From Bugula neritina (taxonomy: Eukaryota > Animalia > Bryozoa): a DNA stretch of 64,000 nt. Where the stretch lies: contig OZ037769.1 of NCBI GenBank assembly GCA_964035545.1, positions 14,352,633-14,416,632 of the forward strand, given 5' to 3'. Under the pieces are notes generated by a model. It did not search any database and had not been told where the DNA came from. It was given only the letters and a program-made list of their open reading frames with translations. This document shows positions 1 to 64,000 of this stretch, piece by piece (the stretch's first letter is position 1; each line of letters starts with the position of its first letter). The position numbers were made by a program, and so were the translations under genes.

Positions 1-780
1 AGAAAGCCTAGCGCTTATCAAATGCTATAACAGACAGGGCAAAGCTTTTTGCTACTTGAATTCTTATGACATGATACATTGCCTGGCATTGTGGAGGGAT
101 TAAATAACTCCATTAGCTTTCGGAGAGTCAAAGGCAAGGCTTAACTATATGCTATAATACATAAACTGAGTTACCATTAAAGCTGCAACTTCAAACTTTA
201 AATAATTTTAAGAACTAATTAATTGGATGCTGAAGTATAAAAAAAAAATTGCAGTATGCATAGGAAGGTTGATGAAGCAAAGCAGCAATTTCCTGAAAAC
301 AAATCAAGAATTTAGTCTGCTTAAAAAATCCTCTTGCAGTATTCCAAGTGTTATAGTCCAAGCGTTATAGTTGAATAGCTAAACTCTATAGTGCCTGTAG
401 GTGTGCAAAAGTGTGTTTGTGTAAATATCATTAACTTATATGAGGCTCTGCAATGTTATATTTTTCCTTTAATCAAAATTATGTTACACTGCTCTAATGA
501 ATAGTTCCAATATTCCAATAAAAATAATAAATGCTAGACTGTAAAAGTAATGATGCTTAGAGTGGTCTAGTATGTCACTGCAGTTCAAGCTAACTAGGGG
601 TCAGTGTTATTGAATTTCAGTTGCAAATATGTGATAATCTAAAAAATCGAAATATCTCTTGCATGGACAAATAATATCATGTCGTTGAAGTGAAAAGAAA
701 GAAAATATTATGTCAAACTACATGATATAAGGATCTGAGTACAGCTAAAATCGATCCAATTCATTAATTGACTCACAAAC

Positions 781-960
781 CTTTCCGAAAGCATTTCTGT
801 CTCCCCCTCCAGCAGGATTCAAGTGACCCACACCATGCCACGTTGACCTGTCACATGGGTTCACCACCTGGTCACCGTTTGGGATGAGTTCTTGGAAGAA
901 TTTGTAACCAGCAGCTACAGAAATAAGAAGTATCACTGTGATAAAACTACTTGACTTCAT
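781..960 (-). CDS. Temptin-like secreted protein (temptin Cys/Cys domain), first coding exon; remainder lies left of the window
   Basis: Signal peptide MKSSSFITVILLISVAAG followed by YKFFQELIPNGDQVVNPC..WHGVGHLNPAGGGDRNAFGK, the IPNG..V..PC...W.GVGH.N..GGG.RN.FG temptin signature. Donor AAG|GTTTGT at 781/780. The expected next exon (D.DGDG..NG.ELGDP motif) was not seen in 1-780. Confidence 0.85.
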
Positions 961-2183
961 CTCTTCTTCATGAAGCTAATATAGTTATGAACTAAATGCA
1001 ATGCTTAGCTTGTGTGCCTACAAAGAAAATTGAACTTGTAGTGAGGACCACAGTCTTATCTATTTCTGTTGTAGGCTACAGCAATAGATAAGGTTAGTGA
1101 CTATGTAAATAAGCCTTAGCAATGTGATGCAATTGATCTGGAATTGGTTTGAGGCCTCTTTCTAGCTACCCTAACAACTGAGCTGTTCATGGAGAAGAAA
1201 TTCAGAGCTAACATGATTGATTGGTATATGCTTGGCATGCCAGGTGAGAAATCTCACGCAATTTTCACAAGATCATCGGACTGCAAACACATTCAAGTTT
1301 TGAAATGTATAGAGCTCATGTACAATGTTATAGAAAATGATGTGAAATATTTCACTTTAATTAGCAGCACGCTTTTGTTGCCACTTTTCACTAGCTAACA
1401 AATTCAATTAAAATAAAAGAAAATAATTGTGATAATATTATATCTTACATTATATTTCCTAAATTTCACAAAGTTCTTCCTTACTATAATTTGCTCAACT
1501 CTGTTATTAAGTTCCAGCTCAGTGTAAATGCCTGCAAGACAGCAAGATTTCCCAACTAAAATTTAAAATCTTTGCTATTTTGAAATACAACAGAGTACAA
1601 TAATAGTCAATTAATTGCATGTCGTTTTATTTTAAAAAAGCCCAGCATAAAGCATTGCTGCGAAGCTATTCATAATATTTTCACAAAAGCGTTACATAAA
1701 CAATTAAAATAATTTTTTGAAATTTTTAAAGTTACATGCATGCAATTACTCAGCGTTATATTTCATAAAATTTAAATTTTCCCAACTATAGTTAAATGCA
1801 TGTTTTATCGCCTAATATAGCTCATATTTTTGCGCAAAAAATACCCAACCAAAATTCATAACACCATATATTATATAATTCATTTAATTTGTTTTATTGT
1901 AACTTTTTGCCTTGACTTATAAAAATGTTATTCTGGTTTGCCTGAGAAAGTGCTCTGTAAAGGTGACAACTCCCGACGTGGCTACTATACCCTGCTAATA
2001 GTAGTTAGCCTACAATATTTAGTAAGGAAGAAGTTGTAATGTGGCAAATAAGGCGCATAACTACGTGATGCTGCAAAATGATTAGTCTATGCCAGCCAAT
2101 CACATTATAAGACCAGTTTGACCATGGACTGAAGTAGCAGTAGAAGCATTGCACTATAAGATTTAGCTTGTTTCATAATCATA

Positions 2184-2963
2184 ATGATTGTCACAAACTT
2201 AGTAGTAGTAATATCCACACTGTTGGTAGTACCAGCATTTGCTGCTATTATTTCCGATTCAAAATCTGTGCAGCAAGAAATCTTTAGCTATGACCTGAAA
2301 ATTCGAATTCTAGAAAGACGAATCATGTCTGAATGTCCAGCAGGAACCACTTTGCAACCTCCTCAGTCGAAAGGGATCTCAGGAAGTCTAGACGATCAGC
2401 TACAGGCAAAGAAATTAGCCTACTCGGCGTTGTGGAGTCAATTGCTGACTTGTCACAACGACAACGTTAAACACGACTTGTCACCCACCATTCCGACCAC
2501 CACAACTCCTCTGCCAACCACCATTCCTCCACCGACACCTCTGGAATGTCTAACCGCTACCAACTTCACACAACCTTGGAGACGAGATCATAACGGCAGT
2601 AACGTCAAACCGGGAGGCCCTCATTCACGGAAAGGATATGCCTGTGACGTACACAACGACACTGCGTGGTTTCGCTTCACCAGTGAAGCAGGCAACAAGA
2701 TGTTAGACTCCTGTCCGGCTTGGCGAAGCTGTGGTGGTGAATATTCGTACTGGAGTGGAGATAAAATGCCTACGGAAGTCGGAGTTGCCAAGTTTGTAAA
2801 GACGTCATACACGTTAGAGAGTGGAAAGTGCAAAGAATCGGTTTGGCCAATGGAAGTCATAAGATGCTCTACTGATTCAGATCATGACTTTATTTATAAA
2901 ATGTATTATAGAAACTCTGCTGCCAATCATACTTGCTCTATATCATTCTGTGGCATGGTGTAA
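2184..2963 (+). CDS. Intronless secreted protein: signal peptide, helical N-domain, Thr/Pro linker, UMOD/GP2/OIT3-like D8C domain (paralogue 1)
   Basis: 259-aa ORF; hydrophobic N-terminus; motifs ECL...PWR, YACD...WFRF...AG.KM..SCP...SCG...W....P..VG, V..C...FIY...C..FCG typical of D8C; AATAAA at 2979-2984. Confidence 0.85.
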   Translation: MIVTNLVVVISTLLVVPAFAAIISDSKSVQQEIFSYDLKIRILERRIMSECPAGTTLQPPQSKGISGSLDDQLQAKKLAYSALWSQLLTCHNDNVKHDLSPTIPTTTTPLPTTIPPPTPLECLTATNFTQPWRRDHNGSNVKPGGPHSRKGYACDVHNDTAWFRFTSEAGNKMLDSCPAWRSCGGEYSYWSGDKMPTEVGVAKFVKTSYTLESGKCKESVWPMEVIRCSTDSDHDFIYKMYYRNSAANHTCSISFCGMV

Positions 2964-4999
2964 TTGTTATTCATACGAAATAAAATCTGTTTTTTTCTGC
3001 CGTAAACCTACTATTTGAAAAGATTTATTAAAAATTTCACCTAATCATTCATTTATTGTAAATATTACTGGACTACGACTGTATAGGTGTGAAATTTCAG
3101 GCAATGATCATTCTATTTGTGTAAAACTGCAGTTCAACTTTAAATTCAAAATCATGCAATCAACATCTGCATGGAATAAATGGGAAAAGATTTGGCTAAC
3201 CAAAATATGTTCTTTACACATAATGTTGGGGTCAAGATGAAAAGTTAGTTTGGAGCAAGATCAATGTTTGAGGCATGACATACTTTATCATTCATAACAC
3301 AATGTCAACTCATGCATATAATAAAGATTTGGAAGCAGTAAAACAACTGGTGATTATAAGACAAATTTATGAAATTATCATTCAAACTAGGTGAGAGGAG
3401 ACAGGTGTGATAGCATGGGCTTTATGTCACCCAGTTGAACTCCTTGTTAATTGAAACTATAGGCCTGCATGTTTTGTATAACTACAGAATAGAAACCTAG
3501 TAAAATTGTTATATTTGACAGTGTAAGCTCTTGCTGTATGCCATAATATGGCTAAATAATAAGATCAGATGTTAATTTAGTCTATATATGTTTATAGTGA
3601 AAGATCTGCATGGGATATGACTGCAGAGTTAATGGTATAAAATAATAAAAACTCACAAAGTCAATTATGTAAGATTTTCTGTAAGATAGAGTGAGTTCTC
3701 AATGCACTACATTCAGCTTTCGAGGAGCTGAGTTGACTCCACATCTCTAAGAAATGAAATGAACTTGGCTATGATTGTCCTTCATTGAAGTACAATAGCC
3801 AAAATGTCATAAAAATAAAACAAACAGGCTTTAAATTATTGTTTTTTAAATGAAGGTTTCATCTACAATAAAAAAGTTAGTTTAGTTTTAAAATTTCAAG
3901 CTAAAGATATAATAACTTCAGCCAGATATCGTTTAGTAACAAAGGAATTGAAATATAAAATTATAAATGTTTAAATGCTGCATTTATTATTAGCACTATA
4001 ACAATATCTAGTGGTATGTTAGACTTGTGAATAAACTTAGTTTAAAGTGAGCTAATAAATTTGGAAAATTTTGCAATAAAAGAATTCAAACTGTCACAAT
4101 ACATTATGTTATATAGTATAATATCATAGATTTACTATAAATGAAGTGAGAGGATAACTTCAAGGAAATCAACTAAGGTGCCTCAGGTAATGGTAGAGAA
4201 AACAACCATAATATTATGTAATTCAAACAAGTTATAAATTAAATATTTAAATCACATAAATATAAAAATTTAAAAAGCATAAGACAAGAATTCATGTTAT
4301 CGAGGATATGTGTTAATAGAAAATTGGATCTAAATTGGGAACTTGCTTGCTAGAAAAAATACCTAGCAAAGCTACTTTATATCACAAGTGCATGTTGTTT
4401 GTGCTAAAACAATGTCATCAGAAAAGCAGATAAAGTGCTTGGCGTATCTAACTTCCTCTGTCATTTTGGATGTATAACAGTTTTTTATAGTTAGTTTTTA
4501 AAAATTATATTAAGCAATTCAGGCAGGTGAAAGATGCACAAGTTTTAGGATTAAAACATCAATTGTTATCAAGGGTCTCAGAATTGCTACATATGAAAAG
4601 CACATATAGGGTAGTAGCTACACGTTCTCAAATCTATATGAATATTTCTACAATTTTGACCTGTAGCATTATTATGGAGCAGTGGTATTTTGAGAGTTAC
4701 CATCAGTTTACAGTTTCTGGACTGGCTTCACTGATTTATTGTATACTTGCAAAAAATTAACCAACCTTTCTACCTTGTATAAGCATCATGAAACTGGAAA
4801 TCAAGGTTAGAAAAAAAACTTGATTGCAAGCTAAAACGTTGGCAATCAATAAAATCAGAATTCCAATATGTACAAAAATTGCATCACAAAGTTATTGCTA
4901 CTAGTTTGTTCTCATTCAAGTGATCAAAGTATAATTTCAAATAGTAAATATTGCATGTATGTAAGCCAATAAATACAAAATTATACCTGCATAAATGAG

Positions 5000-5260
5000 A
5001 ATATTGCATAATTTGTCCAAACTCGTTGATTACAATAGACCAAAAGGTTGCTTTTCTGCTTTAGATAATAATAAACGCTGGTGCCCTTTAATACATGCAA
5101 AATGTAATGGGTATTTACGAAGAGATAAAAATGTTATAATAACATTTCAACGAGCACGTTCTTTTCTTTTTTTAAATATGACCGGAAAAGGTTTCGAGAG
5201 TGTGACTCAGTGTCAGTATAGTCTCTTGACAGTGACACAACTAAAAGTAAACCATTGATT
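5000..5260 (+). promoter_or_regulatory. Candidate MINDY promoter / non-coding first exon
   Basis: Local CpG-bearing patch with an ETS-like ACCGGAA at 5181-5187, followed by the ACT/TAG low-complexity tract that follows other TSS-like patches in this window. Inference only. Confidence 0.3.
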
Positions 5261-5385
5261 GACATCATTGAATTAAAGCCAAAGATTATAATTTGTGCTT
5301 GGGCTGAGTTATAATTACATAGATGAATCATATATATTAACTTTTAGTTTTAGGCAAGACTTGAACTACAATTTCATGTTCATAT

Positions 5386-5660
5386 TGAACTACTACTACT
5401 AGTAGAGTAGACACTGACAGTAGACGTAGTACACTTAGCCTTACAGGTACTACTACTACTAGACTACTACTACTACTAGTAGACGTAGTACTACTACTAC
5501 TACTAGTAGTGGTAGTAGTTCAGTGTGTGTTACTAGTACTAGTACTACTACTACTATTAGTGGCAGTACTCTCAGTCTCATTATTGATTATGTTCTGCTA
5601 CTACTAGTACTACTAGTTGAGTAGTAGTAGTAGTAGTAGTACACTGTACAGTACTAACTC
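5386..5660. repeat. (ACT)n/(AGT)n low-complexity tract with strand switches
   Basis: Runs of ctactactac and gtagtagtag alternate through ACTAGT/AGTACT junctions. Confidence 0.85.
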
Positions 5661-6537
5661 TAAGTACTTATAAACATAGTTATTGTTAATGTTATTGTAC
5701 TTATTTTAATTTATAATAACAATTATTATTATAGTCATAATGGTTGCGATTAGTAACACTAACTGGATCCTTTAAAGAATCCCTGACACACTTTACTTAT
5801 ATAGCATGAAAATATTCATCTATATCTTAGCTATCAATTAAGCATTCCTTTAAGGGTGGATGGCTATACTATTTCATTTTATAACAACTTTAGTGCATGC
5901 ATGTCCAAAAAACTTTCGGATTTCTAAGCTCTCAGTGCACACGTATTACGCCGGTTTCCGGTTGGCTTCGAGTCCTAGTTACTATATAACTAATAGTAAT
6001 AATTGCATACTTTCGCAGCGTGTTATTTTTAGCCACTGCAACACACAGATAAATCACTATACTGACATAAATTTTAAAACACAGAGTACAACAAATGCTC
6101 AATGAAAAAAACAAATGATACCATTTTATTATTGATATTAGAAGCTAAAGTTACTTCCGTTAGAAATTTTGAGCATCGGAAAAATGAAATAGCCTCACCC
6201 TCACGATGTAATTAGAACGGGTGGCTAAGTACGGTGATAACACGATATTGTTACAAGAAATTAGCTAAATCCAACGAGTGGCAAACTTTTATATAAAACA
6301 TTACAAATAATTGCATATTCAATTATGTAACTTATTACGCTTCCAAATAGATTATCATTACCGTAACCGGATACTACCAATATAACCCGTGCCTAGTAGT
6401 ACTACTACTAGTAGTAGACTAGTAGTCGCTCGCTATCTATATAAATTCGATTTCATATTCATATTCATATTGCCATTGGACTCTAATGAACAAACTTATT
6501 ACCTATATTACTAGTTACACTTGCACTTACTGTCGAC

Positions 6538-7965
6538 ATGACTACACGAATGGCTTCAAGTTCTAAAGGCAAATGCAAAAGAAGAGTGTGTGAAGCTGCA
6601 ATGTGTTCGTACAAGGAAAAACACATGTTTAAATGGCCTGCTGATACTCATACTGTGTGTGGTGAAAAATGGACCAAGTTTGTCAATACGAAAAGAAAAA
6701 ACTTTCTGCCTGATAACAACTCTCGTTTGTGTTTTCAGCATTTTGGTGATGAACAATTTACAAATATGGGTATGTATAAAGCAAAACTCATTAACATGTA
6801 AGTGAATAACTCACTCAAACTCATAGTCATAGTGATACTGACTTAGTGATTGTGATAGAATTAGACGATAATGATAGTTTTTTTAATGTTGATTTTTAAC
6901 AATAAGTATAACTATAACTATTAAGTATTACTACAAGTTGGTATAAGTCAATAGGATTGTCATGACCGTGTTGATTCAATTTCATGTGACTATGACATAA
7001 ACTTGCAAGTACAAGTTTGCATTTATGATTTACACGATAACCATTATTGTAAGGAAATTTATTTATAATGGCGATAAAATGAAAGACTTATGATTATCAG
7101 AATGTGTCATAGTCACTTGGATACATACCATTAATATTATGATTCATACGCACTGATACTCATGCTATGAGTATGATACTAGTAATGGTGCCCATCATCA
7201 ATACCAGTAAAAATTAATGGTAAATATTGTTCACTTAGCTTATTGAAAGAATAAAAATTCATTGTCTTTGATTTACTCTTTAGATTGCATTTAGAGAAAA
7301 CAGCAGTCCCAACTATTCATTTAGTGGAAACTGAGGGTGCAACTGGATGCACTCCATTAACTCCTCGGAAACAAAGTCAGCAGGCGGCCACTATCACACC
7401 TAAAGAAGCTCGCTGGTTAAAAAGATCAAACCCTGGTTTTCTGTAAGGATTATAATATTGAAAATGCGATCTTGAGCAATAAAATTGAAATATGATATAG
7501 ACAGCAATTGAGATTTTCTGCAGCTGTTTCAATAATACTTTTCCATTTACCTTCATATATAATAATATTTTAGAGCTTTGCCAAGTCAAACTAAAAAACC
7601 AGCTCTCAATCTTAAGCCAGAAAAGAAGGGCCTACAGAAAGGAATAGGACACAATAAATATGTGCAAACACCTAAAAGGATGCAGAAAAAGATTAGAAGC
7701 AAAGCTGTTCAATGCTGGTATATAGAAATATGGCGAAATAGTATTGTTCACTTAGCTCAAAAACTGAATTCATAGCTTTTCTCCATATTTATTTTTATTT
7801 AAAATGCATGTTCTAATGCAACAACAAAAAAAACAAATATTTTTGTGTAATGGAAATAATATTTTTAATTTTCCACCTAAAGGTGTGTCAAAAATAAATT
7901 TGGACAATATATCTACTTGTAGTCTCAGTTTCCATTGAAATGTAAATATTCGTTTTCACTGTAGA
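6538..7965 (+). CDS. THAP zinc-finger protein (~187 aa) inside the Kolobok element; exons 6538-6797, 7284-7442, 7574-7717, stop probably formed on splicing to 7965
   Basis: C2CH motif CEAAMC..FKWP..W..LCFQHF; exon 2 supplies the THAP AVPTI box (LHLEKTAVPTIH); phase-2 GT-AG junctions are consistent; exon 3 ends RSKAVQC. The 3' end is uncertain. Confidence 0.8.
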
Positions 7966-8451
7966 GCAGCTGTATGTTTGGTTTTGTTGGTACTTTATTA
8001 GAGCCATAAATAGCAATGTGAAAACAATAAATAGCAATAAATAAAACAATATATTGGTAAAAATATGTAAAAAGTTATACTATGTCACAAAGTTTCATAA
8101 AAACAATATTGTTATATTATATTATATTACATTGCATAAGATATTCTAGTGTACTAGGAATATTGCAATACCTGATTGCTCTACATAACTAAGTAGTGAA
8201 GTAAATTCTATTTGTTGAATCAAAATTCAAGCATTGTAGAATATGATCTTAGAGTCACTTGAAAAGTTCAGCGCAAAAATAGTCACTATATTGAAGTATA
8301 TTCACCATTATTGCAACTCAAACTCAACGGTAAATTAATTTCAAAGGTCAGGGAGATTGCAAATAATGAGGTTTATTCTCATAGTAAGCTGTACACACTA
8401 CAAGAGGCAGTAGCAACTGACTGCTACTAAAAATCACCAGAGTGTTAATGT

Positions 8452-10164
8452 TCATAAATCTTCATTGTACACGAATTTGCTGAACATCCATTCAGCAAAT
8501 TCTTCCTCATCACCAGTTGGGGGGAATGTAGCTTGCACCCAATCATATAAGCAAGCTGGTAAAGGGCGTCTCACCTTTTTTAATATCTGGAAACAGCCAG
8601 AACACCAAAAACCGGTAGCTGCAGAACCTTTTTATAGTGTTGAGAGAATGGGCCTTCTCATCAAACAAATCATCTACCAAAATAAATGATTGACTAAATA
8701 ATCAAGTAAGACTATCTAGAAAAACTAACAATGACAGTTACTGATATACAGTAGCAATTGACTAACCATGATATCTCAGGTAGCTGCTGTATGCAACTTC
8801 TAATACAGCTGGTTGCGTCAATTGCTGTACTCCCGGGTGCTGTGTTATACATTCCATGCTGCTATCTAATCGAAGGTTTGCAGCATGATCACGGCAACAA
8901 ACAGACTGTTCCACTGTAGGCTGATTTTGGCAGCGGTGGCAAGTGCACCACTCCGTGGCTGGCCTTATATTTTTCTACAAAACAAACAAGCTTTTCTAAA
9001 AACGTTATTACCAGTATCATCCACATTAAGTCCATTAATTACTGTGTCTAAATTTGTTTCCTGTATTTTTCTTTGTATTGAAAATTGAGTCCAATGAGGC
9101 TGAAGTTTGAAAATACTTTAAAATCATGGGTTTTAAAATATTCCAAGTTTGCATTACTGTTCAAACTATTTTTATATTTATAGTTGAAAATTAATTAGAT
9201 TTTTTATATTAAAACAAACTCATAATTTTTGCTATGAAATAAACTAATTTTCAGAGATTTTAAAATATTTTATTGTTGTTAGTACTATATGTTATACTAT
9301 AAAAGCAGAAATTCAGAGAAATAGGGGGCTTAGAAATAAAATACTAAATGCTATCATCGTGAATGCAAGTTTGACATGATTATGTATGTGATTAACTTAT
9401 TTTGTTAAGGATCGGTATAACCACAATTACAATAAAAGTGAATAATAATTATCATTATTATGCATTTATAAAAATACAGTCTTTCCCTTGACTTAAATTA
9501 TCAGGTAAATCTAACTACAAATAATTAATACTAATACCTGTATTGGTAGTAGTAATAACAAAATTAGTATTGATCAAATATTTAATTACTTGACTGGAAT
9601 TTGTAATCATTAAATTTAATGATTATCACTTTATTATTAATAATATTATATAAACCGATAGCAATCATCAAATATTTAGCTTGTAATTTGATATCATGCT
9701 TGCTCTAAAGCTTTAGTAGCACAAAACTCAGCTATATTAACTAATTAAGCCAGGATCAATACGAGCATTGGCATTGAGCATTGGAATTACGATTACAAAA
9801 TGAAAATGAAATATTATAATTATAATAATTTATAACTTATACTAGCTTATACTTATAACTTAAAGTTAAAGTATTACTATTAGTATTAGTATTAGTATTA
9901 CGGTATTAGTAACACTATAGTTTATAAAATTAAATCGTACTGATACTGTAAAATTATAAATATTATCACCTGTTGCTCATCAGTAACAGTAAAATCCTTG
10001 TCATGACTATCATCTCCATTTTCATCTTGATACGTAAACGGCTCAAACTGATAGCCCATTACTTCAGAAATCTCAGTGACAGCGTGAGTGTGATTGTCAT
10101 AGTCATACTCATTGCGATTCTCACTGTGCTCTAAGTATTCTTCGTCAGAGCCAGATATGTTCAT
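8452..10164 (-). pseudogene. KolX / P2X7 intracellular ballast-like Zn-cysteine protein (~208 aa), exons 9970-10164, 8767-8974, 8452-8673; 2-nt frameshift near 8570
   Basis: Exon 1 acidic with GYQFEP; exon 2 WCTCHRCQNQPTVEQSVCCRD...ECITQHP; exon 3 RFCSYRFLVFWLFPDIKKG/(shift)/RPLPACLYDWVQATFP..DL*. Splice phases 0 and 1 are consistent; spliced length 625 nt is 2 short of a multiple of 3. Confidence 0.85.
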
Positions 10165-11520
10165 ATTGATATCGTATTTATGTTATTTCTGTATTAGGTT
10201 TATCTTTATCACAATTACACTGCACAGACTCGGACACGGTAAGTTGGTAGCTATGTATTTATTGCCGCGAAATTTGTTTATGAAATAAAACCTAAATTCC
10301 ACAAAAAAATACTAATTGGGGGGCTAGACAGACGTCCGATAAATTAAAAATGCTAAAACTAAGGTTACATGCAACGGAAAATATAGCCTATACTTATTTT
10401 CCGAATGTCTTACAGGCGGCGTTTCCATCTATTTCTCGCAACTGCGGTGTAATACGTCACAGAAGGGCGAAAAAAATTCTCGAAGTTTTTTGGACATGCA
10501 TGCACTAAAACTGTTATAAAACAAAATTGCTTAGACCTGAAACCCTAAAAGAGTGTTAAAATGATAGCTAAGACATAGATGAATATTTTCATGCTATATA
10601 AGTAAAGTGTGTCAGGAATTCTTTAAATCACACTATAAACTAGTCATTTAATTTTATCATTATCAATGTCATTATGATTATGATAAAATGATTAATGAAT
10701 TAATTATTTACTATTACTATTAGTATTTCATAATTTATTGTTAGTAAATGTTGATATTGTCATTGTGTAATTGATTAATTCTCAATCTGATTCCGACAGC
10801 ATTTAATTATTTATTTAAGATATGTGATAATATAGATATGAGAATAATAATTATTATTTATAAAAAATGTTGTTTTTAATACTAATTATAATATCAAATT
10901 CATTATATGCTAATTATTTGTGTAAAACTAAGAGTAAGTAGATTTACTCCTAGTCTTAGTGATCATCAGGGATCACTCTGGGGTATTATTAGACTATCAT
11001 TACCAGTACCTTAAGTAGTTTAACTATGAGTATCACTATTTCATATTATAATAACTTTAGTTTATCTAAATTTTAATACCTATGCTGACAGTAGATATTT
11101 AATATTAGCTAAACTAATACATGATCTTATACTTGTAGTTATAGTTTGTGATCATATTCATAAATTTGATAATGATGGCTATTTTTAGCAATGTTAATCC
11201 TAGTTATGGTTGCCCCTAGTTCCACTTAATTTTATAGTTAGCAGTTTTGCATCCATTTTTATGGTGCACGTATCCATATGCTAAAAAGAAATTCCAGTTA
11301 TACAGCATGTTTTTTAATCATAAAAATTAGATTGAACATCAATTTTTACAATCTATGCATTTTAGACATTTAGAAATAGTTTTAAGTATCTACTCAAGTG
11401 AAACTTTACTTGGGTAAAACTTTGTTGCAGTTTTGAAATTTAAGGTTTTTGTTTGTTGCGCAAGCCATTGAAGTGCTTTGAATTTTAAATATTTCCTCAA
11501 CGATTAGGTGATTGCTTAGT

Positions 11521-14500
11521 ATGTCTGAGACACAAGAAGTGAGTGAAAGTTCAAGGACACTTGAAGGTGACACAGACTCCCAGGTCAAAGGTAAAGACGA
11601 TGATGACACGTCCACTTCAGATCTCGAGTCTAGCTTACATACCCGAAGCAATCTGGATGCAGATGCCGGTGACAGCAGTGATACGTCTGTAGAGACGTCT
11701 GCGGCAGCTATTCCTTCTGCTGCCGGTGATGTGATTAGAGAAACTACTGAGACTGAGTCACAAAGTCCTTCCACAGATGGTGCTGCCGATCAGTCTGTAG
11801 CCGAGATAAATGTTGATAATGAAAGCGGTGCTGCAGCAGACGTTGATAAGGTTTGGATCATCTCCACATCTTTTTGGTTGTTTTTTCCAAAATATATATG
11901 TTTTCAATTTCATAACCTGGTCGTGTTATTTCAAGAGTTGAAGCTATTCAACTCTGTTTCTTTAATAATCCACTTGCATGTTAATTTTCCCTTCACACTA
12001 CTTCGTTTGCTGCAGATTGCTACACCAATTCATTAATAATTATTATTTAAATTGTAATGTTTTCTGTAGATTTCGATATGTTTTGCTGTGTTATTTTCAG
12101 ATTACTACTACTTCCCCTCTAATGGAAGATGTTAAGCAAATGGCTGCTGATTTGCAGAGAAAAGAGGACGGGCCACAGAGCGGCGCTGAAAAAGATGAAT
12201 ATCATTTAAAATGGATAAAGTTTAAAGGTCTGTTTATAGTCTCCCCGTGTACAGTTACTGGTTAGGACCTGTTAGTACCTTCGTAGTACCCAGTATGACT
12301 TCAGTAGGACCCATTAGGACCTCAATAGGGCCTCAGTAGTACTTTAGTAGGACCTTAGTAGTATTATAGGGTTTACTAACTGAATACAGTGATAACATTT
12401 TGAACTACACTATGAAAATGTTGCTACTGGTTGTGTCTTGTTCTTTTATTATAATATACAAGAAATTTTCATCACTTATGCAAGCAGCTTTACTAACTAT
12501 AGTTGTATTACAAGTAGGCCCAGTCTGTTGCTTAAGATCAGGTAGTGTGATGTTGGTAGAAAACTTTCTTTGTATTCATCACATTTTAACCAATAGCATG
12601 CTCTAAATTTTGTGGGTTGTAAAATAATATAAATATAAATTTTCATTTCTTATCAATGCTTCATTGTTACGTTTCGTTTTATTGGTTAGGTCGCTCTGTT
12701 CCAATTGTAACGCAGAATATCAATGGTCCGTGTCCACTAATAGCTATAGTCAATGTGTTGTTCCTCAAGGAGAAGATAACTCTAGATCCATCTGTGGAGA
12801 TTGTGACTTCCAGTCAGCTCATGGGTTACCTAGGAGATATCGTATTACAGGCCACACCTCAGGTTAGCTTCTACTCTATGCAGATATGTGTACTTCTTGT
12901 TCAACAAGTTTATTAGAAAATTTGTTAGTCTATCGTGCGTTTATACTTTTACAGAAAAACTTCCCAATTTTAGTTAATTTCGCTTGCCCAAGGACACTTT
13001 TATAGTCTTACTGAAACTTGATTTTACTTGAATCGCTGAGGCTTTATTCACACTATTTAAGTAAGTCATATAATCGGCAAAGTGAGGATTAAATAAACTC
13101 ATCTACAAGGATTTATCATTCCTTTGATTATTATTTTGAAATGGGCCATTTTCACAAGGCAGTAATTTTGACGAGTGGCTTTTAGAATGCAATGCAACTC
13201 GGGGAAATTGAATTTCTGACTGAGAATTGTGAAGGTATAAACGCACCTTTAGGTGAAAGATAGTTTTGTTTACAGCTCTGGCTATAGATATAATGGGTTT
13301 AGGATAACTATATATGTTGCTATAGGTGAAATAGAAAGTTGTTCAAATAAATTATTAGCTACTTTTGCTCTAGTATTATTCAAAGGTAACTTTATTCTAA
13401 GCAGCTGCTGGTATCATGCTGTAGAACCTGGCCACGGGAGAGCAAGCCAATTGGGAGCAGAACGTCAACGACGCTATTGCCGTCTTTCATAAACTCCAGA
13501 CTGGTCTAGATGTCAATGTGAGGTTTACCGGGTGAGTTGTGAGTAGCCTCATTTCCCGGGACTGTGTTACGGGTGGCATACTGTGCATATTAGCCTTGGT
13601 GCATTGATATGGGCTATTAGAAATGAAGACGACTCCAATTCAACTTTCTAATAGAACTTTTGTTGATGAATATTTATGATTTAGATAAATGTTTACTTGA
13701 CCTTTTAGTTGCTTTAGTTATTAACCATCAATCTAACCAGTTAGTTGAAGGGCTGGGGCTGTGTTGAAGTAACAATTAAATTGTTAAAGTTGTGAAAACC
13801 TGGATAGAGTTTAGCAGGACTGATTTAATTTCATTAGTCTGATGTTTTTGCGTTTTCCCCAGTCATTCCATCTGCTGGTTCATATTTTATTGAACACTTT
13901 GATGGATTGAATAAAATTATGCGTCACATTTAGAGTGCAGGACTTTGAGTACACTCCGGAGTGTGTAGTCTTTGATCTCCTGAACATATCCCTGTACCAC
14001 GGGTGGCTGGTGGACACCGCCCTTCCGGATACGGTGCAGGCTGTGGGGAATCTCACCTACAACCAGCTGGTGGAGATGATAATAGAGAACCAGGCGAGTT
14101 CAGACACGTCCAAGTCTACTCAAGGTGAGTGGTCAAAGGATCAGTTTGTATGAGATAGGGGTCACAATGTTAGTCTTCCATCTCAGTGCTGCATCTAGTG
14201 AAAGCACTGGGTGCCTGTGACACTTCATCTCATGTGTCTCTTCTATCAACATAACTCTCTGTAACAAGGCAGCTTCTTAGCAACACATTTATATACAAAT
14301 GGTAGGGCTTTAGAGCTGCTTCTAATAACTCACAGCTGCTGTTGATACATTTCTTGTCTGTATTTGACCAAATTTGACCAAATGGTTGCCTGGGGGACGA
14401 AGAAAAACTTGTGTTTCCTTGCCTGTTCTCATTCCTCTCACTTGCTCTCACTTGCTCTCACTGTCTAGAATAGTTTGAGCAGATGATTATTCTTATCTTT

Positions 14501-16605
14501 ATTTCATTTTGAAATGGTGATATTTTGAAATGGTATATTAGTGACGTTTTATCCTGTAGCCTTGCTCGGTCAGCTCTTTCTGGATGAGAGTGCGTCACAG
14601 TTGACTTACCACGGTCTCTCAGAACTCTCCTGCACTCTGGCAGAAGACAACATGGCCGTCTTCTTCCGGAATAATCACTTTAGCACTATATACAAGCACA
14701 GAGTAAGTGATATCTGCAGTAAAAGTATTATATACAAACGCAGGGTAAGTGTTTATCTGCAGTAGAAAGTTTGAATTTAAACAAACCTCTAATAATTAAT
14801 CAGTAATATTTTCTCCTAAAACTTATTGGGAGTTGTCTGTTAATGTACATCTCAGATTTACAATACAAATAGTTCTACAAAGGGACAGTCGTTGTCTAGT
14901 GGTTAGAACACTGGCTTAACCTGCCACACCATCTCGGCTAAAGTAGAGAAACACAGCCTATAACCTTAGAATCATATTTCACGACACCCTGTGAATACTT
15001 TTAACGATATTTTATTTTAAATAATCCAACAGAGTTCTGACTTTTTTTACTTTCTCCACTTTTGTTCTTGTCTACTTATTATGGCCAGTATTTACACTGA
15101 ATTTCACGTTTGTTCATGTCTGTGATATGTAATAAATCAATCAATCAATTATTGTCAGAAATTATCCAGGAGACTCAAATAAAGTTAGGTTTATTAGTGA
15201 AGGGGAATAGGCTGTACACTCCTTATTTTCACCAGGAGGAGCTGTTTCTGCTAGTCACTGACCAGGGCTACCTCCGGGAGAGCCAGGTAGTCTGGGAGAC
15301 AATGTCCAACGTAGAAGGAGACGGTTTCCTGGTAGACTCTTGCTTCCACACCGCTCACAGGCTAAACAGGGACCCTGTACCCCCACCCGCAGTCCCCTTG
15401 AACGTTGAGCAACAAATGGAACAAGAGTGAGTCATGCTGTATTTAGTAATTAATGTCGCAACTCTAAAATGTTTACTCAGTTGTGTATTTTGATAGAAGT
15501 TTTTTTGCTGTAGTCATGTATTTGTGTTCCAAGGTTTTATATTGTTCAATTTTTTTTCCATTGTTCGATCGAAACTAGTAGTAAAGCTGTGTGACACACA
15601 CTTCTTTACTCTGAGCTGTACTTTGACAGCATTTAGAATGTGTTCCAATATACCCTAGCTTCAGTTCCTCAACCGATGTGTTGTATTACTTGTAGTCGTC
15701 TCCTCGCACTCTCGCTGAACCAACAGGAAGCGCCTGCAGCTAACAGGGCCTTTACCTCTGAGTCAGAGTGAGTTGTTTAGTCTTGGGAAGTGTTCGCAGG
15801 TGTTTTACTGGCAGTACTCTATCAGTGTATGTACATTGCCTGTTGTGTATGCGTATCTCATATGCTACTTGTACTTATATATATGTATGCAGGACTTGTA
15901 GCTGTGCATATATTACACACACGTACACACACACACACGCACACACACAACACACGCCCACACACATGCACTCACACCTGTAATATATGTTACTTGATAT
16001 AAACAATCTTGTATGGCTTTTAGTGAACAATTTGCCAAGCGGTTGCAATCTGAAGAGGAAAGTCGAGCTGCAATGCAGCAACAACCGTATCAGCAGCAGC
16101 AACCACCCCCGCAGCGCCGGCAGCAGCGTCAGCAACCTCACCGGCAGCAGAGGGACGAATATAGTCATGACTCAAGTTCCTCCCGGTCAGACCGATCCTC
16201 AACAGGAAGTAAAAAAGATAGTACGGTAAGTTGTTCGTGTTTCGGCCACGAAGTAACTAAAATTGTCTTCTCTCCTTGTCTTCTGCCCTGGCTGTGTGTT
16301 GTGTAGCATGTACCGAGTTTGGTTTTTGCTCAGATCTGAAATTGAAAACTCACATAATTCTAGTTTAAGCTAATTACAGATTTATAGCTGGCAACATTGA
16401 CTAAATGAATCAATCAATTTTACTGGTATTCCTGCAAACCATTATGTTATTTCCTTAGAGGTGCTGAAAATATTTCGCTATATACTAAATGATAGTGACT
16501 AATATTTGTCCAGGTTGCGAGTCTTGGCTAATTCAAATAACTTCCGCACGCTTCTGTTTGCAAATAACGTCACGTCTTCTCTGTTTACAGTGCGTTATCT
16601 TGTGA
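11521..16605 (+). CDS. MINDY1: MINDY-1/2 (FAM63) K48 deubiquitinase, 10 exons, 516 aa
   Basis: Exons 11521-11850, 12101-12227, 12690-12862, 13425-13531, 13934-14124, 14560-14702, 15236-15426, 15696-15767, 16024-16225, 16591-16605 (1551 nt, in frame). Catalytic QNINGPCPL and FFRNNHFST; LQTGLDVNVRF; LYHGWLVD; LVTDQGY; two MIU-like helices (DRLLALSLNQQE, DEQFAKRLQSEEE); C-terminal CVIL. Co-orthologue of MINDY1 and MINDY2. Confidence 0.95.
12262..12363. repeat. Degenerate ~11-bp tandem repeat (CAGTAGGACCT-like) in MINDY intron 2
   Basis: ttaggacctg/ttagtacctt/cagtaggaccc/attaggacctc/tagtaggacct units visible. Confidence 0.7.
14687..14770 (+). repeat. 42-bp tandem duplication spanning the MINDY exon 6 donor
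   Basis: TATATACAAGCACAGA|GTAAGTGATATCTGCAGTAAAAGT followed by TATATACAAACGCAGG|GTAAGTGTTTATCTGCAGTAGAAAGT. Confidence 0.85.
14882..14920 (+). mobile_element. Truncated tRNA-derived SINE-like head
   Basis: GTTGTCTAGTGGTTAGAACACTGGCTTA matches GTGGTCTAGGGGTTAGAACGCTGGCTTA at 34738; pol III A-box-like. Confidence 0.4.
15914..15977. repeat. Imperfect (CA)n microsatellite in MINDY intron 8
   Basis: acacacacgtacacacacacacacgcacacacacaacacacgcccacacacatgcactcacac. Confidence 0.9.
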
Positions 16606-16945
16606 CGTGACAGGAAGTCAGCTGTGATCAATACCAAGATCTCTCCTCTACCTTCACAACTGTTTATAGTGAAACAGATATGAAACCTCTAGCGTAGTCT
16701 GTGCATGCGTGGTGGCCATGTTATAGTAACTCCATATTTGGAAATAGACTCTGTGATGTTTATGTCTTAGATTAGCATATTGTTGCATACAGTTAATGAG
16801 TATTCTACCGTTATTAAGTGATCTACTCATTGTGCTAAGCTGTGCAACTGGCTAACTGCATTCTAGTCACATTAATGTTACCTTCTGTCTTGGTGACTAA
16901 TCAGGCTTTAGTTTACTATAATTTCACTACTTCCTCATTTTTCGT

Positions 16946-17095
16946 CTGCTAGTCACTGTTAAGTACTAATACTAGCTGGTGGTAGCTAGTAGTTACTGCT
17001 AGTCACTGTTAAGTACTAATACTAGCTGGTGGTAGCTAGTAGTTACTGCTAGTCACTGTTAAGTACTACTACTAACTGGTAGTCACTAGTAGTTA
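16946..17095. repeat. 50-bp minisatellite x3 in MINDY 3' UTR
   Basis: CTGCTAGTCACTGTTAAGTACTAATACTAGCTGGTGGTAGCTAGTAGTTA exact at 16946 and 16996, diverged at 17046; AATAAA follows at 17336 and 17503. Confidence 0.92.
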
Positions 17096-18607
17096 TCAAT
17101 AATAGTTGGCAGAAGACGCTACTAATATAAGTACATTGGATATATTTTACTCACAAATTTTATAAACTTTGTATCCAATACATACTCAAACATCATATGC
17201 AATATTCGAATGGCATTTCCTGTTAGTTGTTTTATCGCTGATTAATCACAGTTTAAAGTATTTATAACATACCATATTGACTTTATTTATATGTATTTGT
17301 GATATTCATGTGTAATTTTCTGTAGTAACTTTTATAATAAAATTTTGGGGTTCTGGGACTAATTTAATATACTCTTCATATGGCTAGTTGCAGCTAGTTC
17401 TTATTTGCAATGCTATTATATGCTTTTACTTTCTTTTAATATATGTTTTATGTCAAATTGTATTTAATTAGTAATATATACTGCAATGTTACTGCTTTAT
17501 TATAATAAAATATATGTTATTGGTTTATCATGGCTGTTTATCGTTCAGTAAGATTATCCTCAATGTGGAAGTGAATAATTATTGTCATAATCACCAGCTA
17601 TGACATCATCCATAACAGATCATCTGACTCATGCACTGTATATCTGCATTATTACTCTGAACAACAATCTTGTGTAAAATAATTATGTTGTTTATATTAT
17701 ACTCATGCATGCAGTATCAAATTTACTTGTGTTTCTGAAAGTCTTTTGTTACTTGCTGTCACCCAACACTTATCTAAATCATTGAAAAATTTGTAGAGAA
17801 TAGTCAAGTTGATCTATCAATAACCAAACCTGTTCATATATAGAAATAGAATCCAGATTGTATAAGACACGGTGCCAACATTGATGTGTTGCTCGCAAAC
17901 ATGATTAAAATATGATGCTTAAATGCAACTTTCCCAGCATTTTTTGTTTTCCTACAAGTTGTTAAAATGTTATATTTATACGGTGTAGTGTTGGTTTGAG
18001 TAGTTATGTTTCTAACGTTGTATACAATATTATATGCTAGGTAGCCAAAGACCTTCAATTTAGCTCAACCAAAGAGCCAATACTCTTTAATTGAGACTTT
18101 GATTTGTGTCACAACAGCATTGGAATCATTTAATACGTCTTATGTAATATTTATTATGTCACTATTTAAATGCTTTACAAGTAAGAATTTTATTTGGAAG
18201 CAAGAAAACTTTTTTTTTAAATAAATGGTTCTGCTTTTTGAAGTTAACTTTAGCTTGTTTACTCTAAATGTATATTTTTATGTAATGGATATAATTTGTT
18301 TATTGCTATATAATTAATATAATAATTTTATAATAACAAACTTATATTTATATGTGAGTTAATTATTAAAAGTTGGATGGTGTATAGCCGGAAATTATAC
18401 TTTATATCATTATAACTATTCTGATAAGTGTGTTTAGTATACATGTATTTATCTGCAAAGAGCAAGTTTAAACAAGGTAGTATAACTGGAGTGCAAATGC
18501 ATGGGAGAGAACACCTGTATGGTTTTAATCATACTTGAGGTTTAAAAGATGCTTTATTTTGTCTAACAGCCTACACAGCCAGCATTAAGCAAGTTACTTC
18601 TCAGACT

Positions 18608-19321
18608 ATGCAGTTCATTACGTTCATACTGTTAGCTTTTGCGTCTGCAGCCTACGCTGTCAGTCTATCCGCTGTGGAACAGCAAGAACTCCGTAAACTC
18701 GACAGCAAGACTAACATCTTAAAAAACGAGGTCACTTCCGAATGTCCTCAATTTACTTACAACTTTCCTTCAGGCAAGGAAGTCGCAGGAAACGCCAAGT
18801 TTAGCGTTCAACTCGAGGCAAAACAAGAAGAATACGCAAAAGTTTTCAAAGAGCTCTACAAATGTCATCAGTGGAAATTGCTCTCCAAGCCACAAGAGTG
18901 TCTAACGGCAGAAAAACTTACAGAGTCATGGCGTCTCAATCATAACGGGAGTAACATTCGACCAGGTGGAGCTAACTCTCAGGACGGATACGCATGCGAT
19001 CTCAACGACAGCAACCGTTGGTTCAGGTTTACCGGTGCTGCCGGTAACAGATTGCTCAACTCTTGTCCGAAGGTCAACAGTTGCGGCAGCAAGTATCCGA
19101 TCTGGTCCGATGCCGAAATGCCAACTGCTGTCGGCCAGGCAGTAGCTATTGACGGGTATGTTGTCCTTGAAGAGGGGTATTGTAAATATTGGACAGTACC
19201 ACTGGGGGTGATGAAATGTACTGATTATTTAGAAGATGACTTTATTTACAAGTTGTCAGCCTCTGCAGGCGGCTCTAGCTCTTATTCGTGTGGCAATGGA
19301 GCCTTCTGTGGTATGGAGTGA
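18608..19321 (+). CDS. Intronless secreted D8C-domain protein (paralogue 2)
   Basis: 237-aa ORF with signal peptide; collinear with 2184-2963 (SECP, QLEAK, ECLTA..WR..HNGSN..PGG..S..GYACD, WFRFT..AGN, SCG, DFIYK, FCGM) but without the Thr/Pro linker; AATAAA at 19374-19379. Confidence 0.87.
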   Translation: MQFITFILLAFASAAYAVSLSAVEQQELRKLDSKTNILKNEVTSECPQFTYNFPSGKEVAGNAKFSVQLEAKQEEYAKVFKELYKCHQWKLLSKPQECLTAEKLTESWRLNHNGSNIRPGGANSQDGYACDLNDSNRWFRFTGAAGNRLLNSCPKVNSCGSKYPIWSDAEMPTAVGQAVAIDGYVVLEEGYCKYWTVPLGVMKCTDYLEDDFIYKLSASAGGSSSYSCGNGAFCGME

Positions 19322-21006
19322 CAGTTTAGTACAATTTTAAATTGATATCACTGACATATGCAATAGTGTTTTAAATAAAAAGTCTTATATGAAATATACA
19401 ATATTTAACTACGCAAATAAATTAAGACTGAATAAATATACATAAACGTTTTGTTATTTACTATTTAAGAAACTGTAACAAACATATAAATTATATGCAT
19501 ATTGTAAAGATTTTCACAAGAATGATTCTTATTTGATGTTATATACAAAATATTAGCTTACGTATTATTATACTCAGCCAAAAAATAATTGTAATATTAC
19601 AATTATTATATAACTAGTTGCAAAAATAACATTGAAAAACAATTATTTATTTTAGGGTACAAGATTTTCCAGCGATCAGTTTAAAATTAGATTATTTCTG
19701 TAATCCAAAGTAGTTAACTTTATAGGCTACTGCAGCTTATATTGTAATTATGAAATGCAGTTTTAAGTTACATTATTGCAGTTTTTGTTAAACAATAATT
19801 ATAATTGATTACCAATTACCAATTGAAATATAGGGAAACAAATTAGTCATAATAATTGTTGCACTTCAAAATTGTTTGCATGACCATCATATAAAAAACA
19901 AAAATTAACAAAGCATAATATAAATACAAATCGACATAGCGCTTGGTATTTCATATTTGAGAGTTGTTTACCCACAGAAAATTATTATAATAAACAAAGT
20001 TGTCTTCTCAACTTGTTTTAGTGCTTCGAAGAGGTGTCAACTTCTAAAATTCTTTGTTTTAGTCTTGAAGCATTTTTCATATCTAAATTAATACCATCAG
20101 ATTTTATTTATATATCTTTCAGTCGAATTTTAGCATAAATGTGAATATTTTCATTTCTAAGTGAAATTAAATGTATGCAAAAAATGTGTTTCTGGTTGAT
20201 TTCTTGAGAATGTGTCCAGGTATTTATAAGAACTATTCAAATGCACGAGCAAGTTTCTCTCAAATTCACCTTGTTCAAGTCTTCATTTTGTTAAGCTTAG
20301 TCATGCGTGCTGAAATTAAAAATGTATGGATATTAAATGCCCCGTTGAGCACGACAATAACATCGGTGGTATTGCTATTCGTGGAATACCACGTTAGCTC
20401 CGCCTAATAAAGTAACCACTTTGTTTTGGTAGAACAAGTACGGGCAAGTACAAGATGACCGTATCAGCACGCGTTTATTAGAAACCTAGGTTACACAAAT
20501 TCTTCAATCTGTAGTAATCAAATTTATATTCAGGCAGTGATTGTGTATTTGCTTTTAGTTATTGTTGCTTGGAAATTTGATTTTTTTCAACACGCTTACA
20601 AAACTTTGCTGATGAGTATAACTCTGTAACAAACCTCAACTTACCAGATTCTAAAAGCTTTAAGACAACGCAGGAGAGAAGGCAAAACCAACTACTCGCC
20701 ATAGCTTCACTCCTAGGTATTCGTTCACTACGCTGCAGTGTCGCAGTTTTATTGAATATCGATTATAATATTGATCTAACTTGATTATTGGTTATATCGT
20801 CCATTCGATCACGTACAGTTATACTAACAGTGACAAATCTTAGATATTGATTAAAGTGTGCTGTGCAAGAATGTAACAAGCTCTGGCTGGAAACAAGAAA
20901 TCACAATTTGTTGATCTTGATGCTGGAATACAACTTAGAGTTGAACTTGCAGTCTGCTAGAGTCGTACTCGTACTCGACTTGTTAGCTTGATAGTCGCTG
21001 GAGATT

Positions 21007-24000
21007 ATGATTTGGAGAAAACTGCTTATATTGAACCCTCTATCTGGGATTATATTATACCTTATATTAAACTTATCTAACTGTGCAAAAGACAGCCTCT
21101 GTCGTCATAAAATTTGGTAAGTAAATACTAAATTACTTACTCTTAATAATGCATGAGTTATTGCTATATCTTATAAATAATTATAATATAATTATATTAT
21201 TTATAATAAGCATAATGCTTTGAACACTTCCTATTGGTATTGAATCTAATATTTTTGTCCTCTTTACTTTGCAATAGCAATTCAAAGATTTCACATGCAG
21301 AGTTAAATGCTTTTCTATCGACTACTTTTCTGCTATCACTATATGAGTAGGTCAATGTCTACAGTAATAATAATAATATAAATGTTAGTTATTACTATTA
21401 GACATTAGACGTTAGTAATAGTATTACTATTAGTATTAGTGTAGCTATGCCTATAGCTATGCCTATTGCCTATTGGCACTACTAAATGCTGAAAAGCCTC
21501 AGTATGAGTTTTAAGTAATATTTTAAGTAAGAATTGGGGTATAAATTGAAGGTCTCTAACACTAAAACTAGTATATTCAAATGGAAATTGTATACTAAGG
21601 CATCTTGACTTAGGCATACAATCATAATACTGATGTATAATTAAACATAAAAGGACACTTTGATCTAGGGTTGTTAGGAATATACAATATTATAAATTAT
21701 AATGAATATTACACTGTCCAAACATTGTTATCACAATCATAATGGTAGTAGACTGTAATTACTAGTTGCTGTGTGGAGTGATGCCATACTCTGATATTTT
21801 GAGTATCTTTATAATAGTTATTTTTAGAAGAAACCACATTCAATTAATATTGTTGCTTGTGCAATTACTATAACTAAATGAAAATTATCACCTATTCACT
21901 GTTACAAACATTATTTAATTCGAACTATGGCTGTTATTTTGACGAGTATTGCAGCTGGATTTCATTTTGGCTACAAAGCTAATGTCCATGTGTTTGCCCT
22001 TTTCCTTATTGAAAGATTTCCAATTGCATAAACCAGGAATACTTGTAACTTTGAAGGTGTTGCAATCATCGAGTACTGATTGATTCACATTACATTAGTG
22101 GCACGCGATTTTCACAATCAGTATAGTTGGACTAATACTGTTAAATAAATGCCACAAATCACGTAACACTCACTTGATATAGCTATAGTATGACTCAAGC
22201 AGTGTGATATTATACGATAATCAATGGTAATTAACATCTTCTTGTTACAATAACCATGAATAGCTAATGAATTAATTATTTCAATATGTTACATGATTAC
22301 AATGCACTTTCATTATACCCCCCACTGGGTGTAGGTTTCCTCTCTACAAAGTTAAGTATGTTTCAAACAAAACTAAATGTAGCTGGCATATTGAGCAATC
22401 TACCAGGATATGGTTACTAGTTAATAATCAGACAGCTATACCAAAGTTTCGAGAGCCTATTGTATAGAACAATGACAGCTTAGCTTAGCTCTGGTGTCTC
22501 TAAAACCTATCTTGGCTACAGGATTGGCAGGGCTGTACCAGTAATTAGCCTGTCACACTGATGAATGATTAATTTATCAATTCTCTACATAACAATGAAT
22601 AACCTGCCTTCATTGCCAAATGCTAATCCAATCGTATAATTGAATACAAAGTGAATAACACACTCCAAAAGTGGAGGTATTTTCAACCATGACGCGTGCC
22701 TTGAAGTTAGACCGATTGATACAGTAACTAAAAATTAAAAAAATAGTTTGAAGCATGAATTACTATATAAACAATATTAAACATTTAATTGAATAAAAAC
22801 ACTTTTTTGGCTTATGTAACCTGAATTAACAGTTAAAATAGCCTTATATCCATACTCTAGAACTTGTCAGTATATGAAGCGAGACAAAGTAGTCCCAAAC
22901 AAAAGGAATTGTATACCAGACAGTGCAACTTTTATTTATACTCATGGTAGTTATATTGACAAAATATTGGTTAATTAATTAAAAAGGGTTTAACCTCAAT
23001 CAAGTCGTGGCTGGAAAGGATGTATATGTGGGCAGATCATCTGGCTTTCTAGTGGTAGACCTCTGCTAAACTTAGCTCCTGGCAGTCAGTCAGCCAATGA
23101 GAGAGAATACAAACCCTTTTACTTGGTTAACTGTTGAATATCTGACATTTCCTCCTGACCAGTCAAATGTCGCTGCCTGTTAATCTAACTAAAAATGTCG
23201 TAATATCACAGCAGCTGGGTATTATAAAATTAATAATATATAATTATCATTGTAATAGCTACTAAAGTTTCTTTGTACTAGAAGGGCGCCTATTATGTGG
23301 CTATCTGTAACCAAATTGCTGTGATTTATCAACCATAGAAATTATCTTGGTGGTTTGACAATATGTAATACAATAGAACCTGGATAGAGGTGAAATATTA
23401 AATTCTCCATTTTCTATTTGAATTGGCTAGGCTTGACAATCCTGTCAAAATAGCAAAGAGTTACATTTAATTAAAGTTTGAAGTAACTATTTTTGATTTA
23501 TATTTGGGAGTGTCTCTTTTTAACATCAAATTAGTATTTGCACTGTAGGTGTATATAATACAAACTGACTCTTAGTTATTCTAAACCTGCTATTTTTAGC
23601 CCGGTCTTGCTTTCTAAACTAGATTATTGCATAATAGTTGTTATCAAAAAGAATAATTAGAATTAACTTTTGATGAAAATTATAGAATTAAATATGTAAA
23701 CCTGTGGAAAAATTTCTTTTTATTGCAAATTTCAAATATATTTGCAATGAGTCATGTAGACTGACACCCTAAATTTATATTCTATTAATCAATCAAATTG
23801 AATCTTTTCCAAAGACAAATTAATGAGCATCTACCCTTAGCTGTCACAGTATTTACTTCAAACTTCGTCATTCCTTAGATTTCTGTTTCAAATGGAGGGT
23901 TTTGCTGAGTAAATCAAATTTCAATGCCTTCACCTGACATAACAGCTTGAGTAGTTTATTCCTTTCATCACGATCAGCCCACAAGTGCAACTCAAATATT

Positions 24001-27000
24001 TGCTTACAAACATGAGTACGAATATGTTGAAGATTGCCTGGATTATTGCTTGTCCCTTTTAGCCCTAAATAAATAACAATAAAAGTTTGACTATCGTGAC
24101 TGAGTTAACGATACTTCGGCTCAGCTAAAAAGCACACTCCTTGTATATCAATGCGAAACCCTTTACAAACACTCGACTAGCTTGCCCTGCTTGCTGGTGT
24201 ATAATATTCTAAACGGGTCTTTACTTTTGAAGTCTAGTTTCTCCTAGTAGCAGATGCCTTTTGAATAGTTAAACATCTATTTAATAAATTATTCTGTTAT
24301 TTTAACATCAACAGCAAAACACGTTACAGCAGCAATTATTTAAAACATTTATTAGGTTCTCCTAGACTCGTTTTATTTGTACGCAGGCTGAGAAGTTCAA
24401 ATTTGGGCTTATTTCTCAGTCACTGCTGCTATTGTTCATTGAATAAGGGCTGTAATTTTCTTTTATGACATCTGAAATAATGGTTTCTATTTTAAATTAA
24501 TTTGCAGTTGATTTGCCAAACTTTTAGTCAATATTTGACCTTTATATTGTCTGATTGCTGGTTAGTAAATCACAAATTAAACTATACAGCAGCTGAATGA
24601 TATTAGAATAATAGCTAGAGGGGAATTCTGGTTTTGGCTTGAGATTAAATAATGAAACCTTAATGGACTCAGTAGTTCTGGTGAAGCCATCAATTTGTAA
24701 TATATTTGATGACTTGGTGTGACGAGCATCTGAATAACAGATATCTACTCTCCATTTCTTGATGACAATAACTGGTCCATAGCAGTAAACCATTCTTCCA
24801 ATTTTATTGTTTGAAATGTAGGGATGATTCAAGGGAAGGAAAAGGTGTGAAGAAAATAGACTTTGATTGTATGAATGGAGATGTGGAATGGACAGGGCCG
24901 TATGGTGGTCTCTTTGTAAATATCAAGGGACCAGTTAAGGAGCACGAGCTATGTATACAAGCCTCTAGTATTGGTACTTCGGCCTTGGTTAGCTCTGTCT
25001 CCGAGGACAACCAGCTGAAAAGACTGGTCACTATATTGGAGCCTAAGAACCATCAACACGTGCAGAAACGGACATTGTGCTTCCCAGCCTATAAAGACAC
25101 ACTCCTGTTTGTGGAACCTGATGTAGGGGCATTCATCTCGAGTAAAATAACCATCGAGTATGATATTGAGCAAAACCCCAGATATGGAGAAGATGGTAAG
25201 CTTTTTATTTAGGTCAAAGTTCACAAAAATGACTTAATTTCTATTCTTATATACTGGAGTAGTAAAAGGCATTACAAGTAGATAATTATGGCTTTCATAG
25301 GAATTCGTTTCATAGTGGTGGTGTTAATTTGACACTGTAATTAAAAGTTGTCAGTATTTGATGAATCCAGTATTTACTAGTGTAATTACAGTCGAAACTA
25401 ACCTCAATACTTCCATAATGGCTTCATACATCACTTGATCTGGCGTATCATAATTCACTACTGGTGATTACAATGTATGAAATGTATATTAAATTCCAAG
25501 ATAAATGATTCATGGAGTTTTATGTAAATTAAACTCTGAATATTAGACATTTAGGCTCTTTTCTCTAGAGCCTGTAATACTAAGACGGTTTTCAACATTC
25601 ACAGCTTATATTTCAACAGATATTATTGTAGTAAATTTCAGCAATATGTACATAGTTTTAGTATATCTCACTAGTAATTTTGCCCTGACAAACAAATCAA
25701 GAGGAATTTGAAGTAAATATGCCAAACATTTCATTTGGTTAATTATTGAAAGATATCCAGGGGCCTAGACTATGTTCCATCTTCCACAGCACCCTTCACT
25801 ATATCTCACATCTCTGAATTCCTGGTATAGCAGGCCACAGTCTAAAGGATCAGCGGCTGCCATAGCTTTGTTGTTTCTTCAGCTGTGTGCCAGAAGACAA
25901 ATTGGCTGCTGCCGTAATTTGTAACATGCTTATTCAATTTGTTGTGAAGTCAGCACCTGCTGCCCGCGCTGCTGCCGATACAGTGATTAGTTGGGGCAGC
26001 ACTCATCAGATGCGCTGTTGAGACTAAATAAATCTAATTGTGACAACCAGTAGCAGGTTATTGCTGAGCCGTGATTACAGCTTAGATACTAAAGCAGTGG
26101 CAGTGTACAGTTAATCCCAGTGATATATCATTATTACTCTTCCAGTAGTTGAAAAGCTACATGAGTGGCCATATATACATATGATAGCCTGTGATCCTAA
26201 CAAGTATAGCTACTTAAGTTTGGGAGGATTGGTCCCCCTCTCTTTGGAAAACCTTGTGGTGTGGTAGAATTCAGGCTAAATTTGATAGCACTGATAGTGA
26301 TTTATGAAGACTTGAAGTGATTTTCAAGTGAGGGTCACCTGCCTCCGAATTTGTTTTGGCTGTTGATAAAAGAGAGAGACTAGGTTTATAGCTGCAGTAC
26401 TTGTTAATCAAATTACTAAACACTCTTTTTGAATTCAGTCACTTGGCAAATGAGTAGTTTGTACCTTTTGTTGACAGACAAAAACCGAGACCCTAATTAT
26501 TGTTAAGTTATTTGATCAAATACATATCTAGACAACAAATCTCCATTGTAGTTTACATAGACTAGCTTTATAAGAGTTTGGAAAATAATTCACTTCAAAT
26601 CTTGAGTTGCGAAAATTGTAACCCTTGTTTTTTCAAAAAGAATTATTTTGTAAGATGATTTCTAATATAAAAAAACAATGTCAAGTAGCCCTGAAAGAAT
26701 AAAATACACATCCACCAAGTCACCAACTAGCTTTAGCGGCTGTTTTATGATATTACAAATGCTGCAGTATTTATATCATGATAATATTTCAAGAATATAT
26801 TACAGTTAGTAAATTCATGGAACTAGGACAGTAGATTTGCTCTATTTTCGAAACAACAATTATGAAAAGCCTTTTATTCCGATACTAATCACGAAACTGC
26901 TAGATAATATTTCAAACATGACTAGCTAGGGGCCAAACTTCTGATGAAAACCTTCTTTGAAAAGCTCGCTTTAATGGTGGATTAGGTTTCTCCCGGCATT

Positions 27001-30000
27001 CCGGAAAAATGTTTTATCAAAACGGCTGAATGATTCCTTTGAGAATTTTTAAGCAAATAATTCTCACTAATAAATTCAGATAATACTGCAGTGTAGCTGT
27101 TGCTCTCACATATTTAAAAAATATTTCTATTCAAAAGTTATGGGAGAATATTAATTCTGTTCCTTTGGGCATAATCAACCCAACACTTGGATTGTGTTAA
27201 TATATCTGGCTTTTTCTTCCACCTTTCTGCTTATCAGGATGTTTGGATGGATGGATTCTTCAATAATGAATCAGTTGCTAATCCCAGACACTATCGTGTA
27301 AATATGCAGTTAGAATTGAAAACAAAGACACAAGTTTATCTGTAGAAACTGTATCTTTTGTTGCCCTAAGCTGTCACCAGTCCTGTATCACTAGTGTAAT
27401 TATTTAGTGAGATTTAAATGTAAACAAACTGCTGTTTGTACAAGATTTGGGTTGCAGTCAGCTAGTAATTTGTATACTAAGACAACATGAAGGTTGGCTT
27501 ATTAAATACAGAATAGAATAGACTTGTGTTTATCTTAAACAGTTGGTTTGCATGGCTGAGGTTTCTATAATACATTAGTCAAGTGCTTATGTTATACGAA
27601 ACTTTGATTTATTCCCCAATTTTGATTTTGCATGTGAAGAAAATAATAAATTTTTTAGCAAAATATCTGTGATAGAATGTTTATATTAGTTTTAGATAGT
27701 GTATATTGCACTTTTGTTTTAGTTTAGTTAAAATAATTTATAAATATTTTGTTAACTATGCTGAGAAATTTGTCGTGTCAAATTAAAAATAAGTAAACTT
27801 GTTTATTTTCTGGTACTTTTAAATATTTTATTAAACTCGAGTTTTATTCTTGTAGCGTGCCGTCCCTGTACAGATGAAGAACTTCTTTACAATTTCTGTG
27901 CTTCAGATTTTGGTGAGTGAGAGAAATAAATATCATATCCGTGTTATCAATATTTTCCCACATATATTTTGTTATGGAAATTAATTTTCTCATCAAATTT
28001 CCCTGCTGAGTTATCAATATTGGAATAATCTATTTCAACAATAGAGTTTATCAGCCCATGATTAGTGGGTGTTGAAGTAATAGGGGTGAGTTATTAGAGA
28101 TAGAATGGGGGAGATTAGATAATAGAACCTAGTTATTCTCTCAGCAACTAGAGTTCCAATAATTACAGGTTTTATTGACCAAGTATTTGTAGATATCAAG
28201 ATTTTGCTATGAGGGATGTAGCTAAATGAAACAATCTAGTATTACTTATAATTATATACCATAAAGTATAAATAGTATAAAAAGAATAGATAAGTACTGT
28301 AGAGTAATTGTATCATTTAAAACTTATCAGTTATGTATGATATTTGAGAACCTGTGGGAACATGTCATATATCAGGGGGGACAATCACAAATTTCACTGT
28401 AATAAAACATGCAAAACTAAATTTTATTAGTCGTACAACAAAATGGCCAAATGTTACTAAAGAAATGGTTCCAGTTTCATGTTTTCGCAGCTGTGTTATT
28501 GATGGGGAATAGATTTCATGTAGTTGTGTCTTGAAATATAGAATAAATACTGGGTGAGGGCAAGAGGGCAATAAAGTTGAGGTAAATCAGAGTTAAAGTA
28601 CGTCAAACAACTCACTATTTGGCATCAGCATAGTTGATACAACCTTCAGAAAGTCAGCAAACGCCACTTCGGCAGCACACACAGATACAAGATGATTAAT
28701 CAGTTATTAGATGGTTGGCTCAGGCAGAGAACAAAGCAGAACATAAATTGGTTGACAAAAAGTGACAATCTACAAGCTAGACTTTAGAGTGTAATTAAGA
28801 AGTATTCTGAACTTGAAGCTATAGGGTGGTAGCCAATATGGGAGAGGATTTGAGAGAAAAGTGGAAGCTAATATCCGGGTATATAGGAGTTATATGACAG
28901 TCTGTCTATTGAGGCAGTTCGCTGCGGAATGTGAAAAGTAGAAAATCTCTTTTCAGTGGTTACTTGATTTCCTTTTCCTTAAACCTGACATTGACATCAA
29001 TGATAATGTCTCTCACACCCTCTCTGCTGGCAATCTTACTGCCTGAACTCTTAATACAGTGCAGCCAAACCCAAAACCTCCACAATACGTCAAAAGGTTT
29101 AAATCTCTTGAAATTGGCTGCAAGCTATAAGCAAAGAATATCTAAGCCAGAAAACCAGTGCTTTTAAAATAAGACTTAATTACAACTGCTAGTGCAACTA
29201 AATTTCTACTCCCTTCTTTAGGCACGGGGATATAAATTTTTATGTAGCCTGAGTTTATAATTTTTCATCTGATGCTTGACTTTATAACTTGATTTCTTTA
29301 TTTTATAATTAGACAAGTTCCAATGCTACAAAGTCAACTGCAACTTTGCACCTATATCTGGCTGTTACATAGCATCTGCTTGTACGTGGTGTGTTTTGGC
29401 CAAAATACTTGGAAAGGAAACAAACAATCTCATAACAACATAAAAAATAACACATAACATACTGGTGAAGTGTAGAAAAATATTTATAATCTACTTTTTC
29501 CCATGTATTTTAGACAGAAATTGGCTTCCATTATTGAGCAGGTTTTCATGGGGCAGATGGGGTTGTGGTAGTTTATATAACTCGGCTAAAAAGTTTAATT
29601 TACTAAATGAGAAGTACAAACAAAGTTTGAAAGCACCAATTCAGTTTATCTTTTGAACAAAGAGTCCTGATTGAATATTAATTTGTAGGGACTATTATCT
29701 CAAGAGCTCTAATCATAAGTTTCGACCAAAATAAATGTTTACTTTGCTTTTCTACTACAAAAAAGCTTTAAAGCAAGTGATGGAACTAAGCAAACCATCT
29801 GTTTCGAATATACCGATAAGAAACTATACTGTTTTGATTAGTTAGGGGTGGGTCACACAAAAAACACCACCTCCCCTCTACTAGGCTAAGTAACCTGATG
29901 TAGATCTTAGTCTAGCTAAGCTTTTATTCTTTTGACTTGAGGTGTAAGTGTGCCTTCATACATCAGCTCAAATTTCTAAGATGACAAGTTTAACAAAACT

Positions 30001-33000
30001 ATTTCACAGTCTGACAATCAGTGATTGGAATCAGTGATTTGAATACCCATACATGGGAGGATAGTAGCTTATTGCTGTGAGGAACGGCTTGTGTGATTGG
30101 GAGGCATAATATTTAGATTTTATATTTTACAACCAGCTATCTTTATTTATGTACATGCAATTTTAAAGTTGGGATAGTAAGTTAATTGGTTCTTCAATTT
30201 ATATGACTAACTTTCATAATCAATTTGATTTGGATTGCAATCAGTTTTTATAATTATATATTTTTTTCATTTAAAGAAATGCCACCTCTCTGAAAAAACT
30301 AACTGCAAACCTATAATTAAATTAAACATGTTTCCAAGATGTAGCAGAATTTCCACATAACTTATAATTACTCTAATATTACTTAAACAAACTGTTACTC
30401 CCTCAAGTCCATAAATGCTGCAGTTCCCATGAACTCAAACCAACAATTTAATCCAGCTAAATACTTGAAATAATATTATTAAGTTGAAGAATATTCCAAA
30501 CGTATAATCTCCCATCGTTGTACATAATAGGCTTGTATTTCTCAGCTCCGGTGTTTATAAAAATAAGAAATTATTGTGCCCATGACACCAATCATTGAGT
30601 GTACCCTACAATCATACCCGTACCTCAAGAGTATTGCCATACAATAGTGGTTATTATTTTATTATCAGTCTTATTTCTTGGCCATTGTGTAACCCTGACC
30701 ACCTGAGCTTCAAATGTGTGGGAATTTATTACATGGCATAGCTCAGTACAAAGTCTTATATACTAACCAATGCATGCAGCCCAGGTCTTGTTTGGTATTT
30801 GTTGTTCTAGATATAAATATTTGAACTACCCTCTACCCTTGCTATAAATACTGGCATGCCTTTTCATCATATTTGATAAACATAGAAAATTACAAATTCC
30901 TAAAAAAGTAGATTTTAATTGCTAATTGCTTTTGCATAAATATAGTGGAGTGACAGTTGAAGACACTGACTGCAGGTGCTCTTTCATGTTCCATCAACTA
31001 CCTGATGAGCCTGTCGTCGTGGGCTGCCAAGTTTCTATTCGGCTATCTATCATAGCTGCTCTCACCAGCACTAAATTAGCATTTTTTGTATATTTTGGAT
31101 AAAATACTAATATTTATGTAAAGTTAAGGTTGCAATTATTTTCACAACCCTGGTTATTTTCTTCAAAGTTGATTGAGTAGTTAAAAAAGTTGCCAGTGAT
31201 GAATTTCTTTCGGGAAAAAAAAGCATTGAGTAATTTATGGCTAGTATAACTAATTAAAAATATTTGACTCAAACATAAGCTACTAGGTTATAGTTTAAAA
31301 TAGACAAAAATTGTTTATTGAAAATTATTGAGGCTTATGGAGTAGCAAAAAATCCATTGACAGGGGATGGGCTTTCTTGTCAGGAAAAGCTATCAAAGTT
31401 ACTTTTACTTGATAATTATATTTTAGTAATAAATGCTAAGTTGCTGCTAGTACTAAAGTGCTACTAGTACTAGTTACTAGTAGTATTTTGGTACTGCTAG
31501 TACTAGTTACTAGTAGTATTTTGATACTATTAGTGCTAGTTGCCAATATCAGTAAAGAGTCATGACTCACATCTAATCACCGATCAGTTTTTCAGGGGAT
31601 AGGAATGCTGGTGAACTATTACATGACAGTGGTGGATTCATATACTTACCTATAGGGGGCTAGGTGTAACATTCCCAATAGGAGTGGGTAGTTTAATTAT
31701 TATTCTCCAGTTTGTAACCAAAAGTTTAGATATTCCTTTATATGATGTATCTTCTACTGCTATCAAAAATCCACTCTATTTCGCAGTAGGAAAAGGCAAC
31801 TTTTAGCTTATAGTCCCACTTTGTAATTATTACTAATTGCCCCCATCAACCCTGGCCAAGTTTTTATTAGAGAGGCAATTACAAAGTTGGTTGAAAAGGG
31901 AAAAGTAAGCTATTTACATGAAGTTTTATTATGTATCAGCTAATTAATTCAGATTGCAAGCCCTTGTAGCCACATTCAATACAGGCAATCATTTGTCAAC
32001 TGTAATTGAGTGGCTACTACTTTCCACACACAATACAACCCAAACTATATTAAATGTCTGGGTGGAAAATAAGGCTAGCTTTGTACTAGTAAGGGGGGGG
32101 GGTGTTGCCCCCAACTACAACAGCTCTTCGTGCCTACAAGCAGGTGTTTCTTGCTGCGTAACACTAATACCACATGCAAGATATTATTCTCTTCATGCGA
32201 TCTTTGTTTTGCATGAAAATGACTGATTTAACACACTATACTGGTGATTACAGCTAGCTTTAGTGATGGGCTTTCAATAAATAGAAAACTTAATCTCTAC
32301 TGGCACATTGCCAACTGGGCATCTTTAAGAATTTTCCAGAAAGAGTTTGTAGTCACCATTGCTGTAAACTTTTTGACAGCGCGCAACTTTATTGGCTTTT
32401 GGCTAAAACTGAACTGTTGGGAAGAGAATGACAAATTGACAGTAACAATAAATATGTAAATAAGGCAGGTGTCTTTCAATGTTGGCCAGCTACTTGGAGT
32501 AAGGGTTAAGTTGCGGTGGGGTTTTGGTGAATTGTGTTATACACTATTGCCTATTAACGGAGTTGAAAATTGAATTACGTTGTGTGTATGTATTAATTGT
32601 ATTTCATTAAATTAAAAAAGTTCGTTTCTATTTCTATTGTATTCAACTTGAAGTTTTTTTTAATTGTTTCTGGTTGTAATAAAGTTTGTGCTTTGCATAA
32701 GTTGATTTAAAAAGCAAAGAATGGGAGTGGTGAAAACAGGAAATCCTTGTAGAACCTTCCAATATGTAGAAAGTTTCTTTTATATTTAATATTATGTTAT
32801 AATATTATATTTGTTGTAGTTGCTGTTGGTAAAGTTGAGGATATAAAGTCAACTCCTGCAGTTAACATCCTTCAAGTATCGTTGGATCACGTGAAAAAGC
32901 AGTCGGCTAAATATTTCACCAAAGAGACTGTAAATCTCGAAACTCGCTTCACTGGGAAGTTGTACTCCCCTGGACAGTGCAGTATGGGCAGCAGTGATCT

Positions 33001-33124
33001 CAAGTTCGTATTTATGGGAAAAGTTAAATTCAACCGTTTAGAATTAAAATGTGCTCCGACTTACGACGACTATCAGGAGTTGCAGAAAAGGTCCAAGTTG
33101 AAGGGCACGACATTATGTACATGA
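21007..33124 (+). CDS. METRNL: Meteorin / meteorin-like family secreted protein, 4 exons, 281 aa
   Basis: Exons 21007-21116 (signal peptide MIWRKLLILNPLSGIILYLILNLSNCA), 24822-25195 (C..GDVEW.GP.GGL.VN, LFVEP), 27856-27912 (CRPCTDEELLYNFCASDF), 32820-33124 (FVFMGKVKF..LELKCAP); 846 nt in frame. Co-orthologue of METRN and METRNL. Confidence 0.9.
28500..28900 (-). mobile_element. Possible highly decayed L2/CR1-type LINE 3' fragment in meteorin intron 3
   Basis: Minus-strand translation gives YWLPPYSFKFRILL...K (compare the L2 HWLP...RI.FKILL...K motif) and downstream YFKTQL. Short and frameshifted. Confidence 0.3.
31446..31530. repeat. 33-bp tandem duplication in a CTAGTA-rich tract
   Basis: CTAGTACTAGTTACTAGTAGTATTTTG occurs twice, 33 bp apart. 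Confidence 0.75.
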
Positions 33125-34729
33125 AGAGGGAGACAACTTTTATCATGTCCATTTGCTCAATATAGTTTTAGTCCACTACGGTTGCTGATTCGAGAGTTGA
33201 AATTGATGTGGCTCAAGATTCTTGGGCTATAGTTTGAACTGATGGTACTGAAGCTATTTTACAACAATTCTTGTAAACATATTATTTTCATACGTTTTGT
33301 ACATACCAGATTATATTATTAGCCATCATATCACTCTCCAAATATCTCTTTTTCATTCCTAATTTATGAAATAATTTTTGCCAATATGTGGGAGCCAGCT
33401 AATTACTGTCAACCTAAATAGCCCGTGCTCTCCTGGCACTGCTAATATATACTAAAGTTTTATTCTATTACTGCTGAACACAAACCAAAGTTTAGCCTCT
33501 AAGTCTACGCCCATATTCTCTGTCAACCAAGCGTTCTCATCCATTCTTTTAGGCCCAGGGCCAAATATGAACATACTTTTTTGCTAGTAGATACTTTCAA
33601 GTGTCTCTAGAAAGAACACAAGTGCGCCATTTGTACAGACTATTGATGTAAAGCATAAGATGTAAATTATTTTTGATAAGTTAATGCACTAACATGAATA
33701 GATGGCGTCTAGTTGGTAACCAATTCCTTTGTATATATTTACTCCAATTATTGTCATTTTAAACAAATGCCTACCTAATTGTTTCACTAACTGCTGATGC
33801 GTATTGCTGAGAGGATAATAAAAATTATGAAATTATGTTTATCCAGCTTTTGTTGCATATTTTCAGGCTGCCTAAAGAGGCATAATTAGTTGTGTTAGCT
33901 TCGTATAAACACTGTAACCAATACCTAGTAGTGGAATGTGCCAGGCACTGCTAATACAAACACTAAGCTGTGACTGCACGTGATTTACTGATATCTACCT
34001 TATGTAAAGTTGAAAATTAAAACCTCCCAACTATGCATAATATAGATTCTTGCATGAAGTTTATCAACAGCAATGTTACGTAATGGCATATTATTTTCTT
34101 AAGCTATGCTACTAACTAGCAACAGCTCCTTTATGCCTAAACAATGCTATGCAAAGGCAGTGAACATGATATACATGATCCTGGGAAAAAGAGGGTGGAA
34201 AAGGTAAGCAACTGTGAAGTAGGTCCCCATAACTACTAATAAACATTTTACCAAGTCTTCAACTAAGCTTACCATCGTTCCACTCTGGAGTTAAGAAAAC
34301 TATTTCATAACCATATTCATTTATTCACACATAATGTCTGGCATGGGCTGGTAGCAAATTATTATTTGAAATACATAAATCTGTCTATTGTTAGTTGGTC
34401 GCCAGGGCAACTAAGTTGATAATATTCCAAAGCTTTTGAAACAGTAGCATTCTTAAGGCATTTTTCTCCCATAAATAATCATAACTAATAGTTTACTGCT
34501 AGTTAATATTGACACCCACTGCAGGGATTAGATGTGTAGTGTTATTGTGCTATACCGACTGGAGCTGGTCTTTTTGCCTAATCCTAAGACATATAATAAT
34601 AAATATATTATATAGTCTGCAAGCTTAAAGTATTAGAAATCGGTTGTCTGGTAGTATAGTCAATTAGTCTTGCGATTTGGTGAGTTTTCTTAAGAATTTA
34701 AAGGGAATAGATTAAATAACTAGTGAAAA

Positions 34730-34800
34730 GAGCAGCGGTGGTCTAGGGGTTAGAACGCTGGCTTAGTAACTTAAACATTAAGCCATGTGTTTGAACACTG
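34730..34800 (+). mobile_element. tRNA-derived SINE-like head with A-box and degenerate B-box
   Basis: GAGCAGCGGTGGTCTAGGGGTTAGAACGCTGGC...GTTTGAACAC; related copies at 14882 and 63968; no acceptor stem, so not a tRNA gene. Confidence 0.5.
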
Positions 34801-36661
34801 AACTAGAAAAGATATTTTGAGTTCAGTGATTTTGAGCCCCAATAAAAGCCATTAATTTGATATTAGGAAGAGCTTCTAATAATAAGTTCTGAAGCGCTTT
34901 GAAAAACCCTTTCCATCAGGGGTTTCCAGCAGGGATAGTGACTATAAGCTTTCGAGACTTCACGAGTGAAATTCAATAACTAGTGAATTGATAGGTAACT
35001 TGAGTGTCCAAAAGACATGCACCATATTATTTTAATATTAAAGTATGGTAAGACCATGCACCTTTCATATTTACATGTACTCAGCGTAAACATCTCACAG
35101 CATGAATAATAGATAAAGCAAAGCATGTGATAATTTCTGGTTATATATAAAAAGCAATGCAGTTAGGCGTATGATGGTTGGTGATTCAACAAAGTGTCTG
35201 GAGACTAGCTAAACAGAGTTCCCAGGCTACTTGAAGAGCTGTCGATAAATTTCCCAATGATATCCTCCTGTCTTGGGAGATGAGGCACATCTCAACAGTT
35301 TGCTATAACACTGTATGTCTGAAAACATAGCCTGCTTCAGTGGGCGTTTAGAGTGAAATTATCCCCCCTTATGTGGATTCAGCATTTCTAGTAAATAGAC
35401 ATAGAGTTGTCTTCCTAAATATGAAACTTTTCAAAGGGTATATAAATTGGTTGCAAACCTTATAAGTTAGGTTATAGTAACTTGATAACACACATACTTT
35501 GCTATAAACAAATTATGAAGTATTCAACATTAACCCCCTATACTTGCTACAAAATAATTTAACAAGTTATGAATAATTAATGAGAATGGATGATCTATAC
35601 CGAAAAATATGCTAGAATCTAGATAATGCGCATATGCTGGTGTGAGTAATGGGTTATGAATATTCATGTTTTCCAGGTTACAAGCCACAATATTTTGTTT
35701 ACAGCTACACAAAATCATAAATAATTTTGTTGCGTAGCTTGTAATGAGCAGTAAATGTAGAGCTATGTAGCAAACTCTAATTATAAAATGCTATGGATAT
35801 AGAATGGATAAACAGAGTGAAGCAAGAATAATGAGACATCTAGCAGCTCCATGAAATTATAGTCTATTTGAAAGAAGATGACTCCTAATACCTTCATCAG
35901 GATCCACTTGGAAAAATGAGAGAAGAGAAATATTGCATCAGCAAGTAATGCTGCAGAAACTTCAACTAATAAGACAAAAGTTTGTTATTTTCTCCTGGTT
36001 TCAGTTTAGAACTGTTTCCAGCTGTAATAAGTGCTGGACGTTTCACCACTCCATAACCTGAACTATGGTAAACTGTTTCTCAACTGTACACCAATGCTTA
36101 CCGAAAAGTAAGTGCCACCAGACTTTGTCATCTGGTGCTATGCTGAGTATTCTTCTAAGAGCTGAAGACTTTATATTCTTTCTGGTGATGTCTTTGGCCT
36201 ACTATTGTAACCAGCGTATATCCCTTACAGTGAAATATTAACTATTGATTTAAAATGAATGAATATATGAAATAATTTATTATGCTTGTAGTCAATAAAA
36301 TATATTAAATTTCATAATTTAGCATTACAGTGAAGGACTAGCGATATGAAAAGATTGTGTTTATTTATGAGAGATAATACTTTTTTGAATACAAAATTAA
36401 AAACATTTATAAAAATCAATTGACTGTTCATGAGAATTACTTCTCAAGATATTTTCTACCACATAATTGATCTCAAGGCTGAACAAGGAAAGGTAACCCT
36501 TACTACAAGGCATAGTCTATAAACGAAGGCATGTAATTAAGATGTTAAAATAAATAATTGAAAAAAATATACAAATCAGAATTGTTAAAATAAGAATTAT
36601 ACAAATAAATAAGTTCATAGCAGTAAGGTACCCATGAAACAGTTCATTTAACATCACATGC

Positions 36662-39600
36662 CTATAATTTGTTCACTACAGCTGATGGTTTACTACTACT
36701 GAAAGGGGAGGTGAGCAGACTATGAATGTCTTCAGGTGTCAGTGGAGAATACTTTGAAGTTGTCTTATTAGAAAGAAGTTTACAGCGTTGAGGCGTAACA
36801 ATCTCAGCATCTTTTGAACTTGAAGGTGAAAATGTAACTTTCTTATGGGGCTGAGAGTTTTCTGATGATGTAGAGCTGTGAAGCTGCTGAGGCAATACTG
36901 CAATTTGATTGGATGAGCTATCACCTTGTATATTGGTGGGCAAGGCTTCCCCTTGTGAGTGGACAACTCTTAATTCCAGAGAGGGCTCTGAAATAGATTT
37001 TGGGACATTACAAGAGTATGGATAGCTTTTGGTATATCGTTACAGCTTTAATTGTAGTTTCATGGCTATGTTAGCTGCCCTATGCTTTTTTCGGTTGTGT
37101 TGTTTGCTATTTTATTATAAACCCAGCACATTCTGTCACACATTCATTTTTCATTCAGCCCTTGGAAATACACATTTTTAATTAAACACAATAGACATGC
37201 AAAGTATGCTGATTGAGAAAAATTCGAAGGCATCACAACTGTCTTACCCCTCATTCACACTTACCGTACCGTAGGCTGTAACGTAAAATATCAGCCATTT
37301 TTAATGTGTCCGGGCTGAAGCTTTCAAAGTCCGCTATTAGGTACGATCTATGACACTTCATTGGACAATTATATCCAATGAGTTAACACAAAATTTTTTC
37401 TGTCCAATAGGAGTCCGCCGCAACATTTTTGAATCAAGCAGTGCTTGATCCGATCGTGTTGATCGTGTTGCAACGCCGTACAGGAAGCTTTGTGAAAATG
37501 GCCGATATTTGCTGTTGCGGCCTGCGGTATGGTAAGTGTGAATGAGGGGTACATCCTATGACATCACCACACAACAAGAATAACATATTCCCAATAGTTT
37601 CCTCAGTTACATAATTTTCAGGTGAAACCATCAGCTGGTACATCACGTCTGATTGCTATAATGTAATACAGGTATATTTAGAGACGAGTTACAATAAATA
37701 AAGTTAATGACAAAGTGGTGCTCTCTCTCTCACCTCCACTAATGGATCCAAGAACCACCTGATCATCAAGAGAGGATAGTTCCAAAGAGCTACGAGGGCC
37801 AGAGCCCTTTTTCTCACTAAGGGGGGACAATTTCACAAGACAAGTGTCAGTACCTCTCTTACGAGAATGGAAGTTGAGTCTCTTTGGTGACGGTGTAGAT
37901 TTTGACGAAACCTGGGAGAATATAATGATGAAACATTCAATTTATTATTAAGAGACTATTTGGAGTTGTGCTCCACATTGCTAAGAACCAAATGATATAT
38001 ATATGTGACCTCCCACCACAAAACAGGGAACGTTGGTCAGTTTTTCAAAATTGAGTTATTAGTATAGAGTTATAGAGCAGATCTTTGCAATCCTTTTGCA
38101 ATTTATTTGAAGTCTCTAGTGTAAATAGAACTCGAGATATTGATATTCAAAAGCCTCGGCGTTTTTAAAACAGTCAATTTACGTTTTTGAGAAATTCGCT
38201 TTTAAAGTAAGGAGGTCTGGAATAATTTATGGATTATTTGCTTACATTTGTCAAGCCTTAGCAACGGGCCTTTTTATTCTAGCAAACTGGACAAATTTGG
38301 TATCAAAACATTTGTTTAAGTATGGGCTTTCAGCTCAACCAGTTTTTACGTTTCCTAAACAAAAAATTAGGTCAAAGATGGCCGCCAAACTTGTTGTAAC
38401 TTTATTTTCCCGAATAGCTATTAAATTGTGATAACAGTTGAAAATTTTGCTACTTTCAGCACATATAAGGACCTTTAAGCACTTTTTTGCACCGACATTC
38501 ATTTGAACCAACTATGCTAATTAGCTGTCGTATGAAACAAAATGGCAGCCATTTCCTGTTTTACGTTTGCTATTTCCTTAATTATTAATATCTCATGTAA
38601 CATGTCCAACTGTAGCTATTGAGCCATGCCATTCGATAGTATCAATTGTTTCATGCGTAAAAATCATATAAGAGAATCATTCAACTATTATGATATTATA
38701 CAAAATTTATTCAGTCATACAGTTACAATGTAGAGTGATCAAAAGTTACACATAGGGAATCAGTTGAGATTTTGAGTATCCATACAAGAAAATAAGGTAC
38801 AAGTTATTTTTAATCTTCAAATCAATTATTATAAACAGATAAAAGTGTAGAAATTCAGCATAAATGAAACTTAAAATAATTCATATAGCAGAAAGACTGC
38901 TTAGGTGGTTCGTATGGTCTCTGAATCTATGTCCTTGTTCTTCATAGCGTGAGTTTATAGAGTATAAGCACATAACCAAGAGCTTAATTGCTGCTACAAA
39001 CGATATTCCAGTAGTCAAAGTTAATAGATGCTGCTACTATAAATCTACCCTGTTCATCTATAGCCACTTAGACCTGCAATTATAATATTAAACTTTTTTT
39101 TAGATTATAAAAGAGAATAATAGTGCATTAGAAATTAAACCTGGCTATATAATGTAATTGTTTTAACACCATTTAACTACTACATTACAGCAGCTAATAA
39201 TTATTGAGCAATTTCTCAACATTTAAGTTTATAGCGAGTTTGAAGGCACATTTGCAAACTGGTTATTTATAAAATTTTTGAGCATAATGAAATACTAGAC
39301 ACCTTTTTTCGAGTAAAGTTAGCAGAAGCTATAAGCTTGCAAGCAGTAGCTCTCCAAATGCAGGGAGTCCGGATCACAAGTGTAAGAATGATAGGTTATA
39401 TGCAGCATGCTCTTGAGCTGTGTAGGCGACATACCAAACAGCACCTCATCAACAAGTTCCATCATGTTGCCCTCACATCTTCACTTTCCTAAAATGAAAA
39501 TAATGTTATATTCCTGAATAATAATCATGATGTAGTAATAATAATATTTTCTTTTCCTATTGCCATCAAAAATTAAGTCATTTGAATATTTAGCATGTTT

Positions 39601-42600
39601 GAATCTGGAGTACTAAAGCAATGAGCTTGTATTTGAAAAATAAAACAACTAACTAATCAATATACTATTTAACATTCAATTCAAAGTGAGTAGACAGAGC
39701 TAGCCAAGTAGCAACAAAACCTACTAAATATAGCTACTGCAAAACCAATTTAAATTCAATTATTTACTTAAATATAAATAAATATAATAAATAAATCAGC
39801 ATAAGTAGTTGTAGTACTCCAATTCTATTTTGAAACTGGAAAGTCTTGCATGATAAAAGTGACGTATTCTAATAGTCATAGATAACTATAAGATTTAAAC
39901 TAAGGGTAGCTGTAAGTGTTAGGCTGACAGTGACTAACAACAACTGACTTGATTTTGACATCATTATTATTGTTTCACTCTTAAAGATCTTAATCACTGT
40001 TATTATGAATATTATTCTTATACTTGAACTTATTCAAATTGAATCACATTCGATATTTCAGTATGACTCAGTATGAGTATAGATTATGTTAAATATTCAT
40101 ATTCAATATAAAAATGGCGCTCCGCTGACTGTGGACCAATTAACATGCCCAGACTTAAAATTTCTATAAATAATCAATATGAAAATGAACATTTATTACT
40201 ATGAACTTCAAGTTAATGATAATAATAATATAATATTCAATAAGATTATCACAAGAACTAACTGAAAGAATTACTAATAGTATTAGTGTAATACTGAACC
40301 CTATTTAATAGTATTATCAATGTGAGTATGAGCATTTAATTTTGAATAAAAATAAAACACTCAATACTAAAAATTTCAAGTTAAAAATATCATCTTTTTA
40401 GCATCAGCTGTTAAAAATGAAAGTCAAGAAAGCATTTGATTTACGTAGGCTAGAGTAAATCACTAGATCAAAATGAAAATGTAATACTATTATTATTTAT
40501 TAATACAAATAACTTAATAAGTATATAACTCGGACTGATTATAATATTTTAATCATGATTATTAATATTATTATTATTATTAAATTCAACAACTACAACA
40601 TTAGAAGTAGAAGTATAACTTTAACTATAAGTATAAGTTAATAACTACTAGTAAATTATATAATTATTTAGTAGCGTAAATGAGCTATTTTCAGTATAAT
40701 TACCTGCTTTGTAGTGATTTAATCATAAAATCCAAAGATAAAGATCAATATTAAACTACAGCTAAGAAAATTAGTTGCGTTAAAAGCTAACTTAATCTCT
40801 GCAGCCAGCGCCAAAAACAGCTAATACTAAACTTAGTTTCAGAAGTAGGCTTCCTATCATGCGAGGAGAATGCAAGAGCTACCTTTATTAAACAAAAAAT
40901 TGTTTGTAGGATTCCGCGCTATGAAATGTTTTAATTTCAATTTCGTAATAGTAATGATAACTCCGAGTCAACTTGCCTATGATCCGCCATTTTGAAAAAA
41001 TAATTAATGCATAGTTACCAACTTTAGAGTTGATTTTGAAGTTGAAGGAATTAGCAAATGCTTGCGAAAATATGATATTTGAAATCCTTGAGTTTTTCTG
41101 TATAAGAAAAGTTTAAAATTTAAAGACTGGCAAAAAATTTCAATTTTTGGTTTTTCAAAATTTAACCTTCATTTACTACACTTCATGAATGCCGCCAAGT
41201 TCCCGGTTTTGTCGCGATGGGTCACATATTTACTTGTCTTGTGTATAAATACTTGCTATGTCAACCTAAGTATGAATTAATGTTTTATAGAAATTGTTGG
41301 GTGTGAGAATATTAAATATAAGTTCGCACACAGTAATCTGTGGGTGGTGTGTATGAGTGTGTGTGCGTGCGTGAACTTACACAGGGTGAGGAGGTGGGAG
41401 ATTGTAGGTTAGACTCGGTAAACTGACACACTTTCCGTTGACAACTGAGTCTTCTCGGAGACTTTCTGCCATGTTTGGGGGTGCGAGTAGGCGTCCCGCA
41501 ACATGACGCAGCAGCCTGAGTTTTAGTTGGAGTCTCCAAGATCTACAGACAAAGGAGTTTAGATTCTTCTAGTTACTATAGCAACCCATAAAGGTGTCTA
41601 CTGCAGCTGTACAAAAGCCATACATGGAACAATACATCATACAATGTAGTCACTACAATAAATAATTGCAAAATGGAAATAAAGTATAATTCTTTGTCTC
41701 CTGAGGAAAAGAAACCCACGAAGAGATGAACCAGACATCTCACCGTAGCACTTCCTTCTTTAGACAACTTCCTCTTTTGGCCGACATTTTTAACGACTCC
41801 ATTTTCATTGGCTGAAGGAGAAGCAGTACCAGCAGAGGGTGCTGAGCCAATGATGTCTTCAGGTGACTCTCTCATCCCCGCATCACAGCCTCTGCTAGAT
41901 GTCGTTGGACAGCCGGTACCAGAGTGGCCATGTGATCCAGAGACTCCCTGTGCACCGTCTGAACAGCCCGCAGGCAGAGGGGAGCAAAACAACTTCTTCT
42001 TGAGTTGAGAAGTCTTGAGCGGTTGAGTTGCACTACTTGACCGTGACTTAGTGGGCAGAGTCATTGGTGACACACTCAAGTCATTACTTGGAGTAAGTCG
42101 AGTCGCCACCTTAAGTAAAGAGAAAACAACTTATCGGATTGACTGCACATAAAGTAGGAGAGAAGTAGTGAAGAGTAAAACTCAACTAACATAGCCTAGT
42201 TTTCTGTTATCTTCATACAGATTAGTCAGGGATATGGGGGTATCCACCCTAAGAGATATGTTTCTAAATTAAATTAGACACCTAAAAATTGCCTTTCAAT
42301 GATTTTGATGCTGCATGAGTTTTGAAAGAAAAACATGTCACTAGTTTAAAATGGCTTCTACATGCAGCAGAGTGTTGATACAAAACATAAGAATATTGCC
42401 ATGGCAACAGACCAGCTACATACAAGTAACAGGCGGACAGACACCAGTTGGTGGTCAGATCAGTGAATTTCTTAGCATTTGCTGGAAACTACAATTTAGA
42501 GGGATGGAAATTTTCTGTTGAATAAAGGAATTTTAAGCTAAAAGCAGAAATACACAAACAATACATTTGCACTTGTGTAAAATTAGTTGCTTTACCCACA

Positions 42601-45283
42601 GTGCTTGTTTCAAGACAAACAGAGAGACGTACAGACAGACAGAGAAACATACAGACAGAGAGAGACGTACAGACAGACAGAGTGACGTACAGACAGAGTG
42701 ACATACAGATAGACAGAGAGACATACAGACAGACAGAGTGACACATGGACGGTGTTATATACAGATACAAAGACAGACAGACGTACCCTCGAGACCGGCA
42801 GAGAGACGGCCTGTTTGAATATCAGTCTGGTGACCTTCCTGTTGACAGCGGAGGTGCTGTCGCTGACCTCTCTACAGCGTAGCCTCTGCTCCAACCTTTC
42901 AAACTTCTCCACATTCCTTGACTTGACGTTCTCAGCGTCGTAGAAAGACTTGTTCCGTTTTATTCTCCCTCCTCTACAGATCTGGTCTCCTGCACACAAG
43001 AAAGTGAGACTGAGCACCAGCGAGTTTAGCAATAGTCCAGGTTCTTCAACAATTCTTATAAGTTTTGGTTTGGGTTTTTAGTTGAAAACCTCACAATTCT
43101 GTTTGCAATGTTTATAACTTGGATTGGTGAACTTTCTGGCTAGATTATCATGGGCAACTCAGAGTCATGCCACACTAATTTCTTATATATATGATAAAAC
43201 TAAAACTCTTAAGTAATCTTCAGCCAAGTTATACAGAATTTATTAATTTATATCAGATGAGAAATTATGAGGTATAAACTACGCTCACTTATTAATTACA
43301 TTGAAAGCAGTAACCATTTAACCTACAACTTTTGAAAGTGGAACCTGTAATTATAGATTGTCAAGTTAACATAAACTATTTGTTGATGATTTTTACACTA
43401 CTTCCCATGAGATATGGCCGATATAAAGCACATAATGGAACTCCTCGAGTAAAATTGAGGTAAAAAGGTGCCAGATAGCGTCAAGGGTTGGCTGAGGTCT
43501 GGCCATAGGGCCGGCTCTCAGGTTGAAACTTGAACAGAGTTTGTACGAATTAACCCTTTGACTGTGCTGGCACACGCTTTTTCAGTGAACTAAGAGCGAA
43601 TATAAACAACCTAGCACTCAGCCTACGGACCTGAATAACGTATGCTAAGAAGCGTGGCTTGAGTACACCCGGCTGTACTAAAGAAAATCTGAAAACTAGC
43701 CGACTAATGCACTACTGTAAATACCCAATTATTACCGCGGTTGCCGCTCAACTCGATGTAAAAAAGAAAATTCGACACAAATAAAAGAAACACCACTGTT
43801 TGTGCAGTTATTCAGAACGAGAAAACTGCCAAAAAGTCAGTCCTGAAGACTGACAACTGTTTAATTTGGATCTCAGTGGTTATTTTTTTAATCAGGCTCA
43901 AATGTAAAATAGAAGAACTACAGTAGTAGCTGATGTATCAGTATCACTGAGCCAATCAGAGCTTAGCACAGTGCTAAGAGCTCGTGGAAAGGAGGAGTAT
44001 AATTTTAAGCTGCTATGCTACCTTGCAGAGCTGAATTATGTCGAGGGTTGAGTTAAATTGTCAGGATAGGGGGTAGACCACCCTTGGTGCAATCAGGCAG
44101 TTTTTCCAACAGAAAAAATGATTCAATCTCAAAATATGTTTGTTGAAACAATAAGAAATGCCAGCTAACAGAAATCCAACAACACCTCTATAAGTTGGAA
44201 GTTTTACTGTATGGCTGGGCAGGAAACTCCAAATTTTAAATTTTAGTTTGAATTTATGTTTTTTAGGACTAAAGAAAAGTAAAAATTATGCTATTTCAAA
44301 TAACTATGAATGAAACTACAATTATGTAGAGCGGAAAGGATAGTAGATGTGAATGGACAGGCTTCTCGTACTATTAGTTGCAGTGAAACACTCAAGTTAC
44401 TGTCTTCAATAAACCTTTCCTACTATTATTCAGAGCTGCCAAAGCTTATACTATTAACACCGTTCTTGAACTATATATAATAAGCTATACAAGTCTATAT
44501 TGAAAAATAACAATTATTTTGAATTTTATACTCTTATAACTACAATATAAACACTATAAATTAATTCAGCATAGAAAAGAGGAAGAAAAAGTGCCGGATG
44601 GCGCCTAGGGTTGATCTGGTGGTAGTAACCAGGTGATCCATGCGTCCAGGGAATTCAAATAGCCGAATTAACCCTTTGGCTAGGCTGGCACACAGCTATA
44701 ACCAGCTCTTATAGTCTAATAAATGAGTGTGTGACATAGCCTAATAACTAAGAATAAAGTATTAAATTGTATGGAACATCAAGCTATTGTCCGTGCTGCT
44801 ACAGCCTGAATAATCTAATACTCAGGCTATTGTTTATCTGTTGCTAAGAGTTAATAGGACCAGGGTAATCAATATGTACACAGGGCTACAGTATATAACC
44901 GAATATTCCCTCTGTTTGTGTGTGGAAAAGACACGAAATAGTCACATGACTGAATAAAAATACTATGACAAGAGCATTTACAGAGAAATTCAATTTGTTA
45001 CCATGATGGGGTTTGTATTTCTATGTTCAATATTATAGCAACTTTTTATCTGTAAAAAATTAAACTTTCTATAATTTACTGATACAAAATTGGAGTTGTG
45101 TTTTCAATTCATGTTGGATATTATAGCAAGATTTTAGTGAGTTTAGTCAGACTAATACTGTATCAGTATTATAGACCTGATTTATTGAAATTTTATCTTT
45201 AGATATAAAGCTTTTCTAATGCATTGCAAGCCGCAATCTTTCTTGTCAGAGTTACTATTAGGCTAGCAAGCCTCTATTGTATA

Positions 45284-45334
<51 letters not shown>

Positions 45335-48300
45335 CTGTTTTACGCTGCATCTCTCCTACAATTTTACTTACAATATGTAACGTGCAGCACATACCACCCA
45401 AGAATAACTGTGGATATCATTACAACCCATCATAATTTTATCTACAAACACTCACTAGTAAACGTAATTTACAAGAGGGAAATAATTTTGACACAACATT
45501 TACTTATTAAGCTGAACCAAATAAAGAATGTTCGTTGCGACCCCCTCAAGTAGACTATTACGACCCCCTCATGTAGATTATTATGTATACTCATACTAGT
45601 ACAAATATAACTCAAATACCCCACACATGGTTTTTGTATCTAACAGCAGCATTGATTACGAGCAGAACACATGTCTGACTCACCTGTTGATGAAGTTTCA
45701 TGGCCATGGCTCAAGTGATCATGTTTGAAGGGAGACTCTTCAACCACTTCCTTAACTGGCGACTCTGCACCAATCACATCGCTGGTTACTGGCTCTCCAC
45801 CAATCACATCCCGTGTGAGTGACTCTCTACCAGCTGAACCAATCAGAGCAGTTACCTTTTGACCTTGCTTGGATAGCGGTGTCTCAGCTACCAGCACATT
45901 GCTGTCTCTATCTGCAATAGTAAGTTTCCTATGTGAGACAATTGGTGAGGAGAAGTGGTTGAATTTAGTGAAAACTTCAACTTATGTTAAATTTTTAAGA
46001 CAATATTGAATAATCAAAACATGCTACAAATGGAAAACAGTTCGTCAAAGTTGAAACTGAAAAACTCTCATTAAACTGAATCCAGATGGAGAGATGATTA
46101 AGCAGGATACAGGTAATATACATCAAGTGTACAAAATAATTCCATCTCCGGTTGAATTGGGAAATGGGAATGGTTAACTATGGCTTAACTAACTCTGAAT
46201 ACAACTAAATCAGAAGATGCAGTTAATTTAGGAATAAGTGGAGTAATTGAGAGTTATGTTCCCTAGTGATTACAGCAAAGACTTTTCAAGTGTCGTATTA
46301 AAACATACGCACATCCTCTCCAGGTTACCAAAAGGGATACTTTTAAATAAATCGAATAATCGAAATAGAAACTTATTTAATAAAGGATTTCAAATTATCA
46401 CTGATATTTTGAAAATGGTTAAGTTTGCGCAAAAACAGGTGCGTTGCCTTCCAAGAAAGAAGACAACTCTCACAAACACCTAAAAGTATTACCTCTGAGT
46501 GGTCGAACTCGTCTCTGGTGTGCAGCTAACCTACGAGGGCTGCGATTGGACATTCTACGAGCCGAAGAGGTCGGTGAAGAAAAGAGATCTCTCTTGACTT
46601 TGGGTTTAGTAGGAGCCGTAGACTCTAGTCTCGCAGCCAACCGCGGAGATCTCTTAACATCTGAGAAAACACGAGATCTCTTAATATCTGAGAAAACAGG
46701 CTGACGAGTAACAACAGTTGTACTGCTAAATAAGACATTAAGGCCCTGTTTGATACACAACATATTCAATTTGTTTGTTATTATTAGTGGCTTTGGATTT
46801 CATTACATAAGAGATAAATAATCAAAACATTAGGCTGATTTGAGAAGCATGAGAAAGGTGGATATTAAATGCAGGGGAATCCCTACAGGAGAAGTAAGAC
46901 AACTGCTTATGTAAATGTAATACAAGTGGAATCGGGGAAACCCCACTTTATGAGTATAAAGTATAACAGTAGATATACCATTAGATAATGAATGTCATTT
47001 CACATTTCCAATATAAAGACTCTGCATTAACTACTTTCTCAAAGTGAATCGACAGTAACTGTAGGCTAGGAAAGTGCAATAGCTTGAGTTCTGACCTGGT
47101 CGTGGTTGAGACGGGGATTTTCCCCCCTTCAACTTAGCCAGGAATCCTTTAGGGAACTCAGTTAACATTTTTTCTACAACAGATAATAAAAGCAATAATC
47201 AAGTCGTGTCTTGAAACTAAAGTAAAATGTGCGCGAATAGAAACCTGCTAGAAATATAGGAGCAAACTTTAGGAGTTCAAAGCGAATAAATCCGCCATTT
47301 AAAGATTGGTCAGCCATCTTGATATTGCACCTGATGTCATGAAGGAACCAATGGCTACTAAATGTAAAACTTGTGCTACTACTCATGCCAAACCTTTCAC
47401 TTTAACATTGACATATCTTTATAATTGCAATGGGGGTCACAAAATCTGTCCCAGTGCAGGCCATTTAGAAGAATGGCACATTTTCAGTCAACCTAAAAGA
47501 TAGCTTAGCTCAGTTGGGAGAAGAAGCACTTGTGTGTGAGAATGAAATTAATGCGATGGAAGTGTTTAAACATAGCCACAGATGAATCGAAAGTAAAAAC
47601 ACATCTTAAGACAACTTGCAAGCAAAATTAGCCACTACAAGGCAAACAACTTGGCTGGTTACAAGTTCAACTGTCATGGCGGAAGTACACCTGATGATCC
47701 CAAGAACTACTAGTTTCAACTGCAAACCTTTCTTTGGAGTCTTAGAGCGAGTTCTGCTGGCTACACCCTTGCTATTACTACTCAGCCTGTGACTCTTCTT
47801 CCTTTTCAACATCTCCCCTGGAACGGCTATACTTCTCCGACCAATATCCGACATACTTTTGGCCCTCAGGCTACGAGTGCCAGCCCTGGAACAAGGACAA
47901 TAAAAGGTTAAGAAGATGGACAACTCTAATTTATTTGATACTTTAAAATATCCTATGTTTTGACTGTTGAAGTTGGGGTGTTGGAGAAATGCCTTTCACA
48001 CTGCTGACTAGATTGAACAGCACAAAAATTCCATCAACAACTTATCATCTGCTTTCATCACATTTCTTTTTATAAGGACTTGAAGTGGTAAAGCAATAAA
48101 CACATCTCTATGAAAAAACATGGTAATGGATACACAAACACATCTCCATGGAGATGGTGCTCATTACGACTATAATTAAAATTCTTAGTAAAACTTCTAT
48201 GAAACTAAGTCTAATATATTAGTATTATGTATCAGTACAACAACTACTAACAAGTGTTACTATAACTATAAGTATAAAAGATAGATACATACTCAAACAC

Positions 48301-51300
48301 ATATCCATGGAGATACATACACAAACACATCTCCATGGAGATAGATGAATACATACGCAAACATGGTGGACGACAGGAGACTGGAGTCTGGCTCAGAAAA
48401 GAGGGAGGAGAGAGACGGTAGTTTAGCAGACGCCGGAGAAATAAGACTGGATCTCCGGGAGCCGACGCTGGACACGGAAAGGGAGCACTCCTCCGGTTCC
48501 TTGGTATCGAGCAGACGTTTGAGGGACGGGGGTATGTCCTGCCCAAACTCCATGAGCAAAGTGGCAACGAGCGAGGCTAACGTCAGCTGATAACTAGTAA
48601 TCAATAGAACAAGTTTTTATTTTCATGAACAAATAAAAAAGAACTTTGGAACAAAACCCCTGGTTGTCTAGCAATAAAACATATAATAGTACAATATTGC
48701 TGGAAGCAGCACAAAGTTGAGGGTGATTGAGTATAACAAACTCCTAACTATCGCACTCGGTGATCACCAACTCGGTGCTGCGCCAAACGATTTTCATAAC
48801 AAGAACTATATAACATAGAATATCTACTTGGAACTAAGCAGTGGAGACACTTTGACCCCCACCCTCACCTTGGTACTACCAGATCCAGTAGAAACTCTCT
48901 AAGAGCCTGAGGCTTGCCTATACACATTGAAGTGATGTACTCCTCCAGCATGGTGAGCACAGCGTTTGTGTCTTTCAGCTCGTAGCTCTGTGTTCAGATA
49001 TAACACACTTTCATTGAGATTCAAACGGGTTAAATAAGACTGAAAGGGTGAGATTAGAGGTTTTGCTTTTTATTATTATTCCACTGAAAAACAAACTAAT
49101 GCAGTAGCAACACTTGTAGTGAAATTACACTAAATCTGACTCCCACCAGGTGGCGCAGTGGATAAATTTCCCTGCTACTAAAATATCCGCAACAGTTTTC
49201 TTCAACTCTTAATGCACATGGTTCTTTATGCTAGTGAACAATAGAAAAGTGCTGCCCCCAGTACTACCAGCTTTGGAGTTGCTTCCCTTTGACCTCAGAT
49301 AGGTTGTGTCGTGACATCACGTAATACTCGCAGTACAGACTAACTGCCAGTAATAGTAGGGAAATGACTCTCTACAGCAGACGTACAGAGTAAGTGTACT
49401 GTAGCAAGTCCTTGACCTTAATATTACCGGGAGTAAGTCTAGCACTGCTGCACCATCACATGTACACGTTCATCATCACTGGTCAGTGGGATGGGCGCGT
49501 AGTGGAACGCTGCAACTATCCCCGACTCAGATTGAAAACTTAGTCTATCAGTCTGACACGAGGTATCAGTCATGAGAAGTTGTGTCATCATTGCCGGGAT
49601 ACAACTTGCGCGTTTCACTCCACCCCTGCAGTAGAGTGAAGGGGGGGGGGGAGGGGTTAACAACTGACCTCTACTGAGAGTTCCTGGTGTAGAGATTGCA
49701 GCTCTAAGATTAGAAGTGTGGAGATCTTGCATTCTGCACTCTTCCTATCGCTGTTGGTAGAGAAGGTCTTTCTGATAGTCTTACAAGGTTTGAGGACATG
49801 TTTTTTCAACAGATCTTCAACGCATTCCTACAGTACAACAATACTATACAGTGTATACATGTACAGCAACACACTACACTAGGGTGTATACATGTACAGC
49901 AACACACTACACAGTGTATACATGTACAGCAACACACACTACAGTGTATACATGTACAGCAACACACTACAGTGTATACATGAACAGCAACACACTACAC
50001 AGTGTATACATGTACAACAACACACTACTACACAGTGTACACATTTACTATATTAGATACTGTCAAAAATTAATGTACCAAAGTTGTATATAATGTTTAG
50101 GCTGTAAAGACTTGTGTTCCGCAAACTCTGGAAGCACACCGGAAGTAAAACTCGCCCTGCATTAGAGCCAAGCCCGGAGCAAGGGGAAACCTTCATTTTA
50201 AAAGTGTACATACAATATATTTAAAATTGGTCACTTTGCCAGGGTGCACTTTGTCACCGGATAAAAACTTGTTGGGAAGTAAATTTTACAGAGCGAAAAA
50301 TCTGAATTCTAGACCAATGAGAAGCCAAGAGCAACGACTCTAGAAAACTATGAAAGGCAAGGACCTCCCTTTCCTACCCACAGGGTATGAGAATAGACTG
50401 TGAACTTACCACTATGTTAGGGCTGTTCTTGTAAAACACCCGCACTGTGTTGACAATAGACTGAGCGGTTAAATAGACATCTGACTGGCCAGTGACCGCT
50501 GATTCGTAACTACTGGATACGTAGGTCAGCAGTTCACTCTCCGTCCTCAAATCTGTACAACACGCAGCAGTTAGTAGACTACTTAATATTCCAGTTAGTA
50601 AATAATGTGGCTGAGTTGATACAGTCATTCTGCAGCGAAGGTACGTAGACCTTAACATTCTAATGCAGTAGAACATGGTTTACATTGATATTCAGTACAT
50701 ACACTAGTGCTGTACTTACACTAGTACTGTACTAACACCTGAGGTAGGTAAGGTTAATTAAACTAAATCTAGCTCACTTTCAGTGAATAGAATCCGATGT
50801 TACAGTAGTACTAGACCAGAGAATGCCCTCAGGGTATGAGCCCCCTTGTTTAAAAGATATTTCCAAAAGCTTCAACTCTTAATGCATACAAATCCTTGAA
50901 TAATCAGTTTACACGAAATATATTTATCTATATAATGGTGGAATACAAAACGAATATGGACAAGCCACAAGTGATAAAAAGGGAGGACAACTCTAAACAC
51001 AAAAAATCTACTCTCCAGTTCTAATAGTGACTCACCAATGCTGGAGACAATCTTGGTTTTGATCTTGCGACTGGGAGTACTCGGAGTACGGCCCGCAGAC
51101 GTCACGCTGGCAGCTATAACTTCTGTCGATGGTTTCGGTTTGTTGGCAGCGATCTCCACCATGCTGCTGCCTCTCGACAACTTTGCTGACTTCAGAACAC
51201 GGCGGGTTCGCTTGGACTCTGTGAACAGTGTGGAGTGATGCAGTAGTGTATATAAGAAACTCATGCAAGTTTATGGTCACCATTCCAGTGAGAAACCCCT

Positions 51301-54300
51301 GATGAAAGGGTTCTTGCTAAATCAGGCTAAGGACTTATTCAGATGAGACACAAGAGCAATTATGACCGGATGTTCTTCCTAGCATCACCAATGGCCTTTA
51401 CTAGAGCTCAAATCCATGACCTCGTGTTTACTATAGGCAAACGCTCTAACCCCTAGATATCAGCTGCTCCCTATACCAGAGTGTATATAGTTTAAGCAGA
51501 AAACACTGTAGGAGGTGATTTGACTCACCCTTATTGCTCTTAGGCTTTTCTGTAGGAATCTCGGCTACTTCAACCAACACACATTTCTCCAACTTCTTGC
51601 GGTAAATTTCCTGTAACTTTTCCAAACCAGATTTTCTACTTCCTTCCGTACCTGACTCAGCATTATTTGAAACAGCTCTTTCGATTGGTTGAACTCGAGT
51701 GTTATGACTAATTAACTTGCCAGTAAATATCTTCATATTGCCTGCAACATGTCAAACATTGAATCTTCAGTGACTAGTATATTTTATGCCACTCTGTTTG
51801 AACAGAGATAAGAAGATGCAGTTACCTGAGTGAGCTGGTTGACAATGCGTGGAAATTACTGCAGAGAGATGATGAACAGATGATGGGTTCACTGTAGAAA
51901 GAGTTGCCGTGTTTACAGTCAGTGGTTTGAGTACATAGTGCGTACCGTCAACTTTGCTGTCTAGTATCTGTAACACAGTCAAATGATTGTGACGTAAAAG
52001 AAGACAATAACATAAATCTTTAAGAAAGCTTACAACTTACTACCTCTCACTAACATTGCAGGTGTAGTGAAATGTGACCATGTTACATTGTCTTTCAACA
52101 AACTCCTGGGCAAATTAACCATTTAAAAGTAGTTAAAACTTTCAACTTTTGTGAACATCTAGGTTTAAGAATAAGCTCATCAAATATATTACAACATAAA
52201 GAATATTATTATATTATAATTAATATTTATGCTTCAAAAATAGAATTAGTTATCGCCCAGATGACTAACCATCACAGAATTGCTAGCTGCGAGTTTGACC
52301 AATAAGCTGTGAAGCTCTGCTAAGTTTTCTGACGAGGATTTCCATCCATCTATGGAGTTATCTCCCAAACTACACAGAGTTTGAGAGATGTCTTTCTTGA
52401 ATTTGGGTGAAACGGAACTTCGAGTCTTTCTCTGGCAGACTGAATCCATATTTGTAATGGTACAAAAGAAATTCATATTGTTCTCCAGGTATTCCAGCTT
52501 GATCATATTTGATGGGGCAACTCCCAATGAGTACAAATATTCAACTGACAATTTGCTACAAAATAAAAATAATAAAATTTAAAATACAGTTTACGCCTTA
52601 TGGAATCAGAAAGGCTCAAGTTTATCAGCCTTGTCGAAATTTACAGAAGGATAAAAATGTCCAAAGTGATTAAGCTTTCACCTTTAATCTAATTTCAGAC
52701 ATAAAAAACATTAAAAGACCTATTGATTTCTACACTAATAATCTCACCATATTTTTGACATCGATATGACATCTAAGTTGACTAGAACATTGTTGTCACT
52801 TGAACATATCTTTATTTGTTGAAAAGAACCTGCGGGCACCTGCCGATTGCATAACAAGTGGCATATTTGTTCTTCGACAGGTGTGACAGGTGCTTCACTG
52901 TGCTCAGCATTGTGCAGGATAGAAGATAGCATCTGCAAATGAAAATGCAGACAGACTAACGATGATAATTTAGACAAGTGATGCACTGAAAACTTGTTTT
53001 GATTTTATTTTAAATAAATCAATAAGTCTTCACTTGAAGCAACACTAGCATCAAACATATTTTAAATATGCTTTGCCTAACTTTTAGCAAATAAGAAAAT
53101 TAGATAAAATATAATAAGGGTATACTTTGCTTAAATTATATCATTTAAAGACAACAGCATTAGGTAATCATAAAAAATATACTAATTAAACTTTATCAAC
53201 AAGGAAAGGAAAATAACTTACGAACTTAGCAAAACCTCTCAAAGTTATTTTATACATATGTCATCATGTTTTACATATTACATAGAACACACACTACACA
53301 TTGCTCATGTATAAGAACACCCGCAGTATTATATTTATTTACGCATAACAAGAAGTGTTTACATTATATTATGTATTTAGTGACAGATATAGTGTTGATC
53401 TCCTCACCAGTTTGCTGGCAGACACTGACATCTGCACTATGTCTGAGATGTGAAGTAACTGACCACCTAACTTCTGTAGAGACGGTCTGTAGAGATCAAG
53501 GAAACTATTCATCTGCAATAAAAACAAACAGGAAGTAGATTACCATGTGGCATTGTGGGACTGCTGACAGAGTGTCTTGCGTCTGGACAGCAACTGCTAT
53601 CAAGCCATGTATAATTTTATACATAAGCTTCATAAGACATAAACACAGTCATTTCAACTAAAGTGGGCGTCGGCCATGAGAAGAGAAGGCATATATTATA
53701 ATGCCAAAAATTTCTGTAAGAGTTTTGAAAAGATACAATAAAATGTTTGCAACATGTTGGAGAGAGATACTAAGCATGTGAAATGAGAGCACAGCTTCCC
53801 CATTTGCATTCACAATACAAGTATAGAAAACTTTCTACAGAAAATAACGAATGTATAGTAACTACTTTTTGGCTTTTAGGATCCTTCAACGCCTACTATT
53901 TCGGCGAAAGCATGAGATTTACTGAATAAATTTAGCATAAAATAAGGTCATCAAAAACAAACCCCATCAGAAGATATATGTAAGTAATTTATGGGGCATT
54001 TCAGTATTATAACAACTTCTGATTAGAAGCTTTGTAATGATGCACGGGTTGTAGAATATGATATGTTAAAGAGGTTATCAATCAGACTGAGTACCAGAGA
54101 GGTTAGCAATTAGACTGAGTACCAGGGAGGTTATCAATTAGACTGAGTACCAGAGAGGTTTTGGCTAAATCAGAGTGTATCCAGTAAAGCCCGATTTCTT
54201 TTTCTCTCCACTTTTCCTGAGCACTACGAGACAGTATACAGTTGACTAGATGAGTGGGTCTGGTACACGACTGCCCCGTAAAATGTGTCAGAGCTGCAAT

Positions 54301-56338
54301 AGAACTCGGGCAATATTGGAAGTTGAAGACGAAGTTCCTAATTGATGAGGTAGTGTGGGACGGGCGTGAAGCTCTTCCTCTGATCTGCTTCACAGGAGAG
54401 GAAATAACTGGCAACTCCCACTGTGTGAGAAAAAAAATCAAAGTAAGTTTGATATAAATAAGAAATGGTTTTAGACTATCAATAGAATATTAATTCTTTA
54501 TTTAAATAGAATCACACAACACCAAAATAGAAATAGTGTTGTTTGTGCCATGAATATATCATATTCAAGAATCAAAACCCTAGGAAACCAGCCTCACATA
54601 CAAGAGATACAAATTGACTACAGAACAATTCCACTCCACATAATATGTCAATGTCCAAACATGGGGCAGAGCTTTTCCTAAAGTTGAAAACTCCAACAGA
54701 TTCAATCAAATAGTTGAGAGTCTGAGCGGATACAGTGAGCTAACCTGAAAGTCTTCAATGAGGGCACACAGAACATTAGAATATAGAGCTGCGAGAGGTC
54801 TTTGTTGGGAATCCTCGGAGTTGTCTTCTTCATTGTGTCTAGTTTTCCGTGGAGTAGCTACGAGAGTTGACTGTCTAACCAGCTCACGCTCTGCAACATT
54901 CAGTCAACACACTAGGAATTCATGATCTTCAAGGTGGGATTGAAATGTGGCTAACTTTATAGATGTATGTCAAGTTTACTAGCTAGAGCGGACTATGTTA
55001 GGACAATTCCTAAAAGTTGTGGGTGAAACAAAAATAGTTGAGTGAATAATAAAAAATGTGAAGCGAAGCTAAATTGTTTCACATTAGCCTCTTAGAACAT
55101 TGTAGCAATACGTTGCCTAAACTATACCATTCAATAAAACAAGTAAAATTGTTGGAAATCTAGCAGCTGAATAAACGCTGTTTCAAAAACTCAAAAGTTA
55201 TTAGTTTCAACCATATGATGAAAAATTGGAGTAACAGTGATAAGTCTAGACGCTAACGATGTGCTAAGGATGCAGGTTCAGAGTTTACAAGCTTGTGATT
55301 GCATTACTAGAGGAGAACTGGCATAGAGAGAGAAAAATATATGATTGACACGACATAATGGGAAGAGGTTATAAATGCAATACCTGTGCCTTTAGTTATT
55401 CAAAGCTTTTTCACCAAGTATTTAGACTGAAAAAGACTGGAACTATTTTTGGCAGCCCAAAAACAAAGTTTGTTTGAAAATTTATAGTCACACAATTTGT
55501 GAAAAATATACTTACAACATACTATTGGACATTATTCATCAATTTGAAACCTCTTTTCCGACATAGCTGCATGCATACTAAATTAAAAAATTAATAGCAA
55601 AAATCTAGAAAGGGCTAGAACTAGATGATATTACCGAGACGGTGTTCAAACTCTTCGAAAGTTTCCAAGTTGAATTCCTTCCACTTGCTGTGTCTGTGAG
55701 CAGCAAGTGGAGATGACTCGAGGTTGTACAGTCTGTAGCCCCAGCGCACCTGCCTGCAGTCACTTCTATGACAGAGACTGGAGAGTATACGCAGGCATGA
55801 TAGCCTGAGAATAGCTATAAACCTTTTCTGTTCTACATGCGACTGCCTGAGAATATTGCTATCAATGAGGAACACAGCCTACAAAACATTCATTCACTTT
55901 TAGATTCACAGCAAGGTATCTAAAAGCTTGCCTTACCAACACAAAACCTGTCATAGTATTGAAAATAGGTCGTTTAGTCTTGCGAATGAGCATTCCTCTA
56001 GCAAGTCAGATGGCAAGTGCAGCCTTTCTCAAATAGCGTTAGTTCTAGTATATATTTTTAGCATCAGAAGGTGTTAGTGAAGTTACGCCCCAAACCAAAT
56101 AATAGAACCTTAAACTAAGTAACTCAAGACTTCTGCATCCAACAGAAAGTTGAAGCACCTCACATGCAGTTTCCCTTTAACAACATCACTACTTCTAATC
56201 CCAGTTGCATTTATATGTTTGCCGTAACGCTAGCATATAACACAGAGATAAGAGAACTAGTTCATGTGTATAGCCATATTGCATCTCTACATTGCTCACC
56301 TGCAGAGTGTGGCTGGGTGATTCAGATCCTGAGGACAT
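36662..56338 (-). CDS. TICRR: Treslin (TopBP1-interacting replication initiation factor), 23 exons, ~1445 aa
   Basis: Exons 56300-56338, 55635-55878, 54745-54890, 54151-54420, 53408-53512, 52748-52932, 52270-52555, 51826-51967, 51529-51741, 51036-51218, 50410-50552, 49669-49827, 48869-48987, 48357-48593, 47728-47885, 47096-47173, 46493-46660 (or 46687), 45684-45911, 42787-42989, 41744-42109, 41381-41542, 37734-37911, 36662-36987; phases join in frame (4338 nt). Treslin_N signature (VFLID..LRIL..VRWGYRLYN..FEEFE, DFQWELP.ISSPVK), KVKRDLF, TopBP1-binding CDK sites VAETP and VVEESP, SP/TP-rich tail. The last exon is the least certain. Confidence 0.92.
37247..37549. mobile_element. 303-bp MITE with ~55-bp TIRs and TA target duplication, in the last TICRR intron
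   Basis: Left CCCCTCATTCACACTTACCGTACCGTAGGCTGTAACGTAAAATATCAGCCATTTT versus right reverse complement CCCCTCATTCACACTTACCATACCGCAGGCCGCAACAGCAAATATCGGCCATTTT; TA at 37245-37246 and 37550-37551. Confidence 0.9.
38004..41226. mobile_element. 3.2-kb TIR DNA element of unassigned superfamily in TICRR intron 21
   Basis: Left TGTGACCTCCCACCACAAAACAGGGAAC versus right reverse complement TGTGACCCATCGCGACAAAACCGGGAAC; flanked by TA/TA (or ATAT/ATAT if the ends are 38005 and 41225); fills almost the whole intron. Confidence 0.8.
38900..39488 (-). pseudogene. Decayed spliced coding remnants inside the 38004-41226 element
   Basis: Segments with splice-like borders, 39303-39488 (MMELVDEVLFGMSPTQLKSMLHITYHSYTC..YSFC*LYSKK) and ~38900-39072 (V*VAIDEQGRFIVAAS/LTTGISFVAAIKLLVMCLYSINSRYEE), carrying stops and a frameshift. 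Confidence 0.4.
42614..42786. repeat. GACA/GAGA-based compound satellite abutting a TICRR donor
   Basis: Repeated acagacagacagag and gacgtacagac units directly next to the donor at 42786. Confidence 0.85.
45287..45332. repeat. (AT)n microsatellite
   Basis: Uninterrupted AT run of about 45 bp. Confidence 0.95.
46646..46698 (-). repeat. 27-bp tandem duplication spanning a TICRR acceptor
   Basis: Minus strand TGTTTTCTCAG|ATATTAAGAGATCTC then TGTTTTCTCAG|ATGTTAAGAGATCTC. Confidence 0.85.
49828..50045. repeat. ~28-33-bp minisatellite (about 7 units) abutting a TICRR acceptor
   Basis: CAGTGTATACATGTACAGCAACACACTA units starting at the acceptor at 49828. Confidence 0.9.
54071..54160 (-). repeat. 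28-bp tandem triplication spanning a TICRR donor
   Basis: GAGGTTATCAATTAGACTGAGTACCAGA-like unit x3; each copy carries CTG|GTACTC on the minus strand. Confidence 0.88.
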
Positions 56339-56488
56339 GAGTTGATTAGTCAGTCATCTAATAAAAGTGTTAAACAAGCTTAGATACGTCTTTAAAATTC
56401 TAGATTACACAAAACACTGAGATGTTTTTACAAGTTGAAAGCGATTATCTACACATTAACAATAGGCTTTTATATATGGAACTGAGGC

Positions 56489-56850
56489 ATGGCCAGTAAT
56501 GGGTCACTTAAGACAGGGAGGGTTGGAGTCTGTGAGATGAAAATGCTGAGATACTGCCTGGAGGAACATGGCACAAATGAGAACACCGGAGAAAAGAAAA
56601 ATGTCATAAATACAATTGAACTGATCAGGAAAAGAAAGCTAAACTTGCTTCAAAATGTGTGCCAGAGAGATAAAAATGAAGACATGAAGAGAGCGTGTGA
56701 GACGGGAGTGTGTGAGATGCAAATAGGGGAAAGGAGAAATCAAGGTAGGCCAAAGCGTAAGTGGGAAGAAACCTCAAAAAAAGACGTCGAAGTCTGTTAC
56801 TTGAAGCAAAAAAATACTCAACATGCGATAGGTAGAAATGTCTGGTGGCA
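56489..56850 (+). mobile_element. RTE-clade non-LTR retrotransposon 3' fragment, degenerate, upstream of the first TICRR coding exon
   Basis: EMKMLR...IRKRKL...GERRNQGRPKRKWEE..KKD...AIGRNVW matches the post-RT C-terminal motifs of RTE elements (EMKMLR, G.R.RGRPK.RW.D, A.DR..W). Confidence 0.8.
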
Positions 56851-57622
56851 TTTAGGTTTCGACAAGTATTTACTAACCATACTGAACAAGGCGGAAACAG
56901 GTAAGAACCTAATTGGTTATAAATTAAAATCATGATTAATAAAATTTTCAACAAAATCATTTGTTGTCACCGAAATTTGGTTATGCATGTAGAGTTAACC
57001 CCCAGTTCTTACTTTTTATTATTAGAGTTATTTATAGCCATGAAGGATATAGTGATAACTCCTTTTGAACTACTTCAAGTCATTAAATTGTTAAAGTTAT
57101 TATAATTAATACCTAATCTTTTAAATTTAACGTATTACATTTACTATGACTATCCATTATCATTATTCCAAACATCTTATTCTTATGATTGTGTACCTCA
57201 AATTCATTTAATTTGATTACCAATACTCACACCCCGATACTGAGACCCGAGAGTTAAAGTGACTGACTGTGTATGTTAAAAACCAAAAGTAAAAGTATAA
57301 AGTTAAACCTAAACTATAACTATAAGACTAAGTAACTGTGAAGTAACTAGTAACTTACTCTTAGTCTTAGTGTTACTACAAGTACAACACCAACCGTAAC
57401 TCAAAATCAAACTCAAACTATGAGTACAACAGTAAATCAATAACACTTACACTAACACTCTAACAGTAAGTTAGTGAGTAAATGTAACTCAAACTGTAAC
57501 TATAACTATAACTAAGTATAAGTATTACTACTATTACTTATAGTATAAGTATGATTATATCTAGACTATAGTCTATAACATTAACACTAACTGTACATTT
57601 TCATTTTGATTTACTAAAAGTA

Positions 57623-57685
57623 AATAGTATTAAATTAAATTGTAAAACTAAATCATTTAGTTTTACAATTTAATTTAATACTATT
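57623..57685. repeat. Perfect AT-rich palindrome, 31-bp arms with 1-nt spacer
   Basis: AATAGTATTAAATTAAATTGTAAAACTAAAT-C-ATTTAGTTTTACAATTTAATTTAATACTATT. Confidence 0.95.
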
Positions 57686-57839
57686 ATTATTATTGATGTA
57701 TTCATGATGGTTATCATTATCATTATGAGAATCATAATCATAATGAGTTAATTATAATGATAATGATTTATAATGTTGATCATCATCATGATGTCGATGA
57801 TAATAAATATAATAATTAATTATTTGATAAATTAATTTA

Positions 57840-58050
57840 ACTTAGAGTTAGAGTCTAACAGTAAGTGTAACACTAACTTTAAATTTAAATACAACCTAAA
57901 CCTAACAGTGTGAGTGTTACTAACAGTAACAGTAAGTGTAACAGTAACACTAACACTAACAGTAACACTAACAGTAAGAGTAAGTGAGTAAGTGTAACAC
58001 TAACAGTAACAACTACAAGTAGTGAGTTCAAGTACAAGTAACAAGTAAAT
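57840..58050. repeat. Degenerate hexamer repeat (TAACAG/TAACAC/TAAGTG); similar tract at 57290-57600
   Basis: taacagtaacagtaagtgtaacagtaacactaacactaacagtaacactaacagtaag. Confidence 0.8.
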
Positions 58051-58329
58051 TGGGCTTCAAACGCAATGGTAAGTGAAATGATAGAGAGCTCGAAACAGCA
58101 TTCTGCTCTAATGTTTATGCATAACACTAATTTATACATATATTTCTACTTTTATAATATTAATTTTATTATCTTGTCTTAAGGTTAAAGTTAATCGTAA
58201 TGTGCCGCGCTGAACTTTGAGAAAGTCCTACAAAGCCAATAAGAAACTACATTCCAAAAATATATTTTCACGCTTTATTGTTCGAAACAGTTTAATCTTT
58301 TAAGTAAGGACAACTCTTAAAAACAAAAT

Positions 58330-58560
58330 CAACCTGCATTAGCCCGGGAATACTCACGCTCGCGCAAGAAAAAAGTACACGCGCGCTCTTGTATCGAGTG
58401 TTTCGTTGCGACATTAAACATTGATACAATCGCTAGATGCAGCATAAAATTTGAAACCTCTAGGGGTCATGCTTAAATTGTTGTCTGATCTTCATATATT
58501 GGACTGAATCACCGCACTCAGTGACCACTAACTATGAGCTGCTTCAGGTGAGTTTCTCTT
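58330..58560. promoter_or_regulatory. Candidate bidirectional promoter shared by TICRR and LTA4H
   Basis: CpG-rich patch; outward-facing GTGAGT donors at 58357 (-) and 58548 (+); E2F-like TTCCCGGG and TTGCGCG on the minus strand at 58341-58368; CHR-like TTTGAA at 58450-58455. Confidence 0.6.
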
Positions 58561-59234
58561 AACTCGATGAGCGCAAAATTATCATTTAAAAACTAAAAAC
58601 AAAGGAAGTGTGTACTATTACCTACCAGCGTACTCTTGTGTACTACATCGGCCATTGCACTTTGTAGAGTTGTGCAAGGAAGATTCGAAACTTTAAGTTC
58701 TATCTGAGAGTAAGTACATTAATTCATTATTTAATTATTTATTCAAATAGATACAAACTTTAATCTGTTGGTCATTGACATTAGCCTTAGGAAAAACCAA
58801 ATAACTTTCTACTTTTTAATGGTTCTGCAGTGACTAAATTCTCGCAACAAATCACCGATATCCCAAAGTTATAGTATAAATAATAAATATTATATTTTTA
58901 TTGTCAATAACTATAAGTATTTACTTATAGTCAGTGGGTTTTATGCTAAGATGATTTTAATTAATTAATTTAATTATAATCATTGCTGTTATCAATTTAT
59001 TTCCATTAGAATGAGTGCCTGACTTTAAGTTTAATACTTGCGACTACCAATAATACTAATATACTAAATTTTTTTGCCGCCAACAGTTGGATTTTTGTAA
59101 TCAGTAATCAGAACTGTTTTTGATTAACACTTACTCACTTAATTTTACACTGTACAAATAATAACAGTAGTAATTGTTCAAGTTTCTGTGCAGCGTGTCA
59201 CATTTTCTAGTTGCAGAAAGCCCACTCTTTCACC

Positions 59235-62200
59235 ATGTCAGCTTCCAATGCACTAAGCCCTGGTGACCCCAGCTCATTCTCCAGACCTGACCAGTGTGTC
59301 ATCACTGACATCTCATTAGATGTCAAAATTGATTTTGATCGTAAAGTTGTTCACGGAACAGCTACTTATAAGTGCAAGAAGGTGCTTGCTGGAGCAGATT
59401 CACTGGTAAGGAGTGATTCAACTTTCTGTTGATTTAGGTTTAGATTGCCTTCAAATGCCTTTGTGCTAATCAATTTCATTAGACTTAAACTTGTTTGTGT
59501 AAATTTGTCTTACATATTTGATTTGGTTGATTGCATTTTTTCCAACAGAAACAAGACTTCTGTTGATGACATGCATATAAAATCAAGTTCAAGCTCATTT
59601 AATGAGTTGCTAAATTTCACACTTCTTTTTCATTGCAGTAATAATAGTTTATTGTAGACCATGCTTGAAAAAGCTTATTAGAGTTTATTGCAAATGTATA
59701 TTGTTTTCATTTTTTTCATTTATATTGAAAGAATTCAATAGTGGAACCAACTGACTGCATGTTTGTAAAGTAAGAAATGAACAGACTACTAAGTTATATG
59801 AACTATTACTAGATTCTGGACACAGACCAACTAACTATATGCAAAGTCTACTGCAAACAAACCTCTCAAGACCTCCAGTTCTCAGTAGGAGAACCTGTCG
59901 GCAAGTTTGGCTCTAAACTTCAAATCACTCTGCTTACATCATTTCCTGATGATGGAGAGTAAGTACTCGATAATTAGTATATTTCATAAATACTTCAACT
60001 TAAGTTTCTCTAAACTATCAATTATTTTTTTTGTGATTAGAAGCCTGTGAATCATGAAAATCAATCCTCTAAAAGCCTGGCCATACACTGGTGAAAATCA
60101 AACAAAACTCTTGTGAATATTTTCGTGAGTTATTCTCTCGTTATGACCAGCCACACGTTTGTCGGATAGAACACATAATAAATAGTCCGTGAATGAGTCT
60201 TGCACGAGATACAAATAGCAGAAGATTGCCAGACATGGAAACGTGATAGAACTGAAATAATCCCTGTTGCTAGAATTCTATTGACCAGTCAAGTGGTGCT
60301 TATTGTCAATTGCGCTCTTTCGCCCATCTTTTTCGGTGGGTGCACCCAGCGAACATGGTTTAGTATGAATTATCTCAAATTTGATTGTACGTCTTGTTTT
60401 TTCATGTAAAAAAGACGATTTCATGTGATTCTTACGAGTGTGTGGCCAGGCCTTCAATGTTTCTTCAGTTTCTTAAACCCTTTACTTTTCTCTGGTAGCT
60501 TTTCAATCAGTTAAATATGTGACAATCACTAAGAAGCTATTCTTTAAATAATCGGTGATCAGTAGTGTAAAGTATTTTCGATTTGCTGTTAGGTTACTTC
60601 AACTTACGTAGTTCTGAAATTATTGATTGTCTTTTAACCGTTGTCTTCCCCATTTGTTGTGTAACTCTTTTCAAGTTGTTGTATTATTTACTTTTGTGGT
60701 TTCATATCATCTTCTGAACCTACAGAGTACACTCAATGCATTTGGCTGGTTTGGCTACAAGGGAATGAAACCCTTGGCCATATTGTGTTTCATCAGCTAA
60801 GCCGTGTAAGTTGTGGTTTGCAGGTGCTAACAAAGAAGTCACCTTGTTTGTGCAAGAATAAGTGCATTTCTACTGCTCAGGCTTTTTGTACCGATTTTCA
60901 CACTTCTGTATCATAAGTTTAAGGACAAAAGCTCATTTGTTAGTCTTAACATTCCTTTTCTGAATGTAGCATGTGGTCTAATTACTTTTCAACTCTAAAG
61001 CTACTTGAACAATGTCTATTGTTGGCTGCAGTCATTAAAGTGTTTTTTTAAATGTCAAATTAGCTTTGGGCATGCAGTTCTATTATCATTGACTATGTTC
61101 ATAATTTAATGTATCAAGTCAAAGTTTTTATTTTGTTCTAAAAATACTACAATCCAAACAACAGCTTCCTTACTGGGTATTGTGTAAGGTTAAATGGTAT
61201 GTTTTTACCGTTTTTATGTCTTCTCACATTTAAAAATACATTTCACAGTATGCCAGCAGTTGGTCAGTACTAGTCTGAGGGCAGACAATTCCTGCAAAAC
61301 TTTTGAGAAGTTGTAAAGCTTTCTAATGGTGCCCAAAAGTGTTGGCTAGTGATACTGATTTCAACCAACTCAGTGTATTGTATGCTGTGATAATGTATTT
61401 ATCAATGTGGAAAGGCAGTTCTTTTCAAAAGATTATCTTTTATTCTTCCATAATGAATTTTTAGCACAGCTTTGCTTTCCCAGCAACACCCAATCTATAT
61501 TTCTGAAGCAAATTGCAATTTCATTAAATCTCAAAAGCGCTTAGTGTCCCGAAAGCTTCAATTTTTTTGACAAAATTTTTCAACACACTTTTTTCAATTT
61601 ATCGTATTATTACTGGTCCAATTGTTTAACTAGATTTGAAATATGTGTGGACTATGAGAACTCGCCTGCTGCAACTGGACTACAGTGGATGCCTGCCAAT
61701 CTGACTGCCGGCAAACGTCAGCCATACTTGTACAGTCAGCTTCAGTCTATATTTGCCAGAACTGTGCTGCCCTGTCAAGATACACCGTCTGTCAAGCATA
61801 CCTACAGTGCCAGGGTAATCTGTGATGCTCTTTGTGTTGATGTTAAAAATTATAGCCTAGGTGCCTTTATGGGTTTTGCTGAACTTATTTTTCAATAAAT
61901 TTAATAGTTCACCATTATGTTAGTTCACCAATGTTTTGACTCTTCAGTTTTGCGTTCAACTAATAGCATTGACTGTCAGCTTGCATATGTGACTTAAATT
62001 TTGACTGAAGTAATATTTTAAAAAAGGCTATGAAATGTAGCCATCTTTCTGCATTCCTAATATTGGATAGTGTCTTTAGGTTTTGTTAGTAGAATTGACT
62101 GTAGCTGTTCTTATATTATTTCTGTACCTAGGTAACTGTAGACAAGGCATTGACTGTACTTATGAGTGCTGTACCTTCACCCAAAGAACCAGCTCCAAAT

Positions 62201-63876
62201 GATCAAGTGACTTACATCTTCCAGCAATCTGTTCCCATCCCTTGTTATCTGATAGCCATAGCTGTTGGGGATCTCACTTCCAAGTAGGTCCCTTGCTAAA
62301 CATTAGCAATTCAGTTGGTATATAATGATTGACTGATATGCACACTAATAACTGTTAGTGGTACTCATACACTAATAACTGTTAGTGATACTCATACACT
62401 AACAACTGTTGGTGATACTAATACTCACACTAATGACTTGCTAGTGGTAATCATATTCATACTGTAGTTTCAGAAGATCCTAGTACTTAATTTTAGATAT
62501 GCTTTCACTCAGTTTTATTGGCTGATCAACCAGTTCTTGCCTCTCAGGTTTTGATTTTTTACAAAACCCATTGTTTTCTACGTTTATTTAGGTCAAATTT
62601 TTCAAGAAAAAATTTCTGGTTTGAACCCATAGTTTTACCTTCCTACTTTAGAGCAAATACTTGGTGCTATTTGCATTAGGCAGCGCGGTTACAAGTTTGG
62701 GCACCAAATAGTGCTAAAAATATTCAAGTGGCTGCTAAATTGTTATGCTGATAGTATTTGGATATTTTTGTTCCTATTTTTTTCAGTTGGGTGGTGGCAG
62801 TGTTGCTGGTATCTTCGGTACAACTAATAAATTATATATATTGCCAGGGTGAACAGCGCATTCTGCTAACCTTTTGTACCCTATGGAATAATGTTGGCAG
62901 TTGATCTATGTCTTCAGACAATTGTTTTAAATAAGAGAGAGAACTATGTGGTTAAATTCATTCATAGTAATACTAATGATACTTGCCTCCACCTGTTCCG
63001 TCTCACAGCAAGCCTTGTCACTCCCAACATGCTTGTTTTAAACACACTGCTTGTCTTGTAGGAAAGTTGGACCAAGAACCACAGTGTGGACTGAACCTGA
63101 AATGATTGATGACGCTGCGTGGGAATTTGAAAAGGTTTGTTTTCTATTTTTTTAGATCGAACTTTGTTCATTTTGTAGGACTTGCTGGTTTTTGAACAAT
63201 TTACTTTTATTTCAGACCGAAGAAATGCTGAAAACCGCTGAGGATCTGTGTGGGCAATACATTTGGGGTATTTATGATATACTTGTGTTACCCCCAACCT
63301 TCCCTTATGGTGGAATGGAAAACCCATGTCTAACTTTTGCTACACCCACACTAGTAGTAAGTGAAAATACCACAATAACTACATATGCTATTCTTCAATA
63401 GTTTATTAATTTTCCTCTTGATATAGATTGCTTTTTTGTCTTAGTAGAAAATAATATAATTTCTCTTGGATCTGTTTTAATATTTTCTTGATATGGATTA
63501 TTTTGAAAGAACCTATTGGCACTTTCAACTGACTACAGATCCATAATGCATTTATTTTGTGTGGAGTTGACAAAGCATGATATCTTCATCTCTCCTTTCT
63601 AAACAGTTTAATGTCTTTATTTGAAAGTTAGACTATAAGATGTCAGTTTTGTTCACTTGTAATTGCTAGGTGGGTGATCGTTCCCTCACCAACGTCATCG
63701 CTCATGAAATAGCTCATAGCTGGACTGGTAATTTGGTTACCAACTTCAACTGGGAGCATTTCTGGTTGAATGAGGGACACACAGTGTTTGTGGAGAGAAA
63801 GATTATTGGTAGACTGCACGGGGAAGATGACCGTCAGTTTGCTATGAACAGTGGCTGGACTGAACTCTCACATACT
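59235..63876 (+). CDS. LTA4H: Leukotriene A4 hydrolase / M1 aminopeptidase, first 7 coding exons (3' end outside the window)
   Basis: Exons 59235-59405, 59813-59958, 61634-61814, 62132-62283, 63062-63134, 63216-63356, 63670-63876 in frame; [42 protein letters not shown]-x18-E (WLNEG). Confidence 0.95.
60073..60453. mobile_element. ~380-bp MITE, PIF/Harbinger-like, in an LTA4H intron
   Basis: Left AAGCCTGGCCATACACTGGTGAAAATCA versus right reverse complement AGGCCTGGCCACACACTCGTAAGAATCA; flanks TAA and TCA (imperfect 3-bp TSD). Confidence 0.75.
62341..62455. repeat. 27-bp minisatellite x3-4 in an LTA4H intron
   Basis: ACACTAATAACTGTTAGTG(G/A)TACTCAT units. Confidence 0.85.
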
Positions 63877-63967
63877 GTAAGTTCATGCCGTTCGTATTTG
63901 CACTGCAGTCAGTAAGTGGAAGATCTTTGTGTTAATATTATCAAATCTTATATGTTAATACTCCAGG

Positions 63968-64000
63968 GAGCAGCTGTGGTCTAAGGGTTAAACTTTAGAG
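63968..64000 (+). mobile_element. tRNA-derived SINE-like head, cut by the window edge
   Basis: GAGCAGCTGTGGTCTAAGGGTTA matches GAGCAGCGGTGGTCTAGGGGTTA at 34730. Confidence 0.4.

Follow-up and report, generated by a model that had tools for sequence, protein, structure and literature searches.

Whether the two genes of a transposon that lacks its transposase core have been kept for what they do, or are simply what was left when the core was lost, is the question raised by this locus. The window, that is the whole stretch of 64,000 nucleotides of Bugula neritina DNA that was analysed, contains such an element, with a length of 4,847 bp. We regard it as a Kol0-type Kolobok DNA transposon that is non-autonomous and internally deleted, a reading to which we give a probability of roughly 0.8. 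It appears to be an ordinary non-autonomous transposon, one of about 22 neutrally decaying copies, and not a new regulatory system. The element is composed of the following features:

5772-5775, no strand: left TTAA target-site duplication; TTAA flanks across copies
5776-5915, plus strand: left terminal inverted repeat, 140 nt, terminus opens AG
5916-6537, plus strand: CpG-rich region 5' of the THAP gene, putative promoter (CpG observed/expected 1.31)
6538-6797, plus strand: transposase exon 1, THAP zinc-finger domain (PF05485 match, 23.5 bits)
7284-7442, plus strand: transposase exon 2, AVPTIH box (AG/GT borders in 23/23 copies)
7574-7717, plus strand: transposase exon 3, basic stretch (donor GT at 7718)
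7718-8183, plus strand: what is left of transposase intron 3 (colinear with L006 as far as its element position 2390); AATAAA at 8026 and 8036
8184-8190, no strand: class A deletion junction, L006 element position 2390 joined to 4946 with short imperfect microhomology
8191-8451, no strand: spacer between the 3' ends of both genes, downstream of the transposase stop codon and including the KolX 3' flank (TTTATT at 8372)
8452-8673, minus strand: KolX exon 3 including the stop codon (coding 8673-8455), frameshifted; the intact sibling exon matches P2RX7_C 133-185
8767-8974, minus strand: KolX exon 2, Cys-rich part of the ballast-like domain (P2RX7_C positions 78-116, E 0.006)
9970-10164, minus strand: KolX exon 1, acidic N-terminus, ATG at 10164
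10165-10482, minus strand: CpG-rich region upstream of KolX, putative promoter (CpG observed/expected 1.57)
10483-10622, minus strand: right terminal inverted repeat, 140 nt, terminus closes CT
10623-10626, no strand: right TTAA target-site duplication; TTAA flanks across copies

The original prediction had described an intact TTAA duplication and long terminal inverted repeats, and had placed the element in Kolobok; all of this was borne out. The inverted arms of the window copy (5771-5915 and 10483-10627, 145 nt including bases outside the repeat proper) showed 86% complementarity. TTAA borders the window copy at either end, as it does the other 20 copies aligned with both ends and the 1.15-kb L005, the flanks being unrelated. 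All copies have AG...CT termini, in keeping with the 5'-RR...YY-3' termini of Kolobok (PMC9587614), and a 34-nt pattern comprising TTAA and the terminus occurs 66 times in the genome, as against 0 for the reversed control. Of the characters that define Kolobok, the window copy exhibits the TTAA duplication, the RR...YY ends and a THAP domain with an AVPTIF-like box; the exons for a DDD/E transposase with C/DxxH and a zinc finger that precedes the final catalytic residue are absent from it. As these exons are missing, membership rests on the ends and on the deletion relation to L006, a longer sibling element. The window copy is not a MITE either, since MITEs are under about 800 bp, non-coding and of high copy number, and this element has 4,847 bp, two gene bodies and about 23 long copies.

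With regard to gene structure, two convergent multi-exon genes had been proposed, and both were found to comprise three exons with GT/AG borders. The CpG-bearing upstream regions were likewise confirmed, with observed/expected ratios of 1.31 for THAP and 1.57 for KolX versus 0.48 for the whole window. Of the suggested poly(A) signals, the hexamers at 8026, 8036 and 8372 are present, but they are about as dense as chance would give, the window being AT-rich and the background roughly 1.6 per kb on each strand. The first gene is a transposase stump, with exons 1-3 open in the window copy, which is one of 14 out of 23 copies with these exons open; reading through the intron from 7718, the frame stops at 7773-7775. 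The AVPTIH box of exon 2 resembles the AVPTIF box of THAP domains (motif: PMC6004289). A 6-bp in-frame insertion lies within the window THAP domain (6644-6649), whose score is below the Pfam cut-off of 23.9; the sibling L009, which is without the insertion, reaches 26.7 bits. The possibility that in-frame 6-bp insertions reflect conservation of the frame was rejected, since insertions in introns also have a modal length of 6 bp. In two copies the invariant THAP Trp is replaced by a stop codon, and in three copies a different Trp of the domain is replaced by Arg. That no DDE remnant persists in the window copy had been suspected, and a tblastn search with 14 Kolobok-type transposases and the sister-family exons found none.

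The second gene had been likened to the P2X7 tail, which is correct for KolX (PMC9587614); the pairing of a transposase with KolX has been published for the Kol0 lineage (Kolobok-1_XT type; Kojima and Bao 2022; PMC9587614). In single-exon searches, KolX exons 2 and 3 gave colinear, sub-threshold matches to Pfam P2RX7_C (17.0 and 17.5 bits), and seven Cys in the exon translations were paired by eye with the conserved set. The second gene expected of Kol0, a ballast-like KolX with conserved Cys, is thus recognizable at the level of single-exon profiles, in a window copy that is itself frameshifted: 2 bp have been lost from a (GA)3 run at about 8569-8572, so that the conserved C-terminal motif is out of frame. 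Exon 2 is present in 23 genomic copies at an identity of at least 94%, and the KolX C-terminus is clipped in L017. The 2-bp deletion is shared with L001 and L003, and was examined as proof that an element with a dead KolX had jumped; this was rejected, because the site is a slippage run and the right half of the window copy falls in a clade other than that of L001 and L003. The two genes of the window copy are not both intact, given the frameshift in KolX and the insertion in the THAP domain.

The position of the missing transposase is revealed by L006 (C8, 7,419 bp), in which 2.5 kb of transposase exons sit exactly in the segment that the window copy lacks. These exons are homologous to Kolobok-type transposases and include the second Asp, a DTWH motif, an H2CH finger and the catalytic Glu; Pfam holds no Kolobok DDE model, and the exons gave only weak MULE, ISL3 and Mutator matches. 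Relative to L006, the window copy shows a clean 2,555-bp deletion of the transposase exons and is colinear on both sides of one junction; the original prediction that it was not a random deletion derivative was not supported. That prediction was to fall if a single copy proved to be cleanly deleted relative to a near-identical autonomous element: the clean deletion was found, the copy is not single, and L006 is not autonomous.

The layout is, as anticipated, multi-copy. The genome holds 23 long copies, 22 of which have the THAP-plus-KolX, DDE-less arrangement. At least eight distinct junctions were distinguished, comprising class A with eight copies (the window copy and seven others), class B with eight, and six copies with unique junctions. 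The flanking matches overlap by 1-7 bp at the junctions, and retention is symmetric across the derivatives (left end, 2150-2799 bp; right end, 2167-2614 bp). THAP exons 1-3 are kept in 22/22 mid-size derivatives, together with the whole or nearly the whole of KolX. Short MITE-like copies are few, and the forms amplified to eight copies each are two-gene forms only. Class B copies diverge by 0.38%, and two of them, at different sites, are identical. Trees of the left and right halves conflict among copies, a pattern characteristic of repair that switches from one copy to another as template.

From the anatomy of the junctions, we infer that the deletions originated by abortive gap repair, which would leave a symmetric retention of about 2.2-2.8 kb per end. 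The parent would have been a longer Kol0 element whose THAP-DDE transposase gene and KolX gene were convergent. After excision, repair synthesis from both ends inward would have halted early, and the ends would have been joined at short microhomology, removing every transposase exon 3' of exon 3. What remains, about 2.4 kb with the promoter and THAP exons at one end and about 2.4 kb with KolX at the other, would then have been kept merely through its closeness to the ends. With both terminal repeats retained, a transposase supplied in trans could still cut and paste the element at TTAA sites, and the deleted form would have moved several times, as the class A junction in eight copies suggests.

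Which transposase moved these copies is a separate matter. An autonomous partner with matching terminal repeats had been expected, and none was found in the assembly: the sole DDE-bearing sibling, L006, was rejected as it lacks about 150 residues including the region of the first catalytic Asp, and its KolX is disrupted by a stop codon as well as a 1-bp deletion. The ends of L026 lie 8 kb from each other, but this copy proved to be old and gutted, with a nested gypsy-type LTR retrotransposon. A further candidate source, C5:7800422-7801105, shares 84% identity with the DDE exons but is a fragment of 680 bp interrupted by stop codons. A transposase from a second, more distant Kolobok family could have mobilised the copies instead of an unassembled or lost autonomous copy of their own. 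An exon with the first Asp was found only at second-family loci, on C5 (about 13.49 Mb), C6 (5.89 Mb), C1 (11.89 Mb) and C2 (21.89 Mb), and the near-identity of class B together with its two identical copies at different sites implies very recent transposase action. We nevertheless consider this source unlikely. In the second-family loci examined, no DNA similarity to the element of the window family, no copy of that element's terminal 20-mer and no THAP exon like that of the window family was found, and the transposase exons are only about 46-61% identical to those of the window family; moreover, autonomous transposon copies are often rare, polymorphic or absent from one haplotype assembly. 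As possible ends of the second family, the inverted repeats of L029 and L030 were rejected, being LTR-like or microsatellite matches.

The fate of the two frames after deletion was assessed from substitutions. Within classes A and B, synonymous and nonsynonymous changes numbered 7:16 in THAP and 4:19 in KolX, where 76% nonsynonymous is expected, and the adjusted omega was 0.72 and 1.5, respectively, neither being significant. The dN/dS below 1 that had been looked for was accordingly not obtained, as post-deletion changes fit neutrality. Single-copy private variants occurred at 0.095 per site in exons versus 0.108 in non-coding sequence (p = 0.22), and exon variant density within classes was somewhat below that of non-coding sequence. 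Each gene is broken in 9 of the 23 copies. From these substitution patterns, the THAP-only and KolX frames appear to be relics that drift neutrally. Over all copies, the private changes in THAP are short of nonsynonymous events (adjusted omega 0.49, P = 0.007); long branches, perhaps older than the deletions, contribute to this value. Splice sites are unbroken in all copies present except one. The latter two observations count against the relic view, as do the slightly reduced exon variant density within classes, the two-gene content of all 22 mid-size derivatives and of the amplified forms and the scarcity of MITE-like copies.

An alternative is a selected two-gene lineage, in which the THAP stump would act as a KP-like repressor on transposase sites near the ends, KolX would be a working accessory, and elements so equipped would spread or persist better. 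In its favour, derivatives from at least eight junction classes all hold both genes, only two-gene forms were amplified, MITEs are rare, and neither the CpG-rich stretches 5' of the genes nor the splice sites have been lost. An open THAP frame is seen in 14 of 23 copies, and in seven of the eight class B copies both frames are open; KP itself provides the precedent of a THAP-only repressor from an internally deleted element. Purifying selection was, however, not detected on the changes within classes A and B, the window copy itself has a broken KolX, and THAP Trp residues have been lost to stop codons or Arg. The youth of class B makes open frames expected by default, and symmetric retention of about 2.4 kb per end fits the repair mechanism without selection. 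We therefore judge selection of this kind quite improbable. A KP-type repressor role for the window element is conceivable but found no support here; the bolder proposal, that a THAP stump with or without KolX acted as a self-limiting regulator whose carriers outcompeted the autonomous parent until no complete family transposase remained, we consider more improbable still. Were it true, Kolobok would supply the first example of this kind beyond the P element, and KolX would gain a testable role; a repressor would extend the KP paradigm to another superfamily.

Read as a decaying transposon, the family is a specimen of cut-and-paste decay, with nested central deletions, mosaic copies, very recent movement and no complete family transposase in the assembly. 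A minor consequence for annotation is that THAP and "P2X7-like" gene models at the 23 loci represent relics of a transposon and not host genes. The coexistence of open and broken KolX copies in one genome provides natural material on the role of KolX.

Among known systems, KP, the type II repressor of the Drosophila P element, is similar in that an internal deletion leaves the N-terminal THAP part as the sole transposase product and that most copies in the genome are of the deleted form; the DNA-binding N-terminus is an open frame in 14 of the 23 copies, the window copy among them. In contrast to KP, the present element belongs to another superfamily, carries a second gene along, and its post-deletion change looks neutral. 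The Xenopus T2-MITEs (PMC6004289) are also non-autonomous, with TTAA targets, AG termini and a need for transposase supplied in trans, but they are short, non-coding and very abundant, whereas the window family has 4.5-4.9 kb, two gene bodies and about two dozen copies. KolX exons 2-3, colinear with P2RX7_C and with seven Cys, resemble the C-terminal ballast domain of P2X7 and zebrafish Nanor, a proposed domesticated KolX; here, the ballast-like domain is a free-standing transposon gene and belongs neither to a receptor nor to a gene of the host, and the window copy is a pseudogene. Kol0 (PMC9587614) shares TTAA, 5'-RR...YY-3' ends and a second gene KolX with a P2X7 ballast-like match and Cys; its C/DxxH motif, the zinc finger ahead of the final catalytic Glu and the Glu itself are present in the sibling L006. 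The window copy differs from Kol0 in having no DDE exons and a frameshifted KolX, and its host phylum, Bryozoa, is absent from the phyla listed for Kol0 in PMC9587614.

This analysis revealed that the Kolobok element at 5776-10622 is an ordinary, though neatly documented, case of a known type of transposon: a non-autonomous copy derived by deletion. The expected TTAA duplications and long TIRs were found: a repeat search of the window yielded one outstanding inverted pair, 5771-5915 / 10483-10627 (145 nt, 86% complementary), and inspection of the sequence showed AG...CT termini with TTAA flanking each end. Joined to TTAA, the terminus gives a 34-nt pattern with 66 matches across the 216-Mb genome and 0 for the reversed control. 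TAG/TAC-rich microsatellite-like runs at 5531-5643 (left flank) and 6394-6426 (within the element, ahead of the THAP gene) yield many short inverted matches. The element carries two convergent multi-exon genes, as in the original prediction, and each has three exons; the THAP gene has phase 2 joins and GT/AG introns.

6538-6797, plus strand, THAP gene exon 1
7284-7442, plus strand, THAP gene exon 2
7574-7717, plus strand, THAP gene exon 3
10164-9970, minus strand, KolX exon 1
8974-8767, minus strand, KolX exon 2
8673-8455, minus strand, KolX exon 3

The spliced gene models were searched exon by exon, with single exons as queries. Exon 1 of the THAP gene matches Pfam THAP, and exon 2 contains an AVPTIH box. 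KolX exon 2 matches positions 78-116 of the P2RX7_C profile (17.0 bits) and exon 3, in an intact sibling's reading, positions 133-185 (17.5 bits); each is below the 23.5-bit cut-off alone, and the two matches are colinear. The original prediction was correct on the resemblance of KolX to the P2X7 tail (PMC9587614). The regions upstream of the two genes are indeed CpG-bearing: CpG observed/expected is 1.31 in one and 1.57 in the other, compared with 0.48 for the whole window. The poly(A) signals are present as predicted but carry no evidential weight, since such hexamers occur here at about 1.6 per kb per strand.

The copy is not intact. In the all-copy alignment, its KolX exon 3 has lost 2 bp from a (GA)3 run at about 8569-8572, which shifts the frame immediately ahead of the conserved C-terminal motif. 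The THAP exon carries a 6-bp insertion at 6644-6649, which reduces its Pfam score to 23.5 bits (cut-off 23.9), compared with 26.7 bits for a sibling without it. Small insertions across the 23 aligned copies show a sharp peak at 6 bp, with 24 events, compared with 4 events at 5 bp and 3 at 7 bp. Most duplicate the neighbouring hexamer in tandem, several with a junction base turned to its complement. They resemble the footprints that a hAT-like transposon, which forms hairpins and makes 6-bp target duplications, would leave on excision; the alternative source is templated end-joining.

A multi-copy family, as anticipated, does exist: KolX exon 2 matched exactly 23 copies in the genome with an identity of at least 94%, all of which were retrieved for comparison. 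The window itself maps to C5:14352633-14416632 of the assembly. Wherever both ends of a copy fall within the alignment, TTAA duplications border it and the flanks are unrelated, so these are separate insertions. Short derivatives are scarce: a 1,152-bp copy, another of about 400 bp, and some solo ends. One 1.06-kb left-part fragment (C5:7534239-7535299) has neither terminus and corresponds to positions 207-1268 of L006, a 7,419-bp sibling, at 96% identity. Six termini with three mismatches to the family end and a common variant tail (C1:10079691, C1:19448395, C3:13923056, C4:22518885, C5:7646405 and C7:7513545) may represent a sister subfamily; no DDE exon matches were found near them. Three copies contain nested gypsy-type LTR retrotransposons (L013, with C5:11697129-11704613; L021, with C1, about 34840489-34847985; and L026, at 1721-7658), with all three insertion points confined to 475 bp in the region of KolX intron 1 and exon 1. 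In two of the three the LTRs, of about 300 bp, are 100% identical, and the LTR of one has at least 736 candidate genomic matches.

L006 (C8:9090471-9097889, 7,419 bp) is the only copy with a further 2.5 kb in its middle, a segment with no second high-identity match in the genome. On either side of a single junction at 8184-8190, with short imperfect microhomology, the window copy aligns colinearly with L006, which speaks against the claim that it is not a random deletion derivative. The left breakpoint lies within transposase intron 3 and the right one about 46 bp beyond the transposase stop codon. The junctions, in L006 element positions, are as follows.

2390 to 4946, class A, 8 copies, the window copy among them
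2150 to 4997, class B, 3-bp microhomology, 8 copies
unique junctions, 6 copies

Across all junction classes, 2150-2799 bp (mean 2444) of the left arm and 2167-2614 bp (mean 2333) of the right arm are kept; the junction of copy L017 removes the final KolX codons. Gap repair after P-element excision is the established basis for reading such structures as interrupted synthesis. Repair synthesis running inward from both ends, if interrupted, would leave a central deletion with junction microhomology and symmetric retention of the arms. As the THAP exons lie inside the first 1.95 kb and KolX inside the last 2.2 kb, both genes survive central deletions without selection. Trees of the left and right halves are discordant: the window copy, L013 and L015 combine a class A-type left half with a class B/L006-type right half, which is consistent with repair having changed from one template copy to another. 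The 2-bp KolX deletion common to the window copy, L001 and L003 is therefore recurrent slippage, shared inheritance being ruled out by these mosaic halves.

The original prediction interpreted the element as a structured non-autonomous lineage or a two-component regulator, which a dN/dS below 1 would support. Variants were counted against the majority base per site, and the mutation spectrum of the element's non-coding DNA gives a neutral expectation of 76% nonsynonymous. Multi-copy variants are depleted in exons (0.018 versus 0.048 per site in non-coding DNA; odds ratio 0.36, p = 1.6e-6), whereas single-copy variants are not significantly so (0.095 versus 0.108; p = 0.22). The shared-variant depletion is a trace of constraint on the ancestral lineage, which was presumably autonomous. 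A change can postdate the deletions only if it lies within class A or class B, and such changes served for the post-deletion test; the counts are small and taken off-tree, at 7 synonymous and 16 nonsynonymous for THAP (adjusted omega 0.72, P = 0.31) and 4 and 19 for KolX (adjusted omega 1.5). Such changes appear to fit neutrality. The structured regulator lineage is a minority possibility. Open frames are found in 14 of 23 copies for THAP and likewise for KolX, both open mainly in class B, where they say little because the copies are so young (mean divergence 0.38%).

The plus-strand frames of the L006 segment encode a second catalytic Asp and a DTWH motif, together with an H2CH finger and a motif that includes a Glu. 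One frame, searched against 1.84 billion proteins, gave 893 relatives, including animal proteins of 550-670 residues, one with an N-terminal THAP domain. With 14 of these relatives, tblastn placed homology at L006 element positions 3308-4635; in the window element it matched the THAP exon alone, in keeping with the predicted absence of a DDE remnant. That match identifies THAP as the transposase N-terminus, in agreement with the known Kolobok transposase (PMC6004289).

No autonomous partner with matching TIRs, as had been proposed, was found in the assembly. L006 is itself defective: judged against a second Kolobok family of the same genome, it is missing some 150 residues, first catalytic Asp motif included, from the part that links the N-terminal zinc-finger region to the second-Asp exon, and it carries a broken KolX as well. 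Only four loci in the genome, all of the second family, have the first-Asp exon.

L029, C5:13487500-13497400
L030, C6:5889800-5899700
L033, C1:11881000-11890900
L034, C2:21883300-21893200

This family has its own KolX (54-71% identical to that of the window family), and the first catalytic Asp is present among its transposase exons. Its element ends were not found in these four loci, and the second-family loci retrieved contained neither DNA similarity to the window family's element nor its terminal 20-mer. One pair of class B copies, inserted at separate sites, has identical sequences, so a transposase acted very recently; its source would be either missing from the assembly or another family.

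The pairing of a transposase gene with KolX is already known: the Kol0 lineage encodes both, and KolX has a P2X7 ballast fold (Kojima and Bao 2022, PMC9587614). In function, the nearest parallel to the THAP-only stump would be KP, a P-element repressor (bioRxiv 10.1101/2020.10.06.328815), whose anatomy the window element resembles.
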